Shown in pieces: positions 1 through 64,000 of a stretch of 64,000 bases of DNA. A model generated the notes under the pieces. The model did no database searches, had not been told where the DNA came from, and was given only the letters and a program-made list of their open reading frames with translations. The stretch is from an uncultured Pseudomonadota bacterium. Lineage in GTDB: Bacteria; Pseudomonadota; Alphaproteobacteria; Rs-D84. The stretch lies in assembly GCA_947306185.1 (NCBI GenBank), contig CAMZFU010000002.1, forward strand, positions 2,128 through 66,127, written 5' to 3'. Position numbers and translations under genes: made by a program. Numbering within the stretch: the first letter of the stretch is position 1; each line of letters opens with the position of its first letter.

Positions 1-207
1 GATTGATGCCTGGTTATGCCAATCATAATTACCAACCAATGCCTCAATATTCAATGTCCAATCTTCATCCAACACACTGAACACACCAAGACCGCCCTCA
101 AAGAAGTACGTTCTATCTACATCATCATCGTATGCAATGAATAACCCACCTTCGTTACCGAATTCATCAACACCGGTTATGCCATTACCATACACGAGCA
201 ATTCCAT
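1..207 (-). CDS. possible outer-membrane beta-barrel protein fragment, 3' part cut by window edge
   Basis: The minus-strand frame is open from the ATG at 207 to position 1 (MELLVYGNGITGVDEFGNEGGLFIAYDDDVDRTYFFEGGLGVFSVLDEDWTLNIEALVGNYDWHNQASI...). Its alternating pattern resembles the barrel part of the upstream ORF. There is no signal peptide, the start is uncertain, and it overlaps the end of 185..991 by 23 nt. Confidence 0.2.
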   Translation of the reverse strand, partial: MELLVYGNGITGVDEFGNEGGLFIAYDDDVDRTYFFEGGLGVFSVLDEDWTLNIEALVGNYDWHNQASI

Positions 208-991
208 ATATAGTAGATTTGGAAACTTTATAACCAGCCTTTAAATCCAATACGATGTCATTGGAAATATCTTGTTGTCTTTCATAATAACCAGACAATG
301 TCGCAATCCACTTTTCATTATCGGTAAAACGCCATTGCAAACCGGCACCATAGATATTAAATCCATTGTCGTCCATTTTATCATCTGGGGTTGATGCATC
401 AGACCAATCAAATTTATATTTCGTTGAATCATAACGCCCCATCAACAAGATACCGAATTTATCAGTAATACCGAAACTAAGGTCTTCTTTGACCGCGATT
501 TGATCCATGCTCCATTTTGCGGACGGGTCACTTATGTACCCCCCCGGAATGAAATCTAAATCATATGATGCGGTATTAAACCCAAGATCCGTTATTGAAC
601 CAAATTTACCTTCGGTTGGTTGAAAGAACGGATGCGCCAAATAATATTTACGTTTCATTGTTTTACGAACGGTCTGACTGCGATTATTTGTCGTTGTACG
701 CGTTGTCGTTGAACCGTTGTATCCACGATACATTTGACTGCGGTTTGTTGTTGGTTGCGAAGAGTAATATTGATTTCCGCCCATCGCGCCAGTTGAATTG
801 GAATATGTCCGTGTTGTAGAACGGGTTTCATATTTTGCATAGTTCACATTGTTTGGGTTACTGCGAACCGCCGGCATACCAGTCAAATCGGCTGCCGATG
901 CACCGCCCATTCCGTTATTCGTTGCCCCAACAGCGGGCACCATTGCACCAAACATCGCGGCAATCATAAATACATGTAAATACATTTTCAT
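185..991 (-). CDS. putative outer-membrane beta-barrel protein with low-complexity N-terminal region
   Basis: It has a signal peptide (MKMYLHVFMIAAMFGAMVPAVGA) and a T/N/S/R-rich low-complexity stretch. The C-terminal half has alternating beta-strand-like residues and ends in an aromatic residue (...YGIARVW). Confidence 0.5.
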   Translation of the reverse strand: MKMYLHVFMIAAMFGAMVPAVGATNNGMGGASAADLTGMPAVRSNPNNVNYAKYETRSTTRTYSNSTGAMGGNQYYSSQPTTNRSQMYRGYNGSTTTRTTTNNRSQTVRKTMKRKYYLAHPFFQPTEGKFGSITDLGFNTASYDLDFIPGGYISDPSAKWSMDQIAVKEDLSFGITDKFGILLMGRYDSTKYKFDWSDASTPDDKMDDNGFNIYGAGLQWRFTDNEKWIATLSGYYERQQDISNDIVLDLKAGYKVSKSTIYGIARVW

Positions 992-1073
992 ATTTATTTT
1001 CTCCTTTCTTGATGGTTAGATTATATCACAAAAAGGAACTATCACAAAACGAAAAACAAAAAAAGTTGTCAAA

Positions 1074-3326
1074 TTATAAAATTTGGCGTTTACCCTTGGC
1101 ATCGGCTGCACTAACAATGCCTTCCTGTTCCATACGTTCCATAAAGCCGGCGGCCTTGTTATATCCAACCCCTAAACGGCGTTGAATGTAAGATATTGTC
1201 GGTTTTTTATCACGCAAAACATATTCTTTGGCCATCGCATATAAATCGCCACCTTCGCCCGATGATATTGCGCCACCAACACCACCAGCAGATGCATCAT
1301 CCGCATTATCAACAACACCTTCGATATATTTAGGTTCACCTTGGGACCGTAAGAAATCACCAATACGTTGCAATTCCGGATTATCTATGAACGCAGCATG
1401 GATACGCACAGGCAACCGCCCAGATTCACTGAATAACATATCACCTTTATCCAACAGGTTTTCCGCGCCTTTTTCACCCAATGATGTAATAGAATCTTGG
1501 ATGCTGCGTGCCTGGAACGAAATACGCGTTGGGAAGTTTGCCTTGATTGCCCCGGTAATAATTGTCGCATCTGGACGCTGGGTCGCCATAACAAGGTGTA
1601 TCCCCGCGGCACGCGCCTTTTGCGCAATACGTTGCAGACATACATCCACTTCCTTGCGCGCAATGTTCATAAGGTCTGCGACTTCGTCAACGATGATGAC
1701 AATGTATGGTATATCAGACAAATCAACTTCTTGGGTTTCATATAACAATTCACCTGTTTCTTCATCTGTTCCAACCGCGACTTGGCGTGTTACAACCTCG
1801 CCTGCATCACGTTTGGCGGCAACCGTTTCATTATACTGTTCTATGTTTTGGGCATTAAACGTTTGTAACTGTTTATACCTATCGTCCATTTCACGCACCG
1901 CCCATTTAAGTGCATTAACCGCCGCCGCCGCATCATTTTTTACAATCGGCGTAATAAGGTGCGGAATATCATCCCAAAACCCAAAGTCAACCCCTTTGGG
2001 GTCGATAATCATCAATTTACATTTATCCGGTGTAAAGTGATACACAATAGATGTTATAATAGATTGAACAAATACCGATTTACCGGTTCCGGTACGTCCC
2101 GCAACCAACATATGTGGCATTTTTGCCAAATCAAAATACATTGGCCCCCCCGCGATATTAACCCCCAATGCCAATGGTATTTTATATTTGGAATTCACAA
2201 ATAAATCATCTTCAACTAATTCGCGGAAACGGACCGTTTGGCGATCAAGGTTGACCATTTCAACACCAATCAATTCTGTACGCGGAATATGCGCAATACG
2301 GATTCTTTCGGTTGCCATCGCACGCGTCATATCATTGACGGTCTTGCTCACATCAACCATCTTGGTCCCGCTTTCTGGTTTAAATTCATAAAGTGTAATA
2401 ATTGGTCCAGGGCGAATCCCCGAGACCACACCGTTGACATTGTATTCTGAAAAATGTTGCTCCAATAATGAGGCCTGACGTTTTAATTCTGGGGTAACGG
2501 TATTTTTACGGAAATTAGAACGTTCCAAAAATTCTGGATCTGGTAATTCATATTCAACGGCTTCACTATCAGAAGTTATAATGGCAGTTTTGCGACGCGG
2601 TTTCTTGCGTGGTTTTGTTTTTTCTTCTTCCTCCTCTTCTTCCTCTTCGGCTTCTTCAACCTCTTCTTCGTCTTCTTCGGATTCTTCTTCATCTTCTTCC
2701 TGTGGGATTTCGCGCATCAAATGGAACGCGGTCAGCAACCAACGCAACACACGCCAAAATGCACGAACAATACGCATAACATCACTAAAACTTATATGTA
2801 ATAATATGCCGGCGATAATAAGAAATCCCGCAATGCACAAAATACCAACGGCAATACCCACCCCACCAAGTACACTTGAAATATCGGCGGCGGCAACAGA
2901 ACCAACCATCCCACCAAACGTCGCACGTGGCGCAATTAACCCAAAACCGGCGGCACCCAAACATACCGCAACAAATCCACGTAATATGTTATATTCCGGG
3001 GTACCATCACCATCGCCCCCCAACATAAGGTTTACACCGTACCGTCCAATACATAACAAGATAAATAATGCTGGAATAAATCCAATCATATAACGCAATA
3101 TTCCAACAAAGTTCCCCATCAAAGATTGATTACCAAAATTTCCCGCGGCCGATACACCATCCAGATATGGATTATGAAACAGCAATGCCAACACTGCCCA
3201 CGTTGCAAACAACGCAACGGCAATGCCACACAATTTTTTGGCGAACCCTTTTAATGCCCCAGAAACACTTTCTGGCAAAAGTTTCGATTTATCACTCATA
3301 CTTGTTATTGTATCATAAAAAATCAC
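1074..3326 (-). CDS. ftsK: DNA translocase FtsK
   Basis: The 750-aa protein has N-terminal TM helices, a Glu-rich acidic linker and a Walker A motif (GRTGTGKS). The C-terminal winged-helix gamma domain is present (ISYIQRRLGVGYNKAAGFMERME). The start could be 3326 or 3299. Confidence 0.95.
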   Translation of the reverse strand: MIFYDTITSMSDKSKLLPESVSGALKGFAKKLCGIAVALFATWAVLALLFHNPYLDGVSAAGNFGNQSLMGNFVGILRYMIGFIPALFILLCIGRYGVNLMLGGDGDGTPEYNILRGFVAVCLGAAGFGLIAPRATFGGMVGSVAAADISSVLGGVGIAVGILCIAGFLIIAGILLHISFSDVMRIVRAFWRVLRWLLTAFHLMREIPQEEDEEESEEDEEEVEEAEEEEEEEEEKTKPRKKPRRKTAIITSDSEAVEYELPDPEFLERSNFRKNTVTPELKRQASLLEQHFSEYNVNGVVSGIRPGPIITLYEFKPESGTKMVDVSKTVNDMTRAMATERIRIAHIPRTELIGVEMVNLDRQTVRFRELVEDDLFVNSKYKIPLALGVNIAGGPMYFDLAKMPHMLVAGRTGTGKSVFVQSIITSIVYHFTPDKCKLMIIDPKGVDFGFWDDIPHLITPIVKNDAAAAVNALKWAVREMDDRYKQLQTFNAQNIEQYNETVAAKRDAGEVVTRQVAVGTDEETGELLYETQEVDLSDIPYIVIIVDEVADLMNIARKEVDVCLQRIAQKARAAGIHLVMATQRPDATIITGAIKANFPTRISFQARSIQDSITSLGEKGAENLLDKGDMLFSESGRLPVRIHAAFIDNPELQRIGDFLRSQGEPKYIEGVVDNADDASAGGVGGAISSGEGGDLYAMAKEYVLRDKKPTISYIQRRLGVGYNKAAGFMERMEQEGIVSAADAKGKRQIL

Positions 3327-3349
3327 AAAATCATAGCCGCCAACGCCAT

Positions 3350-3994
3350 TTATTTAACGCGACGCGTTAAAATATCTTTGACAATAACTGCTGTCGCGGT
3401 TCCGATAAACGCACCCATGATAACATCAGATGGCCAATGCGCACCGGCACACACACGCGACACACCGATAACCACCGCCAATATCCAGAAAAACCAGCGA
3501 CCGCGTGGCGCCAACATCCCAATCATCACCAATCCCGCAAACGATGCAAATGTGTGTCCTGATGGCATTGAATGAAATGCCCAATCTTTTGCAAATGGGA
3601 AAAATCCAGTTGTATTTAATGCTTCATAAAAAATCGGGCGCATACGACCAACCAGTATTTTTATTACACCACCAATCACCGTTGCACAGCATACAGAACA
3701 CAAAACCCAAAATGCATAACTATGTCTTACCATATGATACGCTTCTAAAAGATTGACCTTGGTCTTGGTCTGGATAATTTTGCGAATATAAAAAATCACC
3801 ACTATCAAGAACGATATCACAATCCAATTTTTCGTATTGAATATGGCACTAAGAATATCCCATATCTTATAATCAAATTGGCGCAAAAAATTATAAATCG
3901 GGATATCAAATCCAAATATTCCCCATATCACAATTGCACAAGTCAAAACAAATGCAATACTAATTTCCACCAATCTGTTTTTCATACCAATCAT
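3350..3994 (-). CDS. PAP2-family lipid phosphatase
   Basis: All three PAP2 motifs are present: KX6RP (KILVGRMRP), PSGH (MPSGHT) and SRX5HX3D (SRVCAGAHWPSD). The protein is a polytopic membrane protein. Confidence 0.85.
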   Translation of the reverse strand: MIGMKNRLVEISIAFVLTCAIVIWGIFGFDIPIYNFLRQFDYKIWDILSAIFNTKNWIVISFLIVVIFYIRKIIQTKTKVNLLEAYHMVRHSYAFWVLCSVCCATVIGGVIKILVGRMRPIFYEALNTTGFFPFAKDWAFHSMPSGHTFASFAGLVMIGMLAPRGRWFFWILAVVIGVSRVCAGAHWPSDVIMGAFIGTATAVIVKDILTRRVK

Positions 3995-3997
3995 TCC

Positions 3998-5509
3998 TTA
4001 TTCAAAATTTAATAATCTGCTGTATACTTTGGCATCGGTCAATATCTTAACCGCGACCGAAAGTGCGACCATATCTTCATCTTCGCCACTGGTAATTGTT
4101 GGGCACCCACGACGAACCGATTCGGCATCAACGCCATTGTCACGATTATAATCATGCGCACGAAAATCATTATTTATTACATTAAGGAAAAAAGCACTCT
4201 GCTGGGCCGATGTCCGAATATTAGACAAACACACCAATGGGAAAACACCTCGACGATCAATCATGTTGCCCTTGCCTGTTTTGACCGATTTATTCATCAA
4301 TTCTAACACCCCACCGTCATCTAACTGTAATCGTGATGCGATTCGTGCAACACCCGCGGTTGGTGTTCCAATTATCACCCCACGTCCATTTTCATAGAAA
4401 GAATTCGCGATTGCTTCGGCGGTGCCACGTGTCATATTAGAAACAACGACTACAACTGGTGCATTTGTCACTGCGTCACCTGCTGGTATTACCTCTACTT
4501 CATCATGTGCTGTTTCAACAATTCGCATAATCGGGTGTGGCCCAATAAATAGCCCAGCCAATTTTGCCGCTGCGCGTTCATCATCACCATTTGCTGAACG
4601 CAAATCCAACATAACACCGGAAAGATTTTTATGCTTTGATAATGCCTCGGCCACAATAGATGCCGCGTTATTTGAAACACGGTTCACAACAATTTGTAAT
4701 ATTCCGCCATTGGCATCATCCATAAAAATAACATCTGCATCGGCAATAACTATTGTTGCACGACGAACCACAATACGACGTGTACCACTTGGTGTCATTA
4801 ATGTCATTTTTAATGTTCCCGAATTAAACCCAGACATCATCGCCGCCAATGCCGAATCGGCCAAATCAGAAACCAATGTGCCATTTATTTCACCAATCAA
4901 ATCACCCGCCGAAACACCGGCATTATCCGCCGGAGAACCTTTATATACACCCAACACGCGGAAATTTCCGCGTTCATCCCGCATACCTTCGATACCAACA
5001 CTGGTTAGTATTCGACCATCACTTTTGACTTCGGCATCTTGTGAATAAATATAACGGCCGCTTTCATCAATACCGCGCATCAGACCGTCTACAACCGCAC
5101 GGTATATTTCACTTTCCCCCGCCATGGCAAGGTTCGGATCACGTTCACGTAATTTCAGAACCAGCGCCGTTGTAATTTCACCAAACGCGTCCCAATCACG
5201 CGCCGCGGGGCGTGGATAATTCGCAATAATTGAATCGCCCCAAACCAAAACCACACGTTCATCAGTCGCCGCGATGTGCGCATTTTGATGCAAGTTTTCC
5301 AAACTTTCGATTGCGACATTTATGCTTTTACCGCCCCAACTTACACCATCTAATTTTTCATAAATATCGGCGAATCCACGTGACATTTCAACAACATTAA
5401 GACCACCTTGGATTGGTTCGTCTTCAAAAAACAGATTGCCAGCATATGCACCACCTGTTGCAAAAAATCCAAGCAAGATTCCGAAAAAAACTTTTTTAAT
5501 TTTTGTCAT
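3998..5509 (-). CDS. S41 (C-terminal processing) peptidase family protein, catalytic motifs apparently degenerate
   Basis: It has a signal peptide, a PDZ-like segment (GVYKGSPADNAGVSAGDLIGEINGT) and a DLRxN-like motif (LDLRSANG). The usual GSASASE...TFGKG context reads NMTRGTAE...PTAGVA. Confidence 0.75.
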   Translation of the reverse strand: MTKIKKVFFGILLGFFATGGAYAGNLFFEDEPIQGGLNVVEMSRGFADIYEKLDGVSWGGKSINVAIESLENLHQNAHIAATDERVVLVWGDSIIANYPRPAARDWDAFGEITTALVLKLRERDPNLAMAGESEIYRAVVDGLMRGIDESGRYIYSQDAEVKSDGRILTSVGIEGMRDERGNFRVLGVYKGSPADNAGVSAGDLIGEINGTLVSDLADSALAAMMSGFNSGTLKMTLMTPSGTRRIVVRRATIVIADADVIFMDDANGGILQIVVNRVSNNAASIVAEALSKHKNLSGVMLDLRSANGDDERAAAKLAGLFIGPHPIMRIVETAHDEVEVIPAGDAVTNAPVVVVVSNMTRGTAEAIANSFYENGRGVIIGTPTAGVARIASRLQLDDGGVLELMNKSVKTGKGNMIDRRGVFPLVCLSNIRTSAQQSAFFLNVINNDFRAHDYNRDNGVDAESVRRGCPTITSGEDEDMVALSVAVKILTDAKVYSRLLNFE

Positions 5510-5543
5510 CCATCCCCCCTATCCTTTTGCAACAGGCCACATA

Positions 5544-6407
5544 CTAATATTGCGTTTCACGTAAATTAAAGTGGTACAAGATTACGTTCGAAATATAAAT
5601 ACTGGTCAATGTTCCCATAATAACCGAGAATGTCATCGCAATTGCAAAATCACGTAATGCCATACCGCCAAATACAAACAGCCCCAACAATGCTAATATA
5701 GTTGTGATACTGGTCATCAAAGTACGTGACAACATTTCATTGACTGATAAATCGATAAGTTCATCCATTGGCATTTTGTGATACTTTTTAATATTCTCGT
5801 CGATTCGGTCATAGTTAACAACCTTATCGTTAATGGAATATCCAACCCCCATAAGGACAACCGCAATCGCGGTTTGATTGAATTCTAACCCCATAATCGA
5901 AAAGAACCCGAACATCAAAATAAAGTCCAATACCAACGATACAAATGAACCAACGGCGTAACCACCACGGTACCGTATCCAAATATATACAGCCATTAAT
6001 ATAAATGATACCAATACAGCAAGAATACCACCACGCACCAATTCGCCACCGATTTTTGGTCCAACAATCTGAACTTGGGCATATTCAACACGTGTCCCCA
6101 AAATATCTTTGATTTCACGTACACGTTCATTTTGTTCGGCATCGGTCGCCCCCTTTGGTAATCCGACACGAATCAAAATAGAATTGCCGTCTACAGATTG
6201 CAATTCCGGACTAAACGCCGCCAAATCATGGCGCATCTTGTCAACGGTGTATTCAGGGCTGTTGGATTTAACCTCCATAGAAATACCACCCGCAAAGTCA
6301 ATACCATAATTAAGCCCTTTGAACGCAAGTGATAAAATAGATATCAACACCAATGCACCGGAAATCCAGTACGATAATTTGCGATACTTCATAAAATGCA
6401 ATTTCAT
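5544..6407 (-). CDS. secF: protein translocase subunit SecF
   Basis: The 287-aa protein has a typical SecF TM layout and lies immediately downstream of secD. Confidence 0.95.
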   Translation of the reverse strand: MKLHFMKYRKLSYWISGALVLISILSLAFKGLNYGIDFAGGISMEVKSNSPEYTVDKMRHDLAAFSPELQSVDGNSILIRVGLPKGATDAEQNERVREIKDILGTRVEYAQVQIVGPKIGGELVRGGILAVLVSFILMAVYIWIRYRGGYAVGSFVSLVLDFILMFGFFSIMGLEFNQTAIAVVLMGVGYSINDKVVNYDRIDENIKKYHKMPMDELIDLSVNEMLSRTLMTSITTILALLGLFVFGGMALRDFAIAMTFSVIMGTLTSIYISNVILYHFNLRETQY

Positions 6408-6418
6408 ATCAAAACCCC

Positions 6419-7978
6419 TTACTTTTTTCTTACATAACCAATTTTCTTGTTTTTACCACCCATATACCAATCTATCAGCAAACGGCTTAACCATATACAG
6501 GTGAACAATGTGGTGATAACACCCAACGATAATGTAACCGCAAATCCACGAATCGGTCCGGCACCAAATTGGAACAATATCAACGCACAAATCAAATTGG
6601 TTAATTCACCGTCCAAAACAGTTTTCATTGAACGATTAAATCCAGAATCAACCGCACGCAACGGTGTTGCCCCCGAACGCAATTCATCCCTAATACGTTC
6701 GAACGGCAATATGTTTGCGTCCACCGCCATACCTAATGTCAAAACGATACCGGCAATACCAGGCAATGTTAATGTCGCGCCCATCAATGCCGACACACCA
6801 ATAATCATGGCAAGGTTAACCATCAAAACGATATCAGCAACCAACCCAAAACCGCGATATACCAATAACATAAACAATAATACGAATATAACCCCAATCG
6901 CCGAACCAATTTTACCTTGGGCAATGGTGTCCGCACCAAGTCCCGCACCAACGGTACGTTCTTCGATAACCTGTAACGGGGCCGGCAACGCACCACTACG
7001 CAATAACACGGCCAAATCTTTGGCCCCCTGTAAAGTAAATCCACCAGAAATCTGACCACGACCACCAGGAATCGGTTCACGAATTGTTGGCGCCGACAAA
7101 ACCTTGCCGTCCAAAACAATTGCGAATCGCTCGTTAACGTGTTCAGTGGTAAGTTTCGCAAACCGTCTTGCCCCTACGGCATCAAACACCGTTGTTACAA
7201 CCGGCATATTATTCTGATCAAAGTCCGCCTGGGAATCTTTCAAACTTTCACCAGAAACTTCAATTCTGGAATAAACCGGAACCTTGCTCCATGGGGATTC
7301 CATATACGGCAAAAATTCTGTACCCGCCGGTGCCACATCACTTGCCAGCTGTTCTTGAGTAACATTTTCATTTACCAAATGGAACGTCATCTTGGCGGTC
7401 TGACCAATAAGTTCTTTGATATGTTCTGGGTTATCAACACCTGGCAATTGAACTAATATATATTTTCCACCCTGACTTTGGATAGATGGTTCTTTGGTGC
7501 CCAACGCGTCAATACGACGACGAACAATTTCAATACTACGCGCCAATGCGTCCGCGGTCATTTCTTCTTTCTGTTTGTCGGTATAAGACAATGTCAATGT
7601 TTTCCCCGATGAAGAAATATCAACCGTATTTCCAAGAACACTTCTTAAACGGCCTTTGGCCTTGGACACGTCATCACTTTCGCGAACAACCAATGAAACT
7701 ATGCCGTCTTTGTTTTGCAAATTAGAAAAACGAATAACACCTTTGTCGCGATTAATCAATGCGCTGCGCACTTCGTCATATAATTGCGCAGATTTTTCCT
7801 TGAACATCGTGTTGGTATCAACCTCTAACAACAACTGCGCCCCACCTTTAAGGTCCAAACCCAAAGAAATCGGGTGCATCCATGTCGGCATATATTTTGC
7901 CGCACGTGTTGATAATGTCGGCACGGCAAGTAATACACCAAACACCGCAACAAAAATAATTGCTAATTTTTTTAACAT
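6419..7978 (-). CDS. secD: protein translocase subunit SecD
   Basis: The 519-aa protein has a large periplasmic domain followed by a C-terminal 6-TM SecD/F domain. It sits in the conserved yajC-secD-secF order. Confidence 0.95.
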   Translation of the reverse strand: MLKKLAIIFVAVFGVLLAVPTLSTRAAKYMPTWMHPISLGLDLKGGAQLLLEVDTNTMFKEKSAQLYDEVRSALINRDKGVIRFSNLQNKDGIVSLVVRESDDVSKAKGRLRSVLGNTVDISSSGKTLTLSYTDKQKEEMTADALARSIEIVRRRIDALGTKEPSIQSQGGKYILVQLPGVDNPEHIKELIGQTAKMTFHLVNENVTQEQLASDVAPAGTEFLPYMESPWSKVPVYSRIEVSGESLKDSQADFDQNNMPVVTTVFDAVGARRFAKLTTEHVNERFAIVLDGKVLSAPTIREPIPGGRGQISGGFTLQGAKDLAVLLRSGALPAPLQVIEERTVGAGLGADTIAQGKIGSAIGVIFVLLFMLLVYRGFGLVADIVLMVNLAMIIGVSALMGATLTLPGIAGIVLTLGMAVDANILPFERIRDELRSGATPLRAVDSGFNRSMKTVLDGELTNLICALILFQFGAGPIRGFAVTLSLGVITTLFTCIWLSRLLIDWYMGGKNKKIGYVRKK

Positions 7979-7990
7979 AACCGAATCCCC

Positions 7991-8317
7991 TTATTTTTCA
8001 ACACTCGCGACTGCGTTCTTGCTAACCTCTATCACGACACCTTTGGCGATTTCCATTTCCAATGTTTTATCACCAACCTTTTTCACGGTACCATAAATCC
8101 CGGCGGCCATAATACGGTCACCAACCTTGATAGAATCAACCATCTTTTGATATTCCGCCATACGCCGTTTATTCGGACGCACCATAAAGAAATATATGAT
8201 TACGAATATAATCAAACAATAAAGCAACATTCCACCCCAACTGCCCTGTTGTGCGGCGGCGGGTGCTGTCCCAGTTGCGGTATCAACAACGGTATCTACT
8301 GCTGTAACTTCTTGCAT
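7991..8317 (-). CDS. yajC: preprotein translocase subunit YajC
   Basis: The 108-aa protein has a single TM helix followed by the YajC core (RPNKRRMAEYQKMVDSIKVGDRIMAAGIYGTV). Confidence 0.9.
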   Translation of the reverse strand: MQEVTAVDTVVDTATGTAPAAAQQGSWGGMLLYCLIIFVIIYFFMVRPNKRRMAEYQKMVDSIKVGDRIMAAGIYGTVKKVGDKTLEMEIAKGVVIEVSKNAVASVEK

Positions 8318-8433
8318 TTATTTTCTCCTTTTTATTATTTCTTATGCCCCAAGGGTAGAAAAAAAAACATACAATGTAAAGGAATAAGTGCAAATGATAA
8401 ATACCCATTGTTTAGCGATATTGCAAACAGATT

Positions 8434-9468
8434 TTATGCAACGGCGAAATTTAACCGTGGGGATACAAAATTAGATATTGAATTCGATATATTACCGATA
8501 TTACGGCATAGTTTATTAATCAGATTATACGTGCACGCCCATTTAAGCCACCCATGTGCCGATGCCAATTGGCCGACGGCGTGGTCACTGGTGTCACCAT
8601 AGTATGCGATATTCATTAATCGATGACGTATTTTTTTTACCCCCCGCGGCCGCAACAATACAAATTTTATAAAATGCCGGTAACCAATAATATTAACCCC
8701 ATGCGATACCGGATGCAGAAAATATTTTGATAAAATCAGTTTCAATTTATTACCCAAAAAGACATTTATACGTTGCAGATACCCCCACAAAGCATGTTTA
8801 TCATTACCGAACAAACAGAAATCATCACAATAGCGCAGGTAATCATGACAATGCAAAATATGTTTTACGAACATATCCAATTGATGCAAGTACACATTTC
8901 CCATCCATTGACTGGTCAGGTTTCCGATTGGCAAATTTGTATCACCGCCGACGGACCGCACGATATCATTTAACACCCGGATTAATCGACTATCGCCGAT
9001 TTTTTGTTTTAATATATCCATCATAATATCATGATTAATTGACGGAAAGAATTTTTTTATATCGCATTGCAGGTAATATTTATTTCTGCGTACGAATTGC
9101 ATTACGCGTTTTGATGCGGCATGCAATCCACGGCCGGGGATACACGCATAAGAATCACGAATAAACATCCGTTGCCAAATTGGTCCCAACACATTGATAA
9201 TTGCATGATGAACGATATGGTCGGGATAAAGTGGCAATTCATAGATATCCCGTTTTTTGGGTTCGTATATAGTGAACACGCGATAGTTTGATGTTTTGAA
9301 CGTTCCGTCCATCAGTGATTGGCGCAATTTTTTCAGTAAATTTTCGCTATCCGCCAAGAATTTTTTGGTAGATTTTTTATTTTTCTTGCTGCGCACGGCT
9401 TTTTTTGCGGCCAACCTAAAATTTTCTTCGGAAATAAATTCGTCCCACAAATTTTTGTAACGTTTCAT
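8434..9468 (-). CDS. diversity-generating retroelement reverse transcriptase
   Basis: The 344-aa protein has RT motifs QCDIKKFFPSINH and PGRGLHAA. It carries the DGR-diagnostic IGNLTSQ (nt 8908..8928), the YCDD catalytic box (nt 8821..8832) and a C-terminal HGWLKW..TYNL. It lies about 0.6 kb from a TR/VR pair with adenine-only mismatches. Confidence 0.93.
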   Translation of the reverse strand: MKRYKNLWDEFISEENFRLAAKKAVRSKKNKKSTKKFLADSENLLKKLRQSLMDGTFKTSNYRVFTIYEPKKRDIYELPLYPDHIVHHAIINVLGPIWQRMFIRDSYACIPGRGLHAASKRVMQFVRRNKYYLQCDIKKFFPSINHDIMMDILKQKIGDSRLIRVLNDIVRSVGGDTNLPIGNLTSQWMGNVYLHQLDMFVKHILHCHDYLRYCDDFCLFGNDKHALWGYLQRINVFLGNKLKLILSKYFLHPVSHGVNIIGYRHFIKFVLLRPRGVKKIRHRLMNIAYYGDTSDHAVGQLASAHGWLKWACTYNLINKLCRNIGNISNSISNFVSPRLNFAVA

Positions 9469-9469
9469 T

Positions 9470-9796
9470 TTACGAAAAGGAATAATATTTATCTATTTTT
9501 ACGATTGTTGTTTTGAATGGAATATTTCCTTTGACAGATTTTATTTGGTCCAACAAAACGACACTGCCGGTGAACAGGATACAAACTTCGCCATTAAACA
9601 CGAATTGTAATTGCAAACATTCCGCATTATCATGTTTTTTTGATTGTGTGATTCTAAAATCCACGATAAGTATTTCTTGGTTTAGAATATTATCCAATCT
9701 GCGTTTGGTTCCGGGCAACGGCAATTTATCCCGCGCGAACGCGGAAAATTTTGGGCAACCGTCTTGTTGTAACATATTTATTTCGTCCAAGGTCAT
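9470..9796 (-). CDS. DGR-associated small protein, candidate non-Avd accessory factor
   Basis: This 108-aa ORF lies between the TR and the RT. Its stop is 1 nt before the RT ATG (TAA-A-ATG), suggesting translational coupling. It is near-neutral (14 K/R vs 12 D/E by my count) with a beta-strand-like pattern, and I recognise no family. Confidence 0.6.
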   Translation of the reverse strand: MTLDEINMLQQDGCPKFSAFARDKLPLPGTKRRLDNILNQEILIVDFRITQSKKHDNAECLQLQFVFNGEVCILFTGSVVLLDQIKSVKGNIPFKTTIVKIDKYYSFS

Positions 9797-10058
9797 ATTC
9801 CGGCCCTTTGTTTTTACGATTGGATATCCCGGGCGTTCGCCACGATACAGAAACGGCTACTGACCCAGATATCCCCTGCGTTTTGTGTTTGTCCGACGCA
9901 ATCGGAACGATTACGTGCGGCCGGGCTGTGACATCCCACCTTGATGCAAGGCAGTATAGAAACAGGCATAATTGTGTTACCTGAAAAGTGTTTCATACAC
10001 TTTGTCCTGCAGGTTAGCAAAATTCTGTTTGGTATTCAGAATAACCGCACACCAAGAA
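9797..10058 (-). ncRNA. structured spacer region of the DGR RNA (between TR and accessory ORF)
   Basis: Several hairpins are visible on the minus strand: attctg/cagaat, aaagtgt/acacttt, ccttg/caagg and aatcg-ttc-cgatt with an extended imperfect stem. A ~12-bp GGGATATCTGGG / CCCGGGATATCC helix is also present. The position matches the spacer RNA of known DGRs. Confidence 0.45.
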
Positions 10059-10190
10059 GCGACAGCCCCAAAAACGCCCGACCGGAAGTCGGAGTTGTTG
10101 CGGACGTTGTTACCGCAGTTGTTCGCACAGTTGTCCGCACAATCGGACGACGACGAGTTCGAGTTGTTGAACACCCAGCGGGACACAGCA
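10059..10190 (-). repeat. DGR template repeat (TR)
   Basis: The 132-bp repeat aligns without gaps to 10701..10832. The coding-sense strand carries 23 adenines: ten AAC codons, one GAT and two GAC. It lies next to the RT and is not part of a credible secreted-protein gene. Confidence 0.92.
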
Positions 10191-10338
10191 ACACGACCAG
10201 CGATTCCAACCGTATTCGATACCACAGCCCATTCCTGTGCGTGACACACCGTTACACATTTTGGTGCGTCACACGCGGGAATTGTTCCAAATGCAAATGC
10301 ATTTGACCAAGGGTTCGCCTTTGGTGAAATGCACGGGG

Positions 10339-10612
10339 AGTGGGTAGTTGTTGGTGTAAGTTGTTGGTGTAAGTAAAACCACTCCCCACTAATCACTAAT
10401 CACTTCCACTTTTTCCCGTCATCCTGAACTTGTTTCAGGATGACGGCGTTCATTCTGATACCATTGTCATTCCCAGCGAAGCGTGGGAATCCAGTCAATT
10501 TGTGTTCCGTGCCGCTACCCACAACTTTTTATTCACTGGATTGCCACGGTCGTCCTTACGGACTCCCTCGCAATGACAATTTACACTCCCCACTAACACT
10601 AATCACTAACAC
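10339..10612. mobile_element. palindromic MITE-like dispersed repeat, copy A
   Basis: The 198-bp core (10401..10598) matches 11206..11403 with only 3 mismatches, and the flanks are also similar. Internal perfect 13-bp hairpin at 10416..10446 (ccgtcatcctgaa/ttcaggatgacgg). Further pairings are attccca/tgggaat and cattgtcatt/aatgacaat, and the ends are ttagtg/cactaa-rich and inverted. Confidence 0.6.
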
Positions 10613-10618
10613 TGCCCT

Positions 10619-10639
10619 GGGGGCGGGGTCGCCGCCCCC
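10619..10639 (-). promoter_or_regulatory. GC-only hairpin downstream of VR
   Basis: gggggcgg-ggtcg-ccgccccc forms a perfect 8-bp G/C stem. It lies 55 nt beyond the target-gene stop codon. Confidence 0.45.
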
Positions 10640-10667
10640 AGCCCCCCACCCATTACCGGTTTCCGTA

Positions 10668-10690
10668 CCTGATGTGCGTTGCACATCAGG
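10668..10690 (-). promoter_or_regulatory. hairpin immediately 3' of VR/target stop codon (candidate DGR target-recognition or terminator element)
   Basis: cctgatgtgc-gtt-gcacatcagg forms a perfect 10-bp stem with a 3-nt loop. It starts 4 nt after the stop codon (10694..10696) and no U-tract follows it. Confidence 0.55.
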
Positions 10691-10693
10691 GCA

Positions 10694-11119
10694 TCAATTT
10701 GCGACAGCCCCAAAAACGCCCGACCGGAAGCCGGAGTTGTAGCGGACGTAGTAACCGCAGCCGTTCGCACAGCTGTCCGCACAAGCGGACGACGACGAGA
10801 ACGAGGCGTAGAACACCCAGCGGGACACAGCAGGATGGGTCATTTTGCACCAACATTTAACACCACCCGTTTCGTATTGTTCGGCATTACTGGCCACCGC
10901 GTACGAACCGCCCGTGTCATTACACACCGCGACACCCGACACATTCCCGTACGGAAACACCGTTGTCCACGTCATATTTGCGGCATTATATGTATATGAC
11001 GTACCTTCGATATACGGGTCCAACACCACCGTGACATAATCAGATGCACTGCACATCACCGATGCAGATGCCGCCCCGGCCATCATCATCACAACAATTG
11101 ATACAATACATTTTTTCAT
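10694..11119 (-). CDS. DGR target: small secreted Cys-rich variable protein
   Basis: The 141-aa protein has a signal peptide (MKKCIVSIVVMMMAGAASASV). Its C-terminal 44 codons are the VR (…AVSRWVFYASFSSSSACADSCANGCGYYVRYNSGFRSGVFGAVAN*). An RBS-like aaaggaaag lies upstream. Confidence 0.9.
   Translation of the reverse strand: MKKCIVSIVVMMMAGAASASVMCSASDYVTVVLDPYIEGTSYTYNAANMTWTTVFPYGNVSGVAVCNDTGGSYAVASNAEQYETGGVKCWCKMTHPAVSRWVFYASFSSSSACADSCANGCGYYVRYNSGFRSGVFGAVAN
10701..10832 (-). repeat. DGR variable repeat (VR)
   Basis: The 132-bp repeat matches the TR at 119 of 132 positions. All 13 mismatches fall at TR adenines (plus-strand T). It ends 4 nt before the target stop codon. Confidence 0.92.
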
Positions 11120-11151
11120 ACTTTCTTTCCTTTGTTTTAGTGGTTAGTGGT

Positions 11152-11415
11152 AGTGGGTAGTTGTTAGTGTAAGTTGTTAATGAAAGTAAAACCACTAACA
11201 CTAATCACTTCCACTTTTTCCCGTCATCCTGAACTTGTTTCAGAATTCCGGCGTTCATTCTGATACCATTGTCATTCCCAGCGAAGCGTGGGAATCCAGT
11301 CAATTTGTGTTCCGTGCCGCTACCCACAACTTTTTATTCACTGGATTGCCACGGTCGTCCTTACGGACTCCCTCGCAATGACAATTTACACTCCCCACTA
11401 ACAACTAACACCAAC
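11152..11415. mobile_element. palindromic MITE-like dispersed repeat, copy B
   Basis: This is a direct repeat of copy A. The 198-bp core at 11206..11403 differs at 3 positions, all inside the 13-bp hairpin, which is degenerate here. Confidence 0.6.
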
Positions 11416-11420
11416 CTATC

Positions 11421-11562
11421 CCATCTGCCCGGGGGGCCAACCGTATTTTTTGCGGCCGGGACGTTTTTCCCCTTGTCGAAGGGGGGGAAACCCCGTTTTA
11501 CCGGGTAGGAATATGGAAGTACGCCCCGAAATACGGTGCAACAATTCCCCCCGGGCAGATGG
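11421..11562. repeat. long inverted repeat / large stem-loop downstream of the paralog gene
   Basis: A perfect 16-bp IR (ccatctgcccgggggg at 11421..11436, ccccccgggcagatgg at 11547..11562) is present. A 9-bp helix accgtattt/aaatacggt (11440..11448 with 11529..11537) extends it, and inner G/C-run hairpins are visible. Confidence 0.5.
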
Positions 11563-11573
11563 GACGGCGTGTT

Positions 11574-12008
11574 TTACCACACCGATTCCAATACCGCCGT
11601 ACGAAACGTCGTACTACTTTGCACCGCCGTTCCGCACGCCAATGTGCATCCCGATGCACATGACGATGCATCAGAATACGTATCTAAAAACACCCAATAC
11701 GACGACATCGGGGTTTGCATCGCACACCAACAATACGGACCTTCGTCCGCCGCAACGGTATATAATGCCGTGTTAACCGTGTTCGCCGTCCCGGTAATCT
11801 CGTTACAGGCCGCATCGCCCGTTATCGTGTAATTTGCAAATGTCGCCGACCATTTCTTGTCCGTGGCATTTGTTACCGATGCAGATGTGCCGTTGGTGGA
11901 TTTGCTGATTGATGCAATATATGTGTTCTTGTGTTTGCACATTGTCTGCGCGGATGCGCATGTAACCGCACATATTCCAATCAAACTTGTAATCATTATT
12001 CTTTTCAT
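11574..12008 (-). CDS. secreted Cys-rich protein, non-diversified paralog of the DGR target
   Basis: I place the start at the internal ATG 12008 (MKRIMITSLIGICAVTCASAQT signal peptide, RBS agggaa), giving 144 aa. It shares the scaffold MC..W..F....CN....CWC.M.P..S.WVF...C A..C...CG..V.....FR with the target. It has no DNA-level match to the TR. Confidence 0.8.
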   Translation of the reverse strand: MKRIMITSLIGICAVTCASAQTMCKHKNTYIASISKSTNGTSASVTNATDKKWSATFANYTITGDAACNEITGTANTVNTALYTVAADEGPYCWCAMQTPMSSYWVFLDTYSDASSCASGCTLACGTAVQSSTTFRTAVLESVW

Positions 12009-12025
12009 CTTGTTGTTCCCTTGGT

Positions 12026-12898
12026 TTATTTTGTTGTGTGATATATCGTCCCGTCGGGGCTTATAAGATTCACCGCACCAGGTGCATTGCCAGATGCCAA
12101 ATTGATATAGCATACGGCCGTAGGTGCCTGGACCCCCAATGCATGTTCTGTGGTTTTTTGTGCATATACCGGAAATGTATATGACCCAACATGCAATTTG
12201 GTGATTCCCCCACCACATAAGGGCACACATTGTCCGCCCCATGTTAATGATTCGCCTGTATCACAAAATGCCGTGCAAAAATCTTCGCTTTGGCGTTCGT
12301 CGCAATCAATCGCGTCAGATGCCCGAACGTAATTCGTACCGCACGTGCCCCCCGATGTGGGAACAAATGTCGTACCCGCACCCGATACATAATTAATCCA
12401 ACCCGTCGGACATTTCGTATTATCATTTGCCGTACAGGTACCATTATTCATATACTCGTTCGTGCCACACAACGTTGGTGCAGAATTCAATATCCCGCCC
12501 GTCGATATAACATACGACCCCGTCGGTACATTAAATAACGCCGTACCATTCCAACAATGCCCATTATTGTCTATGCCACCAACCGTCGTGGACGCGGTTG
12601 TTACCTCGAAATACCCGCTGTCGCAACGACCACGCGATAACGATGTACATGTGTCATCACTCATATATTCGTTCGTGCCACATAACGTAACTTCGTCTTG
12701 TAACAACATCCCGTTAAAGTATGCATTTAAATGTGACGGTGAATCATAAACCGCATAACCTGATGGGCAATGCCCCGATGTATCAATTGCGACAAATGTT
12801 GTTGTTCCACCCACGGTAACTGTATCCACTGGACACGTAACACCAAATGCCGCATGTCCAAAAAATACAAATAAAAATATAATATTTAATTTTCTCAT
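12026..12898 (-). CDS. secreted Cys-rich repeat protein
   Basis: The 290-aa protein has a signal peptide (MRKLNIIFLFVFFGHAAFG). It contains two ~70-aa internal repeats, each ending in TLCGTNEYM(S/N)xxTCT. The protein is G/T/C-rich and I recognise no family. Confidence 0.8.
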   Translation of the reverse strand: MRKLNIIFLFVFFGHAAFGVTCPVDTVTVGGTTTFVAIDTSGHCPSGYAVYDSPSHLNAYFNGMLLQDEVTLCGTNEYMSDDTCTSLSRGRCDSGYFEVTTASTTVGGIDNNGHCWNGTALFNVPTGSYVISTGGILNSAPTLCGTNEYMNNGTCTANDNTKCPTGWINYVSGAGTTFVPTSGGTCGTNYVRASDAIDCDERQSEDFCTAFCDTGESLTWGGQCVPLCGGGITKLHVGSYTFPVYAQKTTEHALGVQAPTAVCYINLASGNAPGAVNLISPDGTIYHTTK

Positions 12899-12932
12899 TT
12901 CCCCCGAATCCTATTTTTGTGTGCAACATACA

Positions 12933-12961
12933 CAAAAAACCGCCGATAAGGATCTGGCGGT
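12933..12961 (-). promoter_or_regulatory. terminator-like hairpin with U-tract in the leader of the Cys-rich gene (possible attenuator)
   Basis: On the minus strand the sequence reads accgcc-agatccttatc-ggcggt followed by tttttt. It lies 35-60 nt upstream of the ATG at 12898. The stem shares 2 nt with an alternative 9-bp helix (12960..12968 with 13022..13030). Confidence 0.4.
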
Positions 12962-13049
12962 CGGGGCGTTCGTAAATCACATAAAGCAATGATTCCTGGG
13001 CCTTTATATATACACCTCAGGCGCCCCGACTACGCGGGGACTTTTGCTT

Positions 13050-13116
13050 TTACGACACAAAATATCGAAAATTACGGATTACGACATATGTGCCGGCTTT
13101 ATGTGGGCTTACGACA
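13050..13116. promoter_or_regulatory. three direct TTACGACA repeats spaced 29-30 bp (candidate regulator binding sites)
   Basis: TTACGACA occurs at 13050, 13079 and 13109, with a related TTACGGA at 13072. The sites sit in the 400-bp non-coding gap upstream of 12026..12898. Confidence 0.35.
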
Positions 13117-13254
13117 GCCCAGAATGCAGATTCCCATCTGATTCGGTATGATTGTAAAAGAATTGCGATGTTATTGCAAGACATTTTCATGTATGTATTG
13201 TATCAAGATGGGCTACTAATACTGAACAGGAACAAAAGCGGGTTTATACACCGT

Positions 13255-13284
13255 AAAAAAAAATCGGATGCAAGAGCATCCGAT
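13255..13284 (-). terminator. intrinsic terminator of mutL
   Basis: On the minus strand the sequence reads atcggatgc-tctt-gcatccgat followed by a T9 run. It begins 23 nt after the mutL stop. Confidence 0.75.
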
Positions 13285-13306
13285 ACACTAAATCAATAAT
13301 ATTATT

Positions 13307-15055
13307 CTATGCGCGTTCAAACCAACTATCAACCTCGGTCAATGGGATAAATTTATACACCGGACGGCCGTGATTACATTCGCCCCCATGTTCTGTTTTT
13401 TCTATATCACGCAACAGCGCATCCATTTGTTCATAGTTCAATTTTTGCCCTGCACGCACCGAATGATGACACGCGTGATTTGCCAATTTCAAATGCAATT
13501 TTTCTTTCATAATGCTGGAATGACCGTACTCACGAACCTCGTCCGCGATATCATGCAATGCCGCCGGCCAATCCATATCCCAATCGGATGGCTTTTCGAA
13601 AATTGCAATTGCATCATCACCAAAAGAATCTATTACCAAACCACTTTCGCGCAATTCTTCAACTATTGTTAATACCGCATTTATATCTTCATTGCGCAGA
13701 TGAACAACTATCGGTGTCAACAATGGTTGAACCTTTATCGTATGGTTGCGCATTTTTTCATATGTTATGCGTTCATGGGCCGCATGCTGATCAATAACGA
13801 CCAACGAATCAGCCGTTGCGGCAATTATATATTTATTTGCAATCTGGCCAACAACGCGTCCCAATGGTTGTATATTAAATACGTTCTCTACAGATTCTAG
13901 ACTTGATGATTTCGGGACTTCATTTTTTGAATTTGTTTGTGTACAAAAAAGTTCCTGTTGACCACTGGATGGTTGCCGAACGACACCTGTATACGTTGAG
14001 AAATGCGGTCTTGATACGATTGGACCAGTAAAAGACATTTTATCATCATGCGCAACCGGCGCAAGCGAAACATTATTTTGATTCATTGTTTGCGCCAACA
14101 CATCACGCAACGATTTAATTATAAATGAACGAACGTGTGTCGGTTCCAAGAAATGAACATCATTTTTCGTTGGCGAAACATTTACATCAACGTGTTCTGG
14201 TGGCAATGTTAAATACAATACACAAAGAGGAAATTCACGGGCGTGCATAACATCCATATATGCCGCACGCAATGCACCAACCAAAACCTTGTCCTTGACT
14301 GGACGCCCATTTACAAATAAATATTGATCCACCGATGATGCCCGTCGTAACGTCGGATCAGATATATACCCCGTAAGTTTCATACCCGTTGTTGAACCCG
14401 ACGTTGCATCGACCGCGTGCATACGTCCAATAACATCATCGCCCATAACTGCGGCGATTCGTTCCATTAACGGTTGGTCTTTTGGAAAGCGCCATTTATT
14501 ATTAAGTATAAAGCCGACATCGCCCCTTGCCATCGCAAGACGTTTTACAACATCCAATACCGCCATCATTTCGGCCCTATCGGAACGCAAAAATTTTAAC
14601 CGCGCCGGTGTTTTCGCAAACAAATTCTGTACACGAATGCGTGTACCACTTTGCCAATCGGACGGTCTGATATCCCCGGTGTTACAATCTAAATGCCACC
14701 CGTTAGAATCAGTACCATTGCATGTATCAATTTCCATATCGGATACAGATGCGATTGACGGTAACGCCTCGCCCCGGAACCCCATAAAATTAATATGCAT
14801 TAAATTATCATCGGGCAATTTTGACGTGGCATGTCGCATAATGGAATTAGCCAGGTCTTCTTTATTCATACCTGAACCATTATCAACCACATTTATTAAT
14901 GTTCGCCCACCATCAACAACATCTATAATTATCTGGTCGGCACCGGCATCTAATGCGTTTTCCACGGTTTCCTTGACAACACTGGCACCGTGTTCCACCA
15001 CTTCGCCGGCGGCAATTTGGTTAACAAGGTAATCTGGCAATAATCTTACCGACAC
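13307..15055 (-). CDS. mutL: DNA mismatch repair protein MutL
   Basis: The N-terminal GHKL ATPase motifs are present (LVNQIAAGEVVEHGASVVKETVENALDAG). The 582-aa protein also has a C-terminal dimerisation/endonuclease domain. Confidence 0.95.
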   Translation of the reverse strand: MSVRLLPDYLVNQIAAGEVVEHGASVVKETVENALDAGADQIIIDVVDGGRTLINVVDNGSGMNKEDLANSIMRHATSKLPDDNLMHINFMGFRGEALPSIASVSDMEIDTCNGTDSNGWHLDCNTGDIRPSDWQSGTRIRVQNLFAKTPARLKFLRSDRAEMMAVLDVVKRLAMARGDVGFILNNKWRFPKDQPLMERIAAVMGDDVIGRMHAVDATSGSTTGMKLTGYISDPTLRRASSVDQYLFVNGRPVKDKVLVGALRAAYMDVMHAREFPLCVLYLTLPPEHVDVNVSPTKNDVHFLEPTHVRSFIIKSLRDVLAQTMNQNNVSLAPVAHDDKMSFTGPIVSRPHFSTYTGVVRQPSSGQQELFCTQTNSKNEVPKSSSLESVENVFNIQPLGRVVGQIANKYIIAATADSLVVIDQHAAHERITYEKMRNHTIKVQPLLTPIVVHLRNEDINAVLTIVEELRESGLVIDSFGDDAIAIFEKPSDWDMDWPAALHDIADEVREYGHSSIMKEKLHLKLANHACHHSVRAGQKLNYEQMDALLRDIEKTEHGGECNHGRPVYKFIPLTEVDSWFERA

Positions 15056-15064
15056 AAGTGTCCC

Positions 15065-15535
15065 TTATTCTTTAAATTTGACTTCCAATATTTCATATTC
15101 GCGTTCACCCGATGGCAACCGTACGACACAGGTATCCCCCACACAACGTCCAATAAGTGCACGACCAACCGGTGAAGTACATGATATAACCTGCTTTCCA
15201 TCTGATTCCACATCGGACAAAATGCGACATTGCATACGGTTTCCATCTTCGTCTTCGCATACAACACGCGCACCAAATACAACCCGGTCACCCGATAAAT
15301 TATCAACATCAATGACCGATGCATTATTTATAAAGTTCTCTATATACTGAATACGTTTATCTATTTCACGTTGCTTTTCACGGGCGGCACTGTAATCCGC
15401 GTTTTCTGACAAATCGCCCAATGAACGCGCCCACTGAACAACCTTTAATATTTCTGGTCTGTCTACTTCTTGTAATTGCTTAAGTTCTTTTACCAAGGCT
15501 TCAAAACCTTGTTTAGAAATTGGTTTCTTGTCCAT
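15065..15535 (-). CDS. greA: transcription elongation factor GreA
   Basis: The 156-aa protein has the coiled-coil N-terminus with the GDLSENADY motif. Confidence 0.95.
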   Translation of the reverse strand: MDKKPISKQGFEALVKELKQLQEVDRPEILKVVQWARSLGDLSENADYSAAREKQREIDKRIQYIENFINNASVIDVDNLSGDRVVFGARVVCEDEDGNRMQCRILSDVESDGKQVISCTSPVGRALIGRCVGDTCVVRLPSGEREYEILEVKFKE

Positions 15536-15647
15536 TTTATCACTTCCCTATTTTCATCTTAGGGTTGCATTATAAATCTTCATTTTAATTTTGCAATTGG
15601 GAAATAAACAGTTTATACTTTTTAATAGACACAAAACAAAATACGAT

Positions 15648-16706
15648 ATGGTTATAAGCAAGATTTTATCTAGGTTCCTGTTTCGCCGTTTCTTTTCGGG
15701 GGTCGGGTTAGTATTGCTGGTTGTATGCGGCATTATATATGCGGTAACATTTGTTGAACGCCTGCCCAGTAATCCAGATATATTCGCAACATTGAATGAT
15801 TCGTGGATACGCCTTATTGAATACGTCCCATTGTTTTTGCCACTTGCGGTGTTTATGGGAACATTAGTCGCATATTATAATATGACACGCTCCAGCGAAA
15901 GTGTTATTATGTCGGGCGCAGGCCTATCGCCATATCAAATTGGGCGACCATTTTTGGTTGGTGCATTTATAATCGGTGCATTTGCAACAATGGTTATCAA
16001 TCCGTACGCGGTGAACCTTACATCAAAAAACATAACCAAAGAACACCTAAATTTGGTTGATGGGAAAATATGGTTACATGAATCTTCGGACACCGGGCAT
16101 ATGACAATCGTTGCCAAAGATATGACCCAAGAATCAAAAAATCTTATTTTTCATGATACAACCATTTATGTCCAAGATACTGATTTCGTATTATTAAAAC
16201 GCGTTGATGCAGATAAAGTAACCCTGTCTGAAGACGGATTAAACGCAAAACGTGCAAAAATATCCGAAACATCTGGACAAATAAGTACCACCGATTGGCA
16301 CGGTGACACACTTATAACGCCGCGAACCGTCCTTGATAGGTACCTGCAACCCAACCAGATTTCATTTTGGAATCTGCCCCAATTTATCCGGAAAATGTCC
16401 GCCATTGGGGTATCTATGCGGGCCCACCTTGTGCAATTTTGGACGTTGCTGTTTTTACCATTAACGATGATTGCAATGGCAACATTAGGTATCGCGTTTT
16501 CGCAAACCCGTCAACGTCGTAATCATACATTTGGAACAAAGTTCAGTTTGGGTATTCTTACGTGTTTTGCACTATATTTTCTGTTGAATATATTTAGCGC
16601 CCTTGGTTCCAACGGAACATTGCCACCACTGCTTGCGATAATTGCCCCCCCGCTTATTATTATCGCGGCATCTGGCTTATTTATTGCAAGTTTTGATACA
16701 ATATAA
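15648..16706 (+). CDS. LPS export permease, LptF/LptG (YjgP/YjgQ) family
   Basis: It starts MVISKILSRFLFRRFF... and has 6 TM segments with a central periplasmic domain. I prefer the ATG at 15648 over the TTG at 15591. Confidence 0.8.
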   Translation: MVISKILSRFLFRRFFSGVGLVLLVVCGIIYAVTFVERLPSNPDIFATLNDSWIRLIEYVPLFLPLAVFMGTLVAYYNMTRSSESVIMSGAGLSPYQIGRPFLVGAFIIGAFATMVINPYAVNLTSKNITKEHLNLVDGKIWLHESSDTGHMTIVAKDMTQESKNLIFHDTTIYVQDTDFVLLKRVDADKVTLSEDGLNAKRAKISETSGQISTTDWHGDTLITPRTVLDRYLQPNQISFWNLPQFIRKMSAIGVSMRAHLVQFWTLLFLPLTMIAMATLGIAFSQTRQRRNHTFGTKFSLGILTCFALYFLLNIFSALGSNGTLPPLLAIIAPPLIIIAASGLFIASFDTI

Positions 16707-16732
16707 TTGTCGTAATCTAAAAAGGAAAACGC

Positions 16733-16864
16733 ATGCCATTAAAAAAGAAAAATTCAAAACGGAATAAAATTATTATATGGACACTGGTTGTCATATTATT
16801 GGTGTTAATGATAATATATTTTCCACCAACCCAAAATGTAACCGAAGTCGTATTGCATCAATAA
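16733..16864 (+). CDS. small membrane protein (43 aa) translationally coupled to xerD
   Basis: An RBS (aaaggaaaacgc) precedes the ATG. The product is MPLKKKNSKRNKIIIWTLVVILLVLMIIYFPPTQNVTEVVLHQ, a basic N-terminus followed by one TM helix. Its stop overlaps the xerD start (TAATG). It is below the ORF-track cutoff. Confidence 0.4.
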   Translation: MPLKKKNSKRNKIIIWTLVVILLVLMIIYFPPTQNVTEVVLHQ

Positions 16865-17730
16865 TGAATCATATCGATATATTTTTAGAGGCGCTTTCCG
16901 CGGAAAAGGGACGCAGTAAAAACACACTCGCAAGTTATGAAAATGATTTGCGTCATGCTGATTCTGTAATTCCGGGTGGGTTAGAATCCGCAACCGAACA
17001 AGATATCCAAAAATATCTTGCGAACCTTGATGCACGTCCAACATCTGTTGCCCGCAAGGCCAGCGCACTGCGCACTTTCTATAAGTTTTTAATGGTTGAA
17101 CGTATTATCAAAAAAAATCCAGCCATGAATTTGGAATTGCCAAAGCGCGGAAAATTATTGCCTAAATTATTGACCACCGAAGAAATAGAATTGTTAATAT
17201 CTTCGGCCGGTGACACACGCAATTCTGTACGTCTGCGTGCTATGATAGAATTGCTCTATGCGTCTGGTTTGCGCGTATCCGAACTTTGCGAGTTACCAAT
17301 GACGGCATATCTTGGTGACCGATTATTGATTCACGGCAAGGGTGCCAAAGAACGTATGGTGCCAATGCACGATGCCGCGATTGCCGCATTAAATAAATGG
17401 ATTGAGTTGCGTGGCGACAACGAATCAAAATATGTATTTCCAACAAATTCTACATCAGGGCATATAACGCGGGACGGATTTTTCAAGATATTAAAAAAAT
17501 GTGCGGTTCTTGCCGGCATTGAACCATCACGCGTAACACCGCATGTATTGCGCCATTCGTTTGCATCACATTTATTATCGCACGGTGCAAATCTGCGCGC
17601 GATTCAAATGATGTTGGGACACGAAGACATTTCAACCACACAAATTTATACGCATGTTCTGCCTGAGAAATTACAACAGGTCATCGAAGAACATCATCCA
17701 CTTTCTGATAAAAAGGAACACAACAAATGA
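16864..17730 (+). CDS. xerD: site-specific tyrosine recombinase XerD
   Basis: The N-terminal SAM-like domain (KNTLASYENDL) and catalytic residues are present (HVLRHSFASHLL, GHEDISTTQIYTHV). I chose the start at the internal ATG 16864. Confidence 0.85.
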   Translation: MNHIDIFLEALSAEKGRSKNTLASYENDLRHADSVIPGGLESATEQDIQKYLANLDARPTSVARKASALRTFYKFLMVERIIKKNPAMNLELPKRGKLLPKLLTTEEIELLISSAGDTRNSVRLRAMIELLYASGLRVSELCELPMTAYLGDRLLIHGKGAKERMVPMHDAAIAALNKWIELRGDNESKYVFPTNSTSGHITRDGFFKILKKCAVLAGIEPSRVTPHVLRHSFASHLLSHGANLRAIQMMLGHEDISTTQIYTHVLPEKLQQVIEEHHPLSDKKEHNK

Positions 17731-18221
17731 TAAAAAAATGCGATGTAAAGGGTTGCCAAAAGGCCGGAACATGTCGCGCACCAAAAACGCGTGAATTGAA
17801 AGAATACTGGTATTTCTGTCAAGAACATGCGGCCGAGTACAATAAAAATTGGAATTTCTATGACGGGATGACCCCTGAAGAAATCGAAGAAGATTGGGAA
17901 GTAAGAACATTTGGTTCCCCTATCAAGAAACGTACCGCCCAAGAATCAGCTGAATATTTAAAATTCCTTAACGATTTTATCAATGGTCGCAGCACATTTG
18001 ATAAAATGCCACCGAAAAAATCTTTACCGTCATCTATTATCGCAGCATTTAAAACGCTAGATTTGCCAATTACGGCATCATGGCGTGAAATTGGCGCAAA
18101 ATATCGTGCACTTGCAAAAAAATACCACCCCGATACAGCACGCGCACTGGAATCATCTGGCAAAGAATTTACAAAAGTTTCGTCTGCATACCAAACACTA
18201 AAAAAACATTTTGGCAAGTGA
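17727..18221 (+). CDS. J-domain protein (C-terminal DnaJ domain)
   Basis: A C-terminal J domain with HPD is present ([20 protein letters not shown]). The N-terminal region is Cys-rich. It overlaps xerD by ATGA. Confidence 0.8.
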
Positions 18222-18282
18222 TAATTTTTTATGGCGCGCCAAATCTTGTTATGCTATCGTTTTACGCAAAGGACAAAAAGAA

Positions 18283-19188
18283 ATGTATGATGTTATAATC
18301 TTAGGTTCCGGCCCCGCCGGATTAACAGCCGCCATTTATTGTGGCCGCGCCAATAAAAACACACTTGTTATGGGGGGTGACACACTTGGTGGTCAAACCG
18401 CCGGAATCGCAACACTTGAAAACTATCCCGGATTGAGCTGCAGTGGTTTGTAATTAATCGAATTTATGAAATAGCAAGCCGAATCATTTGGGGCAAAAAT
18501 ACAAATGAAAACCGCCGTGCATATCGCAGATGGGAAAAATGGCACATTCGTTATAACTGATGCACGTGGCGATAAATACGAAACGCGTACTATCATTTTG
18601 GCAACAGGCGCATCACCGCGTAAACTTGAAATCGAAGGTGCACGCGAATTCTTTGGACGTGGTGTCTCGTACTGTGCAACATGTGATGGTTTTTTCTATA
18701 GTGATAAAACCGTATTAGTTATCGGTGGTGGTAATTCCGCATTAAACGATGCACTGTATTTGGCCGATATTGCCAAGACGGTAAAAATTGTTTACCGCAA
18801 ATCATCATTTACACGCGCAGAAGCAGTTTTGCGTGATCGCGTTGCGGCCAAAGAAAATATTGAATGTGTATTCAATACAGAATTAAAGAAAATCGCCGCA
18901 CGTCCAAATTCTGAAACAGGCGAATTGGTTGCCACAACGACCAATGATGAACAAATTATTTGTGATGGGATATTTGTTGCCATCGGACACGAAGCAAATA
19001 CAGATTATTTAACCGAAGACACCAAACGCGATGAATTGGGACGCCTTGCACCAGATGCACTGCCCAAGGGAATGTTTGTTGCGGGTGATGTTCATTCGAA
19101 TATAAAAATGCAAATCGCAACGGCTGTTGGTACTGGGTGTACGGCGGCAATGGATGCAATTGCGTATTTGAACACAAACGCACAGTAA
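18283..19188 (+). pseudogene. trxB: thioredoxin-disulfide reductase interrupted by two in-frame stop codons
   Basis: A single frame encodes GSGPAG (FAD), CATC (redox), GGGNSA (NADPH) and FVAGDV motifs. It is interrupted by TAA at 18451..18453 and TAG at 18472..18474 (…[26 protein letters not shown]…). The stops fall where TrxB homologs usually have E or Q. Confidence 0.8.
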
Positions 19189-19205
19189 GTCAAAAGGGAT
19201 AAAAT

Positions 19206-20486
19206 ATGTTGGATATAAAATTTATTCGTGAAAATCCGGATGTGGTGAAAAACGCATGCCGTGTAAAAAATTTTCCTGATGTGGTTGATGATATTTTGTC
19301 ATTAGATGTGCGTGTACGTGAGTTGAAAACTATTACACAAACAAAGACCGCAGAAAAAAATAAAATAACAAAAGAAATTCCAACCGCCACGGACAAGGCA
19401 CCTTTGATTGCAAAGTCCAAGGCAATCGGTGAAGAAATTGCAAATGATATGGCAGAACTGGCCGATAAAGAAGCGGTATTAAACGACCTGTTGCATCGCG
19501 TTCCACAAATCCCATCGGCGGATGCACCGGTTGGTGCCGATGATTCTGCAAATGTTGAAATCCGCCGTATAGGCACGCCACGCACATTTGATTTTACACC
19601 ACGTCCACAATGGGAATTGTTGGATATGAATGGTTGGTGGATGCCGGAAAAAATTGCTGGGGTTTGCGGAACAAGAACATATTGTCTGTGCGGTGAATTG
19701 GCCGAATTATCTTTGGCGGTACAAACATTTGTTATCCAAAAATTAATTAGCAAAGGGTTCAAATATATTGAATGCCCACCGGTAACAAAACCACAAACAA
19801 TATTTAATGCGGGCCATTTTATGGGGTCAGATTTATCTGTTATGAATGATGACGTGTTTATGTTAACTGGTACCGACAGATGCTTGGCGGGTACCGCCGA
19901 AATCATTTTAAATTCTCTGCATGCGGATGAAATACTGCCTGAAAACGAATTACCAATTAAATATGCGGGCTTTTCAACATGCTTCCGCAAAGAAGCCGGT
20001 GCCGCCGGTCGCGACACACGTGGATTGGTGCGTTTTCATCACTTTGATAAAGTAGAACAATATATTTTCTGCCGTCCCGAAGAAAGCGACGAAATGCACG
20101 AATTTTTGTTAAACAACCTATGCGAAGTGGTCGAAGATTTGGAATTACCGTATCGTGTAATTGCAAACTCTACAGGCGATATGGGATTCAATAAAGTGAA
20201 GATGAACGATGTCGAGGCATGGTTCCCATCGGAAAATGCGTATCGTGAATTGGGTTCTTGTTCGTCCATTGGTCAATTCCAGGCACGCCGTACAAATACC
20301 CGCTATCGTGAAAATGCAACCGGCGAAGTCAAATTCGTTGCGACATTGAATAATACCGGTATCGCCCTGCCCCGTGCATTGGTGCCATTGATTGAAAATC
20401 ACCAAAACGCGGATGGTTCGGTAAATATTCCGAAAAAGTTGCAACCATTAATGGGTGGTCGCACAAAGATTGGTGGAAAACACTAA
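19206..20486 (+). CDS. serS: serine--tRNA ligase
   Basis: The 426-aa protein starts MLDIKFIRENPDVV, has a coiled-coil arm and class II motifs. Confidence 0.95.
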   Translation: MLDIKFIRENPDVVKNACRVKNFPDVVDDILSLDVRVRELKTITQTKTAEKNKITKEIPTATDKAPLIAKSKAIGEEIANDMAELADKEAVLNDLLHRVPQIPSADAPVGADDSANVEIRRIGTPRTFDFTPRPQWELLDMNGWWMPEKIAGVCGTRTYCLCGELAELSLAVQTFVIQKLISKGFKYIECPPVTKPQTIFNAGHFMGSDLSVMNDDVFMLTGTDRCLAGTAEIILNSLHADEILPENELPIKYAGFSTCFRKEAGAAGRDTRGLVRFHHFDKVEQYIFCRPEESDEMHEFLLNNLCEVVEDLELPYRVIANSTGDMGFNKVKMNDVEAWFPSENAYRELGSCSSIGQFQARRTNTRYRENATGEVKFVATLNNTGIALPRALVPLIENHQNADGSVNIPKKLQPLMGGRTKIGGKH

Positions 20487-20519
20487 AATAAAAAATCACC
20501 CGAATGGGTGATTTTTTTA
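20487..20519. terminator. bidirectional intrinsic terminator between convergent serS and 20517..21047
   Basis: The stem aatcaccc-gaat-gggtgatt is flanked by an A-run upstream and a T-run downstream. Confidence 0.7.
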
Positions 20520-21047
20520 TTTGCCTTGTTCTTGGTCTCTGGCCTTTTGCCACAATACCTTTAACTGTTTCTTAACAAATTCATCAAATTCATCGGATTT
20601 GAATTCTTCTTTGTTATTGATTCTTAAAATAAACGGACCTTCTTTTGCATCAAATGTTGCGATATCAAAGAAGTCATCATTGACATCAAATACTTCATAT
20701 GGTTGTATATTTTCTAACTTGTTATAATTCACCCATGCCCCCGGATTATTTAACACCGCAATGCACCACGCAATCTTTTTTGTCATTAAATCGTTACGTT
20801 TCGTGCTGTACGCATTAGATAATTCTTCGTCACCATTAACCTGTTCGTCACCCGAATAGTTTAAGTCAACAATTTTTTGTGTCGCATTTATCAGTCTACC
20901 CGCGAAATGCCCACTGTCCATTGTCACAGGCAACAACGCAAATCCGACCTTGTCAGATTTCAAACAGGTCACTTTATTTCCACCGATAATTTGCACAGTG
21001 TAAAGTGATACATCGTTTGCATTAATAATATCCATACTCTTACTCAT
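20517..21047 (-). CDS. hypothetical protein (orphan operon gene 3)
   Basis: I place the start at ATG 21047 (RBS agagg), giving 176 aa. There is no TM segment, signal peptide or recognisable catalytic motif. Confidence 0.6.
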   Translation of the reverse strand: MSKSMDIINANDVSLYTVQIIGGNKVTCLKSDKVGFALLPVTMDSGHFAGRLINATQKIVDLNYSGDEQVNGDEELSNAYSTKRNDLMTKKIAWCIAVLNNPGAWVNYNKLENIQPYEVFDVNDDFFDIATFDAKEGPFILRINNKEEFKSDEFDEFVKKQLKVLWQKARDQEQGK

Positions 21048-21060
21048 CTGATTACCTCTT

Positions 21061-21600
21061 TTATCTGGAATCCTTGGTGGCAAACCATTGTGGCGCCCCA
21101 AATTGTTGAAACCAACTCACAAAACCGTTGCTGTTCAACATATGAACCCGCTGATTCAAATTCAATATTTCTTCTGCATTGGAATCATAAAATGTACGAG
21201 AATATGTCCAAACCTTTTCCGGGTCATAGTCATATGAACGAACATGGGCGGAAATTTTCTGACTTAATGGCACAATTATTCTTTCATAATAGTAATTTTC
21301 AAGTTCTACTATCGGCAATAATTTAGTATAAACAGATTCTTTACCAAGTTTTTCCCCAGGATTACCATCAGCATCCAATCCTGTATATATCATATCTTGC
21401 GGTTGATATAAATATTTCTTGGAATCTTTGACAACTTTCTCGTTCAAAAAATCATATGCAATCAACACATTTTTATAATCACCTGAATCATCACCATATT
21501 CAGGGTCGTTTTTATGACGGCGCTTAATCAACGAATCTATGTACGTCGCGTACAGCAGTAACATTTTTTCAATTGTTTTATCCATATCTATTGTGCGCAT
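21061..21600 (-). CDS. hypothetical protein (orphan operon gene 2)
   Basis: The 179-aa protein looks helical and is Y/D/E-rich. I see no recognisable motif. Confidence 0.6.
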   Translation of the reverse strand: MRTIDMDKTIEKMLLLYATYIDSLIKRRHKNDPEYGDDSGDYKNVLIAYDFLNEKVVKDSKKYLYQPQDMIYTGLDADGNPGEKLGKESVYTKLLPIVELENYYYERIIVPLSQKISAHVRSYDYDPEKVWTYSRTFYDSNAEEILNLNQRVHMLNSNGFVSWFQQFGAPQWFATKDSR

Positions 21601-21633
21601 CTTGCAATCCTTTTGGCTGTTTCACGTATTATT

Positions 21634-21942
21634 TTACTTTTTAACGTTCTGTGTCGCCATTTGCAAACATTGCATAACTGGGTTATTCGCCATTATTTCG
21701 TCCCTTTTCTTATCGTATTCTGCACGCAATAATCTTTCGGCTTGGCGCCCCACAACATAAAGTCCATTTATAACAAGGCCACCCCTGCGTTCTATTTTCA
21801 CACCGGTACTTTCTGAATACATATAAGTCGTTCCAAGCAAGGTATGCCCAATTTTTGCATCGGACGCACCAAACAACTCATGGGCCAGTTCTGTCGCTCT
21901 GGCATCATCACGAATAAGATCACTCCAAGCACCAACGCTCAT
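21634..21942 (-). CDS. hypothetical protein (orphan operon gene 1)
   Basis: I place the start at ATG 21942 (RBS aaagga), giving 102 aa. I see no recognisable motif. Confidence 0.55.
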   Translation of the reverse strand: MSVGAWSDLIRDDARATELAHELFGASDAKIGHTLLGTTYMYSESTGVKIERRGGLVINGLYVVGRQAERLLRAEYDKKRDEIMANNPVMQCLQMATQNVKK

Positions 21943-22025
21943 TTTATATCCTTTGGTTTTAATCACTATACATTATACACTAAAAATAATAATTGTCAAC
22001 TTTTTTATAAAAAATGTATTAGAAT

Positions 22026-22054
22026 TTGTTGAATTTCAGAAAATATAGTATAAT
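22026..22054 (+). promoter_or_regulatory. sigma70-like promoter of typA
   Basis: TTGTTG-N17-TATAAT lies about 30 nt upstream of the typA ATG. Confidence 0.4.
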
Positions 22055-22084
22055 CTATGCTCTTAGGGCAAAAAAGGGCTTAAT

Positions 22085-23923
22085 ATGAAAATTAGAAATA
22101 TTGCAATTATTGCGCACGTTGACCACGGAAAAACAACCCTGGTTGATAATATGTTGAAACAGGCGGGAACTTTCCGTGAAAACGAACGCGTAGAAGACCG
22201 CGTCATGGACAGTGGTGATATCGAACGCGAACGCGGAATCACTATATCGGCCAAGCCTACATCCATTTTGTGGCACGATTATAAAATCAATATCGTTGAC
22301 ACACCGGGGCACGCAGATTTCGGTGGCGAAGTTGAACGTATTTTGTCCATGGTTGACGGCGTTGTGTTATTGGTGGACAGCGCTGAAGGGCCTCTGCCCC
22401 AGACAAAGTTTGTATTAAGCAAGGCATTAAAATTAGGTCTGCGCCCGATTGTATGCATTAACAAAGTTGACCGCAGTGACGCCCGTCCAGACGAAGTTTT
22501 GTCCGAAACATTTGATTTGTTTGATAAATTAGGTGCGGACGACGCACAATTGGATTTCCCATACCTGTATGCGGTTGGCCGTGATGGTTGGGCGGTTCGT
22601 GATTTGAACGACGAACATAAAGACCTGACCCCGTTGTTCCAATTGATTGTCGATCATGTGCCGGCACCCGATTGTAATGGTTCGCGTTGCCAATTGGACG
22701 CACCATTTACTATGTTGGCGACCACATTGGAATCAGACCCATATGTTGGTCGAATCTTGACCGGTAAAATTGAATCCGGCACCGTTCGTGTTGGCCAATC
22801 TGTCAAAGCCATCAATATGAAAGGCGAATTTGTTGAAAACGCAAAAATCACAAAAATTATTGAACACCGCGGTATCGAAAAAATATCACGCGAAAGCGCA
22901 TCCGCAGGTGATATTGTGGTTGTCGCCGGCTTTACCAAGGCAACCGTGGCCGATACACTTTGCGACCCAAGTGTGACAGAGGCAATACCGGCAATGCCAA
23001 TTGACCCACCGACCCTGACCATGACATTCTTTGTGAATACATCGCCATTGGCCGGTCAAAGCGGTAAAAAATTAACATCGCGTATGATTGGTGAACGTTT
23101 ATTCAAAGAAGCCGAAACAAACATCGCATTACGTGTCACACAAAGTGAAAACAAAGAATCTTTTGAGGTATCCGGTCGTGGCGAATTGCAATTGGGTATT
23201 TTAATTGAAACAATGCGCCGCGAAGGATTTGAACTATCTGTATCCCGTCCGCGCGTTGTCATGCAGACAGGTCCAAACGGCGAAAAGTTAGAACCAATAG
23301 AAGAAGTCGTTGTCGACGTTGATGATGAATTTAGTGGCGTTGTGATTGAGAAAATGACCAAGCGCAAGGCAACAATTACCGAAATGAAAGCATCAGGCGG
23401 CGGCAAAACACGTATCGTATTTTCTGCACCGTCACGCGGTTTAATTGGTTATTTATCTGAATTTAGAACCGACACGCGTGGCACCGGTATTATGAACCGC
23501 GTATTTGATAAATATGATGTATATCGTGGTCCAATTGTTCAATATCGTCCAGGCGTTTTGGTATCTATGGAAAAAGGTGTAACCGCGACATATGCGTTAC
23601 ACAACCTGGAACCACGCGGCGTATTGTTCGTTGGTCCGCAAACAGAAGTTTATTCGGGGATGATTATTGGTGAACACAGCAAAGAAAACGATTTGGAAGT
23701 AAACCCAATTAAGGGTAAAGAACTTACCAATGTGCGCAGTGTTACCGCCGATGAAAAATTATTCTTGGCCCCACCACGTAAAATGTCATTAGAAGAAGCA
23801 TTATCATACATCCAAGACGATGAATTGGTCGAAGTTACCCCGGCAACAATTCGTTTACGCAAAAAAGAATTAGATAGCGGTAAACGCAAAAAACTTGCCC
23901 GTGGCAAAGAAGAAGAAATATAA
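22085..23923 (+). CDS. typA: translational GTPase TypA/BipA
   Basis: The G1 motif is present (IRNIAIIAHVDHGKTTLVD) and the 612-aa protein has EF-G-like domain order. Confidence 0.95.
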   Translation: MKIRNIAIIAHVDHGKTTLVDNMLKQAGTFRENERVEDRVMDSGDIERERGITISAKPTSILWHDYKINIVDTPGHADFGGEVERILSMVDGVVLLVDSAEGPLPQTKFVLSKALKLGLRPIVCINKVDRSDARPDEVLSETFDLFDKLGADDAQLDFPYLYAVGRDGWAVRDLNDEHKDLTPLFQLIVDHVPAPDCNGSRCQLDAPFTMLATTLESDPYVGRILTGKIESGTVRVGQSVKAINMKGEFVENAKITKIIEHRGIEKISRESASAGDIVVVAGFTKATVADTLCDPSVTEAIPAMPIDPPTLTMTFFVNTSPLAGQSGKKLTSRMIGERLFKEAETNIALRVTQSENKESFEVSGRGELQLGILIETMRREGFELSVSRPRVVMQTGPNGEKLEPIEEVVVDVDDEFSGVVIEKMTKRKATITEMKASGGGKTRIVFSAPSRGLIGYLSEFRTDTRGTGIMNRVFDKYDVYRGPIVQYRPGVLVSMEKGVTATYALHNLEPRGVLFVGPQTEVYSGMIIGEHSKENDLEVNPIKGKELTNVRSVTADEKLFLAPPRKMSLEEALSYIQDDELVEVTPATIRLRKKELDSGKRKKLARGKEEEI

Positions 23924-23926
23924 AGG

Positions 23927-23954
23927 AAACCGCCGTAGTGGCGGTTTTTATTTT
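23927..23954 (+). terminator. intrinsic terminator of typA
   Basis: The stem aaccgcc-gtagt-ggcggtt is followed by a T-run. Confidence 0.7.
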
Positions 23955-24021
23955 ATATTTAATTATGCGTACTTGCTTTTTCAATAACTAACATTTATCC
24001 TGCACATAAGGAGATATCAAT

Positions 24022-25248
24022 ATGTCAACATCAAACCCGTGGTTAAAATTATATTGCGATGATAAAAACACAAAACATACAAATAAAAATATCAATTTGA
24101 TAAATATTACATCATCGGCGAATATCGAAACAATCGAAGAACCGACCGTTGTTGTTGACACCAAAACAGGTGCATACGGAATATTTGATGCCAATAAAAA
24201 ACTTGTAAAACAATCATTACAATACCGTGGCAAACATCATAATTTTATTCCGCACAAAATTCCCAAAGACATCCCGTATACAGCTGATACCGCCATATAC
24301 GTCGGTGTTATATATCCGCATTTTGGGCACTTTCTGGTTGAACAATTAAACCGGCTTTGGGGTGGTATAGAAAAACAAAAAACAGATAAATTAAAATGGG
24401 TATTTATAAATAACCGTAATATTGAAGTCAAACAATTTGTATATGATTTTATGGCGGCATTTGGGGTTGATAAACAAGACGTTATTGTTTTAACACATTC
24501 CGCACGGTTTAGGAAAATATATATTCCATCACAAACATTTAATATGTCTGGTGCCACCATAGATCACGCAATGGTTATGGGGTACCGCGCAATGGCACAA
24601 AACTGTGCCAAAAACAAACCTGTATATGAACGCATTTATATGTCACGGACAAAATTACCCGACACAATTCGTACACTGGGCGAAGAACAACTGGAAAAAA
24701 TCTTTGTCAAAAACGGATATAAAATCGTTTATCCAGAAACAATGACTATCGCAGAACAAATCGCAACCGTGGCAAATGCAAAATATTTGGCGGGCTGTTC
24801 TGGTACCGCATTGCATTGGGCACTTTGTATGAAACCAGGTGGTACGGTTATCGCATTAAAAAGGAATTCTAAACCGGACGATTTTATTCGCACGCAATAT
24901 ATGCTGAACACAGTTGCAGGATTAAATTCTGTTTTTATAACTGCATCCATTGAAACAAACACATCTGGCCATGGGGGCACCCAAGTCCCACAAATAGTTG
25001 GTATAAATCCATGTGTCAAAAAATTCCTTGATGATTTCGATTTTCAATATACACCCACCGACATCGCATTTAATAAAAAGGCAATGGATACATATATCGC
25101 AAGATACCAAGAATACAAATCAAAACACGGCGGAAAAGCGTATAGAAATATTGTAAGTAAAATAATAAAAATTGTCGTATGCCTTGTACCCGGCCGTGTG
25201 CACCGTCGCAACGCCCGCCAATGGCTTAAACAAAAATTACACGTATAA
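24022..25248 (+). CDS. glycosyltransferase family 61 (DUF563) protein
   Basis: It has the FGHFLVEQLNRLW motif typical of DUF563/GT61 and GCSGTALHWALCMKPGGTVIALKRN. It is a paralog of 25271..26467. Confidence 0.7.
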   Translation: MSTSNPWLKLYCDDKNTKHTNKNINLINITSSANIETIEEPTVVVDTKTGAYGIFDANKKLVKQSLQYRGKHHNFIPHKIPKDIPYTADTAIYVGVIYPHFGHFLVEQLNRLWGGIEKQKTDKLKWVFINNRNIEVKQFVYDFMAAFGVDKQDVIVLTHSARFRKIYIPSQTFNMSGATIDHAMVMGYRAMAQNCAKNKPVYERIYMSRTKLPDTIRTLGEEQLEKIFVKNGYKIVYPETMTIAEQIATVANAKYLAGCSGTALHWALCMKPGGTVIALKRNSKPDDFIRTQYMLNTVAGLNSVFITASIETNTSGHGGTQVPQIVGINPCVKKFLDDFDFQYTPTDIAFNKKAMDTYIARYQEYKSKHGGKAYRNIVSKIIKIVVCLVPGRVHRRNARQWLKQKLHV

Positions 25249-25270
25249 AACGTGCAATTTTTTTCATAAC

Positions 25271-26467
25271 CTAATATTTTAATACCTTTTTAAGCCAGTT
25301 TCTATATGCCCCACGTCTTTCGCGCCCCGGCACGAATAAACTGCTGTACTTGATAATGAATCTTTTTATCTTTCTTACAAATGCATTTCCGTGCGTTTTA
25401 TTATATTCGGTCAACGCCTCTTCGTATTCTTGCCACGCATTGGCATCTACGCCCAAATCTTTATCGGTATATTTATATCCATATTTATCAAAGAATTCTT
25501 GCATATACTGATTAACCGCTATGATTTGTGGGGCACTGGTACTGTGGAAAGTTTGTATCGTTTCAACCGACCCAGATATAAATATGCCGTCCAAATGTTT
25601 TGTATTATTGACATTATTCTGAATCATCGCATTACATGCTGGTCGTCTATTACGCTTAATAGAAATCACGGTGCCACCGGGTTTCATAAACAATGCCAAA
25701 TGCAACGCGGTTCCTGCGCACCCCGCCAAAACATTACAATTTTTAACCAAAGCGATTTGTGTTTGTAGTGGCAGTTTTTCTGGGTAAATTATTTTGAACC
25801 CATTTTTTTCGAATACATTTTGGACCTTTTCTTCACCCAATGTTTTATGCAATTTATCCAGTTTCGCACGCGACACATAAATCTTGTCATATATTTCTTC
25901 ATCGGATACATTTTTGGCGATTCTATCAAATGTCTTGGCAAAAGAATCAGATGTATATAACCGCGCATTAAAACTTTGTGATGGTACACATACACTTCTG
26001 AATCTTGTGTTTTCTTCAAGTATTATGATATTTTCACGTTTAATTCCGAATAATTCTATAAATTGAAAAATATATCCCGGTATTGTCTGTAATCGTTTGT
26101 CGTTTATTAAAACTACTTTTCTGTCCTTGTACTTTTTATCCATTAATGCGTATATTCTGTTCATGTGTTCTAATAAAAAATGGCCAAAAAACGCATTTAC
26201 ATTTCCAATAAAGGCAACATCTTCGTCAACATACGGGATATTATCATGATTAAATTTTGGTATAAATTGTGATTTATTCCGACGCGTTTGCAAGGAATCT
26301 TTTACAAGATTAAAATCCTTGTCAAAAACGCCGAAACCACGTTCATGTTCATTCACAATAATGGCATTCTCAAAACACGTGATATGCGTATCTATTACAT
26401 ATTGCTTTGATATAGATTTTCTAAAATATTTCTTGAAATTTGATTCCCCAATAACTGTACAAGCCAT
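25271..26467 (-). CDS. glycosyltransferase family 61 (DUF563) protein, inverted paralog
   Basis: It has FFGHFLLEHMNRIYA and GCAGTALHLALFMKPGGTVISIKRN. I place the start at ATG 26467 (RBS aaagga). Confidence 0.7.
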   Translation of the reverse strand: MACTVIGESNFKKYFRKSISKQYVIDTHITCFENAIIVNEHERGFGVFDKDFNLVKDSLQTRRNKSQFIPKFNHDNIPYVDEDVAFIGNVNAFFGHFLLEHMNRIYALMDKKYKDRKVVLINDKRLQTIPGYIFQFIELFGIKRENIIILEENTRFRSVCVPSQSFNARLYTSDSFAKTFDRIAKNVSDEEIYDKIYVSRAKLDKLHKTLGEEKVQNVFEKNGFKIIYPEKLPLQTQIALVKNCNVLAGCAGTALHLALFMKPGGTVISIKRNRRPACNAMIQNNVNNTKHLDGIFISGSVETIQTFHSTSAPQIIAVNQYMQEFFDKYGYKYTDKDLGVDANAWQEYEEALTEYNKTHGNAFVRKIKRFIIKYSSLFVPGRERRGAYRNWLKKVLKY

Positions 26468-26480
26468 AGCATTTCCTTTG

Positions 26481-26509
26481 TTGAAAAACTGTAACAAACA
26501 TTGTATAGT
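26481..26509 (+). promoter_or_regulatory. sigma70-like promoter (cassette copy 1)
   Basis: TTGAAA-N17-TATAGT lies 100 nt upstream of the 26609 ATG. It is part of a ~54-bp repeat shared with 27559..27612. Confidence 0.45.
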
Positions 26510-26608
26510 AATGTCAAATATAAACACAAAACAATTTGTTAGGTTATGATCGGAACCAAATGTTAAACTATATACAATACAAAATATAATTAAACACAGG
26601 GTAAAAAT

Positions 26609-27523
26609 ATGTATCTATCGTTTCTCCAAAAAATATATAGAAAGCATTCTAGTTTAGTAAAAAAACTTTTACACATTTTTATACCATATCGGTCCGTGCG
26701 CACAAAGATAAAAATGGTTTGGGATTGGCCGTATGGGATAGAAGATTTCAAACAAAAAGAAAACACCTTACTTGCAGAAAACAATCAAAATTTTAAGTAC
26801 TTTTTATCTATTGTGGCGATTGCTAAAAATGAAGCTCTTAACTTTAAAGAGTGGATAGAATATCACAGAATCGTCGGCATAGAAAAATTTTATATCTATG
26901 ACAATGAATCGACAGACAGTACAAAAGAAATTTTACAACCTTACATAGACGCCGGTATCGTGGAATACATATACTTTCCCGGTGAAAAGATGCAACTTCC
27001 CGCATATGATCATTTTTTGACAAACTTCCGCCAAGACACCAAATGGGCAGCAACCATAGATCTTGATGAATTTATTGTATCTAAAAAAGAATCTCTTGTA
27101 TCTTTCTTAAAAGGCCAGCACAAAAACGTCGCCCAAATACTTGTTCCTTGGGTATTTTTTGGTTCAAACGGTCATATAAAGAAACCCGAAGGTCTTGTTA
27201 TTGAAAATTACACCAAACGCGCAAGAAGAGCAAAAATGTACAAAAGCATTTTTAGACCAAATTTAACCCTCAGTACACATGTACATAAACATTTTGTTGT
27301 CGGAAAAATGATTTTCCCAAACATGAAAGATATTATGGTCAATCATTATTATTGTAAATCTTGGGAAGAATATCAAAACCGTGCGACACGTGGCGATGTA
27401 TATCATGGAAATCAATTTGCAAAAGATACTTTTACCAAAAATAAATTTGACCAGAATGATATAAATGAAATAGAAGATACTTTTATTTTACAGTATGCGG
27501 ATAAAATAAAAGAAAAAATATAA
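26609..27523 (+). CDS. glycosyltransferase, GT2/GT92-like (DUF23-type)
   Basis: The segment LSIVAIAKNEALNFKEWIEYHRIVGIEKFYIYDNESTD is a pattern typical of this family. Confidence 0.65.
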   Translation: MYLSFLQKIYRKHSSLVKKLLHIFIPYRSVRTKIKMVWDWPYGIEDFKQKENTLLAENNQNFKYFLSIVAIAKNEALNFKEWIEYHRIVGIEKFYIYDNESTDSTKEILQPYIDAGIVEYIYFPGEKMQLPAYDHFLTNFRQDTKWAATIDLDEFIVSKKESLVSFLKGQHKNVAQILVPWVFFGSNGHIKKPEGLVIENYTKRARRAKMYKSIFRPNLTLSTHVHKHFVVGKMIFPNMKDIMVNHYYCKSWEEYQNRATRGDVYHGNQFAKDTFTKNKFDQNDINEIEDTFILQYADKIKEKI

Positions 27524-27568
27524 AACGTCTAAATTATTACTCTCGGTTACGTTACACTATTTCCTTTA

Positions 27569-27597
27569 TTGAAAAACCGTAGCAAACGTTGTATAGT
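27569..27597 (+). promoter_or_regulatory. sigma70-like promoter (cassette copy 2)
   Basis: TTGAAA-N17-TATAGT lies 18 nt upstream of the 27615 ATG. Confidence 0.45.
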
Positions 27598-27614
27598 GAT
27601 GTCAAAGATAAAAA

Positions 27615-28466
27615 ATGTCAAATATAAAGCGACTATTTTTATTTGCGGGTTATGATGCCAACGGCATTGTTGATGATGCGTTGATTCACCATATATCATC
27701 TATATCAAAATATGGTGATGTGATTGCCTTTATGGATTGCGATTGCAATGATGGCGAGATTTCTAAATTAAAACCATACTGCAAATATGCCGGTGCGATG
27801 CGCCACGGTGAATATGATTTTGGATCATATAAACGCGCATACCAATATGCATACGACAATAAAACGCTTAATAAATATGATGCGATTTTCTTGATTAATG
27901 ATTCTGTATTTGGCCCATTATTTGATATGTCCAATATTATCAAAAAAATTGATTCAATATCAGCTGATGCGGTGGGTTTGGTTGTATCAACACACAAAAC
28001 ACATTCATATATGGAATCTTGGTTTATACGGTTGAATAAAAGCATTTTCTTGTCTGATTGGTTCCGTGAATTTATACTTGGGGTAACAAAACAACCCACG
28101 AAAAACCGCGTTACAATAAAATACGAACATGGGCTTAGCGATTTGATACACGAACACAATCTTTCATGGGATGGTGTTTTTATCCGTCACGGCCGTTTTA
28201 CGTATAACCGCCCGAAAAAACTATGCAAAAGTGGGTGTCCATTTATTAAAAAGGCGTGCTTTACGCGGCACTATGGCGCACTAGGTAGTGAACTACGATA
28301 TATACTTAAACATTCCGACCGCAAGATTGCGAACAAAATTATGGATACCGCAAATCGTGTTTATGGCACGGATTATATGAATTGGTTATTAACGCGTAAT
28401 CCAATAAAAATATTATGGCGCAAAATGCGTTATGCGGTAAAAAAAATAAAGAACGGTAAGATATGA
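27615..28466 (+). CDS. rhamnan-synthesis protein F (RgpF)-like polysaccharide biosynthesis protein
   Basis: The pattern NDSVFGPLFDM ... ESWFIRLNKSIF ... IKYEHGLS resembles the RgpF family. Confidence 0.65.
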   Translation: MSNIKRLFLFAGYDANGIVDDALIHHISSISKYGDVIAFMDCDCNDGEISKLKPYCKYAGAMRHGEYDFGSYKRAYQYAYDNKTLNKYDAIFLINDSVFGPLFDMSNIIKKIDSISADAVGLVVSTHKTHSYMESWFIRLNKSIFLSDWFREFILGVTKQPTKNRVTIKYEHGLSDLIHEHNLSWDGVFIRHGRFTYNRPKKLCKSGCPFIKKACFTRHYGALGSELRYILKHSDRKIANKIMDTANRVYGTDYMNWLLTRNPIKILWRKMRYAVKKIKNGKI

Positions 28467-29299
28467 AGAAATTGAAACATATTGCCGCCATTACAATGGC
28501 ACGAAACGACAATTTTTTCTTGGAACGCTGGGTTAAATACTACGGCGATGAAATAGGTATTGAAAATATTTATATTATCTTGGATGGCACAGATCAACAA
28601 ATACCAAAGGGTGCTACAAATGCAAATATTATAAAACTGCCACACGTGGAAATGTCACGCGCCGCGGGCGATAAATATCGTATTGGGAAAATATCAGATC
28701 TGGCACGTGACCTGTTCAAGAAATATGACATTGTTATAGGATGTGATTCTGATGAATTTTTAATCGTTGATCCAAACACAAAAAAAACATTGGCTGAATA
28801 TTTATCCGAAATCAAAAACAAAACGACCGTATCAGGGTTGGGTTTAGACATTGGTCAAAATATGAATTGCGAACAACAATTAAACCGAACAAAACCAATG
28901 TTAACTCAACGCGAATATGCCCTGCTCTCTACACGGTATACCAAATCAGTTGTGTTATTCAAACCAGCCCGTTGGGGCAGCGGTTTTCACCGTGTACACG
29001 GCGCAAACTTTCATATAGATAATAATCTATACCTTTTGCACTTTGGTGCGGTTGACATGCAAATGCTGATAACAAAGGCAGCAAGTCGTGGTCCAGATTG
29101 GGTAAACCATTTACGCAGACGTGGCAACGGAACCATAAATTTAATAACGAAAAAAAACGCACATGGAGAAAAATATATTAAAATCGCACGCGTTATGCAA
29201 CGCATATTCCGCCCAATTTATGCAATTGGCAAACCCGGAATGTTGCGCATCAAATGGGTCGTTAAAATACCGCCACGTTTTAGAAAGTTCAATATATAA
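28463..29299 (+). CDS. glycosyltransferase family 2-like protein
   Basis: The segment AAITMARNDNFFLERWVKYYGDEIGIENIYIILDGTDQ suggests this family. It overlaps the upstream gene by ATGA. Confidence 0.55.
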   Translation: MKKLKHIAAITMARNDNFFLERWVKYYGDEIGIENIYIILDGTDQQIPKGATNANIIKLPHVEMSRAAGDKYRIGKISDLARDLFKKYDIVIGCDSDEFLIVDPNTKKTLAEYLSEIKNKTTVSGLGLDIGQNMNCEQQLNRTKPMLTQREYALLSTRYTKSVVLFKPARWGSGFHRVHGANFHIDNNLYLLHFGAVDMQMLITKAASRGPDWVNHLRRRGNGTINLITKKNAHGEKYIKIARVMQRIFRPIYAIGKPGMLRIKWVVKIPPRFRKFNI

Positions 29300-29302
29300 A
29301 CA

Positions 29303-29929
29303 TTATTTATTTCTGAATTTATCACAAACGAATTTTAACTGACGTCCATACTTCAATACGGCGATTTCCCCAGTACAGAGCAAGAATTCATCTGCCATCA
29401 CAACAACATCACGATTTCCATTATTATCAAACAATGTGCCATTTATGCTGTCGCATTTACCCAGGAATAAATTTAATGCATCGGTGGCATTTACGCGAAC
29501 GATACCAGAAACTTCTACATCGTCAAAAAGGAAATCTAATTTATTGCTATCCACCCGACACATAAATACATTTGCAAAAACATTATCTTGTTTTTTTATT
29601 CCGCATTTTTCGCTGCACATTGTCCAAACATCAATCGCCAATAATTCTTTTTGGGTAACATCAATCGCAAAACCAACTTCTTCCATTATTTCACGACGCA
29701 ATGCGTCATCTATACTTTCGCCCGATTGAATATGCCCAGATGCCGTCGTATAGAGCGTTCCTGTATCCGTCCTGATTTGGAAATATATATTACCATTTTC
29801 ATCATACAACCAACAATGCACCGTTTTATGCCATAATCCATTTTTATGAACATTTTCGCGGGTTTCGGTTCCAATAAACCGCATATCTTTATCATAAAAA
29901 TCCAGCATTTCAGACATATTATTTGCCAA
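29303..29929 (-). CDS. NUDIX hydrolase
   Basis: A Nudix box is present: GHIQSGESIDDALRREIMEEVGF. Confidence 0.8.
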   Translation of the reverse strand: MANNMSEMLDFYDKDMRFIGTETRENVHKNGLWHKTVHCWLYDENGNIYFQIRTDTGTLYTTASGHIQSGESIDDALRREIMEEVGFAIDVTQKELLAIDVWTMCSEKCGIKKQDNVFANVFMCRVDSNKLDFLFDDVEVSGIVRVNATDALNLFLGKCDSINGTLFDNNGNRDVVVMADEFLLCTGEIAVLKYGRQLKFVCDKFRNK

Positions 29930-30935
29930 TAAATCTCAAAACACGTTTTGCCAATACACGACGTGATGCCGGCGGATTGTTTAATACACCCAATTTATAT
30001 AAATCTGTGAAAGATTGCTTAGCGGTATTTAATTCTTCATCAGTTTTAAGATATTTTATTTTCCGAAATGCCCAATTCACAAAGAACCATAAAAAGTTTT
30101 TCGACCATAAATCCATTTGATGCGAATCGGCCTGGTCATTATATAAAACAAAAGAATCTTTTATACCTGTAATTAAACTCTGCATAATGCGCAACTGTTT
30201 CGCAGATAAAACAATTCCACCAAAATTCGGGATATAATAATACAGCGGTAATGGCATAATCGTCACACGTGGGTTACGCAACATTACACGCGACCACCAT
30301 GGAAAATCTTCAAACAATATCCCTTTGATAAACGGTATATCTTCTATCAAATTACGCCTATACAGATTTTTCCAAACCTGGCAATGCTTAATCAACCAAC
30401 GACGATTTTTATTAAACGCATTATGCGCACTATCCGTGGCATATTCATAAACATCATTTGTTACACGCGTTTTTATTTTATTTAACTTGTACCGTTTTTT
30501 AATACCGATTGGCACAACATTATCCGTATCCAGCCCCAATTTATGATACACCATTAATTGCGGACGATAAAAACGGTCATAAGTAAAAGAAACAATATCT
30601 GAATCATCACGCACCGCCATCGCATATGCCAATTCCATTGTTTGCGGATGGATAAAATCGTCACTGTCCAGATACATTATGTATTCACCCTTGGCATACG
30701 GCATACCCACATTACGTGCATCCGACAGACCGCCATTTTCTTTGTGAACAACAATGAATCGTTTATCACGTGCGGCGTATTCTTCGGCGATTTCACCGGA
30801 TTTATCCGGCGAACCATCATCAACGCAAATCGCCGTCCAATTGGTAAATGTTTGATTTAATACACTATCTAAACAACGACGCAGATATTTTTCAACACCG
30901 TACATTGGAATAATTATCGATATTTTTGGTTTCAT
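29919..30935 (-). CDS. glycosyltransferase family 2
   Basis: The N-terminal GT-A signature is present (KISIIIPMYGVEKYLRRCLDSVLNQTFTNWTAICVDDGSPD), along with a DSDD motif. Confidence 0.9.
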   Translation of the reverse strand: MKPKISIIIPMYGVEKYLRRCLDSVLNQTFTNWTAICVDDGSPDKSGEIAEEYAARDKRFIVVHKENGGLSDARNVGMPYAKGEYIMYLDSDDFIHPQTMELAYAMAVRDDSDIVSFTYDRFYRPQLMVYHKLGLDTDNVVPIGIKKRYKLNKIKTRVTNDVYEYATDSAHNAFNKNRRWLIKHCQVWKNLYRRNLIEDIPFIKGILFEDFPWWSRVMLRNPRVTIMPLPLYYYIPNFGGIVLSAKQLRIMQSLITGIKDSFVLYNDQADSHQMDLWSKNFLWFFVNWAFRKIKYLKTDEELNTAKQSFTDLYKLGVLNNPPASRRVLAKRVLRFIGK

Positions 30936-30948
30936 ATGAAATCCTTTA

Positions 30949-31869
30949 TCACATTTTACTTATTGCTTCGGCAAATGTTCCAGGCAACAGCGCATCTGCA
31001 TACGCGCATTTCTGGAAAAACGCATCAGCGGTCAGTTGTTTGAATAATTTTTCATCATACGGTTTATGTTTATATATGTGCCACAGTGCGTGTGTCGGGT
31101 CTTGGTCAATATGTGGCATTTCTGCAAAATATTTTTTTGCCCGTTCATCATTTTCAACCAATGTTTTAAACAGCACCTGATGCATAAAATAATCAAAGCA
31201 ATGATTTTCATGAATCCAGTAATCAATTATCATCGCCCGCCATGCAGCCAATAAATAAGCACCCTTGCGCGCACGTATGAAACAGTTTTGCATATATGAA
31301 TACTTTTGCCCAACATGGCCTACCATATAAACAAAGAAATCTAGGTTTATAATCCAATCTGGAATAGGACTTGTCACAAAAGCCGTTGAATCCAACCAAA
31401 TTCCACCATGTTCATACAGCAATTCTACCCGAACAATATCAGCAAAATGGGCACGTCTTATTTTTCCGGCGCGATATTTTTCAACTATTTCCCGTGGCAA
31501 ATTAACATATTGTTCAAAATTATTATCATCCAACACAACCAGTTCTTGTTTACAATGCCGGCGAATACTGCGATAACAGGCCTTTATTAAATCAGGCGCA
31601 TTTTTTTCACCCTGTTGCCACATTGTGAAAATTTTTTCATTTTCATCATCGTTAATAACCGGAACTTCTTTTACTTTTTCCACCGCTGGCAAATAGCGTT
31701 TGAAATAACGAACGGCCACATCAGCATAAACACCACATCGAACCTCGCTTCGCACCGCACGCGGTCGCCACAACCAATTGAAAATATGCGCACGTACAAT
31801 AATTTGTGTTAATGCCCACATCCTTGCTATATTCATTTCTGCCCCTTTGGTTAAAACATCGGGCGACAA
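30949..31869 (-). CDS. capsular polysaccharide synthesis / GT32-like glycosyltransferase
   Basis: The pattern IFTMWQQGEKNAP...RAHFADIVRVELLYEHGGIWLDSTAF is seen in Caps_synth/OCH1-like enzymes. The start is uncertain. Confidence 0.6.
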   Translation of the reverse strand: MSPDVLTKGAEMNIARMWALTQIIVRAHIFNWLWRPRAVRSEVRCGVYADVAVRYFKRYLPAVEKVKEVPVINDDENEKIFTMWQQGEKNAPDLIKACYRSIRRHCKQELVVLDDNNFEQYVNLPREIVEKYRAGKIRRAHFADIVRVELLYEHGGIWLDSTAFVTSPIPDWIINLDFFVYMVGHVGQKYSYMQNCFIRARKGAYLLAAWRAMIIDYWIHENHCFDYFMHQVLFKTLVENDERAKKYFAEMPHIDQDPTHALWHIYKHKPYDEKLFKQLTADAFFQKCAYADALLPGTFAEAISKM

Positions 31870-31886
31870 ATGCCGCCCGAAACATT

Positions 31887-32957
31887 TTACTCTTCAGAAA
31901 TAGATTCTTCTACATCATCAACCGGCGAACCTATTGTCATTTCTTCGGCGATACCATTTGCACGCGCCATAATCTTATCTAACAATTCTTGCTGCGCCTC
32001 TGGGTGATCTTTCAACCACTGACGTGCATTGGCTTCGCCCTGACCTATGCGTTCATTGTTATAAGAATAGAAACTGCCGGCCTTATCAATGAAATCATAT
32101 TTAACACCCATATCCAAGATTTCGCTTATACGGGAAATACCCTCGCCGTACATAATTTTGAAATCAACCGTACGGAACGGTGGCGCGACCTTGTTCTTAA
32201 CAATCTTGACACGCGTTTCATTTCCAATGACATTTTCTTTATCTTTAATTGCACCTGTACGACGGATATCCAAACGAACCGACGCGTAAAACTTTAATGC
32301 GTTACCACCAGATGTCGTTTCTGGATTACCAAACATAACACCAATTTTCATACGAATTTGATTAATAAAGATAAGCAATGTGTTACTGCGTGAAACACTG
32401 CCCGCCAATTTTTTAAGTGATTGGCTCATCAATCGTGCAGTTGTTCCAACAAAACTGTCCCCGATATTACCTTCTAATTCCGCCTTGGGCACTAATGCTG
32501 CAACAGAGTCAATAACAACAACATCTACCGCCCCAGATTTTATAAGTGTATCGGCAATTTCTAACGCCTGTTCACCAGAATCTGGTTGTGATATAATAAG
32601 GTTTGCAACATCAACACCCAACTTTTTTGCGTAACTTGGATCCAATGCATTTTCTGCATCAATATATGCACACGTACCACCTTTCTTTTGTGCTTCGGCC
32701 ACGGCATGCAATGCCAACGTTGTTTTACCAGAACTTTCTGGGCCATATATTTCAACGATACGCCCACGGGGATAGCCACCTATACCTAACGCGATATCCA
32801 ACCCCAAAGAGCCTGAAGATATCGCTTCGATATTCTGTTGGGAACCATCGCCCATTTTCATAATTGCTTCTTTACCAAATTGTTTTTGAATTTGCGCCAA
32901 CGCAGATTCCAACGCAGGATTTTTTGCCCCTGTTGTGACGACTTCTTTCTTTGCCAT
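31887..32957 (-). CDS. recA: recombinase RecA
   Basis: It has Walker [10 protein letters not shown] and is RecA-like across the full length. I place the start at ATG 32957 (RBS aaagggg). Confidence 0.97.
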
Positions 32958-33010
32958 AAATAACCCCTTTCTTGTACAGTGATGATACAAAGAAAAAGTG
33001 GGCCTTGCAA

Positions 33011-34195
33011 TTATTTTTTAGCAATTAAAATCAAAACGGAAATCACGCCCACCACGGCGGTTACAAACCATACCGCCGATGTTACGCCGAACATTGTAAT
33101 GCATGCTGCACCAACAACTGGCGCTATAACACTGGGCAAATTGACGCTTGTACGAAAAACCCCGTAAAACCGCGTTTGTTGCGATTTCTTGGTATTATCG
33201 AAGAATAACAAATCGTGTACAGGCTCCATAAACGCACCAGAAATCTGCCACAATACGAATATGGCAAGCAATGGGAAACCTGTCGCAAATGTTGCCCAAA
33301 TGGAAAATGCCGCAAAAGTTCCGAACCCCAATACCAACCATAATTTCTTACCGAATCGCCGTACCAAGTGTCCCATTACTTCGGATAATAGCAAATACGG
33401 AATAATACCGATGGTCAAAACCAAACCTAATGTGTCTTTGTTAAAACCGTTTTCTATAACCAAAATTGGGACATATAAGTACCGCATCGCACGAAGAGAA
33501 TAAAAACCAAAATTGATAAGATACGCACGAATCATACCCGGCGTTCTGAAAAATAAAATTGCATTACGCATCAAAGAACGAACCGTACGGCGTGGATTCA
33601 TCGGTTTTATTTGTTTGTCTTCTTGGATAAGGCGGAAATATTTAAAGAATATCCATGCCGCCAAATAAATCGCCGAAGATAAAAAGAATGCCGACCTGTT
33701 GCCATACCGGGTTGCAACAACCACCGCCAACATCGGCGCAAATAATGCCCCAATATTAGTCCATAAATGATAACGCGAATTTAGGCGCGCCATACCGGTA
33801 TCGCCCGAAAAATCAGACATAAACAATGGAATTAACATCGCCGATAATGTAATTGCAAAACCGCTTGTATAATCAAGGACTATAAATGTTCGTGGCAATA
33901 CCGAAAATCCCATCATGGCATAGCACACAACCAACATCAACAGTGCAAAATAGAAAACCTTGACCTTGGAAAACTGGCGGAATATTTCCTTGGCGAATAA
34001 TGCCACAATCATGCAAAAAATAGAGTAAATTGCAACATATACACCAACGACCGCAGAATTTCTGAATATTTCCAAAATAACTAATGAATAAACCGCATTA
34101 TAAATACCATCGGCAAATCCGGTAAAAAGCCCCAGATTTGCGAACGAAAAACCGCTAACTGAACTGCGTGCAGAAATATATTTATCTTTGGCCAT
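33011..34195 (-). CDS. MFS transporter
   Basis: The 394-aa protein has about 12 TM helices and a basic inter-domain loop. Confidence 0.75.
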
Positions 34196-34263
34196 AAAAA
34201 TCCCCCCGATAGATATCCGGTATCATATATAATATCACAATTCGGGGGAAATCGCAAAGGCAA

Positions 34264-34287
34264 CAAAAAACGCACCAAACGGTGCGT
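34264..34287 (-). terminator. intrinsic terminator of secB
   Basis: On the minus strand the sequence reads acgcacc-gttt-ggtgcgt followed by tttttgtt. Confidence 0.65.
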
Positions 34288-34293
34288 GTTTAA

Positions 34294-34734
34294 TTATTTT
34301 GCTTCTTGCTTTTGTTGATTTCTTTTTTCATAAAGTTCTGCAAAATCAACCGGCTGCATCGAGAACGGTGGGAATCCAGATTCCGCGGTCAAACGCGTAA
34401 CCAATGCACGGACAGATGGGAACAACAATGTTGGAACATCGATAAGCAAAGTGCGTTTTTTCGCATCTTCGTCTTTTTCTTCTTCCATCTGAACCAAACC
34501 AGAATATGTTGCTTCGATTAAAAAGATAGATTTACCGTCCGCTTTCAATTTCGAATGAATTTTTGTAATCAAATCAACCATAAACAGATTCTTTTCTGAA
34601 CCTTTGACCTGCATATCGATATTGATTTCTAATTCTGCCTGGCCATTGTCCTGTTTAAAGAATAAATCTGGTACATTTGGGCTTTCAAAAGAGATATCTT
34701 TCAAGAATTGAGATATGATATTAAACTTTGCCAT
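34294..34734 (-). CDS. secB: protein-export chaperone SecB
   Basis: The 146-aa protein starts MAKFNIISQFLKDISFESPN and is SecB-like throughout. Confidence 0.9.
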   Translation of the reverse strand: MAKFNIISQFLKDISFESPNVPDLFFKQDNGQAELEINIDMQVKGSEKNLFMVDLITKIHSKLKADGKSIFLIEATYSGLVQMEEEKDEDAKKRTLLIDVPTLLFPSVRALVTRLTAESGFPPFSMQPVDFAELYEKRNQQKQEAK

Positions 34735-34816
34735 TACGATTGCTCCTTTTTTTATGACTCGTTTTATGATAATATAACACTAAAGAGAGATTTTACAAGT
34801 GGGGGGCAAAAATAAA

Positions 34817-35923
34817 ATGAAATATACGTTTTCACGGCTAATTGTACGCGGCATTGCGGCGGTTTTTTGTTGCTTTTTACTGACTTCTTGCGACCTTTCT
34901 ACCCCGACCCATAGCGGCGATGATTCCACAATTCCGTCAAGGAACCTGAAAAAAGTGTCGTATTCCGAACTGCCTGATTGGAACAAGGACGATGTCAGAT
35001 ATGCACTCCAGGCATTCCGTAATTCCTGCAAGGCCAAGATACAATATACCGGCCGCGTGGTCCCAGACAGGGCATTATTCGAAGAAAAATGCAATATGCT
35101 GCCCAGTGCCAGTGCCGATAACGCGACCATCCGCGCATGGTTTGAATCAAATTTCCAACCGTACAAGATTTATAATGACAATGGTGGGACCAAGGGAACC
35201 TATACCGGATACTATTCGCCCGTGATACCGGGATGCCGGACAAAAACCGCGGAATGTAACGAACCGTTAATGGGTATTCCGACAGACGGTCAAAACTTTA
35301 AGGGCGTATCAAAGAAAAAGATTGTTGAAAACAAAATCGGGCGTGTCTTGTATTGGGCGAACATTGTGGACGTCCAAAACATCCAAATCCAAGGCAGTGG
35401 TATGCTGAAACTTTCCGATGGCAAAATGGTTAAATTGAATTTTGCCGCGGTGAACGATATGCCATTTAAATCAATTGGGGAACAATTACGTAATCGTGGT
35501 ATCCGACCCGAAGGCGGATATTCCGCCGATGCGGTATGGACACATCTGAAAAAGAATCCAAAACTTGCTAAAGAGGTTATATACAATAATCCACGATATG
35601 TGTATTTCTATGAATCGGTGCCACCGGATGTGATTGGAAAACTTGGCACTCCACTATCAAAAATACGAAGTGTTGCAATGGATGATTCGCTGTATACATT
35701 GGGATTGCCCGTGTACATCGATACGAACCTTTCCAACGGTCAGAAATTTAGACGCCTTATGATAGCCCAAGATACCGGCAGTGCAATCCGCGGTTGGATT
35801 CGTGCCGACATATTCTTTGGCAAGGGCGACGAAGCATATAATTATGCCCATGGTCAACATGCCCAGGGCGAAATGTATATATTGATGCCAAAAGAATATA
35901 GTTATGTCGAGCCAAGAAAATAA
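34817..35923 (+). CDS. mltA: murein transglycosylase A (lipoprotein)
   Basis: A lipobox is present (LLTSC). MltA and 3D domain motifs are present (TGYYSP, QDTGSAIRG). I place the start at ATG 34817. Confidence 0.85.
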   Translation: MKYTFSRLIVRGIAAVFCCFLLTSCDLSTPTHSGDDSTIPSRNLKKVSYSELPDWNKDDVRYALQAFRNSCKAKIQYTGRVVPDRALFEEKCNMLPSASADNATIRAWFESNFQPYKIYNDNGGTKGTYTGYYSPVIPGCRTKTAECNEPLMGIPTDGQNFKGVSKKKIVENKIGRVLYWANIVDVQNIQIQGSGMLKLSDGKMVKLNFAAVNDMPFKSIGEQLRNRGIRPEGGYSADAVWTHLKKNPKLAKEVIYNNPRYVYFYESVPPDVIGKLGTPLSKIRSVAMDDSLYTLGLPVYIDTNLSNGQKFRRLMIAQDTGSAIRGWIRADIFFGKGDEAYNYAHGQHAQGEMYILMPKEYSYVEPRK

Positions 35924-36239
35924 ATTTGATAAAGACGAACGTGCGGCGCGCCCACAAACAATTGCCGGTGCATTGGGACGATTGTTTAAACGCCTTGGGG
36001 TGCGTGCATCAGATTCCGATTTGGTCGCGCGTTGGCCACAAATTATTGGTTCCGAAATATCAAACCTTGCCGATATTTGCGCGGTAAAGAAAACACGTTC
36101 CGGTGGGTATAATATTGTTTTGCGACCACGGAATCCGGCGTATACGTTAAAATTATCGTATATGACCGAAGAGATTAAGCAAAAGATAAATAAATATTTT
36201 GGTTCGACCTGCGTTGAAAAAATAAGTTTCAGGAAATAA
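35904..36239 (+). CDS. DUF721 (DciA-like) protein
   Basis: The 111-aa protein shows the pattern ...LVARWPQIIGSEISNLADICAVKK...LVLRPRNPAYTLKLSYMTEEIKQKIN typical of DUF721. Confidence 0.6.
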   Translation: MSSQENKFDKDERAARPQTIAGALGRLFKRLGVRASDSDLVARWPQIIGSEISNLADICAVKKTRSGGYNIVLRPRNPAYTLKLSYMTEEIKQKINKYFGSTCVEKISFRK

Positions 36240-36243
36240 TAAA

Positions 36244-36732
36244 ATGACACGTATTTTGGGCATTGACCCCGGACTTTTACATACTGGATGGGCGGTGATC
36301 GACACGGCGGGTTCCGCACGGCATTACGTGGCAAGTGGTGTTATATTACCAAAAAAGACCGGCGAATTGGCCGAACGCCTTGCCATTATATTTAATGAAG
36401 TTTCCAAAATATGCGATGCGTTTTCCCCAAATGAATGCAGTATGGAAATCACATTTGTAAATAAAAATCCAACAACAACCCTTATTTTGGGACACGCACG
36501 TGCCGCGGCAATGGTTGCAATCGCGGTAAAAAATATCCCAATATCCGAATACGAACCGAATCGGATAAAAAAGATTTTAACTGGTGGTGGACATGCCGAT
36601 AAAACCGCAGTTGATAAAATGGTCCGCATATTATTGCCAATGGCAAATCCAAAAACACCGGACGAAAGTGATGCCATCGCAATCGCACTGGCCCACGCAA
36701 ACACAACAAATTTCGCAAAGTTTATGAAATAA
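36244..36732 (+). CDS. ruvC: Holliday junction resolvase RuvC
   Basis: It starts MTRILGIDPGLLHTGWAVID and has the C-terminal acidic residues DESDAIAIAL. Confidence 0.93.
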   Translation: MTRILGIDPGLLHTGWAVIDTAGSARHYVASGVILPKKTGELAERLAIIFNEVSKICDAFSPNECSMEITFVNKNPTTTLILGHARAAAMVAIAVKNIPISEYEPNRIKKILTGGGHADKTAVDKMVRILLPMANPKTPDESDAIAIALAHANTTNFAKFMK

Positions 36733-36757
36733 AAAAACCGCCAATATGGCGGTTTTA
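36733..36757. terminator. bidirectional terminator between ruvC and yebC-family gene
   Basis: The stem aaaccgcc-aatat-ggcggttt is flanked by A and T runs. Confidence 0.6.
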
Positions 36758-36776
36758 CTAATCACCAATACTATAA

Positions 36777-37493
36777 TTATGCCGCGGCGGTGAATACCTT
36801 TTGCACATCATCATTTGCATCTAATGCATCAACAAGGCGTTCAACCTTTTCCCATGTTTCCTCATCAACATCCATCGGCATATTCGGAATCCATGTTAAT
36901 TCCGCACTTTCCGGTTCGCCCAAAACGTCGGCGATTTTCTTTTGAACGTTCATGAAATCATCCGGTTTGGTTGTGATAATGAAACCTTCTTCGGTTGTTT
37001 CCAAATTATCAGCATCCGCATCCATAATGATTTCCATCATTTCATCTTCGGTTTTTCCAATAGATGCCGGATACAAAATCTGACCGGCGCGGGTGAACAT
37101 AAATGCAACACTGCCCTCTTCGCCCATATTTCCACCGTGTTTAGAAAAGATATTGCGAACTTCTGGCACGGTACGACGTGGATTATCGGTCAATGCCTCA
37201 ACAATAATTGGCACCGCCCCTGGCCCATAACCTTCGTAACGTACAGAAACGTAACTTTCGGTATTGGAACCCGATGCCTTTTCAATTGCACGTTTAATAT
37301 TATCATTCGGCATAGAATTTTTACGTGCCTGTAAAATAGCCAAACGCAGGCGCGGGTTATTATCGGGATTTTTATCACCCAATTTTGCCGCCATTGTAAT
37401 TTCACGCGCTAATTTTGTAAACAAACCACTGCGCGCCGCATCCGCCAGCCCTTTTTTATGCTGAATATTATGCCATTTGCTGTGTCCACTCAT
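36777..37493 (-). CDS. YebC/PmpR family DNA-binding transcriptional regulator
   Basis: It starts MSGHSKWHNIQHKKG and is 238 aa. Confidence 0.93.
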   Translation of the reverse strand: MSGHSKWHNIQHKKGLADAARSGLFTKLAREITMAAKLGDKNPDNNPRLRLAILQARKNSMPNDNIKRAIEKASGSNTESYVSVRYEGYGPGAVPIIVEALTDNPRRTVPEVRNIFSKHGGNMGEEGSVAFMFTRAGQILYPASIGKTEDEMMEIIMDADADNLETTEEGFIITTKPDDFMNVQKKIADVLGEPESAELTWIPNMPMDVDEETWEKVERLVDALDANDDVQKVFTAAA

Positions 37494-37545
37494 AATTTGA
37501 CCTTTTGATTCAATTAGATTAGAATAACAGGCATAAGGATAGCAA

Positions 37546-38121
37546 ATGATTGGAAAATTGCAAGGTATTGTTGATTATATTGGTGATGGGTTCATTATTT
37601 TGATGGCGGGGCCCGTCGGATATCAGGTTTATACTTCAGAAACATTGACATTAAAGTCCACGGTTAGCCTTTGGATTGAAACAATTGTCCGCGAAGATTC
37701 GATTCGTTTATTTGGTTTTTCAACCCATTCCGCGCAAAACCTGTTTAATATGCTGATTGGGGTTTCCGGTGTCGGGCCAAAGGTTGCATTGGCCATAATG
37801 GGAACAATAAAGACAGATACATTGATGACGGCAATCGCAACCGGCGATACCAAAACGATATCTACCGCACCGGGTGTTGGTAAAAAGATGGCGGAAAAAA
37901 TTATCGTAGAACTGAAATCACGGGTTGGCAGCGCATCATTTGATTTCGGTGCGTCCGATTCGGGTGGCGTTTTACCAGATTTACTCGCCGCATTGGAATC
38001 TTTGGGTTATCGCCGTATGGATATTGTTGAAATGGCACAAAAATTGGTTGCACAAAACCCAGATGCCGATATATCAAAACTTGTTCCAATGGCATTAAAA
38101 GAAATAAGTGGCAATAAATAA
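37546..38121 (+). CDS. ruvA: Holliday junction branch migration protein RuvA
   Basis: It starts MIGKLQGIV, has HhH motifs (GVSGVGPKVALAIM; APGVGKKMAEKI) and is 191 aa. Confidence 0.93.
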   Translation: MIGKLQGIVDYIGDGFIILMAGPVGYQVYTSETLTLKSTVSLWIETIVREDSIRLFGFSTHSAQNLFNMLIGVSGVGPKVALAIMGTIKTDTLMTAIATGDTKTISTAPGVGKKMAEKIIVELKSRVGSASFDFGASDSGGVLPDLLAALESLGYRRMDIVEMAQKLVAQNPDADISKLVPMALKEISGNK

Positions 38122-39419
38122 TGACTAACAACGATACAATTTTTGCACTATCATCGGGACGCGGTAAATCCGGTGTTGCGGTAATTCGCATATCTGGTGA
38201 TAATCTTAAAGAATTTGCAAAAAAAATTATTGGCCACCCACCAGTACCCCGGCACGCGTATTTTGCGAACCTGATGGACGATACGGGCGAAATTATTGAT
38301 CAATGTGTTGTAATATATTTTGCCGCACCATACAGTTTCACCGGCACCGATATTATTGAAATTCAATCGCACGGTGCACCGGCGGTAATACTTAAGATAT
38401 TCCAATTCTTGCGAACACAGCATATGCGTATCGCAACGCCCGGTGAATTTTCACGTCGTGCATTTTATAACGGGAAAATGGATTTGTCTGATGTTGATGG
38501 ACTTGTTGCATTATTGGACGCACAAACAGACAAACAACGCGTCGCGGCATTAAAATCCATGATGGGTGGGGACAGTGATATTTACACCGATTGGCGGATG
38601 CAAATGTTAAAGATATCGGCATACGCCGCCGCAATGACCGATTACAATTCTGATGATTTGCCGGGCAACATAGATGAAACAATTTATGAACACATAAAAA
38701 CTCTCTATACGGCGATTTCTGCCGCATTGGGCAAATATAATGCATCACGTGCAATTACGTGCGGTATCAACATTACTATTGTTGGCGAAACAAATGTTGG
38801 TAAATCATCACTGTTCAATCGTATTGTGGGATCCGCCCGCGCCATAGTATCAGATATTCCCGGGACAACACGCGATGTCGTATCGGCAACAATGGATATC
38901 GGGGGGTACATGGTGAATATTTCGGATACGGCGGGCATTCGTGACGCAACCGATACAATTGAACGAATCGGTATAGAACGCACCAATGATGAAATCAATA
39001 ATGCCGATATAGTCATTCACGTAATAAATCCAAACGATAAATATGCCAAGATTAAACCGGATGAAATATTGGTTATAAATAAATCGGATACAACCGATGT
39101 GCACAAGATAAACGGGGCGATATATACATCGGCAAAAAATGGTGACGGGATACCAGAACTGATGTCGGCAATTACGGAACGCATAAACAAAATAACCGGA
39201 AACGGCGAATCGGTATTGATGATAAATGCGCGCACATACGATTTGGTTAAAACCGCCGCAGACGAATTAAAAAATGCATTAGAACGGTCAAATGGTGATT
39301 ATGATATATTGTCCGAACATGTCCGTTATGCCGCCGATGCAATTGGAAAAATACTTGGTATAATCGGTACCGATGAAGTATTGGATATGACATTCTCGCA
39401 GTTATGTTTAGGGAAATAG
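38121..39419 (+). CDS. mnmE: tRNA modification GTPase MnmE
   Basis: The G domain is present (GETNVGKSSLFN, DTAG) along with the C-terminal CLGK motif. It overlaps the ruvA stop (TAATG). Confidence 0.95.
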   Translation: MTNNDTIFALSSGRGKSGVAVIRISGDNLKEFAKKIIGHPPVPRHAYFANLMDDTGEIIDQCVVIYFAAPYSFTGTDIIEIQSHGAPAVILKIFQFLRTQHMRIATPGEFSRRAFYNGKMDLSDVDGLVALLDAQTDKQRVAALKSMMGGDSDIYTDWRMQMLKISAYAAAMTDYNSDDLPGNIDETIYEHIKTLYTAISAALGKYNASRAITCGINITIVGETNVGKSSLFNRIVGSARAIVSDIPGTTRDVVSATMDIGGYMVNISDTAGIRDATDTIERIGIERTNDEINNADIVIHVINPNDKYAKIKPDEILVINKSDTTDVHKINGAIYTSAKNGDGIPELMSAITERINKITGNGESVLMINARTYDLVKTAADELKNALERSNGDYDILSEHVRYAADAIGKILGIIGTDEVLDMTFSQLCLGK

Positions 39420-39430
39420 AGATTAACAAC

Positions 39431-39464
39431 AAAAAAGAACCGCCCAAATGGGCGGTGTTTTTTA
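39431..39464. terminator. bidirectional terminator between mnmE and 39462..40307
   Basis: An A-run precedes accgccc-aaat-gggcggt, and a T-run follows. Confidence 0.7.
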
Positions 39465-40307
39465 CCTTTTAATTTCAAGCGATGTCTTTGCAGCAGCAAA
39501 TGAAGTTATTTTACCTGCACCATACTTCTTTCTTATTGATTCAGGCAACACGGCTTCATCAATAACCTTTATAACCTCTTCATATTCTTTTGGATGCGCC
39601 TTTAAATATCCTAAAATAATCGCGACACATCTTTCATAATTTTTATTTATTTTACCTTCCGCCACAGCCTCAAAATAGCTTCTATCTACCCTTGAAAGAG
39701 ACTCTAATATTTTATCTCCATCTACGTTTAAATTCTCTACTAGGGATGTTAGATTATTATCAGCAATCTGATTAACCTTCAATTTTTCCATTGCATGGAA
39801 AAGCTCTTTAGCTTTTTCTTTTTTATCTTTCGTATCTTTGGAAATAATAATCCCCATTATAACACATGTTATAAGTAAGTTCATAAAGCTATCAAAACCA
39901 ACACCAAACGGATTATCTTCCCAATCACCCATACCATAAGCACTTTTAATCGCCTCGCCATAAGTATGATATCTGGCTTTTGTTTCTGTATTTGTATTTG
40001 GGTCCCAATCGCCTTCAAGTGCCTTATCTAAGCCAAACACTGCACTTCCAAGAGCAATTCCAACAATTTGACCTATCAACGCCCCCCTTAAAACCGAATA
40101 TTGCAGAAAAGGTCTGATTTTACGCGCGATTATACGCTTTTTCTTTTTTTCCAGCTTCTTTTGCGCCTTGATTGAGCGCGCCTCTTCTTCTTTCCTTTTT
40201 TGTTCTTCAATTTCCCGTTCTTGTTCTTCTCGTTCCGCTTCCTCAGCCTTTCTTTGGGTTTCTAGTTGTTCTTGATATTCATCATATCCGATTCTTTGTT
40301 TTGTCAT
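39462..40307 (-). CDS. hypothetical membrane protein with charged coiled-coil N-terminus
   Basis: The 281-aa protein has an E/K/R-rich N-terminal 60 aa, two TM helices and a helical C-terminal domain. I recognise no family. Confidence 0.6.
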   Translation of the reverse strand: MTKQRIGYDEYQEQLETQRKAEEAEREEQEREIEEQKRKEEEARSIKAQKKLEKKKKRIIARKIRPFLQYSVLRGALIGQIVGIALGSAVFGLDKALEGDWDPNTNTETKARYHTYGEAIKSAYGMGDWEDNPFGVGFDSFMNLLITCVIMGIIISKDTKDKKEKAKELFHAMEKLKVNQIADNNLTSLVENLNVDGDKILESLSRVDRSYFEAVAEGKINKNYERCVAIILGYLKAHPKEYEEVIKVIDEAVLPESIRKKYGAGKITSFAAAKTSLEIKR

Positions 40308-40459
40308 TTTTTATCCTTATTATTTTTTTATAGTTCTAAACAGAAACTATAACACAAAAAAAACCATTGTCAAGTATACATAAAATACCACAAGGGTTCC
40401 GCGTTTCCACGGTATGACACTGTTTTTTCGATTTGTTTCTATTGATTATTAATTCGCAT

Positions 40460-42040
40460 CTATTCTTTACGAATCGGATATTGACCTTCTATCAGATTCT
40501 TACGAACAATATGGTGCTTTACCTTTTGCGTACTGGTCATCGGCAAATCTTCGGTTGTCATCGCAAAATGCGTAACCCATTTGTACGATGCAACTTTTTT
40601 ATTCGCCGCTGCAACCGCCGCAGACAACTTTTCCATTGTCATGCCCTCTTCTACGCTGAACACACCATATGAAACGGTTTTATCTTTCACTTTGTGTTCA
40701 AACACCGCGACATTTTTAACACCCGGTATCGTAATGAACAATCCTTCTAATTCATCAGGATAAACGTTTTTACCACTATCCAAAACAATCACTTGTTTTT
40801 TACGACCAGCAAAATGTAATTCGCCATTTTTATCCATTGAAACAACGTCACCAGTATTAAAGAATCCGCGTTCATCAAATGCTTGTCTGTTCGCTTCTTC
40901 ATTATTTAAATAGCCACCGAAAACCTGACGTCCACGAACCCACAAGATTCCAACCCCATCTTCATTTTTATCACGAATTTCAACTTCGTTATTGGTTGTT
41001 GGTCCACCAAACGCGAACGGTACACGACCTTTGCAAGGTTTAGAAATACAGATTGGTCCAACGGTTTCGGTCATACCGTACCCTTGGATAAATCCAAGGC
41101 CAAGTGCCACAAAGAAATTCTCGATTTCTGGCTTGGTCGCCGCACCACCCGCAATAAGCAACTTTGCACGCCCACCAAATATATCCAAAATTGGTTGTTT
41201 TACCTTGTCTACGAGTTTTCCAAGCCCGATTTTGCTTAACAGTTTTTGATTCTTTATTATAAACGAGAACAAGACCCACATATGTTTCGCCTTAATCCCA
41301 TCAATAATTTTGTTACGAAATACTTCAAACAAACGCGGAACAGCCGGTATCACATGTGGACGATATTTTTTGAAATCTGCCAATATTTCTTTTGGATTGA
41401 CGGTTGGTTGTAATAAAACCCCGGCACCATATTCCAATGTTGCCAATATTTCAACCGCAAAGCCAAATATATGATACATCGGCAAAAAGCCATAAAGTAT
41501 ATCACCCGCCGAAATATATTCACGCATATCCAACAATGATGCCGCACATTCTACCAAATTATAATGCGTAAGCGGCACAATCTTTGGTGTTCCGGTTGAA
41601 CCAGATGTAAACGACAATGTTGCAATATCTTTGTCATCTAATTTGGCCGGTTTCAATTTCGGATTCACTTCACCATCTTTGGCCGTTATGTCAACAAATG
41701 TAAAGTTATCTGTCTTATAAAAGAAAGATTTTTCGGCACAAACGAATTTACATTTGGTTATTTGCGCCATATTATCATATTCAAATGGTGTCAGATTAGT
41801 ATCCAACAACAAAACTTTTCCACCCAAGAACCATATTGCAAACAATGTAACCGGAAATTCTGGTATATTATGCGACAATATGGCAACAACATCGCCAGCC
41901 TTGACCCCATTATCGTGTAAGGTCGCCGCACGACGCTTGACCAATTCCAGAAATCCAGAATAAGTTACCTCTTCACGAACAAGATACAGTATATCAGGCC
42001 ATTTAGCCACGGTATTTTCTAAAAACTGAAACATATTCAT
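40460..42040 (-). CDS. AMP-dependent synthetase/ligase (long-chain acyl-CoA synthetase-like)
   Basis: The AMP-binding motif SFTSGSTGTPK is present, along with GYGMTE and a C-terminal lysine region. Confidence 0.85.
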   Translation of the reverse strand: MNMFQFLENTVAKWPDILYLVREEVTYSGFLELVKRRAATLHDNGVKAGDVVAILSHNIPEFPVTLFAIWFLGGKVLLLDTNLTPFEYDNMAQITKCKFVCAEKSFFYKTDNFTFVDITAKDGEVNPKLKPAKLDDKDIATLSFTSGSTGTPKIVPLTHYNLVECAASLLDMREYISAGDILYGFLPMYHIFGFAVEILATLEYGAGVLLQPTVNPKEILADFKKYRPHVIPAVPRLFEVFRNKIIDGIKAKHMWVLFSFIIKNQKLLSKIGLGKLVDKVKQPILDIFGGRAKLLIAGGAATKPEIENFFVALGLGFIQGYGMTETVGPICISKPCKGRVPFAFGGPTTNNEVEIRDKNEDGVGILWVRGRQVFGGYLNNEEANRQAFDERGFFNTGDVVSMDKNGELHFAGRKKQVIVLDSGKNVYPDELEGLFITIPGVKNVAVFEHKVKDKTVSYGVFSVEEGMTMEKLSAAVAAANKKVASYKWVTHFAMTTEDLPMTSTQKVKHHIVRKNLIEGQYPIRKE

Positions 42041-42108
42041 AATAAAAATCCTTGTTGTTTTTATAAAATCTTACGACTATTATATTCATAAAAGGAAATT
42101 TTGCAAAT

Positions 42109-42876
42109 ATGAAAATACTAACATTAAATATTAATTCTATCCGCGCACATGCGGAATCTTTCCTGGATATATTAAAATCTGGGGAATATGATACTATTCT
42201 TGTCCAAGAATTAAAGGTAGAAACTGGCGCATTTCCGCATAATTTATTTGATGAATACGGCTATAACATCAAAGTTTTTGGCCAAAAAAGTTGGAACGGG
42301 GTTGCAACATTTTCCAAACTTTCTATTGAAGATGCCGTACGCGGAATGCCGAATTATCCAGATCCAAACGCACGATTTTTGGAAACGGTAATAGATGGGC
42401 GGGTCCGCCTAATAAATGTATACATGCCAAATGGCGAATCCGAAGAATCACCCAAATTCCAATATAAATTAGAATGGATGCGCGCATTTTCTGATTATAT
42501 TTCGCAGTATATCGATTCCGAAGAAGCGGTTATAATTGGTGGTGATTTCAATGTTGCAATAGAAGACCGTGATATATGGAATCCAAAAAACTATATTGGT
42601 TCAAGCATTTCTGCACCGGCGGCACGTGAAATTATGCAATCTTGGTTAGATGCCGGATGGATGGATTCGTGGCGCAATATGCATCCAGATGATATTGGAT
42701 ATACTTGGTTCAGTTACCGCCAACATAGTTTGGAACACAATAACGGTTTGCGATTGGATTATTTTTTGGCAAACAAGATTGCTCAAAAAATGATTCGCGC
42801 ATGCGAAATAGACCAATGCCCACGCACCGCAGAAAAATCAACAGACCATTGTGGATTAATGATTAAATTAGATTAA
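42109..42876 (+). CDS. xthA: exodeoxyribonuclease III
   Basis: The protein starts MKILTLNINSIRA, contains GGDFNV and ends with STDHCGL. It is 255 aa. Confidence 0.92.
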   Translation: MKILTLNINSIRAHAESFLDILKSGEYDTILVQELKVETGAFPHNLFDEYGYNIKVFGQKSWNGVATFSKLSIEDAVRGMPNYPDPNARFLETVIDGRVRLINVYMPNGESEESPKFQYKLEWMRAFSDYISQYIDSEEAVIIGGDFNVAIEDRDIWNPKNYIGSSISAPAAREIMQSWLDAGWMDSWRNMHPDDIGYTWFSYRQHSLEHNNGLRLDYFLANKIAQKMIRACEIDQCPRTAEKSTDHCGLMIKLD

Positions 42877-45398
42877 TCGCGTTCTTCGGCGCGTGCGAAA
42901 TCATCCACACTTTTATATTTTGGATCACTTGTTCGCAGGTATCTGTATGGTGCGCCCCCCGCAGAATACATATTAAATAATTCTGTCACCTTATCGTATG
43001 CCGATTGCATCGCGGTTTTAGTATCTTCGATATCATATTCAATTATCTGTGTATGGTGCGCCTGTAATTGTAAAAAACGCATTATTGGTTCCGGCACATT
43101 TGTTCTATACGTGGCAAATCCGCCATTTTTCAACATTAATGCCTCTAATGGTAATTGGGGCATATTACCACTAATTACACGTGGACGTGATGGTGCGGCA
43201 CCGGTTTTAATATCCAAAACCCCACCATTCCATATTCTATCGGCACGGGCACGAACATTACGTCCGGCAATATTTATACAACCATCTATTTCAACCGCCG
43301 CATTCGGGGTATTCGCCAACATTTCAACCGCAATTGGTGCAATCTCAACAAACCGCCGATGCCATATTGCGAGAATCAGATTATTTTTACCCAACACCGC
43401 GCGCGCGCGCGAATCCATTTCGGCAACAAGATACTCCGCCGTTGCGTTGGTTGGCGCGTGTTCCAAAACATCATGGACCAAATTTCCAAAATCACGTGCA
43501 TCTACATCGGCCCAGTAATCTTTGATTGGTCGCAAGTGTAAAATATGTTGAACATAAAATGCGTATGGATTATGTATCAGCGTTTCTAATTCGGTAACAT
43601 ATACATCCGTCCAATCGGCGGGCGGTGTTGGGTCGTCATATACCAATGATTTTCCTGGAACAACATCACGCGAACGAACCGATGACAATAGTCCACTTGC
43701 CGTATCTTTATCAACCACGCCACGGGCGGCAATAACACGCGATATAAATCGCGATTCTTGTGTTTGTACGCCACCGGATACTTTACTGCGCAACCAATAT
43801 ACATCCGCACCACACGAAAGTGTCATAAAATCGAGTGCCATCAATGACACCTTGTGATTCGGTGACGGCATACCAATTTCTGCAGATATACGTCGCGGCA
43901 ACCACGGGTTTTCATACCCCAATGATGGAAACATACCTTCATTTAATCCGGTTAGTATAACAACATCCGCGGTTTGCATACGCGATTCAATTGTCCCCAA
44001 TACGGTAACCGGTGCCGCATCATTCATCGGCGAACGCACCCTTATCCCTGACAATGCGTCCGCAATAAATGCACGTGCATCCGCAATATTTACATGTATA
44101 TTTTGCGCATTTAGACAATCTGATAGTTTTTTTACCGCACTCCAAATTTGTATTGAAACAGAATCGTCTATCAAAAATTTCGGTGACATTTGGGAATAAA
44201 ATCTTTCGACAATTTCGGCAACAGCATTAAACAAATCGAAATTCATACCAGTATAAATATCTTCAAATGCGGTACTGTCTGTTTCTATCCAATCATCAAA
44301 AAGATTTAAAACCGCCCTGCCCGCGGGGGTCAATGTTCCCGGGGTTCCCCCCGAAAAATCTGCCACAATTTTGCGACGATTAAATTCGGTCATTAAACGC
44401 TGATTTCCCGCCGCATCGGGTGTAATAATTAAAACCGTTTTATTTTCTTTTACCGCACGCGCCGCGATTTCCGCCGCAGTCGCAGCTTCTTCTGATTCAC
44501 GGTTTGTTTCAATTAAATGACAAGTGTTAAGATTATATTCAGAATCATTTAGAAATTCATTTCCAAACGCAATATTCATAAAATCTATATGTGACGGTCC
44601 AACATCTATTTCGCGCACATCAGATGGTGTTATACCAACATCAGACAAAAACATATATTCGGAATAATATGGATTTGTATCTAATCTAAAATCTTCAACC
44701 CGGCCTGATATTTTTCCAGACAATATAATTCGACCATTTTGTAATTCTGCAATAACTGTCATAAGTTTTCTTGTAACCGGAACACTTGCGGTGGAACCAC
44801 ATACCACAACCAATGAATCATCAACCGGTAATTTTCTTACATAATCGCACCACGCGTATACGGCGGAATTTCTGAACTTGGTTTCAGTATCGCGTCCATT
44901 GAATATTTCTTTATCAACCTGTGACAGCACCGACAGAATCTGCGATTTATCGCGGAAATGCGATGCATAGCGATCATCAATCAACGAATTCCAATCTATA
45001 TCAGATATATTCTTACCGCTGTTTTCAAGGTAATCTTGCATAGTTATTAATGTGCGTGCAACCGGTATTGCAGATGACATATTTTTTATACTTGGCAATT
45101 TAGAAAGTATATATGCCATTGTAACAACACGTTCTTGGACGGAAACGGTCGATGCGTTTTCAATATCTTCGATATCTTCACCTTCAAGCCCAACCCCAAG
45201 TGGAACTATTTTTGGTAAAATGCATGCATGGCCGATTTTATCGACAATCATTTTTTCTATGGTGCGTGCGGCACGACGACTTGGCACAAAAATCAAAATC
45301 TTTGGTAAATCGATTTTTGATTCGCAAATAATATGCCAAAGTCCGTCCAGCATTCGTGCCGGATTAGAAACACAAAAAACATTATTATTTAATGCCAA
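42873..45398 (-). CDS. addB: double-strand break repair protein AddB (alphaproteobacterial type)
   Basis: The N-terminal region is inactivated-helicase-like (ILIFVPSRRAARTIEKM...LPKIVPLG). The C-terminal PD-(D/E)XK nuclease motif is present (RADRIWNGGVLDIKTG). The protein is 841 aa and no adjacent addA is present. Confidence 0.7.
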   Translation of the reverse strand: MALNNNVFCVSNPARMLDGLWHIICESKIDLPKILIFVPSRRAARTIEKMIVDKIGHACILPKIVPLGVGLEGEDIEDIENASTVSVQERVVTMAYILSKLPSIKNMSSAIPVARTLITMQDYLENSGKNISDIDWNSLIDDRYASHFRDKSQILSVLSQVDKEIFNGRDTETKFRNSAVYAWCDYVRKLPVDDSLVVVCGSTASVPVTRKLMTVIAELQNGRIILSGKISGRVEDFRLDTNPYYSEYMFLSDVGITPSDVREIDVGPSHIDFMNIAFGNEFLNDSEYNLNTCHLIETNRESEEAATAAEIAARAVKENKTVLIITPDAAGNQRLMTEFNRRKIVADFSGGTPGTLTPAGRAVLNLFDDWIETDSTAFEDIYTGMNFDLFNAVAEIVERFYSQMSPKFLIDDSVSIQIWSAVKKLSDCLNAQNIHVNIADARAFIADALSGIRVRSPMNDAAPVTVLGTIESRMQTADVVILTGLNEGMFPSLGYENPWLPRRISAEIGMPSPNHKVSLMALDFMTLSCGADVYWLRSKVSGGVQTQESRFISRVIAARGVVDKDTASGLLSSVRSRDVVPGKSLVYDDPTPPADWTDVYVTELETLIHNPYAFYVQHILHLRPIKDYWADVDARDFGNLVHDVLEHAPTNATAEYLVAEMDSRARAVLGKNNLILAIWHRRFVEIAPIAVEMLANTPNAAVEIDGCINIAGRNVRARADRIWNGGVLDIKTGAAPSRPRVISGNMPQLPLEALMLKNGGFATYRTNVPEPIMRFLQLQAHHTQIIEYDIEDTKTAMQSAYDKVTELFNMYSAGGAPYRYLRTSDPKYKSVDDFARAEERD

Positions 45399-45939
45399 TG
45401 ATTGCCCTTATGGTATCAAGTCCATGTTTCTTTTCTGCGGATGTTTCCAAAACATCCGCAACCATTGCCGGGTGCACATCATAATCAATTTTAACCTGAT
45501 TAACTTCACGAACGCGTTTATCTTTTTTGGTATATATAACCTGATAAGAAATACCGTTTGCATCACAAAAATGCATCAAATCCAAATCAGATGTTTTTGG
45601 TCCGATACGCGAATCGATTAATACAAACAATCTTTTAAGTTGCCGACGCGTTGTTATATATTCTTGAAAACGTATCATCCATTTTTCCGCATCAACCTTG
45701 GACACACGTGCATACCCATAACCCGGCAAATCAACAATAGAAATTCTATCGTCAATATTGAACATATTTAACGTTTGTGTACGCCCCGGTGTATTTGATG
45801 TGCGTGCAACCGGCGCCCCAACAATCGCGTTTATAAGTGATGATTTACCAACATTACTGCGTCCTGCGAACGCGTATTCAGAAAACTGTGTTTCTGGTAA
45901 ATCGCATACTTTATCAAAAGCGCCAACAAATTTTATCAT
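45385..45939 (-). CDS. engB: ribosome biogenesis GTP-binding protein YihA/EngB
   Basis: The motifs GRSNVGKSSLINA and DLPGYGYA are present. Confidence 0.9.
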   Translation of the reverse strand: MIKFVGAFDKVCDLPETQFSEYAFAGRSNVGKSSLINAIVGAPVARTSNTPGRTQTLNMFNIDDRISIVDLPGYGYARVSKVDAEKWMIRFQEYITTRRQLKRLFVLIDSRIGPKTSDLDLMHFCDANGISYQVIYTKKDKRVREVNQVKIDYDVHPAMVADVLETSAEKKHGLDTIRAIIGIK

Positions 45940-46733
45940 TACTTTTTGTCCCGTTTTAATAATCTGTTATATGCTTCTTTTTTTGATATCCCCGCACGCA
46001 TTGCTAAATCTGCCGCCGCCCCCTTGGTTGATGACGCCGCAACATCATTCACAATTTCACTAATCTCATCATCAGACATTTTATGTTCTGGCGCTGGCGC
46101 AACAACAATAACTATTTCCCCACGCACATCGTCCATATTAATCAAATCCGCCGGATATCCAATTATGGCCTGTTCATGTATTTTTGTTATTTCGCGAACA
46201 ATAGCAATTTGCCGTTCGGGCATAACACGTGCAATCGCCGCGATTGTGTTTTTAACCCGATTCGGACTTTCGTAATAAACTATGGTATGACGTATCTTGT
46301 TGTCATCCCGCAATTTCTTTTCATCAAAAAATCCACAAAATGTAAATCTATCTGTTGGGAAACCACTTAACACCAACCCAGATATAACCGCCGTCGGCCC
46401 CGGCACAACAAAAACCGGCACCCCAGCATCGCGCGCCGCACGAACAACACGAAAACCCGGATCACTTATTCCCGGCATTCCCGCATCAGAAACAACCGCA
46501 ATGGCCGCACCACCACGTACCCGTTCGACCAGTCCGCCAATAACATCACGTTCATTATGTTCATGACAAGACACACGTGGCGTTTTTATATCAAAATGCG
46601 ACGCGATTTTACCAAACACGCGCGTATCTTCGGCGGCAACCAAATCAACACCTTTCAGTACCTCTATCGCACGTGGCGACATATCCGATAAATTTCCAAT
46701 TGGTGTGCCAACAATGTAAAAGCCCGTTTGCAT
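45939..46733 (-). CDS. rsmI: 16S rRNA (cytidine1402-2'-O)-methyltransferase RsmI
   Basis: The segment FYIVGTPIGNLSDMSPRAIEVLKGVDLVAAEDTR is present. The gene is divergent from the lpoA-like gene, as in other proteobacteria. Confidence 0.92.
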   Translation of the reverse strand: MQTGFYIVGTPIGNLSDMSPRAIEVLKGVDLVAAEDTRVFGKIASHFDIKTPRVSCHEHNERDVIGGLVERVRGGAAIAVVSDAGMPGISDPGFRVVRAARDAGVPVFVVPGPTAVISGLVLSGFPTDRFTFCGFFDEKKLRDDNKIRHTIVYYESPNRVKNTIAAIARVMPERQIAIVREITKIHEQAIIGYPADLINMDDVRGEIVIVVAPAPEHKMSDDEISEIVNDVAASSTKGAAADLAMRAGISKKEAYNRLLKRDKK

Positions 46734-46769
46734 TTATCAATCCTTTATAGTAAAATAATACAGAATAAA

Positions 46770-48377
46770 ATGGATTTTTCAATGCATATTATAACAAGAT
46801 TACTTGGTTTTATGGTTTTGTTGGCCACACTTGCGGGGTGCGGTGGTGGCAACAGTCATTGGTATTCCGAGACCGATAATGAGCCCGTCGGAATGCCCGC
46901 CGAATTACAATACGGCACATTTAGTGCGGGACTATACGGCACATCTGACACACATACTATCGCGGTATTATTACCAACCAGTGGTCCCAAGGCCACAATT
47001 GGTAAAACAATATTACCCGCGATAGAGGCGGCATATATGCAATTTGCCCCATCAGAACTACAAATGAGTTTTTATGATACCGGTACCGAAGACGTGTCCC
47101 AGGTTATTCAGACGGCGGTTGCATCAAATCCAGAAGTTATAATTGGACCTGTTTTTGCCGAAAATGCACGTATTTTACGTGAAGTAAAACCATCTGATAT
47201 TCCAGCGCTTTCATTCACATCGGATACATCCGCGGTTGGGAACGGTGTATTTAGTATGGCGGTCATTCCATCTAATACTATTGAGGCCACCCTGCAGGAA
47301 ATGAATTCAATGGGCGCAAAAAGTTTCATTATATTGGCACCAAATAATGCATCGGGACGTGTAATGGCCGGCACTGCACAATACATCAGTGACGTGTACA
47401 ATATAAATAATGTTGGTATATTCTATTATAATGAACGTAATACCGATTCTATCAAGAACGCCGCAATGGAAGCGACCATGTACACGGCAAGGAACTCCGC
47501 AAATACACGCGCCAAGGAAATATTATCTGCGATACTAAATCATGAAAACCTGTCCCCGGTGGAAAAGTCATCTTTGATACGACAACTTGAACGTATAAAC
47601 CGCACAGATACGCTGGGGAATTTGCCATACGATTCGGTGTTATTCTTGGGTAATTCAGATGATTCTAAATCATTGGCATCGTTCTTGCGATATTACGGAC
47701 TTGGGGTACGTGACGCACAATTCTATGGAACCCCAATGTGGGAAGAAGGCAATATCGCATCAGACCTGACCATGACAGGATCTGTTTTTGCAACATTACC
47801 TGAAATACCATCTAACTTTTCAACCGTATATGAATCTGCGGCAACGGTGAATCCATCACGTATGGCGGCAATTGGGTATGATGCCACAATACTTGCAATC
47901 GGCGCCGTATATTCACAAAACGGTGTGGCCCCATATCTGATGAATGCCGGGGGATATATCGGTGCAAATGGATTGTTTAGATTGCGTCCAAATGGATTAA
48001 ATGAACGTGCAATGCAAATTGTCCGATTAAACGGTGATGGCACAACAACGGTTGCCAAAACACCTGTATCTGCATTTACCATACCGATTTACAAAACAAA
48101 TATTGTGAACTTATCACCGGCCAGTGAAATGTCATTAGTAACGTCGGGTGTAAATCCAATGGATTATATAAATATTCCGGAACGTTTCCGTGGTAAATAT
48201 CGTGCGAAAACATATACCCCGACAAAAACAACGACCAATTCAACACCTGCGTTTGAAACGGTAACCATTTTACCCAAGAATGAAGATGACTTTTCTATTA
48301 CCGCAGAAAACTATAAACCCGTGCCACTTGAAAGTGTAAGTCGTACGTACATAGATTCTGTTGAGGTTTCAGAATAA
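46770..48377 (+). CDS. penicillin-binding protein activator LpoA-like lipoprotein (periplasmic-binding-protein fold)
   Basis: A lipobox is present (LATLAGC) and the body is type-1 PBP-like. It sits in the conserved divergent position next to rsmI. The start could be 46770 or 46782. Confidence 0.65.
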   Translation: MDFSMHIITRLLGFMVLLATLAGCGGGNSHWYSETDNEPVGMPAELQYGTFSAGLYGTSDTHTIAVLLPTSGPKATIGKTILPAIEAAYMQFAPSELQMSFYDTGTEDVSQVIQTAVASNPEVIIGPVFAENARILREVKPSDIPALSFTSDTSAVGNGVFSMAVIPSNTIEATLQEMNSMGAKSFIILAPNNASGRVMAGTAQYISDVYNINNVGIFYYNERNTDSIKNAAMEATMYTARNSANTRAKEILSAILNHENLSPVEKSSLIRQLERINRTDTLGNLPYDSVLFLGNSDDSKSLASFLRYYGLGVRDAQFYGTPMWEEGNIASDLTMTGSVFATLPEIPSNFSTVYESAATVNPSRMAAIGYDATILAIGAVYSQNGVAPYLMNAGGYIGANGLFRLRPNGLNERAMQIVRLNGDGTTTVAKTPVSAFTIPIYKTNIVNLSPASEMSLVTSGVNPMDYINIPERFRGKYRAKTYTPTKTTTNSTPAFETVTILPKNEDDFSITAENYKPVPLESVSRTYIDSVEVSE

Positions 48378-48388
48378 TGGGGGAATAC

Positions 48389-48655
48389 ATGGTAAAAAAG
48401 AAAAAAAGTTACAAGATTTTAATCGTATGCGTTGCGACCGCTGTTATAGCAGCGCTTGTGACATGGTATGCCACGCGCAGATATTATATAAACTTGTATG
48501 AATCAGATTATGAAACGACCATGGCATGCAAAGACAATGCAAGCCCAGATATAAACGGTTGCTGTCCAGGGGAAGAATTAAAAGATATGGGCGAACAAGG
48601 ATTTAATTGTTGTCCATTGGATGGTGGCGATTGTTTCCCACCAATTATGAAATAA
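48389..48655 (+). CDS. small membrane-anchored Cys-rich protein
   Basis: An RBS (ggggga) precedes ATG 48389. The 88-aa protein has one TM helix and a C-terminal region with paired cysteines (NGCCPGEE...FNCCPLDGGDC). Confidence 0.5.
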   Translation: MVKKKKSYKILIVCVATAVIAALVTWYATRRYYINLYESDYETTMACKDNASPDINGCCPGEELKDMGEQGFNCCPLDGGDCFPPIMK

Positions 48656-48659
48656 ATTG

Positions 48660-50030
48660 TTAATCTAAACTGTGCAAACTGACCTGGTCTTGATCAACAA
48701 TAACAATTTGTTTTGATTCGATACCCATAATATGCGCAACCGCGAATGCATCGCGCTGTGCGAACAAATCCGGCATATACACTGGTGCGACCCCACGCAA
48801 AACACATAATTGATTTGCGATTAATTTATCATCGCATACGGCAATAATTGGTACATCTGGACGACGACATGCAATTTCCGTGGTTGAAATAGTATCACGC
48901 GCAAAAACAACTATCGCCCCCGCATGATTTAGAAACGCCATCGAAGAAACCGAACGCGACCAATCATTTTCCGGTGCATTTTCCGATCTTACCCAATCAT
49001 TTGGATTCGCCATCGCATCCGCATCAGAATAAGACAAAATCTTACCCATTGTTTCAATAACATTTACCGGATTAGAACCGATTGTTGTTTCTTCAGATGT
49101 CATTGTTGAATCAACACGCAAATATGCCGCATTGGCGACATCACTTATTTCTGCACGCGTTGGAAATTCATTTTCAACCATTGACCCCAACATTTGCGTT
49201 GCCATAATTACCGGCCGATTTAGACGCCGACATTCACGAATGATATGACGTGATATTGCGGGCACCTGTTCATACGGTAATTCAACCGCCAAATCGCCAC
49301 GCGCAATCATAATTCCATCGGCAATAGATGCAATATCTGCGATTTTTTCAACGGCCATTTTGCGTTCAATTTTTGCCATAATTTTAATCGGCCGTGATGT
49401 ACGCGCGGTTATAAAATCACGAACTTCGGCAATATCTTCGGGGCGTTGCACAAAAGAAACCGCCACCCAATCAGGATCTTTGGTTATCGCATATTCCAAA
49501 TCTGCCCTATCCTTTTCGGTCAGCACGGATGTTTTTACATCTGTATCCGGCAAATTGAATCCGCGGCGCGACCAAATTTCTGTTCCACGAATCACCTTGG
49601 TACGAATCGCATTAGGCGTAACATCGGTAACCTGCATTTCGATTTTGCCATCGTTTAATAATATCCGGTCCCCCACCCCAAGTGATTGTATTACATCCAT
49701 ATCCGGTAATTGAACACGATTCGCATTTCCAGGTGTTTCATCGGTATCAAATGTAAATGTTTGCCCTGGTCTAATTTGATATTTTTCTTCGGTTGCAAAA
49801 TTACCAATACGATGTTTGGGGCCCTGTAAATCAATCATAACCCCAACCGGCATATTCAATTCATCAGATATTTTTCTAATCAAATCGATTTTATGTCCCT
49901 GGGTATCACCTGTATCATGACTAAAATTTATACGACAAACATTAACCCCGGTTGAAATCATCTGTTTCAACACGCGTTCTGTTTCACAACTTGGGCCCAC
50001 AGACGCGGTAATCTTGGTGAATCTTGCCAT
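48660..50030 (-). CDS. pyk: pyruvate kinase
   Basis: The protein starts with TKITASVGPSC and contains VMIDLQGPKHRIG, MIARGDLAVELP and VIMATQML. It is 456 aa. Confidence 0.95.
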   Translation of the reverse strand: MARFTKITASVGPSCETERVLKQMISTGVNVCRINFSHDTGDTQGHKIDLIRKISDELNMPVGVMIDLQGPKHRIGNFATEEKYQIRPGQTFTFDTDETPGNANRVQLPDMDVIQSLGVGDRILLNDGKIEMQVTDVTPNAIRTKVIRGTEIWSRRGFNLPDTDVKTSVLTEKDRADLEYAITKDPDWVAVSFVQRPEDIAEVRDFITARTSRPIKIMAKIERKMAVEKIADIASIADGIMIARGDLAVELPYEQVPAISRHIIRECRRLNRPVIMATQMLGSMVENEFPTRAEISDVANAAYLRVDSTMTSEETTIGSNPVNVIETMGKILSYSDADAMANPNDWVRSENAPENDWSRSVSSMAFLNHAGAIVVFARDTISTTEIACRRPDVPIIAVCDDKLIANQLCVLRGVAPVYMPDLFAQRDAFAVAHIMGIESKQIVIVDQDQVSLHSLD

Positions 50031-50114
50031 TTTTACAATCTCTCGTGTTTTTGTTGATTTTTATGTTTTATGGTATATCATAAAAAGCGGAACTTAACAA
50101 GGGGAAAACATAAT

Positions 50115-50363
50115 ATGAAAAACGCAAATCATGGCAGTTTTGACAACCAACAATTACTTAGCATAATTGAACGTATTGAAAAGTTAAACGAGGATACCGC
50201 CGCTATTGCTGCTGATATCAAAGAAATATACAGCGAAGCAAAATCCGCAGGGTATGACCCAAAATATATTCGGCAAATGATACGTCTGCGTAAAATGGAT
50301 CCAGATGAATTGGACGAAACAGACGAATTGACACAAATGTACCGTACCGCACTTGGTTTATAA
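50115..50363 (+). CDS. DUF2312 (GapR-like) DNA-binding protein
   Basis: The segment QLLSIIERIEKLNEDTAAIAADIKEIYSEAKSAGYDPKYIRQMIRLRKMD is typical of the alphaproteobacterial UPF0335/DUF2312 family. I place the start at ATG 50115 (RBS aagggga). Confidence 0.8.
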   Translation: MKNANHGSFDNQQLLSIIERIEKLNEDTAAIAADIKEIYSEAKSAGYDPKYIRQMIRLRKMDPDELDETDELTQMYRTALGL

Positions 50364-50366
50364 GGT

Positions 50367-50681
50367 ATGAAGAGATTCACCAAAAACGTTGAAAATTTTA
50401 CATGCGCCCATTGTGGCGCATCAGTAATTGGCGATGGATATACCAACCATTGCCCTAAATGTTTGTGGTCACGTCATGTTGATGAAAATCCGGGGGACCG
50501 TGCATCAACATGTGGTGGCATGATGGCGCCAATTTCCGCAACCCCATCCAGTGATGGTTATATAATTACACATAAATGTGAAAAGTGTGGAAAAACGATT
50601 CGTCAACACGCATCTGAAAAAGATGATATTGATACAATTATTTCAATATCATCAAATCCAGATTTTATTTTCGGTAAATAA
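50367..50681 (+). CDS. RNHCP domain-containing protein
   Basis: The pattern FTCAHCGASV...YTNHCPKCLWSRHVD...HKCEKCG is a zinc-ribbon pattern with the eponymous (R)NHCP motif. Confidence 0.7.
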   Translation: MKRFTKNVENFTCAHCGASVIGDGYTNHCPKCLWSRHVDENPGDRASTCGGMMAPISATPSSDGYIITHKCEKCGKTIRQHASEKDDIDTIISISSNPDFIFGK

Positions 50682-52250
50682 TTACTTTTCCTTTGCCGCG
50701 GCAACGAACGCATTAAACATCGGATGCCCGGTAAATGGGTTGCTTTGGAATTCTGGGTGGAATTGACCGGCAATAAAGAATTTATGTGACGGTATTTCAA
50801 CCATTTCCGGCAATTTTCCATCTGGCGATATTCCGGATATTATCATTCCATTTTTCTCCAACACATCTTTATATTCGATGTTCAATTCATAGCGGTGACG
50901 ATGACGTTCCGAAATATTATTCGACCCATAGATTTTTTCCGCCAAAGTTCCCGGTTTTATCACGCATGGATATGCACCCAATCGTAAAGTGCCACCCATA
51001 TTTTCTTGGTCACAATCACGCATAATATCTATAACCGGGGTACAATTTTTAGAAAACTCGGTTGAATTGGCTTCTTTGTCACCAACAACATTACGCATAA
51101 AATCTATGACCGCAACCTGCATTCCCAAACATATTCCCATATATGGAATATTGTTTTCACGGGCATATGTTGCCGCCGCGATTTTTCCATCAACACCACG
51201 CACACCAAAACCACCCGGCACCAAGATACCATCAACATCGCTGCAATCTTCGGGGGTGAATTTTTCAGCATCGATTTTCTTAATCTTTAAACGTACATTG
51301 TTTTGAATACTTGCGTGGAACAGTGCCTCGTTCAAAGACTTATATGCATCAGAGACATCGAAATATTTTCCAACGACACCGATTGTACAAACCGGTAAAT
51401 CCGCGTTCAGGTGTTGTTCTATCTTTTTTATTTTGGACATATCGCCGGCGGCTTCGGGCAACCCGAAATGCGCGGCCATAATATTAAATACATCTTGGGA
51501 ATCATATACCAATGGGACCTTGTAAATATTATCTACATCCAAACTGGTGATAACATTTTTTGCCGGCAAATTACAGAACATACCTATTTTTACCTTTTCA
51601 TCAGGCAACAACATACGTGGCGAACGCACAAACAAAATATCCGCCTGTATACCGTTTTCCAATAATCGGCGAACAGACATCTGGGTCGGCTTTGTTTTTA
51701 ATTCACCACTTTGCTCCAAATATGGCGCCAATGTTAAATGTGCAAACATAACGTTTCGGCGCCCTACTTCGTTGGCAAATTGACGCGCAGATTCCAAAAA
51801 CACTTTGCCTTCTATATCGCCAACGGTTCCACCTATTTCACAAATAACGAAATCAGTATTTGTTGGTACCGCGATATGTTCCTTAATCTTATTGGTGACA
51901 TGCGGAATCATCTGAACCGTTGCACCCAAATAATCGCCACGGCGTTCGGCATTTAAAACCTCCCAATAAATGCGCCCCCCGGATACCGAATCATTTTTGG
52001 TCAGTTTGATTCCCAAAAATCTTTCATAATACCCCAAATCCAGGTCCGTTTCGAACCCATCATCGGTAACATAAACTTCACCATGCTGTAATGGTGACAT
52101 TGTCCCAGGATCCACATTCAAATATGGATCAAATTTACGAACATGAACACTATAACCACGGGATTGAAGAAGGGCGCCCAACGATGCCGCCGAAACGCCC
52201 TTGCCTAAACTTGAAACAACCCCACCTGTAACAAAGATGTATTTTGACAT
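50682..52250 (-). CDS. pyrG: CTP synthase
   Basis: It starts MSKYIFVTGGVVSSLGKG and has the C-terminal glutaminase domain (GICLGMQ, FHPEF). Confidence 0.97.
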   Translation of the reverse strand: MSKYIFVTGGVVSSLGKGVSAASLGALLQSRGYSVHVRKFDPYLNVDPGTMSPLQHGEVYVTDDGFETDLDLGYYERFLGIKLTKNDSVSGGRIYWEVLNAERRGDYLGATVQMIPHVTNKIKEHIAVPTNTDFVICEIGGTVGDIEGKVFLESARQFANEVGRRNVMFAHLTLAPYLEQSGELKTKPTQMSVRRLLENGIQADILFVRSPRMLLPDEKVKIGMFCNLPAKNVITSLDVDNIYKVPLVYDSQDVFNIMAAHFGLPEAAGDMSKIKKIEQHLNADLPVCTIGVVGKYFDVSDAYKSLNEALFHASIQNNVRLKIKKIDAEKFTPEDCSDVDGILVPGGFGVRGVDGKIAAATYARENNIPYMGICLGMQVAVIDFMRNVVGDKEANSTEFSKNCTPVIDIMRDCDQENMGGTLRLGAYPCVIKPGTLAEKIYGSNNISERHRHRYELNIEYKDVLEKNGMIISGISPDGKLPEMVEIPSHKFFIAGQFHPEFQSNPFTGHPMFNAFVAAAKEK

Positions 52251-52330
52251 AAGTTTTTCTCCTTATGTGTTGATATATTACAAAAAATCTTGATTGCGAA
52301 TCAACAAAATAAAATACTATAATCAAAGCA

Positions 52331-54265
52331 ATGAAAGAATTCTTGTACAATCAGTATAAAAACCTATTTCTGTGGGCGCCAATATTCATATCTTTTGGTG
52401 CCGGAATTTATTTTTCATTAAATACTGAACCTAATATTTGGGTTATCATGTCAAGTTTTCTGTGCGGAATACTGACATTTTTTGGGGCACGAAAATACCC
52501 TGCCCTGTGTTTAATTGCTTGTCTGCTTACTGGGTTCGGTTATTCCGGTATTTACGCCCATTGCAAAAATGTCCCAAACATTGAACATGATGTACATGGA
52601 ATCCAAATCACCGGTAAAATAACTAACCTTGATTACACAGAAGAAAAATTACGCATATACCTGAACACATCCGATTATGGAAAAATTCGCGTATCAACAA
52701 TCACTGATAATATTTATAATATCGGCGATGTTATTTCGGGTAATGGCGGTTTATTCAAACCACAACCCGCGGTTGTACCAGATGGTTTCGATTTTGCCCG
52801 TTGGGCGTATTTTGATAACATAACCGCAACAGGTTATATCAATGATATAAAAATGCTGTATACGGCGGAATCAGGTGTATACAATATACGTAACCATATA
52901 AAAAATATCACAAATTCTTTTCTGGTTGATTCATTAGTTTTGGGATACAAAAACACCATGCCACACGAACACAGACAAATTTGGACAACCAATGGTGTTG
53001 CACATATTTGGTCAATCAGTGGTTATCACACAACACTTGTTATGGGATGGTTATTCATCCTGTTTTATTTTATATTCCGCATGTGCCCAAAACTGGTGCG
53101 ACGGGTTCCAGCACGTATTCCTGCTATTATATGCGCATGGGTCGGACTCATCGGATATGTGATATTATCCGGTGGCGGCATTGCTACTTTGCGTGCATTT
53201 TTGATGGCCACGCTTGTAATGTTGGCATTTATATTTGGTCGAAATGTAATATCACTGCGTATGGCATCTATTGCTTTTATTACTTTATTTGCCATAAATC
53301 CGCACTTTATAACTAATGCCGGATTTCAATTATCTTTTGCGGCCGTTTTTGGAATTTTATGGTTATGGACCGTATTAAAACCAACACTTCCAACAAATAG
53401 AATATTAAAATACATTTATGTCAGTATTTTAACCGCATTGGTCGCCAGTATTTGCACATGGCCATTTGTTATGATGCATTTCGGGACAATGCAATTATAC
53501 GGAATTTTAGGTAACCTTGTATTCTTGCCGATATTTTCTTTTATACTGATGCCAATTGTGATTATTGGAACATGTCTTGCCTTGTGCGGGTTTCATGCGT
53601 TACTTTCATTTGCTAATACAATTTATGATTATCTGTTCAGAATTGCCACAGATATATCAAATATACCAATGTCAGAAATAAACATTGGGCATATTTCCAA
53701 TACCGCGATTATATTTATTGTCCTTGGACTTTCATGCATCATATTTATTACCAATTCAGAAAGATTTAAATACGCGATACTAAGGCATTTGAATTTAGTA
53801 TTTGGTGGCGCATTTATATGCATTGGCATTACTATCGCCGCAACCACCACACACCCAATATTCTACATCAGCAATAATCACAAACTAATTGGTGCGGTAA
53901 TAAATGGCACATTGCAATTTAATAAATCAAAAGACAGTAGTAATTATTTCGCATTTGATACATGGAAACAATACAACGGCGAACCAACAAAAACGCCTAA
54001 TCCACGTCTTAATAAAGAATCTGGGGTGTATAGGATTACCTTTTCAGATTTTTCTGTTGCATATATTCAGAATTTTGTTCCACTAAGTAACAATATTTCT
54101 ACACTTTGTAACGACGATAGTATCAAATATATCGTGTCATATTTCGATATAAAAACTAAATCTGAATGTTCAAATAAAATAATTTACGGTGGTGGTGTTA
54201 TTTATAACTCCGGTAGATTTATTCAGATACCGAATAATCGGTTGTGGCATAATCGGCACGAATAA
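52331..54265 (+). CDS. comEC: ComEC/Rec2 family competence channel protein (no metallo-beta-lactamase motif seen)
   Basis: The 644-aa polytopic protein has a DUF4131-like N-terminus and the competence domain (HIWSISGYHT). I found no HxHxDH motif in the C-terminal ~140 aa. Confidence 0.8.
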   Translation: MKEFLYNQYKNLFLWAPIFISFGAGIYFSLNTEPNIWVIMSSFLCGILTFFGARKYPALCLIACLLTGFGYSGIYAHCKNVPNIEHDVHGIQITGKITNLDYTEEKLRIYLNTSDYGKIRVSTITDNIYNIGDVISGNGGLFKPQPAVVPDGFDFARWAYFDNITATGYINDIKMLYTAESGVYNIRNHIKNITNSFLVDSLVLGYKNTMPHEHRQIWTTNGVAHIWSISGYHTTLVMGWLFILFYFIFRMCPKLVRRVPARIPAIICAWVGLIGYVILSGGGIATLRAFLMATLVMLAFIFGRNVISLRMASIAFITLFAINPHFITNAGFQLSFAAVFGILWLWTVLKPTLPTNRILKYIYVSILTALVASICTWPFVMMHFGTMQLYGILGNLVFLPIFSFILMPIVIIGTCLALCGFHALLSFANTIYDYLFRIATDISNIPMSEINIGHISNTAIIFIVLGLSCIIFITNSERFKYAILRHLNLVFGGAFICIGITIAATTTHPIFYISNNHKLIGAVINGTLQFNKSKDSSNYFAFDTWKQYNGEPTKTPNPRLNKESGVYRITFSDFSVAYIQNFVPLSNNISTLCNDDSIKYIVSYFDIKTKSECSNKIIYGGGVIYNSGRFIQIPNNRLWHNRHE

Positions 54266-54977
54266 AATAAAGCCCTGATGCCGGTGCTGTCGGTCCCGCG
54301 GCAGAACGATTTCTGGCATCTAATACCGCGTTTATATCATATTCCGTTTCAAGGCCAATTTCAACCAATGTTCCTACCATGTTACGAACCTGATGATGCA
54401 AAAACGAACGCGCAGAAAATTCAAATATAACATTATCGCAAATTTGTTCTATACGACACGAATCAAGGGTTTTTATTGGGCTTTTTGCCTGACATTGACT
54501 TGCGCGAAATGATGTAAAATCATGTTTACCAATCAATTGTTTGGCGGCTATTTGCATTTTTTCTATATCTAATTTTCGCGGTACCCACCAAACACGATTT
54601 TTATTTAATACCGGTTTTGCCGAACGATTTAATACAACATATTTATAATGCCGCGCGACACATGAAAACCGTGCATTAAAATCATCTGGAACAATTTCAC
54701 AATCTAAAACTGATACAGGGGCATTGTTAAGATAGAAATTAACCGCACGCATAACTGTATTTGCATCCGTATCATTATCCAAATCAAAATGCGCAACCAT
54801 ACCAATGGCATGCACACCGGCATCTGTGCGACCCGCCCCAATAATATCCGGTCGGCCCCCACAAAATTTCTCTATTGCATTTTTTAATAAAGATTGTACA
54901 GACGGCCCCTGGGCGTTTTCTTGCCACCCAATTAAATCTGTCCCATCATATTCCAAAATGACTTTATATCGTGTCAT
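54219..54977 (-). CDS. truA: tRNA pseudouridine38-40 synthase TruA
   Basis: It starts MTRYKVILEYDGTDLIGWQ and has the catalytic segment GAGRTDAGVHA. Confidence 0.93.
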   Translation of the reverse strand: MTRYKVILEYDGTDLIGWQENAQGPSVQSLLKNAIEKFCGGRPDIIGAGRTDAGVHAIGMVAHFDLDNDTDANTVMRAVNFYLNNAPVSVLDCEIVPDDFNARFSCVARHYKYVVLNRSAKPVLNKNRVWWVPRKLDIEKMQIAAKQLIGKHDFTSFRASQCQAKSPIKTLDSCRIEQICDNVIFEFSARSFLHHQVRNMVGTLVEIGLETEYDINAVLDARNRSAAGPTAPASGLYFIRADYATTDYSVSE

Positions 54978-55780
54978 TATTCACCATACTTTATTTCTGC
55001 ACCACGCAGGCCATTTACAAAACTTTTCCAATCCATTGGTTTTTTCCCTGCCGGTTGAATTGTAACAATTTCCAAATTGTCGCTGTTCATTTTTGTTTTA
55101 AGAATTTTTACTTCAATACCATTTATTTTTGTGCGTCCCGCACCAAGTGCACGAACCATATTATGAATTTGAATTGGTGATTTTTTCCAATCAATAATTT
55201 CGTCGTATACACCGGTTTTCGCCGTATAGACGATTTTACCACTTTGTTTTATCGGAATATATTTATCAGGATTTTCCATATATTCAACAATCATTTCTGC
55301 ACCAATCTGCGATACTTTTTCTTCCACGGTTTCATTTGTATCATCAATATCAATATCAAATTTTTGACACATTAAAATATCACCGGCATCTAATTCCGCA
55401 GTCATTTTAACAAGGCATACACCACTTTCAGTATCCCCATTAAGGATTGCTGTCCTTATCGGTGCCGGTCCACGATACAATGGCAATAAACTCGGGTGCA
55501 AATTTATACATGGTGCAGAACCTAGAATATTGTCTTTCAATATCGCCCCATATGCCGCGACAAACACCATATCAGGTTTAAGGTTATATTCACTCGGTTT
55601 ATGATATACGGGAATATTATGCGATTCTGCCCAAATATGTACCGGCGATTTTGTTATAATATGTTTACGCCCAACCGGTTTCGGCCCACGTGTAAAGACC
55701 GCAACAACATCATGTCGTTTGGCAACGGCATCAAAAATCGGGACAACAAAATTTGGGGTTCCCATTAAAACAACTTTCAT
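54977..55780 (-). CDS. fmt: methionyl-tRNA formyltransferase (short form)
   Basis: It starts MKVVLMGTPNFVVPIF and has HPSLLPLYRGPAPI. At 267 aa it is shorter than the usual ~310 aa. Confidence 0.88.
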   Translation of the reverse strand: MKVVLMGTPNFVVPIFDAVAKRHDVVAVFTRGPKPVGRKHIITKSPVHIWAESHNIPVYHKPSEYNLKPDMVFVAAYGAILKDNILGSAPCINLHPSLLPLYRGPAPIRTAILNGDTESGVCLVKMTAELDAGDILMCQKFDIDIDDTNETVEEKVSQIGAEMIVEYMENPDKYIPIKQSGKIVYTAKTGVYDEIIDWKKSPIQIHNMVRALGAGRTKINGIEVKILKTKMNSDNLEIVTIQPAGKKPMDWKSFVNGLRGAEIKYGE

Positions 55781-56283
55781 TTATGCCGCCTTACTTTACG
55801 CATCACCATTTCACGCTTTGCTGGTGGCAAATAATCAATAAACAATATGCCATCCAAATGATCTGTTTCGTGTTGTGCAATACGCGCCATTATCCCAGAC
55901 ATTTCGGCCGCATACTTTTTTCCATCAACCCCAATCCATTCAATTGTCACAACCGCCGGACGCGTTACATTTGCATATACCGGTAAATCATCTGGCCCCA
56001 GCACCGACAAACAGCCCTCTTCTATCACGGCGAGTTCTTCACTGCGTGATGTGATTACCGGATTTATCATCTTAAATACTTCCCCAGAATCAGGATTCAT
56101 CATAACCAGAAATCGTTTTGTAATTCCAACCTGTGGTGCGGCGAGTCCGACCCCATTTTGTGCGCGCATCATTTTTACCATTTCATCCATACTATCCAAG
56201 ATGTCGGATGTAATAGATTCTATTGGCGAACATTTTTCGCGCAATACCAAATCCCCACAAAGTTTCATTTGTAAATTACTCAT
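55777..56283 (-). CDS. def: peptide deformylase
   Basis: The motifs GVGLAAPQVG, EGCLS and HETDH are all present. Confidence 0.95.
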   Translation of the reverse strand: MSNLQMKLCGDLVLREKCSPIESITSDILDSMDEMVKMMRAQNGVGLAAPQVGITKRFLVMMNPDSGEVFKMINPVITSRSEELAVIEEGCLSVLGPDDLPVYANVTRPAVVTIEWIGVDGKKYAAEMSGIMARIAQHETDHLDGILFIDYLPPAKREMVMRKVRRHK

Positions 56284-57499
56284 CTTTATACTCTATCGCT
56301 ATTTTTTTATTAGTTGTTATGCCGCTTTTCTGTTTAATCTTGTCAAACAAAGATGACATATTACCACGCCCTTCGGATAATTGCTTTAACGCATTGTTAT
56401 AAGAATTTCGCGCACTTTCTATACTGCGCCCGACAGAATCAAAACTATCGGTGAAAGATGCATATTTTTCATACAGTTTGTTCACCATATCAACAACTTC
56501 GGCAACATTCTTATTTTGCTTTTCCAATTTCAACAGCATTTCAACCGTCTTTAACATTGGAAACAACAGGGATGATGTAATAAGGGCGACATTTTTATTT
56601 TGTGCCGATGAATAAAGTTCTGGTTTCTTGCGCATAGCCAAAATATACGCAGATTCCAATGGCATAAACATAAATACATAATCAAGGCCAGAATCTTTGA
56701 CTTTCTTTTGGTAATCTTTACTGGCCAATTCATTTATATGGTTTTCTGTGGCCGCGATAAATTCATTTGCATATTTTTCACGACTTACATCATCTTCGGC
56801 ATTTTCATAATTTAAATAACTTTCCAAAGACACCTTGGAATCAATAATTATGCGTTTATTATTCGGCAAGTTCACAATAAAATCAGGACGAATATTTTTA
56901 CCTTCATCCATACGGAAGAATTCTTCACGCGTATAATCAACACCTTCGACAAATCCCAGCATCTGCAAAATATTTTCCAAATACATTTCACCCCAGCATC
57001 CCTGGGCCTTTTTATTCTTCAACGCATTGGCAAGGTTTGTTGCCTCGTGCTGTAACGAGTCACTTTTTGCCATCATATTTTTAATTTGTTCATCAATACT
57101 GGTTTTATTTTCCGTAGATGTCTTTAATATCTCGCTTATCTTTTTATCAAAGCCATCTTTTAATGCCTTCATTTCGTCTTGCATTGGCCCCAAAACTGTT
57201 TTCTGGGTTCCAACGACAGATTCTTTTTGTTTTTCGATAAGTTCGGCAGATATGGCCTTGAAATCATTAAGCATTTTTTCGCGCACACCGGCCAATGTTT
57301 CGGCCTCTTTTTTATTTTCGGCAGATTCACGAACCAACGCTTCGTTCTTCATACGCAGGATTTCTATATCCTGTTTTTGTTGGGCAAGCAGCGCATTATA
57401 TTGCGCCAATTTTACATCATCATTTTTCTTGGCCGGTCGCAGTACAAAAACCGCCAACGCCCCAAGTATAAAACCAATAATAAAAATAACTATATTCAT
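56276..57499 (-). CDS. rmuC: DNA recombination protein RmuC
   Basis: The 407-aa protein has an N-terminal TM helix, a long coiled coil and a C-terminal RmuC nuclease-like domain (PDFIVNLPNNKRIIIDSK). Confidence 0.9.
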   Translation of the reverse strand: MNIVIFIIGFILGALAVFVLRPAKKNDDVKLAQYNALLAQQKQDIEILRMKNEALVRESAENKKEAETLAGVREKMLNDFKAISAELIEKQKESVVGTQKTVLGPMQDEMKALKDGFDKKISEILKTSTENKTSIDEQIKNMMAKSDSLQHEATNLANALKNKKAQGCWGEMYLENILQMLGFVEGVDYTREEFFRMDEGKNIRPDFIVNLPNNKRIIIDSKVSLESYLNYENAEDDVSREKYANEFIAATENHINELASKDYQKKVKDSGLDYVFMFMPLESAYILAMRKKPELYSSAQNKNVALITSSLLFPMLKTVEMLLKLEKQNKNVAEVVDMVNKLYEKYASFTDSFDSVGRSIESARNSYNNALKQLSEGRGNMSSLFDKIKQKSGITTNKKIAIEYKDE

Positions 57500-57617
57500 A
57501 CAGATAACCCCGCATTTATATGATTATACAATAAAAAAGCCAAATATCAAGCAACCACCACAGATAATATTATCCAGAGTTATTGATAAAATACCCATAA
57601 AATGGTATTATTATCCT

Positions 57618-58835
57618 ATGACAAAAAAAGAAATAAACAAATCTGTATCGCGTGGCCTTAACATATTAAGGTTTGGTTGGTTTTGCCACAATTTAATGTT
57701 TATTATTCCCGTAATTGTGTTGGTTTATACCCAGAAAGGCATTACCGTTGGCGATTTCTTTTTAATCCAAGGAATATTCCGTATCGCGGCATTTTTATTT
57801 GAAATACCATCAGGATACCTGTCGGATCGGTTTAGCCGTAAAAACGTTTTGATTATTGGAACGATATTTTCATTTTTGGGATTTGCAGAACTTGCCATGG
57901 CGAACGGATTTTTCACAATTATGTTGGGTGAATCACTGTTTGGTATCGCAAGTGCCCTGTATTCCGGAACGTTAGAGGCATACACATATGATTTAATGAA
58001 ACGTAATAACAGCCAAAAACAATTCTTAAAGGAATTTGGCAGTATTACAACATTTGGCAGTACGGCAAGTTTCATCGCATCTATACTTGGTGGAATAATG
58101 TTTATGTACATTGGTGGCGACAATCTTTTATGGTTAGAGGCCGCATTTATGGCCATCGGTATTTTTGCATTTATCTTCTTGCCGCAACTGAACGAAATCA
58201 AACGTATAAATAAGCATGGTACAGCCATCAGAGATGCTGTTGGAATCACATATAACACATTAAAAAATTCTAAATTACGTAACCTGATTTTCTTTCCGGC
58301 ATTATTTAGTGCCTTTACTATTGTAATGCTCTGGATTTTACAGCCGATTATGGAAACAACGCATATTCCCGTTGAATTGTTCGGTTTTTATATCGGGCTA
58401 AATCAATTCGCGCGCATATTATTTTCCAAATACGCGTACAAGATTTGTGACATATTCGGCACAATAAATACATCAATCATTACGATATTAGATATTGCAA
58501 TAGGTATTGTTATCGGAATGCTGATGATGCATACAAACAATATGACTATGATATATATATTGTGCGCAATTATGGCGATTACACCAGCGATGCAAACAAC
58601 GAATAAATTGCAATATAACTCACTTGTTCATCACAGCATTCGTTCCACAGAACGTGGTACCGTATTATCAACCAGCGCAATGGTATCCACAATTGTTGGC
58701 GCGGTATTCTTAGTGGTCTCAAAATTCCTGTTGGACGAATACGGAATATTAACAACATTATGGTTTGAATTTATTATGCTGATACCATTGATATTGTCAT
58801 TAAAGGCGACATCCAAATATATTGGGAAAAAATAA
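57618..58835 (+). CDS. MFS transporter
   Basis: I place the start at ATG 57618 (MTKKEINKSV...), giving 405 aa with about 12 TM helices. The 5' part of tracked ORF 57027..58835 is antisense to rmuC. Confidence 0.75.
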   Translation: MTKKEINKSVSRGLNILRFGWFCHNLMFIIPVIVLVYTQKGITVGDFFLIQGIFRIAAFLFEIPSGYLSDRFSRKNVLIIGTIFSFLGFAELAMANGFFTIMLGESLFGIASALYSGTLEAYTYDLMKRNNSQKQFLKEFGSITTFGSTASFIASILGGIMFMYIGGDNLLWLEAAFMAIGIFAFIFLPQLNEIKRINKHGTAIRDAVGITYNTLKNSKLRNLIFFPALFSAFTIVMLWILQPIMETTHIPVELFGFYIGLNQFARILFSKYAYKICDIFGTINTSIITILDIAIGIVIGMLMMHTNNMTMIYILCAIMAITPAMQTTNKLQYNSLVHHSIRSTERGTVLSTSAMVSTIVGAVFLVVSKFLLDEYGILTTLWFEFIMLIPLILSLKATSKYIGKK

Positions 58836-58841
58836 TTACGG

Positions 58842-59438
58842 TTATTTTGGCATCCCCGTTTTCGGGTTTATCCATATTTGCGTGTCTGCAATTTCCATCA
58901 TTGGCCTATCAGATTTACTGTCCGAATAAGAACGCACAACATGTGGTATAACCTTATTTTCACGCGCCCATTCATCCATCGCATAGACCTTGTTCATACC
59001 CCAACAAAGGAACCGATATTTCCATGGTCTTTTACTGGACACACGGGAACATATAACCGCATCAAATTTCATATCGGCCACCAAACGCGGAATCAAATAG
59101 TCCGGCGAAGTAGATATCAATAAAACTTTATTTCCCGCTGCACGCTCTGCGGCGACACGTTCGGCGGCCCACCCAAAACGGTTTCTATGATGTTCTTTTA
59201 TAAAATCGGGTACAAAACGGCTAACCATATCAGCGGTAAGATACCTGCGACTAAGTTCCCGCCAATTTACACCACCGGGTCTGAACAGACGCCATATCAT
59301 AGCGATTCCTATTACCGGTAAAAACAGCCACGGGCGAATGCTATGCCGAAAACAATATCGTGCAAATGCCAAATTAGAATCAGGCCAAGACAATGTTCCA
59401 TCAAAATCAAATAATACAACATCTACCGGTTTTTGCAT
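58842..59438 (-). CDS. HAD-IB family hydrolase
   Basis: The DFDGTL nucleophile motif is present (VVLFDFDGTLS) along with a C-terminal SDSKSD motif. I place the start at ATG 59438 (RBS aaagga). Confidence 0.7.
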   Translation of the reverse strand: MQKPVDVVLFDFDGTLSWPDSNLAFARYCFRHSIRPWLFLPVIGIAMIWRLFRPGGVNWRELSRRYLTADMVSRFVPDFIKEHHRNRFGWAAERVAAERAAGNKVLLISTSPDYLIPRLVADMKFDAVICSRVSSKRPWKYRFLCWGMNKVYAMDEWARENKVIPHVVRSYSDSKSDRPMMEIADTQIWINPKTGMPK

Positions 59439-59522
59439 TTTGCATCCTTTTGGATATATCACTTCATTATAGCGTTCCAAAAAAATATCGCAAATAAAAA
59501 CGGGACTTATCGTCCCGCTATA

Positions 59523-62500
59523 TTATTTGCGTTTCAATTTCTGGCGCAATTTTTCCATTGCAAAGAACAGCGCCGGTGTTAACGTAAATGTCCAAACCAA
59601 ACTTGCACCCATCCCCCCAATCATAACCGCCGCCATCGCAGATTTCATACCATCAGCACTCCATAACTGGGGCAACATACCGGCCATAATCGCAATAGAT
59701 GTCATCAACACCATATTCTTTTTGTCGTTTAATTCGTCCCACATGGCCACCTTGATATTTTCACCATTATTGACACGACGAATCGTCGGTTCCAACACCA
59801 AAATATTATTATTCACAACCAAACCAACCAACATGACAAATGCCAACATTGCCCCAACGTTCATTGATGCCCCCGACAAGAACAACAATGTAAATACGCC
59901 GGCAAAACTTGTCAAAATAGATGTCGCAATAGTAAGCGGATGAATAAGTGAATTCAATATTGCCGCCAACAACATAAATGTTAAAACCGTTGCCAACAAA
60001 AACGCTGTTCCAATTTCACCGGTTGTTTCTGATTGAATTTCGGCCATACCACCGAATTCATAACCATATCCCGGTTTCCAATCCATTTTATTAAGTGCGT
60101 TAACTATCTTGGTCTGAACGGGGCCACTGGTTGATTTACCAAGATTGATGTCTATTTCTGTTACACGACTTTTGTTCAAACGACTAATATTCGGTGTTGC
60201 CGTCGTTGTTTCAATTGTACCCAATTGCGACAATGCGACCATACCCTTTGGCGAATTAACCAAAACATCATTAAACATATTTTTCCCTTTGAATGCCTTG
60301 GCAAATTCCAAAACGATTGGATATTCTTCGCCGTTTTCTTTATATTTATATGTGTCATTTCCATACAACGCCGAACGCAAAATTGTACCAGCATAAGAAT
60401 TCTTGATCCCCCAAAAATCCATTTTATCGGCATCTGGAATAAAGCGAATTTCGTTACCAGGCGTTTGTTGTGCAAATACCGCCGTTTGAACTTCAGAGAT
60501 ATTATTTATCGCATCTAATGCCATGGTTGCATACTGCAACCGTAATGCATCATCATCGCCATATATATTTAGAACTATATCAGCAGAAATTGCCGAAGAA
60601 ACACCTTCACCCGCACGAATCTGAATTTCTGCATCGGCAATTTGTGATAAAAGGGGCAATAATTCACGCGCAATTTTCTTGTCACTTTTTCTACGTGATG
60701 AACGGTCAACCAATTTGATTTTAACCGCAATATTTTGCATTCCCCTGTCTCCGATTTTTACAGACGTAGATTTTATTCCTGGGACTTCTTTAAGAACATT
60801 TTCTATTTTTTCTGCAATCGCCTGAGACTTTTCATATGTGGCCCCCATTGGCGCACGCGCCGTAATATTTATTTCGTTGGCATCGGTTGCTGGACTAAAT
60901 TCATTTCCGGTAAAACGCATCAAAAACATAGACGCCACCAATACCCCAACCGCAATCAATATCACGCGACCCGAATGCTTATATTGAAATGCAAACCATT
61001 TGTTCAGCCATGATTTCTTTTCTTTTTTCGCAATCTTTGCCGTTTGCTTTACCTTTACCAAACGTAAAATCTTGGCGATCATCATCGGGGTCAATGTAAA
61101 TGAAAACACCAATGACAGCAATGTAAGATACACAACCGTCATACCAAATTGCATCATAAACATACCGACAATTCCACCCATAAACGCCAATGGCAAGAAC
61201 ACCACAACATTGGTTCCAACCCCAGCCAACACAGAAACTGCAACACGTTTTGTACCGTCTATTGCGGCGTCTTCTGCTGTTTTACCACTTCGCATTTCTT
61301 GTAATGCGGCCTCGATAAGAATAATAGCATTTGATACCAATGTACCCAATGCCGATGAATACGCCAATAATGTCATTGCATTGATTGTAAAACCACTGGA
61401 ATTTACAAAGAATAAACCCGCAATCAAAGATGCCGGAATTACAACACCCGCGATAATCGTTGAACGCCAATTTTTGGTAAACGCCAACAAAACTATTATC
61501 GTAAATATAATCCCAAGGATAATGCCATTTATCGTACTTGATGTTTCGTTTGAAACAACAATGGAAGAATCAGAAATTATCTCCATTTTGGCATCTGGGA
61601 CATGCGATTGCAAATCTGCCTGGAACCGAGGTAAATTTTTTCTTAAATCACGCGAAATTTTAACTGCGTTACCATCTGAAGCCTTAATCACAGATGCAAT
61701 AACAACTGGATTACCATTAAACCGCGCCCCTGTATCCAAATCACGTGCCGCATCAGTTACTGTCGCAATATCAGAAAGTATAAAATTTTGCCCTTCGGCG
61801 GTTGTAATATGTAATTTTTTGATTTCATCAACAGATGCAAATTCACCGATAAAACGTACATTGGAAGAATCTGAACCAACTTCTATTTTTCCACCGGGCA
61901 CATTCAGGTTATGTGTTCCCATCGCCGATATAACATCCATCATTGTTACACCATGCGCCGCCATTGTTTGCGGATTCAATGCGACACGAATAGCCCGCTT
62001 TTCACCACCGAAAATTGATACACTTGCCACACCATTCAAAGATGTAAGTTTATTCGCAAATATATTATCAGCGTATTCTTGCAGATCACGCAGTGATGGC
62101 CCACCTAACGCTATATCAACAACAGAAGTTTGCAATGGATTTAGTTTTTCAATAACCGGCTGTTTCAAATCAGTTGGAAATTCCGACGCCAATGCGTCTA
62201 TCTTGGATTTAACCTCGCTCGCCTTGTCATTTACATTCACGCCCAAATTAAATTCCGCCATCACATATCCGCCATTTTCAAATGCCTGGGATGTTAGTTT
62301 CTTTAACTCTGGCACCTGGGACATGGCATCTTCGGCCTTTTTAATAACCTGGGACTCTATTTCGGCGGGTGCCGCCCCAGGATAAATAAAGTTTGCGGTA
62401 ACCATTGGGAAATCAAGTGCTGGTGTCCGTTCTACATTCATCTTTGGATATGCAACAATACCCAATACCACAAACAACAAAACAAACATAACCGTTGTAA

Positions 62501-62528
62501 CTGGACGCTTTACAAAAAACTTTAACAT
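59523..62528 (-). CDS. RND efflux transporter permease (AcrB/HAE family)
   Basis: The 1001-aa protein has a 12-TM architecture with two large periplasmic loops and starts MLKFFVKRPVTTVMFVLLFVVLG. Confidence 0.93.
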   Translation of the reverse strand: MLKFFVKRPVTTVMFVLLFVVLGIVAYPKMNVERTPALDFPMVTANFIYPGAAPAEIESQVIKKAEDAMSQVPELKKLTSQAFENGGYVMAEFNLGVNVNDKASEVKSKIDALASEFPTDLKQPVIEKLNPLQTSVVDIALGGPSLRDLQEYADNIFANKLTSLNGVASVSIFGGEKRAIRVALNPQTMAAHGVTMMDVISAMGTHNLNVPGGKIEVGSDSSNVRFIGEFASVDEIKKLHITTAEGQNFILSDIATVTDAARDLDTGARFNGNPVVIASVIKASDGNAVKISRDLRKNLPRFQADLQSHVPDAKMEIISDSSIVVSNETSSTINGIILGIIFTIIVLLAFTKNWRSTIIAGVVIPASLIAGLFFVNSSGFTINAMTLLAYSSALGTLVSNAIILIEAALQEMRSGKTAEDAAIDGTKRVAVSVLAGVGTNVVVFLPLAFMGGIVGMFMMQFGMTVVYLTLLSLVFSFTLTPMMIAKILRLVKVKQTAKIAKKEKKSWLNKWFAFQYKHSGRVILIAVGVLVASMFLMRFTGNEFSPATDANEINITARAPMGATYEKSQAIAEKIENVLKEVPGIKSTSVKIGDRGMQNIAVKIKLVDRSSRRKSDKKIARELLPLLSQIADAEIQIRAGEGVSSAISADIVLNIYGDDDALRLQYATMALDAINNISEVQTAVFAQQTPGNEIRFIPDADKMDFWGIKNSYAGTILRSALYGNDTYKYKENGEEYPIVLEFAKAFKGKNMFNDVLVNSPKGMVALSQLGTIETTTATPNISRLNKSRVTEIDINLGKSTSGPVQTKIVNALNKMDWKPGYGYEFGGMAEIQSETTGEIGTAFLLATVLTFMLLAAILNSLIHPLTIATSILTSFAGVFTLLFLSGASMNVGAMLAFVMLVGLVVNNNILVLEPTIRRVNNGENIKVAMWDELNDKKNMVLMTSIAIMAGMLPQLWSADGMKSAMAAVMIGGMGASLVWTFTLTPALFFAMEKLRQKLKRK

Positions 62529-62543
62529 AGTTGTTTCCCCACT

Positions 62544-63140
62544 TTATTTAACTTTTATTTTTTGACCTGATGCAACCTTGGACAATACGACAACATCGCC
62601 TTCTTTGATATCCCCAACGACACAGGCATATTCTGTATCTTGGGCAACAATATCCACTTTACGTGCCACCGACACCCCAGAATCGATAACCATAACAATC
62701 CCATCACGCACTGCGTATGCCGGTATAAAATACCCCTTGGCTGGCACAGAAACAAAATGAACACCATCCGAAACACCACGTGTACGAACAACATACATAC
62801 CCGTATCTAAATCTAGACCAGATGATACCGATACGACTTCGCCCTCTTCTATTTTTTGGCCAGCACGCAATTTATTACGGTATTCACCAGAAACATAAGA
62901 ACGATTATTTTTTATATCAATCGGCATTTTTATAATGTCGTTTTTTTGATTTGCCACAACCGTTTCAACCAATATACCTTCGGATTGGGTCGCACGTATT
63001 GGGTTATAAACAACCATTTGTGATTCAACCGCAACCATCACAAAACGATATACAAACCAAAGTATGGCCGCCACTAAAACCGCCCTATAGACGATTTTTT
63101 TTATCTTTTCATCATCGTAATTTTTGCCAAATATTTTCAT
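62544..63140 (-). CDS. short efflux adaptor (membrane-fusion protein-like)
   Basis: The 198-aa protein has an N-terminal TM anchor and a beta-rich body. It sits between the OMF and RND genes and is much shorter than typical MFPs. Confidence 0.5.
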   Translation of the reverse strand: MKIFGKNYDDEKIKKIVYRAVLVAAILWFVYRFVMVAVESQMVVYNPIRATQSEGILVETVVANQKNDIIKMPIDIKNNRSYVSGEYRNKLRAGQKIEEGEVVSVSSGLDLDTGMYVVRTRGVSDGVHFVSVPAKGYFIPAYAVRDGIVMVIDSGVSVARKVDIVAQDTEYACVVGDIKEGDVVVLSKVASGQKIKVK

Positions 63141-63142
63141 GA

Positions 63143-64000
63143 TTATTCACCCAATTTCTTGATAGATTCTGCCGACATAAGTATTTTGTATTTTGCGTTC
63201 AATAATGCCATATCTAATTGATAAAGGCCCGATGAAACATCCGCCAATTCCACCGCAGATGTTTGTCCCGCGGCGAACCGGTCACGTGAAAATCCGTATG
63301 CCTTGGCCGCCAAATTGCGCGCATTTTCCAAACCTTTTAGGTTTTCACGCAAATGATTATATTGTTTAATCGCATTGGTATATTTTTCAGATGTAACTTT
63401 CTTAGATTTATCTAAATCTTGGCGTGCGGCTTCGGCGTTCATAACATCGACCGTCGCATTGGCACGATTTACACCGCCACTGAAAATAGGCACCTTTAAC
63501 GCCAATCCCCAATACGCGGCTTGTGTCGCATTTTTGTTAAACATATTATTAAAATCTTTATCCATCGATACATAATCATATGCACCAACCGCCGCCAATG
63601 TTGGATACCCGTTTGCACGTTGCGAAGATGCACGTGATTCATACATTTCAACCTGTTGATTCAGAATCTGCCATTCGGGTGTATTTGATAATTTTTTACT
63701 TTCCATTTCTGGGAAATCTTGTGGGAATTCATCGGTAAGGTTTAATGGTTCATCAACATCTATACCCGCCAAAATCTTTAACATACGATGTGATGTATCA
63801 CGGTTAAATTCCGCATCCGAAAGGTTTATTTGTTTCGTCGCAATATCAGATTCAATCTTGACCAAATTGCCACGATTTGCACGACCCGCCCCCGACAACT
63901 TCTTTTTTGCAGAAATCGCATTGTCCAAATCTTTTTGGGCGATTTTGACAATTTCATCCGTCATTTTTGCGGTCCAATACATATCCGCCGCGGCATATTT
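63143..64000 (-). CDS. TolC-family outer-membrane efflux protein (5' end outside window)
   Basis: The frame stays open to position 64000. The helical repeat pattern resembles the OEP family and the gene is first in the efflux operon. Confidence 0.7.
   Translation of the reverse strand, partial: KYAAADMYWTAKMTDEIVKIAQKDLDNAISAKKKLSGAGRANRGNLVKIESDIATKQINLSDAEFNRDTSHRMLKILAGIDVDEPLNLTDEFPQDFPEMESKKLSNTPEWQILNQQVEMYESRASSQRANGYPTLAAVGAYDYVSMDKDFNNMFNKNATQAAYWGLALKVPIFSGGVNRANATVDVMNAEAARQDLDKSKKVTSEKYTNAIKQYNHLRENLKGLENARNLAAKAYGFSRDRFAAGQTSAVELADVSSGLYQLDMALLNAKYKILMSAESIKKLGE

Follow-up and report, generated by a model that had tools for sequence, protein, structure and literature searches.

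A chromosomal diversity-generating retroelement of Candidatus Enterousia with a probable accessory protein other than Avd

We analysed a 64,000-nt stretch of DNA (hereafter the window) from Candidatus Enterousia (order Rs-D84, Alphaproteobacteria), an animal-gut bacterium with genomes of less than 1 Mb, and found on its minus strand a locus which is very probably a chromosomal diversity-generating retroelement (DGR), currently or recently active, with a reverse transcriptase (RT) partnered by a 108-aa accessory protein, here labelled ACC, rather than by Avd. The locus combines a DGR-type RT, an adenine-specific pair of template repeat (TR) and variable repeat (VR), TR codons that are proof against stops, and polymorphism confined to the VR. 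Its components follow each other in the order target gene with a C-terminal VR, two hairpins, TR, a 262-nt spacer, ACC and RT, and Pfam matches identify YajC, SecD and SecF on one side and MutL, GreA and LptF/G on the other, with no phage genes within about 8 kb of the cassette. The first-pass annotation had already read the region as a complete chromosomal DGR between yajC-secDF and mutL, free of flanking phage genes, and the target (10694-11119), TR (10059-10190), 262-nt spacer, 108-aa ORF and RT (8434-9468) were all recovered where it had placed them. Its proposal of an undescribed DGR variant stands with two refinements, namely that the accessory protein belongs to a large family and that a palindromic repeat in the locus is an insertion; the novelty extends beyond this single locus and lies in recognising ACC as an accessory class.

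The 344-aa RT, encoded on the minus strand, carries both motifs noted at the outset, IGNLTSQ and YCDD, and profile and structure searches support its initial placement in the DGR class: the Bordetella bRT is its closest relative in the PDB (residues 2-319 vs 8ub7_A, E 5.9e-46), while group II RT structures match far more weakly (E 1e-16 or weaker, with LtrA at 1e-16). It also matches the phrog_1423 RT (E 3.6e-97) and Pfam RVT_1. NCBIfam scores were 103 bits for group_II_RT_mat against a cut-off of 300 and 58 for retron St85 against 235, and the models of defence RTs (DRT) likewise left the protein far under cut-off; with all curated cut-offs missed and no Rfam RNA family matched in the window, identity as a retron, a group II intron or a defence RT was rejected. 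The motif [IL]GNxxSQ is present in every RT that was checked for it, i.e. those of the window, two Enterousia loci, six distant loci (L037-L042) and two fusion proteins. The RT of BPP-1 (mtd-avd-TR-brt) belongs to the same family (33% identity, E 6e-46, IGxxxSQ/YxDD motifs), although the BPP-1 DGR is phage-borne and the element described here is chromosomal.

The TR and the VR (10701..10832, minus strand, covering the final 44 target codons) are 132 nt each and, as was claimed from the start, differ only at TR adenines: all 13 mismatches in 132 bp fall on the 23 adenines of the TR, and the chance of 13 random positions doing so is P 3.6e-12. When the TR is read in the target frame, 23/23 adenines occupy codon positions 1 or 2, in 10 AAC and 3 GAY codons, so that adenine mutagenesis cannot give rise to stop codons; these 13 codons are the only changeable ones, and about 3.7e13 protein variants are possible. 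In BPP-1, too, the repeats measure about 130 nt, the target gene ends in the VR, and the differences concern only adenines in AAY codons; A-biased TR/VR pairs were also found in 20 related loci. The TR ends in an A-free, GC-rich stretch of 29 nt (10059..10087, IMH*-like, minus strand), an identical copy of which ends the VR (10701-10729, IMH-like, minus strand), both read directly from the sequence; past ...GCTGTCGC the homology stops abruptly, and a small stem-loop is present in the 3′ region of each repeat (10093-10077 in TR, 10735-10719 in VR). Two hairpins had been noted downstream of the target stop and both are present on the minus strand: hairpin 1 (10668-10690), with a 10-bp stem and a 3-nt AAC loop, starts 10 nt past the end of TR/VR homology, is kept in a sister genome (L032), and has analogous counterparts after the VR in several related loci, and hairpin 2 (10617-10641) has a GC-rich 10-bp stem (CTGGGGGCGG/CCGCCCCCAG). 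In sequence, the 29-nt 3′ end and the downstream hairpin fit a boundary of the IMH/IMH* type; BPP-1 likewise has a GC-rich 3′ homology free of A with a hairpin after it, and its TR is also followed on the 3′ side by a structured spacer RNA.

The target is a tiny Cys-rich protein of secreted type, as initially described: 141 aa, encoded on the minus strand, with a signal-peptide-like N-terminus, 7 Cys downstream of the predicted cleavage site and the VR at its C-terminus. Its homologues form 62 clusters, all unannotated. Two more Cys-rich genes with signal-peptide-like N-termini, which the first-pass annotation had extended to position 12898, are encoded on the same strand. One, at 11574-12008, is a non-diversified, 144-aa paralogue rich in Cys, about 30% identical to the target and sharing with it the motif CWC...WVF...C..C...C, with no match to the TR at the DNA level; the other, at 12026-12898, codes for a 290-aa protein without a Pfam match and is the first gene of the island in which the cassette lies. 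The paralogue is kept beside the target in loci L010, L011, L013, L018, L022, L023 and L028, and in the first six of these the 290-aa gene is found upstream of both. Since two related Cys-rich proteins are encoded beside it, the target probably binds ligands at the surface or in the periplasm of a bacterium that depends on a partner. Its fold is a separate matter. The target of BPP-1 is a tail fibre with a C-type lectin (CLec) fold, as are most DGR targets in respect of fold (PMC5006420), and other DGRs of the ACC type diversify Mtd-like targets with PF21916 (mtd_2nd); the Enterousia protein may thus be a very divergent, minimal CLec-fold variable protein, in which case the target side of the system would not be new. 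We consider this possible but doubtful, even though just one of five AF2 models of the target reached confidence, because the target has no Pfam match even at E<=1, no CLec or Ig structure is among its Foldseek matches in the PDB (best E 0.86, no fold match), and the confident model places the VR in helices that follow, and pack on, a predicted beta-sheet, with the conserved Cys 113, 117 and 121 in i/i+4/i+8 spacing between the variable positions.

To our knowledge, the mechanism of DGRs is known almost wholly from one system. In that system, neither priming nor adenine mutagenesis can do without a pentamer of Avd, yet Avd is missing in about a quarter of catalogued DGRs. Here, ACC (9470..9796, minus strand, pI 8.5) ends with a stop codon 1 nt ahead of the RT ATG, and the two are probably co-translated. 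The layout target-TR-accessory-RT had been contrasted with the target-avd-TR-RT of BPP-1, and this order was confirmed: unlike BPP-1, the locus has no Avd, and a predicted beta-rich ACC lies between the spacer and RT. Linkage or fusion of ACC to a DGR-type RT was seen throughout the material examined, which comprised 41 loci and virus records together with three fusion proteins. ACC adjoins RT in 30 of 31 Enterousia loci, at 52-77% identity, and a profile search extended the family to 809 clusters (50% identity) at E<=1e-3, from bacteria, phages and archaeal viruses, with many members on phage contigs. Family members are 95-110 aa long with a pI mostly of 8-9.3; one is acidic (pI 5.4), so basic charge is not universal in the family. 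All eight distant homologues reside beside an RVT_1 RT, seven in the order RT-ACC with overlapping ORFs and one, in a phage, as ACC-TR-RT, with ACC ahead of the TR where avd classically lies; locus L020 has ACC on the opposite strand. The C-terminus of RT is fused in frame to ACC in three proteins (P0173, P0256 and P0248), and A-biased TR/VR pairs were found in all six distant loci scanned for repeats (L037-L042).

In both virus records, ANMV-1 (Paul et al. 2015, PMC4372165) and the Methanosarcinales virus BK063673, the gene immediately following a DGR RT with xGNYTSQ is a clear homologue of ACC, at 37-45% identity and E values as low as 2e-18, and an A-biased TR/VR pair is present as well; unlike in Enterousia, the viral order is target-TR-RT-ACC, and the diversified proteins are of tail-fibre or Mtd-like type. 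The ACC ORF has no annotation beyond that of a hypothetical protein, and no reference to it was found in the text of the ANMV-1 paper (PMC4372165). Wu et al. 2018 (PMC5758913) likewise describe small accessory ORFs that are conserved within an RT lineage, and TR-accessory-RT corresponds to their architecture B3, with the difference that in B3 avd is on the reverse strand, whereas ACC is on the same strand here.

The recognised DGR accessory classes are Avd, HRDC, MSL and CH1 (PMC5758913, PMC10053308), and ACC was assigned to none of them. The impression that it does not look like Avd was borne out by hhalign, which gave a probability of 0.3% for the comparison with BPP-1 Avd, by the lack of any Pfam hit and by a predicted beta-rich fold, as opposed to the helical bundle of Avd. 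Neither an HRDC (PF00570) nor a MutS_I (PF01624) Pfam hit was obtained, which rejects the HRDC and MSL classes; CH1, at 160-169 aa and pI 4.7 according to Wu et al. 2018 (PMC5758913), is set apart by description from the mostly basic, 95-110-aa ACC. ACC has no match in Pfam or NCBIfam, and 47 of its relatives have none in Pfam. Neither tblastn nor phmmer detected an Avd-like ORF in the 64-kb window, and none of the genes neighbouring ACC in the other loci has a recorded match to Avd in Pfam; Avd being poorly conserved, a very divergent copy may conceivably exist elsewhere in the genome. The ACC family might also equal one of the minor candidates PAG1-4 of Wu et al. 2018 (PMC5758913). The AF2 model of ACC (pLDDT 90) has five strands plus a helix in an OB-like topology. 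Foldseek matches in the PDB are topped by SSB, RPA, Dna2-OB and HIN domains, all weak (best E 0.08), and in BFVD by viral RT-domain proteins, where phage SSBs score E values from 2e-3 to 1.5e-2. From the model we tentatively predict an OB-like fold for ACC.

We infer that ACC is probably an obligatory nucleic-acid-binding cofactor of RT, in the role of Avd, which would keep the RNA of spacer and TR, or the cDNA as it is made, bound to RT; it may also correspond to part of the C-terminal extensions that about 20% of DGR RTs carry and that Wu et al. 2018 (PMC5758913) leave unexplained. More broadly, but tentatively and at somewhat less than even chances, ACC-type elements may form a major unrecognised DGR class, in which an OB-like, nucleic-acid-binding ACC, either separate from RT or fused to it, takes the place of Avd as the essential partner of RT and is supported by a distinct spacer RNA of greater length, the Enterousia target being a new scaffold with a disulfide-stapled helix on a small beta-sheet, unlike a CLec or Ig fold. 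A less probable, though serious, reading is that ACC is a detached C-terminal domain of a split RT, i.e. part of the polymerase and not an Avd-type cofactor. The in-frame fusions, the position of ACC directly after or overlapping the RT 3′ end in 7/8 distant loci and both virus records, and the C-terminal extensions just mentioned all favour it; however, ACC is upstream of RT in Enterousia, precedes the TR like a classical avd in one phage, and is on the opposite strand in L020, and such varied positions indicate that it works in trans in several arrangements. The split-RT reading largely overlaps with that of a cofactor, only the description of the role being different. Far less credible is that ACC is an unrelated passenger near RTs, such as a phage single-strand-binding protein, as its weak structural likeness to phage SSBs and the many members on phage contigs might suggest: adjacency to RT (30/31, 8/8 and 2/2) extends over bacteria, phages and archaeal viruses in three gene orders, RT-ACC gene fusions exist, and the start and stop codons of ACC overlap or abut those of RT. 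As a cofactor, ACC would provide a concrete candidate for the replacement of Avd in part of the Avd-less DGRs, a new DGR marker gene for annotators, and, with RT, a second, compact RT-cofactor pair for protein engineers.

Natural variation was read from differences between assemblies, not within one population. In the sister genome L032 the TR is identical (132/132), and 16/16 VR differences are at TR adenines (P 1.6e-15), with only 2 other differences in the entire 426-nt target gene. Seven near-identical alleles from other assemblies carry changes only at the 13 templated codons, residues 21-103 being invariant. The expectation that VR polymorphism would be limited to adenine-templated positions thus held, with assemblies in place of reads, and the element is active in nature, currently or recently. 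Several samples share one VR allele (P0098), identical in 8 contigs, so the rate of VR turnover may be low. Its recurrence is the one point in favour of a decayed or inactive DGR with strain VR differences due to ordinary diversifying selection or recombination, a reading which we regard as next to impossible, and as refuted for the recent past, given that 16/16 inter-genome and 13/13 TR/VR differences are on TR adenines beside a TR that is the same in both genomes, all ORFs are intact and the rest of the island is about 99% identical.

The spacer between TR and ACC (9797..10058, minus strand) had been described as structured and 262 nt long; the length is exact, and covariation supports a structured RNA. 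In an alignment of 16 loci, 95.8% of cells are paired, and compensatory changes affect 17 of 38 pairs, compared with 8.5+/-1.6 in shuffles (0/500 reach 17) and 4-5 compensated pairs in slid controls. The covariation-supported fold comprises, on the minus strand, helices H1 (10013-10009/9879-9875), H2 (10003-9997/9991-9985), H3 (9983-9977/9969-9963), H4 (9938-9935/9925-9922), H5 (9874-9863/9834-9822) and H6 (9857-9855/9841-9839). Each of 26 loci has a single copy of the motif CCTGNNGGACARAG, and no Rfam family matches the spacer. The BPP-1 spacer, by contrast, is about 144 nt long according to annotated coordinates, and no sequence resemblance between the two was detected. By analogy with the Bordetella DGR, a minus-strand transcript would carry the TR and the structured spacer, RT would copy the TR RNA into cDNA, misincorporating opposite the 23 template adenines, and the cDNA would replace the VR at the target 3′ end, with homing guided by the A-free 29-nt 3′ homology and the hairpin just downstream.

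The cassette and its Cys-rich neighbours form a 5-kb island (8300..13309, minus strand) which is about 99% identical between two genomes, while the genes flanking it are 80-86% identical between the same two genomes; one breakpoint coincides with the stop codon of mutL, and the other falls about 17 nt inside yajC. These comparisons suggest that the island moves between Enterousia lineages, presumably by recombination in the conserved flanks. Paul et al. reportedly described DGRs in bacteria of the CPR and archaea of the DPANN group in 2017, and these too are said to diversify a surface or secreted protein in a reduced genome of less than 1 Mb, in cells that are probably partner-dependent; here, unlike there, the host is an animal-gut alphaproteobacterium, and the accessory protein and target family are different. 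An active, island-exchanged DGR in sub-megabase gut alphaproteobacteria would extend to Proteobacteria this pattern of massive surface-protein diversification in partner-dependent cells, and the family of small Cys-rich proteins would be likely to mediate contact with the partner.

The palindromic repeat of about 270 bp, which the first-pass annotation had placed within the gene order of the retroelement, is indeed present, in two copies (cores at 10394..10610 and 11199..11415, neither assigned to a strand), but it does not belong to the DGR. Copy 1 is absent in L032-L036 and copy 2 from the island of the sister genome; since both are missing from that otherwise about 99% identical island, the repeat is an inserted MITE-like element. 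Its two cores are 96% identical, and the insertion is recent and strain-specific.

The 5-kb block carrying the diversity-generating retroelement (DGR) lies between two Pfam-confirmed flanks, mutL (13307-15055) on one side and yajC-secD-secF (8317 down to 5544) on the other. On the minus strand the block contains, in order, a 290-aa Cys-rich ORF with a signal-peptide-like N-terminus (12898-12026), a 144-aa paralogue of the target, likewise Cys-rich and with a signal-peptide-like N-terminus (12008-11574), the 141-aa target (11119-10694), the template repeat (TR, 10190-10059), a 262-nt non-coding spacer (10058-9797), a 108-aa ORF here called ACC (9796-9470) and a 344-aa reverse transcriptase (RT, 9468-8434). 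The variable repeat (VR, 10832-10701) sits inside the target, and a hairpin with a 10-bp stem and a 3-nt loop (10690-10668), followed by a GC-rich hairpin (10641-10617), is present 3′ of the VR only, 10 nt past the end of the homology. The DGR features claimed by the first-pass annotation were all recovered where it had placed them, and its reading of the locus as a DGR is supported. The element resembles the Bordetella DGR in every feature visible from sequence, but differs from it in the accessory protein, in the size and structure of the spacer RNA, and in the target scaffold. The accessory protein is the best-supported novelty, and its family is the part of this DGR worth following up; the departure in target scaffold is tentative.

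The closest solved structure to the RT is that of the Bordetella phage bRT (8ub7), matched over the whole length with an E-value of 5.9e-46, while group II intron and retron-type RTs gave weaker matches in the PDB search (E 1e-16 or worse). The RT also matches phrog_1423 (E 3.6e-97), scores far under the NCBIfam curated thresholds for RTs of the group II, retron and defence types, and carries the motifs IGNLTSQ and YCDD, so that by sequence it classifies as a DGR RT. Its class and the adenine-only differences between TR and VR together bear out the identification of the element as a DGR. The two repeats align without gaps over 132 nt, and all 13 differences fall at TR adenines, of which there are 23 (P = 3.6e-12 for 13 random positions all landing on adenines). 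In the target reading frame every one of the 23 adenines occupies codon position 1 or 2, in 10 AAC and three GAY codons; no substitution at them can create a stop codon, and the number of protein variants that can be reached is about 3.7e13. Over its final 29 nt the repeat is GC-rich, lacks adenine and is the same in TR and VR, after which homology ends abruptly. This A-free 3′ end holds a small stem-loop and then a T-run (TCCGRCTTCCGGTCGGG CGTTTTTGGG; 10077-10093 in the TR, 10719-10735 in the VR), flagged as terminator-like by a scan, which might have a role in RNA 3′-end formation or priming. Overall, promoter and terminator consensus scans yielded matches not above chance, and Rfam gave no match either in the whole window at the gathering threshold or in 9700-10750 at an E-value threshold.

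Variation among assemblies indicates that the DGR is active in nature. The sister genome (loci L032-L036) has the element at the same mutL/yajC site with an identical TR (132/132), and its VR differs from that of the window at 16 positions, all 16 of them at TR adenines (P 1.6e-15), with just two differences in the remainder of the target gene. Near-identical targets retrieved from other assemblies through an exact-protein index comprise seven alleles, in which residues 21-103 are invariant and differences are found solely at the 13 codons that TR adenines template. These 16 sites and seven alleles, taken from assemblies and not from reads, answer the question posed in the first-pass annotation of whether VR polymorphism is confined to adenine-templated positions. 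A single allele was unchanged in eight contigs from several samples, and turnover is therefore not fast enough for every sample to differ. A search with the RT further yielded 31 related loci (57-76% identity) in gut and rumen MAGs of uncultured Candidatus Enterousia and related Alphaproteobacteria; 20 of these loci have an A-biased TR/VR pair of their own.

ACC is present in 30 of these 31 loci at 52-77% identity, mostly abutting the start of the RT; in the window its stop codon is 1 nt ahead of the RT ATG. Bbp4, the small ORF following brt in phage BPP-1, was ruled out as a relative by hhalign. We also considered Avd, the accessory protein of the Bordetella DGR. The solved structure of Avd is a helical barrel, unlike the AlphaFold model of ACC, which was built from 42 homologues with confidence (pLDDT 90) and has short N-terminal helices followed by strand-strand-strand-helix-strand-strand, a predicted OB-like topology. 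In hhalign, a profile of 47 diverse ACC relatives matched BPP-1 Avd with a probability of only 0.3%, and no Avd-like ORF was detectable across the 64-kb window. Sequence searches with ACC found no match in Pfam, NCBIfam or the PDB. None of the 47 diverse members matches Pfam or NCBIfam either, and the only family matching any of them is phrog_19665, of unknown function (17/47). In Foldseek, no PDB structure was significantly similar to the ACC model, the weak top hits being SSB, RPA, Dna2-OB and HIN domains (best E 0.08). In a viral structure library, the best matches (E 9e-7 and 2e-6) were RT-domain proteins whose RT polypeptide includes the ACC-like fold, with phage ssDNA-binding proteins ranking next.

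An exhaustive profile search returned 809 cluster representatives at E<=1e-3, 311 of them at E<=1e-10, with a length of 95-110 aa in nearly all. Three longer matches are DGR-type RTs (IGNYxSQ) carrying an ACC domain at the C-terminus. Wu et al. (PMC5758913) note C-terminal extensions, so far unexplained, on about 20% of DGR RTs, and the fusions suggest that ACC accounts for some of these. The accessory classes recognised in that study and in PMC10053308 are Avd, HRDC, MSL and CH1. Wu et al. further list minor candidates, PAG1-4, one of which might be the ACC family; we found no account of the family in the searchable literature. Two other family members have unusual layouts: in the 150-aa P0225 an RT-like N-terminal segment (MKRLGNIYD...) is joined straight to the ACC domain, and the 233-aa P0190 has an acidic N-terminus followed by two tandem ACC domains.

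All eight distant ACC members that were looked up adjoin an RVT_1 RT. In seven, the order is RT followed by ACC, with overlapping ORFs, and several are on phage contigs with Mtd-like targets; the eighth, on a contig with T4-like phage genes, is arranged as target-ACC-TR-RT. A tblastn search of phage records returned exactly two matches, in the archaeal virus ANMV-1 and in a Methanosarcinales virus, each an unnamed ORF right after the RT. Six of six distant loci scanned for repeats (L037-L042) have A-biased TR/VR pairs, their RTs carry [IL]GNxxSQ, and no Avd match is on record among the genes neighbouring the distant ACC loci. In ANMV-1 (L037, KP703175), the sole annotated ORF between target and RT is AJP62063.1 (2744-2938), which overlaps the detected TR (2729-2846), the conserved ACC homologue being AJP62065.1, the unnamed ORF 3′ of the RT. 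L039 and L040 likewise have small predicted ORFs between target and RT that overlap their TRs, and so these ORFs may not be genes.

The spacer between TR and ACC is conserved in 16 loci, with a length of 228-286 nt. RNAalifold predicts 38 pairs in six helices, in which a long-range helix encloses a multi-helix domain with two hairpins and a short helix, followed by a 3′ extended hairpin; 95.8% of the alignment cells are paired. Compensatory changes affect 17 of the 38 pairs, compared with 8.5+/-1.6 in shuffled alignments (0/500 reach 17) and 4-5 in controls with slid partners. Each of 26 loci has exactly one copy of the motif CCTGNNGGACARAG. The Bordetella spacer provides the priming site and a binding platform for RT-Avd, and by analogy this spacer is probably an RNA handle for RT-ACC.

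The target family comprises 62 clusters, none of them annotated. Its members have a signal-peptide-like N-terminus that ends in an AxA motif, and of the seven Cys residues past the predicted cleavage site six show little or no variation within the family. Of five AF2 models of the target one was confident, with a beta-sheet (41-106) followed by helices (110-135) bearing most of the VR. Cys113, Cys117 and Cys121 follow an i, i+4, i+8 spacing, and variable codons 112, 115/116, 119/120, 123/124 and 127/128 lie between them; tentatively, this pattern would fit a helix with one stapled and one hypervariable face. For the target model, Foldseek returned neither a significant PDB match nor any CLec or Ig structure, the target has no Pfam family even at E<=1, and Pfam, NCBIfam and PDB sequence searches with the target, paralogue and 290-aa protein returned nothing meaningful. 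Other species carry this VR domain inside larger, multi-domain Cys-rich proteins (e.g. 459 aa in L003). Six or seven other loci also have the paralogue and 290-aa gene alongside the target, and the three proteins probably act together; their putative function is read solely from the signal-peptide-like N-termini, Cys content and DGR targeting. The paralogue (11574-12008) was rejected as a second VR target, having no DNA match to the TR.

The palindromic repeat listed with the DGR in the first-pass annotation is indeed present, but is not part of it. Its two copies, 96% identical and about 220-270 bp long (10394-10610 and 11199-11415; extended, 10330-10660 and 11149-11415), are the only ones in the window, and both are inside the island, one between target and TR and the other between paralogue and target. 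They contain nested hairpins (e.g. CCGTCATCCTGAAC...GTTCAGGATGACGG) and are inserted in GTTAGTG-rich spacers. Both are absent from the otherwise ~99% identical island of the sister genome, which marks the repeat as a recent MITE-like insertion, outside the DGR. A perfect 18-bp inverted repeat (TCCCATCTGCCCGGGGGG / CCCCCCGGGCAGATGGGA, 11419-11436 / 11547-11564, 110 nt between arms), just 3′ of the paralogue stop codon, is also present in the sister genome; it may act as a long terminator, form a structured RNA or be left over from another element.

Gene-by-gene nucleotide comparison of the window with the sister locus L032 showed that the island (8300-13309) is ~99% identical (290-aa gene, 99.0%; paralogue, 98.9%; ACC, 98.2%; RT, 99.2%; spacer, 259/262), as opposed to 80-86% in the flanking housekeeping genes (mutL, 79.6%; greA, 86.2%; yajC, 84.4%; secD, 85.6%). 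The target, at 95.8%, is lower than the other island genes because of the VR. Going into the island, identity jumps sharply from about 85% to about 100%, at the stop codon of mutL on one side and about 17 nt inside yajC on the other. This points to the island having been exchanged laterally and recently as a whole, intergenic control regions included, between lineages differing at the species level, with homologous recombination through the conserved flanking sequence as the most likely route. Across the genus the insertion site is not conserved, since no yajC, secD or mutL lies within 6 kb in any of the 31 loci from related species. Enterousia genomes are <1 Mb and thought to be partner-dependent (PMC12306168). 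DGR architecture is itself plastic within the genus (L003, L013, L020, L021, L024, L025): one TR serves two VRs in L024, the target is on the opposite strand, downstream of the RT, in L020, L021 and L025, ACC is on the opposite strand in L020, and the target is placed between ACC and RT in L013. In addition, ACC is frameshifted in L017, and L030 has an RT fragment only. G+C content is uneven within the island (9500-12500 examined), at about 38-39% in the RT and ACC genes, 51-53% in the TR/VR/target region and about 48% in the two upstream Cys-rich genes, with 40-44% in the flanks.

Follow-up and report, generated by a model that had tools for sequence, protein, structure and literature searches.

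A conserved small protein with a predicted OB-like fold, encoded beside the reverse transcriptase of a DGR that has no recognisable Avd

The DGR cassette

The window, by which is meant the whole stretch of DNA that was analysed (64 kb), carries a complete DGR (diversity-generating retroelement) on its minus strand, with a DGR-type reverse transcriptase (RT), a template repeat (TR) and a variable repeat (VR) that differ in an A-specific manner, a VR placed at the 3' end of the target gene, and a hairpin following the VR. The cassette is chromosomal, lying between yajC-secDF and mutL with no prophage around it. Its features, in order of position, are these:

8434..9468, minus strand: DGR-type RT, 344 aa (RVT_1 at 2.7e-10; phrog_1423 at 3.6e-97)
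9470..9796, minus strand: accessory ORF, 108 aa, with an ATG start; predicted OB-like beta-barrel
9797..10049, minus strand: conserved non-coding spacer of 253 nt from the TR to the accessory ORF, with a hairpin and a long-range helix
about 10050..10190, minus strand: TR, rich in AAC, inside a 139-aa ORF at 9977..10396
10668..10690, minus strand: hairpin just downstream of the VR, with a 10-bp stem (CCTGATGTGC/GCACATCAGG) and a 3-nt loop
about 10692..10832, minus strand: VR, at the 3' end of the target gene and 88% identical to the TR
10694..11119, minus strand: target gene, encoding a 141-aa secreted Cys-rich protein with the VR at its C-terminus

The RT contains the sequences IGNLTSQ and YCDD, which we take to be motifs typical of DGR RTs, and in the core of the TR/VR alignment every mismatch falls at a TR adenine. 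The hairpin at 10668-10690 is putatively the usual DGR target-site element, by analogy with the one described by Guo et al., 2011 (PMC3240598) and with the trinucleotide-loop hairpins of archaeal DGRs (PMC4372165).

Several other features of this region are worth recording. The 139-aa ORF that bears the TR lacks a signal peptide, and its C-terminal half is a paralogue of the variable C-terminus of the target; it looks like the remnant of a duplicated target gene that now serves as template. Immediately upstream of this ORF and of the target gene lie the two copies of a 217-nt direct repeat (10394-10610 and 11199-11415), 96-97% identical and rich in short hairpins, with no further copy within the window; a promoter or 5' region may therefore be common to the two. 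Upstream of the target are two more genes for secreted Cys-rich proteins (11574-12242 and 12026-12898, both on the minus strand). The C-terminus of the first of these resembles the VR region at the protein level; it was considered as a current DGR target and set aside, its DNA being too diverged from the TR.

The accessory gene

The accessory ORF, on the minus strand, is flanked by the TR and the RT, as the preliminary description of this DNA had it, and the claim that its stop comes 1 nt ahead of the RT start agrees with the coordinates: the TAA occupies 9472-9470 and the RT ATG 9468-9466, leaving the single base 9469 between them. All 42 homologous loci tested keep the sense frame open, against two at most for the antisense frames. 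The ORF has 96 homologues, with identities of 52-97% and nearly all of exactly 108 aa, and the hosts of the close ones are gut and rumen Alphaproteobacteria (Candidatus Enterousia and relatives). It is a real gene under strong constraint.

The accessory gene is overlapped by a longer antisense ORF of 116 aa (9513..9863, plus strand), which naive gene calling by ORF length would choose instead. This antisense ORF is not kept in relatives and is considered spurious because the sense frame is the conserved one, with its 96 homologues, and the antisense frames are almost never open.

The spacer between the TR and the accessory gene

The non-coding spacer is conserved among relatives (alignment A6). 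It includes a hairpin at 9980-10013 and a long-range helix in which 9864-9876 pairs with 9822-9833, and compensatory double changes are seen in 12 of the 15 predicted long-range pairs across 25 sequences; no Rfam family matches the segment. The spacer is probably a structured 3' part of the DGR RNA. By analogy it may be the counterpart of the "Sp" RNA element of BPP-1, a region that bRT-Avd reportedly needs for priming; this same analogy makes the spacer RNA the natural candidate for a ligand of the accessory protein, though there are no binding data.

Relationship to the recognised accessory proteins

The accessory proteins recognised in DGRs are Avd, HRDC, MSL and CH1, along with four tenuous PAG genes (Wu et al. 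2018, PMC5758913). According to the same authors, Avd proteins are very poorly conserved; MSL proteins, of 112-283 aa and pI 7.2 +/- 1.7, contain a MutS domain I and always occur together with avd; and CH1 proteins, of 160-169 aa and with an acidic pI of 4.7 +/- 0.2, belong to Bacteroides lineage 3a. The pI of Avd proteins is 9.5 +/- 0.7.

The residue count given earlier for the accessory ORF (10 K and 4 R versus 8 D and 4 E) was reproduced exactly; with one H in addition, the protein has a pI of 8.47 and a net charge of +1.6 at pH 7, for which the earlier term "near-neutral" is fair, "weakly basic" being an equally good one. The strong basicity of Avd is thereby not matched, the pI of the family as a whole being 8.1 +/- 1.4 (range 5.0-10.1, in 135 distant representatives; 8.2 +/- 0.9 in 87 close homologues) as against the value for Avd given above. 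By size and charge alone the protein also fails to fit CH1, since the ORF encodes only 108 aa with the pI just given and its family is of about 95-110 aa.

Neither the ORF nor any of 110 diverse relatives is matched by the Pfam models for Avd (PF22296, PF05635), HRDC (PF00570) or MutS_I; BPP-1 Avd, used as a positive control, matches PF22296 at 7.3e-36. Comparison of the family profile (alignment A2) by hhalign gives a probability of 0.2% with BPP-1 Avd and of 0.3% with residues 1-133 of E. coli MutS, which comprise domain I. The BPP-1 genome yields no match to the family profile, nor does the window, translated in six frames, yield one to BPP-1 Avd. Nor does Pfam detect Avd, HRDC or MutS_I among 106 small flanking ORFs from 30 diverse loci. 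For the 25 small ORFs of the window none of the three appears among the first 25 of 38 matched families, and the families among these listed matches are housekeeping ones (YajC, SecB, RuvA/C, GreA, Def and others). The absence of Avd is thus judged by Pfam models and one Avd sequence, and Avd, being poorly conserved, is hard to detect.

The predicted fold

AlphaFold2 arrived at the same model when run with 38 close homologues (pLDDT 88.8) and with 110 diverse ones (pLDDT 90.4, about 95 in the core). In both models DSSP assigns β1 to residues 41-51, β2 to 59-67, β3 to 70-76, a helix to 79-87, β4 to 94-101 and β5 to 104-107, with short helices in the N-terminal segment that precedes the barrel. 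OB folds have the topology β1-β2-β3-helix-β4-β5, with the helix between β3 and β4 and a long first strand. From these models the accessory protein is predicted to be an OB-like five-stranded beta-barrel without a close solved relative. Three stretches that had earlier been guessed to be beta strands do correspond to β1, to β2/β3 and to β4/β5, except that residues 79-87, within the second of them, are helical.

A Foldseek search of the PDB gave no significant match (best E = 0.05, with TM values of about 0.45-0.5 across some 70 residues), and the OB assignment for that reason rests on topology and on weak neighbours. These include domain II of RuvBL2 (TMq 0.48, rmsd 3.3 over 68 columns) and the HIN domain of p202 (rmsd 3.4 over 79 columns), the other OB neighbours being the IFI16 HIN domain, human SSB1, RPA, and the Stn1 and RecG OB domains. 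Among the predicted viral structures of BFVD there are seven matches at E <= 1e-3, the top two of which are reverse-transcriptase proteins (A0A8S5RXI3, 324 aa, E = 9e-7; A0A8S5MQF5, 602 aa), and phage entries named "ssDNA binding protein" match at E = 3.3e-3. A conserved basic loop between β1 and β2 (SKK) and a conserved aromatic pair, YY, in β5 are inferred to lie at the sites where OB folds usually bind nucleic acids; there are no binding data.

With five strands and one main helix, the models do not have the four-helix-bundle fold of Avd, and no Avd structure is among their Foldseek matches; MutS chains are absent from the top 50 in either PDB search. HRDC, which is all-helical, is set aside on the beta-rich models as well as on its unmatched Pfam model, and MSL on the lack of any MutS domain I similarity by Pfam, hhalign or fold and of a recognisable avd gene in the cassette. 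The preliminary description had maintained that the protein does not look like Avd, allowing that profile or structure comparison might yet uncover a divergent helical bundle. None emerged, both models being beta-barrels, and the claim stands on the missing profile match, the predicted fold, the hhalign result and the OB domains found as Foldseek neighbours. Judged by sequence and by predicted fold, the accessory protein is unrelated to Avd, MSL and HRDC.

It is scarcely credible, then, that the accessory protein belongs with the four-helix bundles of Avd as a highly divergent member, or with the MutS domain I-like proteins of the MSL class. It does occupy the Avd position, and in length (108 aa) and near-neutral charge it comes close to the lower end of the MSL range, but the hhalign probabilities are negligible, none of the 110 members matches the Avd or MutS_I models, a beta-barrel is predicted at a pLDDT of 90, and MSL is always accompanied by avd, which is not recognised here.

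The protein family

An exhaustive profile search against 1.84 billion representative proteins finds 811 family clusters (50% identity) at E <= 1e-3, 319 of them at E <= 1e-10, and almost all of 90-110 aa. In the loci examined, the hosts belong to many bacterial phyla and include one archaeon; viruses are represented too, among them ANMV-1, the archaeal virus from which DGRs of archaea first became known. Positions conserved across the family are F17, G29, K31, S52, Q64, F75-T76-(G77)-S78, P93-F94 and the YY at 104-105, and the helical N-terminal segment bears a conserved motif of its own, FSDFA...LxGxK. In one member, P0119 (233 aa), the domain is present twice in tandem, following an N-terminal tail that is acidic.

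No Pfam family matches the ORF at E <= 1 or any of the 110 diverse relatives, scanned singly, at E <= 0.01, and NCBIfam offers nothing credible, PedC/BrcD appearing at chance level (E = 0.03, 14 bits versus a cut-off of 120). The best PDB sequence matches of two family profiles, Max and GITR ligand, were discarded as noise at E of about 0.5. There is no functional annotation for the family in Pfam, NCBIfam or PHROGs, and every homologue is named "hypothetical protein" in its source record.

Association with DGR reverse transcriptases

Co-occurrence was surveyed in 164 loci, made up of 82 from genomes and metagenomes, 80 from IMG/VR (of 239 matching) and two annotated phage records. A DGR-type RT lies alongside the accessory gene in 159 of them, and the alternative raised at the outset, that the ORF would prove absent or unconserved next to related RTs, is not borne out. 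For the genome and metagenome loci the RT is within the locus in 79 of 82; for the IMG/VR viral loci it is adjacent in 78 of 80, with the RT preceding the accessory gene in 77; and in both phage records (ANMV-1 and Caudoviricetes vir525) the accessory gene comes directly after the RT.

Three gene orders are found. The order TR-accessory-RT is that of the window and of gut Alphaproteobacteria, and TR-RT-accessory is that of viruses, the accessory gene also following the RT in distant relatives from Omnitrophota, Desulfobacterota, Dehalococcoidales, Melioribacteraceae and Saccharibacteria. The third, VR-accessory-TR-RT, occurs in a Desulfobacterium locus (L078) and in a Methanospirillum MAG (L079), and is the layout of BPP-1 with the accessory gene in the avd slot. 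Where the accessory gene precedes the RT in close relatives, the junction is 24 nt or less in 58 of 66 cases, with a 4-nt overlap in 15, which argues for an operon with likely translational coupling. The domain is also found fused to the RT, RVT_1 coming first and the domain following at the C-terminus, in P0111 (507 aa), P0190 (414 aa) and P0189 (324 aa).

About 45 related genome loci, in addition to the window, have A-specific TR/VR pairs and are therefore bona fide DGRs. Across 149 loci the pairwise distances of the accessory protein and of the RT are correlated (r = 0.73, Mantel p = 0.001), and their mean divergence is similar, 0.50 for the accessory protein and 0.52 for the RT; a protein that diverges no faster than its RT is far better conserved than Avd, which is poorly conserved according to Wu et al.

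Two kinds of additional ORF were seen in these loci. In four from Alphaproteobacteria (L006, L009, L010 and L027) an ORF for a secreted Cys-rich protein of about 95 aa (e.g., L009:6333-6617) stands between the accessory gene and the RT, opening gaps of 440-530 nt. Three distant loci have a conserved ORF of about 100-120 aa, beginning MKGFPK..., after the accessory gene (L068:6303-6611, L076:2579-2890, L082:1856-2224). Small ORFs in this position were considered as a second accessory and rejected, as only these three are related to each other and they look like phage genes; they have no Pfam match and are probably not components of the DGR.

In five loci (L007, L062, L077, L162, L164) the accessory gene has no RT within reach, and these look like decayed or split cassettes. 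That of L077 adjoins secF, matching the synteny of the window, while in L162 and L164 (IMG/VR, 3646-5285) an Mtd-like target (Pfam mtd_2nd, 4e-18) directly precedes the accessory gene and there is no RT within 5 kb, which reflects either a split cassette or loss of the RT.

Adjacency and fusion show a functional linkage, but do not indicate which step of retrohoming is served. The accessory gene could in principle be a passenger, such as a phage or addiction gene, carried along by DGRs with no part in retrohoming. Its function is, after all, inferred, and a few loci keep it without an RT; against this, it has stayed beside the RT on chromosomes, in prophages and in archaeal viruses, under three different gene orders, it occurs as an in-frame fusion with RTs, and its product is as well conserved as the RT itself. 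We regard a passenger gene as very improbable.

Proposed role of the accessory protein

The reading that we prefer, with a probability of roughly two in three, is that the accessory protein is a dedicated partner of the DGR RT, probably nucleic-acid-binding, which fills the cofactor role of Avd in DGRs that lack it; its function is inferred, there being no experimental datum. It is read as an RT partner because of its position, its coupling to the RT in an operon, its fusion in some proteins to the RT C-terminus and the lack of a recognisable Avd, and presumed to be a cofactor since it takes the cassette positions of Avd and the two exclude each other in the loci examined. Single-stranded nucleic-acid binding is the most plausible activity because of the OB-like fold, the conserved basic β1-β2 loop (xSKK) and the conserved YY in β5, again as an inference. 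What remains inferred is that the protein binds the RT, that it binds nucleic acid, and that mutagenic retrohoming or cDNA synthesis depends on it; the natural fusions support association with the RT only indirectly.

In the mechanism proposed, the accessory gene and the RT gene would share a transcript, probably with translational coupling between them, and the accessory protein would most likely be held in a stoichiometric complex with the RT, near the C-terminal (thumb) end of the latter. There it would probably contact the single-stranded TR-spacer RNA in priming, the nascent cDNA, or both, and so take, without Avd, the cofactor role that the Avd pentamer has in Bordetella phage BPP-1. The wide range of pI in the family, in which some members are acidic, counts against this to some degree, as it would be unusual for a non-specific nucleic-acid binder.

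A more specific version is possible, though we hold it only tentatively: that there is a DGR class with a mechanism of its own, to which the OB-like protein belongs as an obligate subunit and in which a monomeric, RT-bound OB domain replaces the Avd pentamer, recognises the structured spacer RNA and positions the spacer for self-priming. If that were true, the family would explain a substantial share of the "Avd-less" DGRs of viruses, archaea and gut bacteria, ANMV-1 included.

The main rival to an RT partner is an SSB-like protein working at a stage after reverse transcription, which would coat or protect the single-stranded cDNA and deliver it to the VR, with no role in priming or cDNA synthesis. 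The OB topology, the weak structural resemblance to SSB1, to RPA and to phage proteins that bind ssDNA, and the existence of a homing step for which DGRs have no known dedicated protein (the mechanism of retrohoming is unknown; bioRxiv 10.64898/2026.07.21.739853) all accord with it. Fusion to the RT C-terminus, a 1:1 gene dosage and translational coupling, however, suit a subunit of the RT better than a cDNA coat required in excess, and the DGRs with this accessory family offer no other candidate for the role of Avd. An SSB-like role cannot be excluded, but we think it unlikely, an RT subunit giving the better fit.

Novelty and significance

About a quarter of catalogued DGRs are without a recognisable Avd, and an Avd-independent mechanism has been proposed for them (Wu et al. 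2018, PMC5758913). No published beta-rich or OB-like DGR accessory was found in the searchable literature; the sequences of PAG1-4 lay outside the comparison. The present protein might nonetheless belong to a class already catalogued, either as one of PAG1-4, which have been recorded as each common to 3-4 DGRs (Wu et al. 2018, PMC5758913), or among the archaeal "Avd" ORFs, and would then be merely unnamed rather than new. An "Avd" arrow was drawn in the ANMV-1 cassette by Paul et al., 2015, Handa et al., 2016 wrote of proteins "with similar physical properties" to Avd, and in archaeal DGR papers "Avd" was assigned by pI and molecular weight only. The ANMV-1 protein AJP62065.1 (L083, KP703175.1, 4992-5288), encoded directly after the RT, is a member of the present family and, with 98 aa, a pI of 9.13 and a mass of 11.4 kDa, fits that criterion; members of the family may therefore have been named Avd by analogy, though unrelated to it in sequence and in predicted fold. 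Yet an OB-like or beta-rich accessory goes unnamed in the searchable literature, and the databases and source records have, as noted, neither an annotation nor a name for it. That the class has been catalogued before seems to us unlikely, slightly more so than the SSB-like role.

What the cassette presents, then, is a DGR with a different, unannotated accessory protein family, with a modest chance of an earlier listing without characterisation, as the PAG lists were not compared. The size of this non-Avd family and its adjacency or fusion to RTs suggest that a class of helper protein has probably been overlooked. It is a concrete, strongly conserved and widespread candidate, apparently unnamed, for the missing cofactor of Avd-less DGRs, and through it the question of Avd independence becomes directly testable. 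Annotation tools for DGRs, which have models only for Avd, HRDC, MSL and CH1, would improve with a model for this family. For directed evolution, now built on BPP-1 bRT plus Avd, it offers a compact mutagenic RT of two proteins or of a single fusion.

Comparison with known systems

With the OB-fold binders (SSB, RPA, HIN domains and RuvBL domain II) the accessory protein has in common the barrel order of its predicted fold; it differs in its extra helical N-terminal segment and in lacking a significant solved match, and its binding, unlike theirs, is inferred.

Of the other DGR accessories, CH1 and HRDC, like the present family, either replace Avd or come in addition to it, and they are confined to particular lineages of RT. 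MSL proteins, including Msl of Bacteroides DGRs, are likewise small and near-neutral, and form a C-terminal extension of some RTs, as members of the present family do; MSL, however, is found only together with avd, while the accessory family occurs without it.

Avd of Bordetella phage BPP-1 is a close parallel, being a small protein (about 100-130 aa) encoded in the DGR core beside the TR and RT. The slots that avd takes in its cassettes, before the TR, between TR and RT, or after the RT, are also used by the accessory family, and in the loci examined the two are mutually exclusive, so far as Avd can be detected by Pfam and BPP-1 Avd. The accessory protein differs from Avd in its predicted fold, an OB-like barrel in place of a pentamerising four-helix bundle; it is also only weakly basic, much better conserved, and sometimes fused to the C-terminus of the RT.

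Follow-up and report, generated by a model that had tools for sequence, protein, structure and literature searches.

Evidence for a complete diversity-generating retroelement with recent activity in a Candidatus Enterousia-like alphaproteobacterium of the gut

Introduction

The window, by which the whole analysed stretch of 64,000 nt is meant, comes from the chromosome of a Candidatus Enterousia-like gut alphaproteobacterium (order Rs-D84) and contains what we consider, with high confidence, to be a complete and recently active diversity-generating retroelement (DGR), for which a mechanism is proposed below. To our knowledge, DGRs are alone among the natural systems of prokaryotes in targeting proteins for hypermutation, and work is under way to turn them into tools for directed evolution. 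Their mechanism is known almost wholly from one Avd-dependent phage system, and we know of no solved DGR variable protein with a fold other than the C-type lectin fold. The element described here departs from the textbook DGR in three features: an accessory gene that, judged by its sequence, is not Avd, a target whose variable region is predicted to be helical and not lectin-like, and a conserved RNA without an Rfam family. All parts of the cassette lie on the minus strand, in the order target gene with variable repeat, hairpin, template repeat, structured RNA, accessory gene and reverse transcriptase (RT) gene.

The template and variable repeats

A preliminary description of this DNA had recognized a gapless 132-nt alignment with 13 mismatches, and realignment reproduced it between the template repeat (TR; 10059..10190, minus strand), the copy with A at every mismatch position, and the variable repeat (VR; 10701..10832, minus strand), which encodes residues ~97-140 of the target protein. 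On recounting, all mismatches (13/13) again fell on a plus-strand T in the TR, which is an A on the coding minus strand, with the substitution types A>T (6), A>G (5) and A>C (2) in the VR; the probability that 13 randomly placed mismatches would all hit the 23 A positions is 3.6e-12. The number of adenines on the TR coding strand was likewise found to be 23, distributed over ten AAC, one GAT and two GAC codons and occupying codon positions 1 or 2 only (23/23). Because all TR adenines occupy these positions of AAC and GAY codons, 13 residues can be randomised without the creation of stop codons. Ten of the 13 adenine-bearing codons are altered in the present VR, as had been claimed, and the theoretical repertoire of 15^10 x 4^3 was recomputed as 3.69e13; the translations of both repeats given earlier were also correct.

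The ends of the repeats agree with the earlier reading as well: TR and VR both begin with 22 nt and end with 30 nt that are free of A and identical between the two copies. The homology ends abruptly at both borders, and beyond the 30-nt A-free 3' end the two copies diverge at once (AAATTGATG following the VR and TTCTTGGTG following the TR), an arrangement that makes an IMH-like role of this end plausible. A scan of both strands of the window in which A positions were ignored yielded one TR and one VR, with no third copy. Mismatches at non-A positions and indels, either of which had been named as evidence against adenine-specific mutagenesis, do not occur in this TR lineage (0 of either).

Reverse transcriptase and accessory gene

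The strand that carries the TR also encodes, 590 nt further downstream, an RT of 344 aa with an RVT_1 domain (8434..9468, minus strand). Its residues 2-319 give a full-length match to PDB entry 8ub7_A (E 5.9e-46), the bRT of a Bordetella phage, whose identity was checked through the published residue numbering and 100% tblastn identity to BPP-1 brt; the match to phrog_1423 has an E-value of 3.6e-97. The catalytic motif YCDD is found at residue 213, R73 is the equivalent of bRT R74, and residues 181-187 read IGNLTSQ. DGR RTs are distinguished by the signature [I/V/L]GxxxSQ from other RTs, which carry QGxxxSP (PMC7826257), and the combination of IGNLTSQ with the full-length bRT match indicates an enzyme of the DGR clade.

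The accessory gene (9470..9796, minus strand) lies between the structured RNA and the RT gene, encodes 108 aa with a pI of 8.5, and ends in a stop codon that abuts the RT start codon. For this protein, neither a family match nor a sequence relative in the PDB was found. Its predicted model (pLDDT 89.6) has the topology b1-b2-b3-helix-b4-b5 and is mostly beta, and its Foldseek matches, although weak (best E 0.1; TM 0.35-0.54), are mostly to OB domains, among them RuvBL2 DII (probability 0.98, TM 0.48-0.54), hSSB1, RPA, HIN-200 and PrgE, with E-values of at least 0.1. No sequence-level link to OB-fold proteins was found, and the fold of the accessory protein is predicted from the model to be OB-fold-like. 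The family is unannotated and comprises 827 clusters at 50% identity, and in some lineages fusion proteins of RT and accessory exist. An RT adjoins the accessory gene in 62/64 genome loci and in 75/80 phage loci (L085-L164 from IMG/VR, found with a narrow accessory alignment), and A-biased repeats are present in 66 of these.

One alternative explanation is that the element is a standard DGR throughout. On this view, the 108-aa gene would be either a bystander or a highly diverged form of Avd, and the AF2 model would misrepresent a target that is in truth a divergent C-type lectin. This is unlikely on present evidence, even though Avd proteins are very poorly conserved and similarly small (PMC5758913). 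Comparison of the accessory family with BPP-1 Avd gave an hhalign probability of 0.15%, and the mostly beta model with OB topology shows no helical barrel protomer; at the level of sequence, the accessory is not Avd. The frequent adjacency to the RT and the existence of RT fusions, in turn, argue that it is not a bystander. Within the 64-kb window to which the search was confined, no Avd-like ORF was found in the cassette. Avd is present in about 74% of DGRs and is essential in the prototype; since it is not universal (PMC5758913), the assignment of the element to the DGRs stands without it. The accessory protein may act in place of Avd.

Target protein and display of the variable region

The target gene (10694..11119, minus strand) encodes a secreted, Cys-rich protein of 141 aa with a signal peptide, seven conserved Cys in its mature part and the VR at its C-terminus. 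Its stop codon lies 4 nt past the repeat end. The VR is contained in the 3' end of the target ORF, and together with stop-proof TR adenines this is the arrangement that characterizes a DGR. For the target, searches gave no family match in Pfam, NCBIfam or PHROG, nor any relative by sequence in the PDB. The same databases returned nothing meaningful when searched with the target, its paralogue, a 290-aa neighbour (both described below) and the accessory protein; the sole matches, Fab chains and Max (E > 0.09), were taken as noise.

An AF2 model built from 39 sequences reaches a pLDDT of ~95 over residues 30-140 and consists of five strands followed by two helices, with the VR placed on a strand (101-106) and the helices 110-127 and 129-140 at a pLDDT of ~97. 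Foldseek searches with this model gave no lectin match in the PDB (best E 0.67) or in BFVD (0.24), with TM values of ~0.2. Variability peaks at 95 degrees per residue, both in the family alignment and in the codon layout of the TR. The VR is thus predicted to lie on alpha-helices, and in the model its domain does not resemble a C-type lectin.

For the target, the standard reading introduced above can draw on several observations. Lectin-type VRs have a W near their start, AAC pairs and FR near their end, and the VR described here is loosely similar to them in all of these (W, AAC pairs, FR); furthermore, distant folds can escape Foldseek. [quoted passage not shown] On the other side stand the confidence of the target model, in which five strands precede two helices without a lectin match in either database, and a period of variability that is helical and not strand-like. 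A non-lectin target beside a non-Avd accessory is, for these reasons, the reading preferred here.

Structured RNA and putative homing signals

Between the TR and the accessory gene, alignment and RNAalifold delimit a conserved structured RNA of 262 nt (9797..10058, minus strand). Its structure was derived from a 31-locus alignment with RNAalifold, and pair counts were compared with slid-partner and shuffle controls. It comprises a long-range closing helix (CCUGC/GCAGG), the hairpins AAAGUG/CACUUU and CAGRYA/URYCUG, and a stem of 12 bp whose internal loops bear the motifs YAGUAG and CGAACG. Across its 34 pairs, 96.7% of cells are paired, compared with 30-46% when partners are slid, and 112 double-change cells were counted against 10-26 in the slid versions; of 500 shuffles, none matched the observed values (0/500). 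Covariation in the alignment thus strongly supports a structured RNA downstream of the TR. An Rfam scan of the whole window returned nothing, and scans for promoters and terminators gave counts equal to those of shuffled sequences.

A hairpin with a 10-bp stem (CCTGATGTGC/GCACATCAGG) and a 3-nt loop (10668..10690, minus strand; z = -2.66) is located 10 nt past the end of TR/VR homology. It is present after the VR and absent after the TR, and its stem is maintained through compensatory changes in the related loci L002 and L008. Perfect stems of at least 7 bp follow the VR in 16/40 loci, while in more distant loci the post-VR hairpins are shifted in position or absent. The GC-rich hairpin a few nt past the VR of the BPP-1 DGR (PMC3240598) provides the analogy that makes this hairpin a candidate target-recognition element.

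Diversification among related loci

A comparison of VRs among related genomes, which had been proposed as a check of the preliminary description, was made at the assembly level for six loci (the window, L011, L081, L016, L082 and L084) that share the TR at 132/132 positions. This one TR is accompanied by six distinct VRs, in which 84/84 substitutions are located at TR adenines and 0/654 non-A positions are changed. Across the six VRs, 61% of A sites are mutated, which is close to the ~50% density reported for the Bordetella and Bacteroides DGRs. Among seven target protein alleles, differences in the mature part are confined to the 13 A-bearing codons. The most direct evidence comes from two pairs of assemblies, each pair drawn from different samples: L081 and L011 show 15 differences in 10,426 nt, all of them at VR A sites, with the remaining 10.3 kb identical, and L016 and L082 show 15 differences in 7,324 nt, again all in the VR at A sites, with the remaining 7.2 kb identical. 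Since the flanks are identical and the VRs differ, activity must postdate any flanking SNP, which places it in the very recent past. These VR-only differences between strains, the 84/84 substitutions at A sites and the DGR-type RT bear out the initial identification of the repeat pair as part of a DGR.

A rival explanation is that the window carries a fossil DGR in which past activity is recorded while its own lineage no longer diversifies. The five samples L011-L015, all of the L011 lineage, share one VR, and the VR is likewise unchanged within each of the groups designated P0005 and P0003. Drift has made one TR of the P0005 group different from all VRs at a non-A position, which suggests long quiet periods in that lineage. 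Identical VRs in related strains, with no adenine-specific variation, had been named beforehand as an observation that would count against activity; one VR is common to the samples of some groups, but others differ in the VR within identical flanks, and for the element as a whole the observation does not hold. The shared VRs indicate that diversification is episodic, or that particular alleles have become fixed. As for the window's own strain, a second assembly was looked for and not found, exact-sequence look-ups of its RT, its accessory protein and P0121 gave no record, and P0121 is the only target protein identical to that of the window. The locus L001, with an RT 99% identical, begins 114 nt upstream of the accessory gene, and no TR or VR is found within it. 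A fossil is nevertheless very improbable: all parts of the window's cassette are intact (a full-length RT with YCDD and IGNLTSQ, the accessory gene, the TR and the conserved RNA), and cassettes with the same TR and an RT 99.2% identical differ by the VR alone between otherwise identical assemblies.

Genomic context

Members of Enterousia and Rs-D84 have genomes under 1 Mb and are apparently partner-dependent (PMC12306168). Flanking genes are ~15% diverged between Enterousia lineages, and the DGR cassette forms the best-conserved 5 kb of the neighbourhood. The first gene of this conserved block (12026..12898, minus strand) encodes a secreted, Cys-rich and acidic protein of 290 aa with 16 Cys, a pI of 4.6 and internal repeats, which is 99.0% identical in L011 while the flanks reach only 81-86%. 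It is accompanied by a non-diversified target paralogue of 144 aa (11574..12008, minus strand) that is co-conserved with the cassette and 98.9% identical in L011. The paralogue is 34% identical to the target and has the CWC...WVF...C-x3-C-x3-C scaffold in common with it, the scaffold residues being conserved; no TR-like match was found in the paralogue. In many loci, a second, weaker target-family match is located upstream of the target. A 139-aa ORF that overlaps the TR (9977-10396) was rejected as a gene, as it has no family and no argument from conservation.

A segment of ~270 nt occurs twice, once upstream of the VR gene and once upstream of the TR. L011 has it at neither site, and between VR and TR it is variably present in other strains. 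Since the TR of L011 is the same and its VR is active although the segment is missing there, the segment was rejected as a trace of TR birth by duplication, and its strain-dependent presence and absence from L011 also led to its rejection as a DGR element; it looks like a MITE-type insertion. The idea that the 3' end of the gene was simply duplicated, in tandem or as part of a segment, and that the two repeats then diverged by normal mutation or by selection on the protein without reverse transcription, which this doubled segment at first sight seems to favour as the sign of a larger duplication, is hardly credible, given that the segment is a separate insertion, that the mismatches counted above are limited to one base of one copy with substitutions toward all three other bases, and that a DGR-type RT adjoins the repeats.

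Proposed mechanism

In the proposed mechanism, a single transcript would contain the TR and, downstream of it, the structured RNA of 262 nt, and the DGR RT, assisted by the 108-aa OB-fold-like accessory in the place of Avd, would convert the TR into cDNA with random bases opposite template adenines. For the priming and homing steps, we infer that the VR in the target gene's 3' end is exchanged for this cDNA, and that the direction of homing may be determined by the A-free 3' end common to both repeats, the divergence just beyond it and the hairpin that follows the VR only. Thirteen residues would be randomised in this way, giving ~3.7e13 protein variants in which stop codons never arise. As the variable residues recur every 3-4 positions, they would be displayed on one face of a C-terminal helix of an otherwise invariant secreted protein, and this face is presumably the surface that binds a ligand or partner.

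Comparison with known systems

The closest point of reference is the prototype, the DGR of Bordetella phage BPP-1 (mtd-avd-TR-brt), which likewise consists of a single TR and a single VR, ~130 nt long and placed in the target gene's 3' end. The differences are again specific to adenines, which lie in AAC-type codons, and the RTs of the two elements are homologous throughout their length, with the [I/V/L]GxxxSQ signature and the R74 equivalent in common; in both, a structured RNA is located between TR and RT gene. The two elements differ in that BPP-1 has avd, whereas a 108-aa gene with a predicted OB-like fold stands between TR and RT here. The spacer RNA measures 144 nt in BPP-1 and 262 nt here, with no conserved lineage motif in common; the BPP-1 target is a phage tail-fibre lectin, in contrast to a 141-aa secreted protein without a lectin match; and BPP-1 is phage-borne, while the present element is chromosomal.

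DGRs without avd were described by Wu et al. (2018) as architecture A with 'Avd-independent mutagenic homing', with the accessories HRDC, MSL, CH1 and PAG1-4 (PMC5758913). The present element resembles them in having no avd homologue and a small conserved gene beside the RT. Of these classes, CH1 proteins are acidic with 160-169 aa, MSL proteins resemble MutS, and HRDC is an established domain (PMC5758913); with ~100 aa, a pI of 8.5 and no Pfam family, the accessory described here falls outside CH1, MSL and HRDC, the classes with which it was compared, as judged by their size and charge descriptions. The DGRs of CPR/DPANN episymbionts are similar in being chromosomal, in belonging to very small genomes and in diversifying a small secreted or surface protein. 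They differ in their hosts, the present one being an alphaproteobacterium of the animal gut, and CPR DGRs for the most part show the architecture TR-(avd)-RT with Avd (PMC5758913) and lectin-type targets.

The phage DGRs from IMG/VR share a homologous accessory family, a DGR-type RT and A-biased TR/VR pairs with the window. Additionally, they have motifs of the 3' RNA domain in common with it (ACAAAACG, the stem, GGCYAGUAG and GAACG), which are absent from the BPP-1 spacer. Their gene order is VR-TR-RT-accessory, compared with VR-TR-accessory-RT in the window, and their spacers are shorter (~105-190 nt in the examples inspected). The 80 phage loci contain no homologue of the target protein encoded in the window (0/80). 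Taken together, these comparisons raise the serious but still tentative possibility of a large, undescribed DGR branch, spread over gut Alphaproteobacteria and many phages, in which an OB-fold-like protein of ~100 aa, adjacent or fused to the RT, replaces Avd and operates with an RNA domain of its own, and in which the Enterousia target is a non-lectin, cysteine-pinned helical scaffold.

Significance

If such a branch exists, it would provide the component still missing from 'Avd-independent' mutagenic retrohoming, as well as a first counter-example to the C-type-lectin rule for DGR variable regions. A compact, active DGR with a different helper, whose family is abundant and occurs in phage and cellular DGRs alike, makes the long-standing problem of Avd-independent retrohoming directly testable, and the RNA partner supported by covariation can serve as a guide for reconstitution experiments. 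The target protein, with only 141 aa and a probably helical display, might represent a new minimal scaffold for engineered diversification. For the organism itself, the conservation of the cassette in a host with a genome of less than 1 Mb and a probable dependence on a partner points to a key role of the variable protein in host or partner recognition.

The repeat pair and the cassette

Positions 10059-10190 and 10701-10832 had been described as the template repeat (TR) and variable repeat (VR) of a diversity-generating retroelement (DGR), and this observation is confirmed in full. Realignment reproduces a gapless 132-nt alignment with 13 mismatches, every one (13/13) a plus-strand T in the 10059-10190 copy, i.e. 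an adenine on the coding (minus) strand; the probability that 13 randomly placed mismatches all hit the 23 adenine positions is P = 3.6e-12. A recount returns the same figures as the preliminary description: the TR coding strand holds exactly 23 adenines, all of them first or second bases of ten AAC, one GAT and two GAC codons, and 10 of these 13 codons are altered in the VR. Adenine is missing from the repeat's first 22 nt and last 30 nt, which are identical in both copies, as had been noted, and the homology stops abruptly at both ends. The translations quoted earlier are correct, and the theoretical repertoire of 15^10 x 4^3 recalculates to 3.7e13. No third repeat copy was found when both strands of the window were scanned with adenine positions ignored. 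The pair is a genuine DGR TR/VR, the DGR itself being of a known kind.

Read 5' to 3' on the minus strand, the cassette starts with a secreted, acidic, Cys-rich protein of 290 aa (12898-12026) and a 144-aa target paralogue without a VR (12008-11574). The 141-aa target gene follows (11119-10694), in which the VR encodes residues ~97-140 and the stop codon lies 4 nt past the repeat, and then a 10-bp hairpin (10690-10668), the TR (10190-10059), a non-coding stretch of 262 nt (10058-9797), an accessory ORF of 108 aa (9796-9470) and a reverse transcriptase (RT) of 344 aa (9468-8434), whose start is abutted by the accessory stop codon. Housekeeping genes border it on either side (mutL, greA and lptF; yajC and secDF), which makes the element chromosomal. 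G+C in the window peaks at the DGR region (10-12 kb; 0.51, against ~0.40 overall), and a local dip to 0.32 occurs at 26000-28000. The 290-aa protein contains 16 Cys and internal repeats (e.g. 12432-12475 and 12645-12688); neither it nor the paralogue matches a family. In many loci the two are conserved along with the target, and together with the variable protein they may make up a complex or an operon.

The arrangement of the cassette differs among family members. In three related loci (L008-L010) the TR lies upstream of the accessory gene and the VR gene downstream of the RT; two others (L050, L072) have both repeats downstream of the RT, L061 places the target gene between accessory gene and RT, and L042 combines one TR with two VRs, with 13/13 and 18/18 mismatches at adenines.

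The RT is of the DGR type. It contains an RVT_1 domain, and residues 2-319 align with chain A of PDB 8ub7 (E 5.9e-46), which is 100% identical in sequence to brt of the Bordetella phage prototype BPP-1 and whose numbering fits the residues given by the cryo-EM paper (K29, F66, I76, I181/G182). The DGR signature [I/V/L]GxxxSQ is present as IGNLTSQ (residues 181-187), as is the equivalent of R74 of the phage enzyme (bRT), which together with I181 promotes adenine mutagenesis. A search of the RT family gave 1,710 proteins at E <= 1e-10, nearly all from uncultured Alphaproteobacteria of gut and rumen. Two more distant cassettes (RT identity 79% and 75%) have their own adenine-biased TR/VR pairs, one of them with the VR gene downstream of the RT, and both lie in other genomic contexts than that of the window.

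Activity of the element

The comparison of VRs among related genomes, proposed earlier as a check, was performed on close target variants found by a target protein search. Six loci (the window, L011, L081, L016, L082 and L084) share a TR identical at 132/132 positions and carry six different VRs, which differ from it at 13, 18, 13, 14, 12 and 14 positions, respectively. All 84 substitutions (84/84; T 25, G 35, C 24) fall at TR adenines and none at the 654 non-adenine positions compared (0/654). Of the 23 adenines, 22 vary among the six VRs, and mutations occupy 61% of adenine sites; a similar density, ~50%, has been published for Bordetella and Bacteroides DGRs. Among seven protein alleles, differences in the mature protein are confined to the 13 adenine-bearing codons.

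Decisive for activity are two pairwise comparisons. L081 and L011 were assembled from separate samples; over 10,426 collinear nt they show 15 differences, all at VR adenine sites and 0 elsewhere, and L016 and L082 show 15 differences over 7,324 nt, all within the VR. As these pairs differ solely in the VR, its rewriting is more recent than any point mutation in the surrounding 7-10 kb. On the other side, a single VR is shared within each of several sample groups (five L011-type samples, the P0005 group and the P0003 group), and one TR of the P0005 group has drifted at a non-adenine site; diversification must therefore be episodic, unless certain alleles persist.

The variable protein

Only 62 target homologues were found, all in uncultured Alphaproteobacteria and none with a Pfam domain. 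They share a conserved scaffold (C23, W51, C66, CWCKMTHP, WVF, C113, C117, C121), with variability clustering in the final 40 residues. An AF2 model (pLDDT ~95 for residues 30-140) has five strands and then two helices (110-127 and 129-140), with the VR on the last strand and both helices. Foldseek searches with this model returned nothing in PDB (best E 0.67, TM ~0.2) or BFVD (best E 0.24), and no C-type lectin variable proteins appear in either list. Independently of the model, VR column entropy is most strongly periodic at 95 degrees per residue, and the layout of adenine-bearing codons in the TR has the same period, where an alpha-helix has ~100 degrees and a strand 160-180 degrees; the pattern is xxCA xxCA xxCG xxVR xxS. 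Structure prediction and periodicity together suggest that the target is a small, non-lectin protein, probably with helical display, not described in searchable databases or literature.

Candidate homing signals and a structured RNA

TR and VR are identical through the 30-nt adenine-free 3' end and then diverge immediately, with AAATTGATG, including the stop codon, after the VR versus TTCTTGGTG after the TR. The 10-bp hairpin begins 10 nt past the end of homology, after the VR and not after the TR (z = -2.66), and compensatory changes preserve its stem in the relatives at 79% and 75% (CCTGATGTGC, CCTGATGCGC, CACGATGCGC, all paired by a corresponding 3' arm). In 16/40 loci the VR is followed by a perfect stem of 7 bp or more. 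In BPP-1, the hairpin GGGGCC-GAAA-GGCCCC lies ~6 nt after the VR and is reported as needed for target recognition (PMC3240598); the likeness is suggestive of an analogous role in the window. A small hairpin, TCCGRCTTCCGGTCGGG then CGTTTTTGGG, was flagged as terminator-like in both repeats (10077-10093 and 10719-10735, minus strand); it lies within the invariant adenine-free 3' segment and may be part of a priming or homing RNA or DNA structure rather than a terminator.

The TR end is separated from the accessory gene by 212-291 nt in most loci, and 31 such spacers align with invariant blocks. In the RNAalifold structure, 20/29 pairs keep pairing through double changes. Slightly extended to 34 pairs, the structure was tested with slid and shuffled controls: 96.7% of cells are paired vs 30-46% when partners are slid by 1-3 columns, double-change cells number 112 vs 10-26 in slid versions, and shuffles reaching any observed measure were 0/500. 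Its elements are a long-range CCUGC/GCAGG helix, two hairpins and, just before the accessory gene, a 12-bp stem whose internal loops carry YAGUAG and CGAACG motifs. The motifs of this 3' domain also occur in TR-RT spacers of phage DGRs with the same accessory family, whereas the BPP-1 spacer is without them, and no Rfam family matches. In BPP-1, Avd and bRT are bound by the RNA downstream of the TR, which also primes cDNA synthesis and determines where the cDNA ends (bioRxiv 10.1101/2023.10.23.563531), and by analogy we infer an equivalent role here. Strong comparative evidence supports a lineage-specific structured RNA not described in searchable databases or literature.

An accessory family other than Avd

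Searches with the 108-aa accessory protein gave no match to a Pfam or NCBIfam family or to a PDB sequence. It is not Avd, the BPP-1 accessory protein: profile comparison of its family with BPP-1 Avd gives a probability of 0.15%. An exhaustive profile search yielded 827 clusters at 50% identity, mostly of 95-110 aa, and three of the longer members are RVT_1 proteins with the accessory domain at the C-terminus. An RT follows the accessory gene in 62/64 species-representative genomes encoding it, mostly within 0-30 nt, and adenine-biased repeats occur at 41/64 loci, many of the remainder being cut by contig ends. Viral contigs scanned with distant members contain 238 relatives; among the 80 viral loci read, the RT is adjacent in 75, in 74 of them in the order RT then accessory, which matches the order in the RT fusions, and 66/80 have adenine-biased TR/VR pairs. 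The family is tightly linked to DGR RTs.

The AF2 model (pLDDT 89.6) has the order b1-b2-b3-helix-b4-b5 of an OB-fold topology, and weak Foldseek matches (E 0.1 or worse) are mainly OB domains (RuvBL2 DII, hSSB1, RPA, HIN-200, PrgE); the protein is probably an OB-fold. Published accessory classes are Avd, HRDC, MSL, CH1 and tentative PAG1-4; in that account (PMC5758913) roughly one DGR in four has no avd, and 'Avd-independent mutagenic homing' is still an open question. Full-text searches of the searchable literature found no paper connecting DGRs with an OB-fold accessory. The comparative evidence, computational like that for the RNA and the target, is strong for a non-Avd accessory family widespread in phage and cellular DGRs and not described in searchable databases or literature.

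Hosts and movement of the cassette

Genomes with the accessory/RT pair, sampled from rumen, horse, deer, sheep and human gut, bear the names Candidatus Enterousia or uncultured Alphaproteobacteria. In Enterousia (order Rs-D84), genomes are smaller than 1 Mb, and the metabolism points to reliance on other organisms as partners (PMC12306168).

An element of ~215-270 nt has its only two copies in the window, 93-96% identical, in the cassette's two intergenic regions (10394-10610 and 11199-11415, with flanks 10336-10383 and 11149-11196). Its inverted ends are rich in GTTAGTG/CACTAAC, it contains palindromes (CCGTCATCCTGAA...TTCAGGATGACGG and TTCCCAGCGAAGCGTGGGAA), and it looks like a MITE-type insertion targeting GTTAGT-repeat sequence. 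L011 is without both copies, and the one between VR and TR is present or absent by strain, the VR-to-TR distance being 642-644 or 431-445 nt. Two GC-rich palindromes in minus-strand intergenic sequence (11416-11580 and 10610-10650), a long inverted repeat (CCCATCTGCCCGGGGGG ... CCCCCCGGGCAGATGGG, around ~130 nt) after the paralogue and the palindrome CTGGGGGCGGCGACCCCGCCCCCAG after the VR hairpin, are both conserved in L011 and may be terminators or another small repeat element.

More distant cassettes occupy other genomic contexts. Between the window and L011, the flanking genes mutL, greA, yajC and secD are only 81-86% identical, but the ~5-kb block from the 290-aa gene through the RT (~8320-13300) reaches 98-100% identity outside the VR and two insertions. 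This implies that the cassette was recently transferred or recombined at one chromosomal site, or a gene-specific sweep; diverged lineages have therefore come recently to share the whole cassette at the same place in the chromosome.
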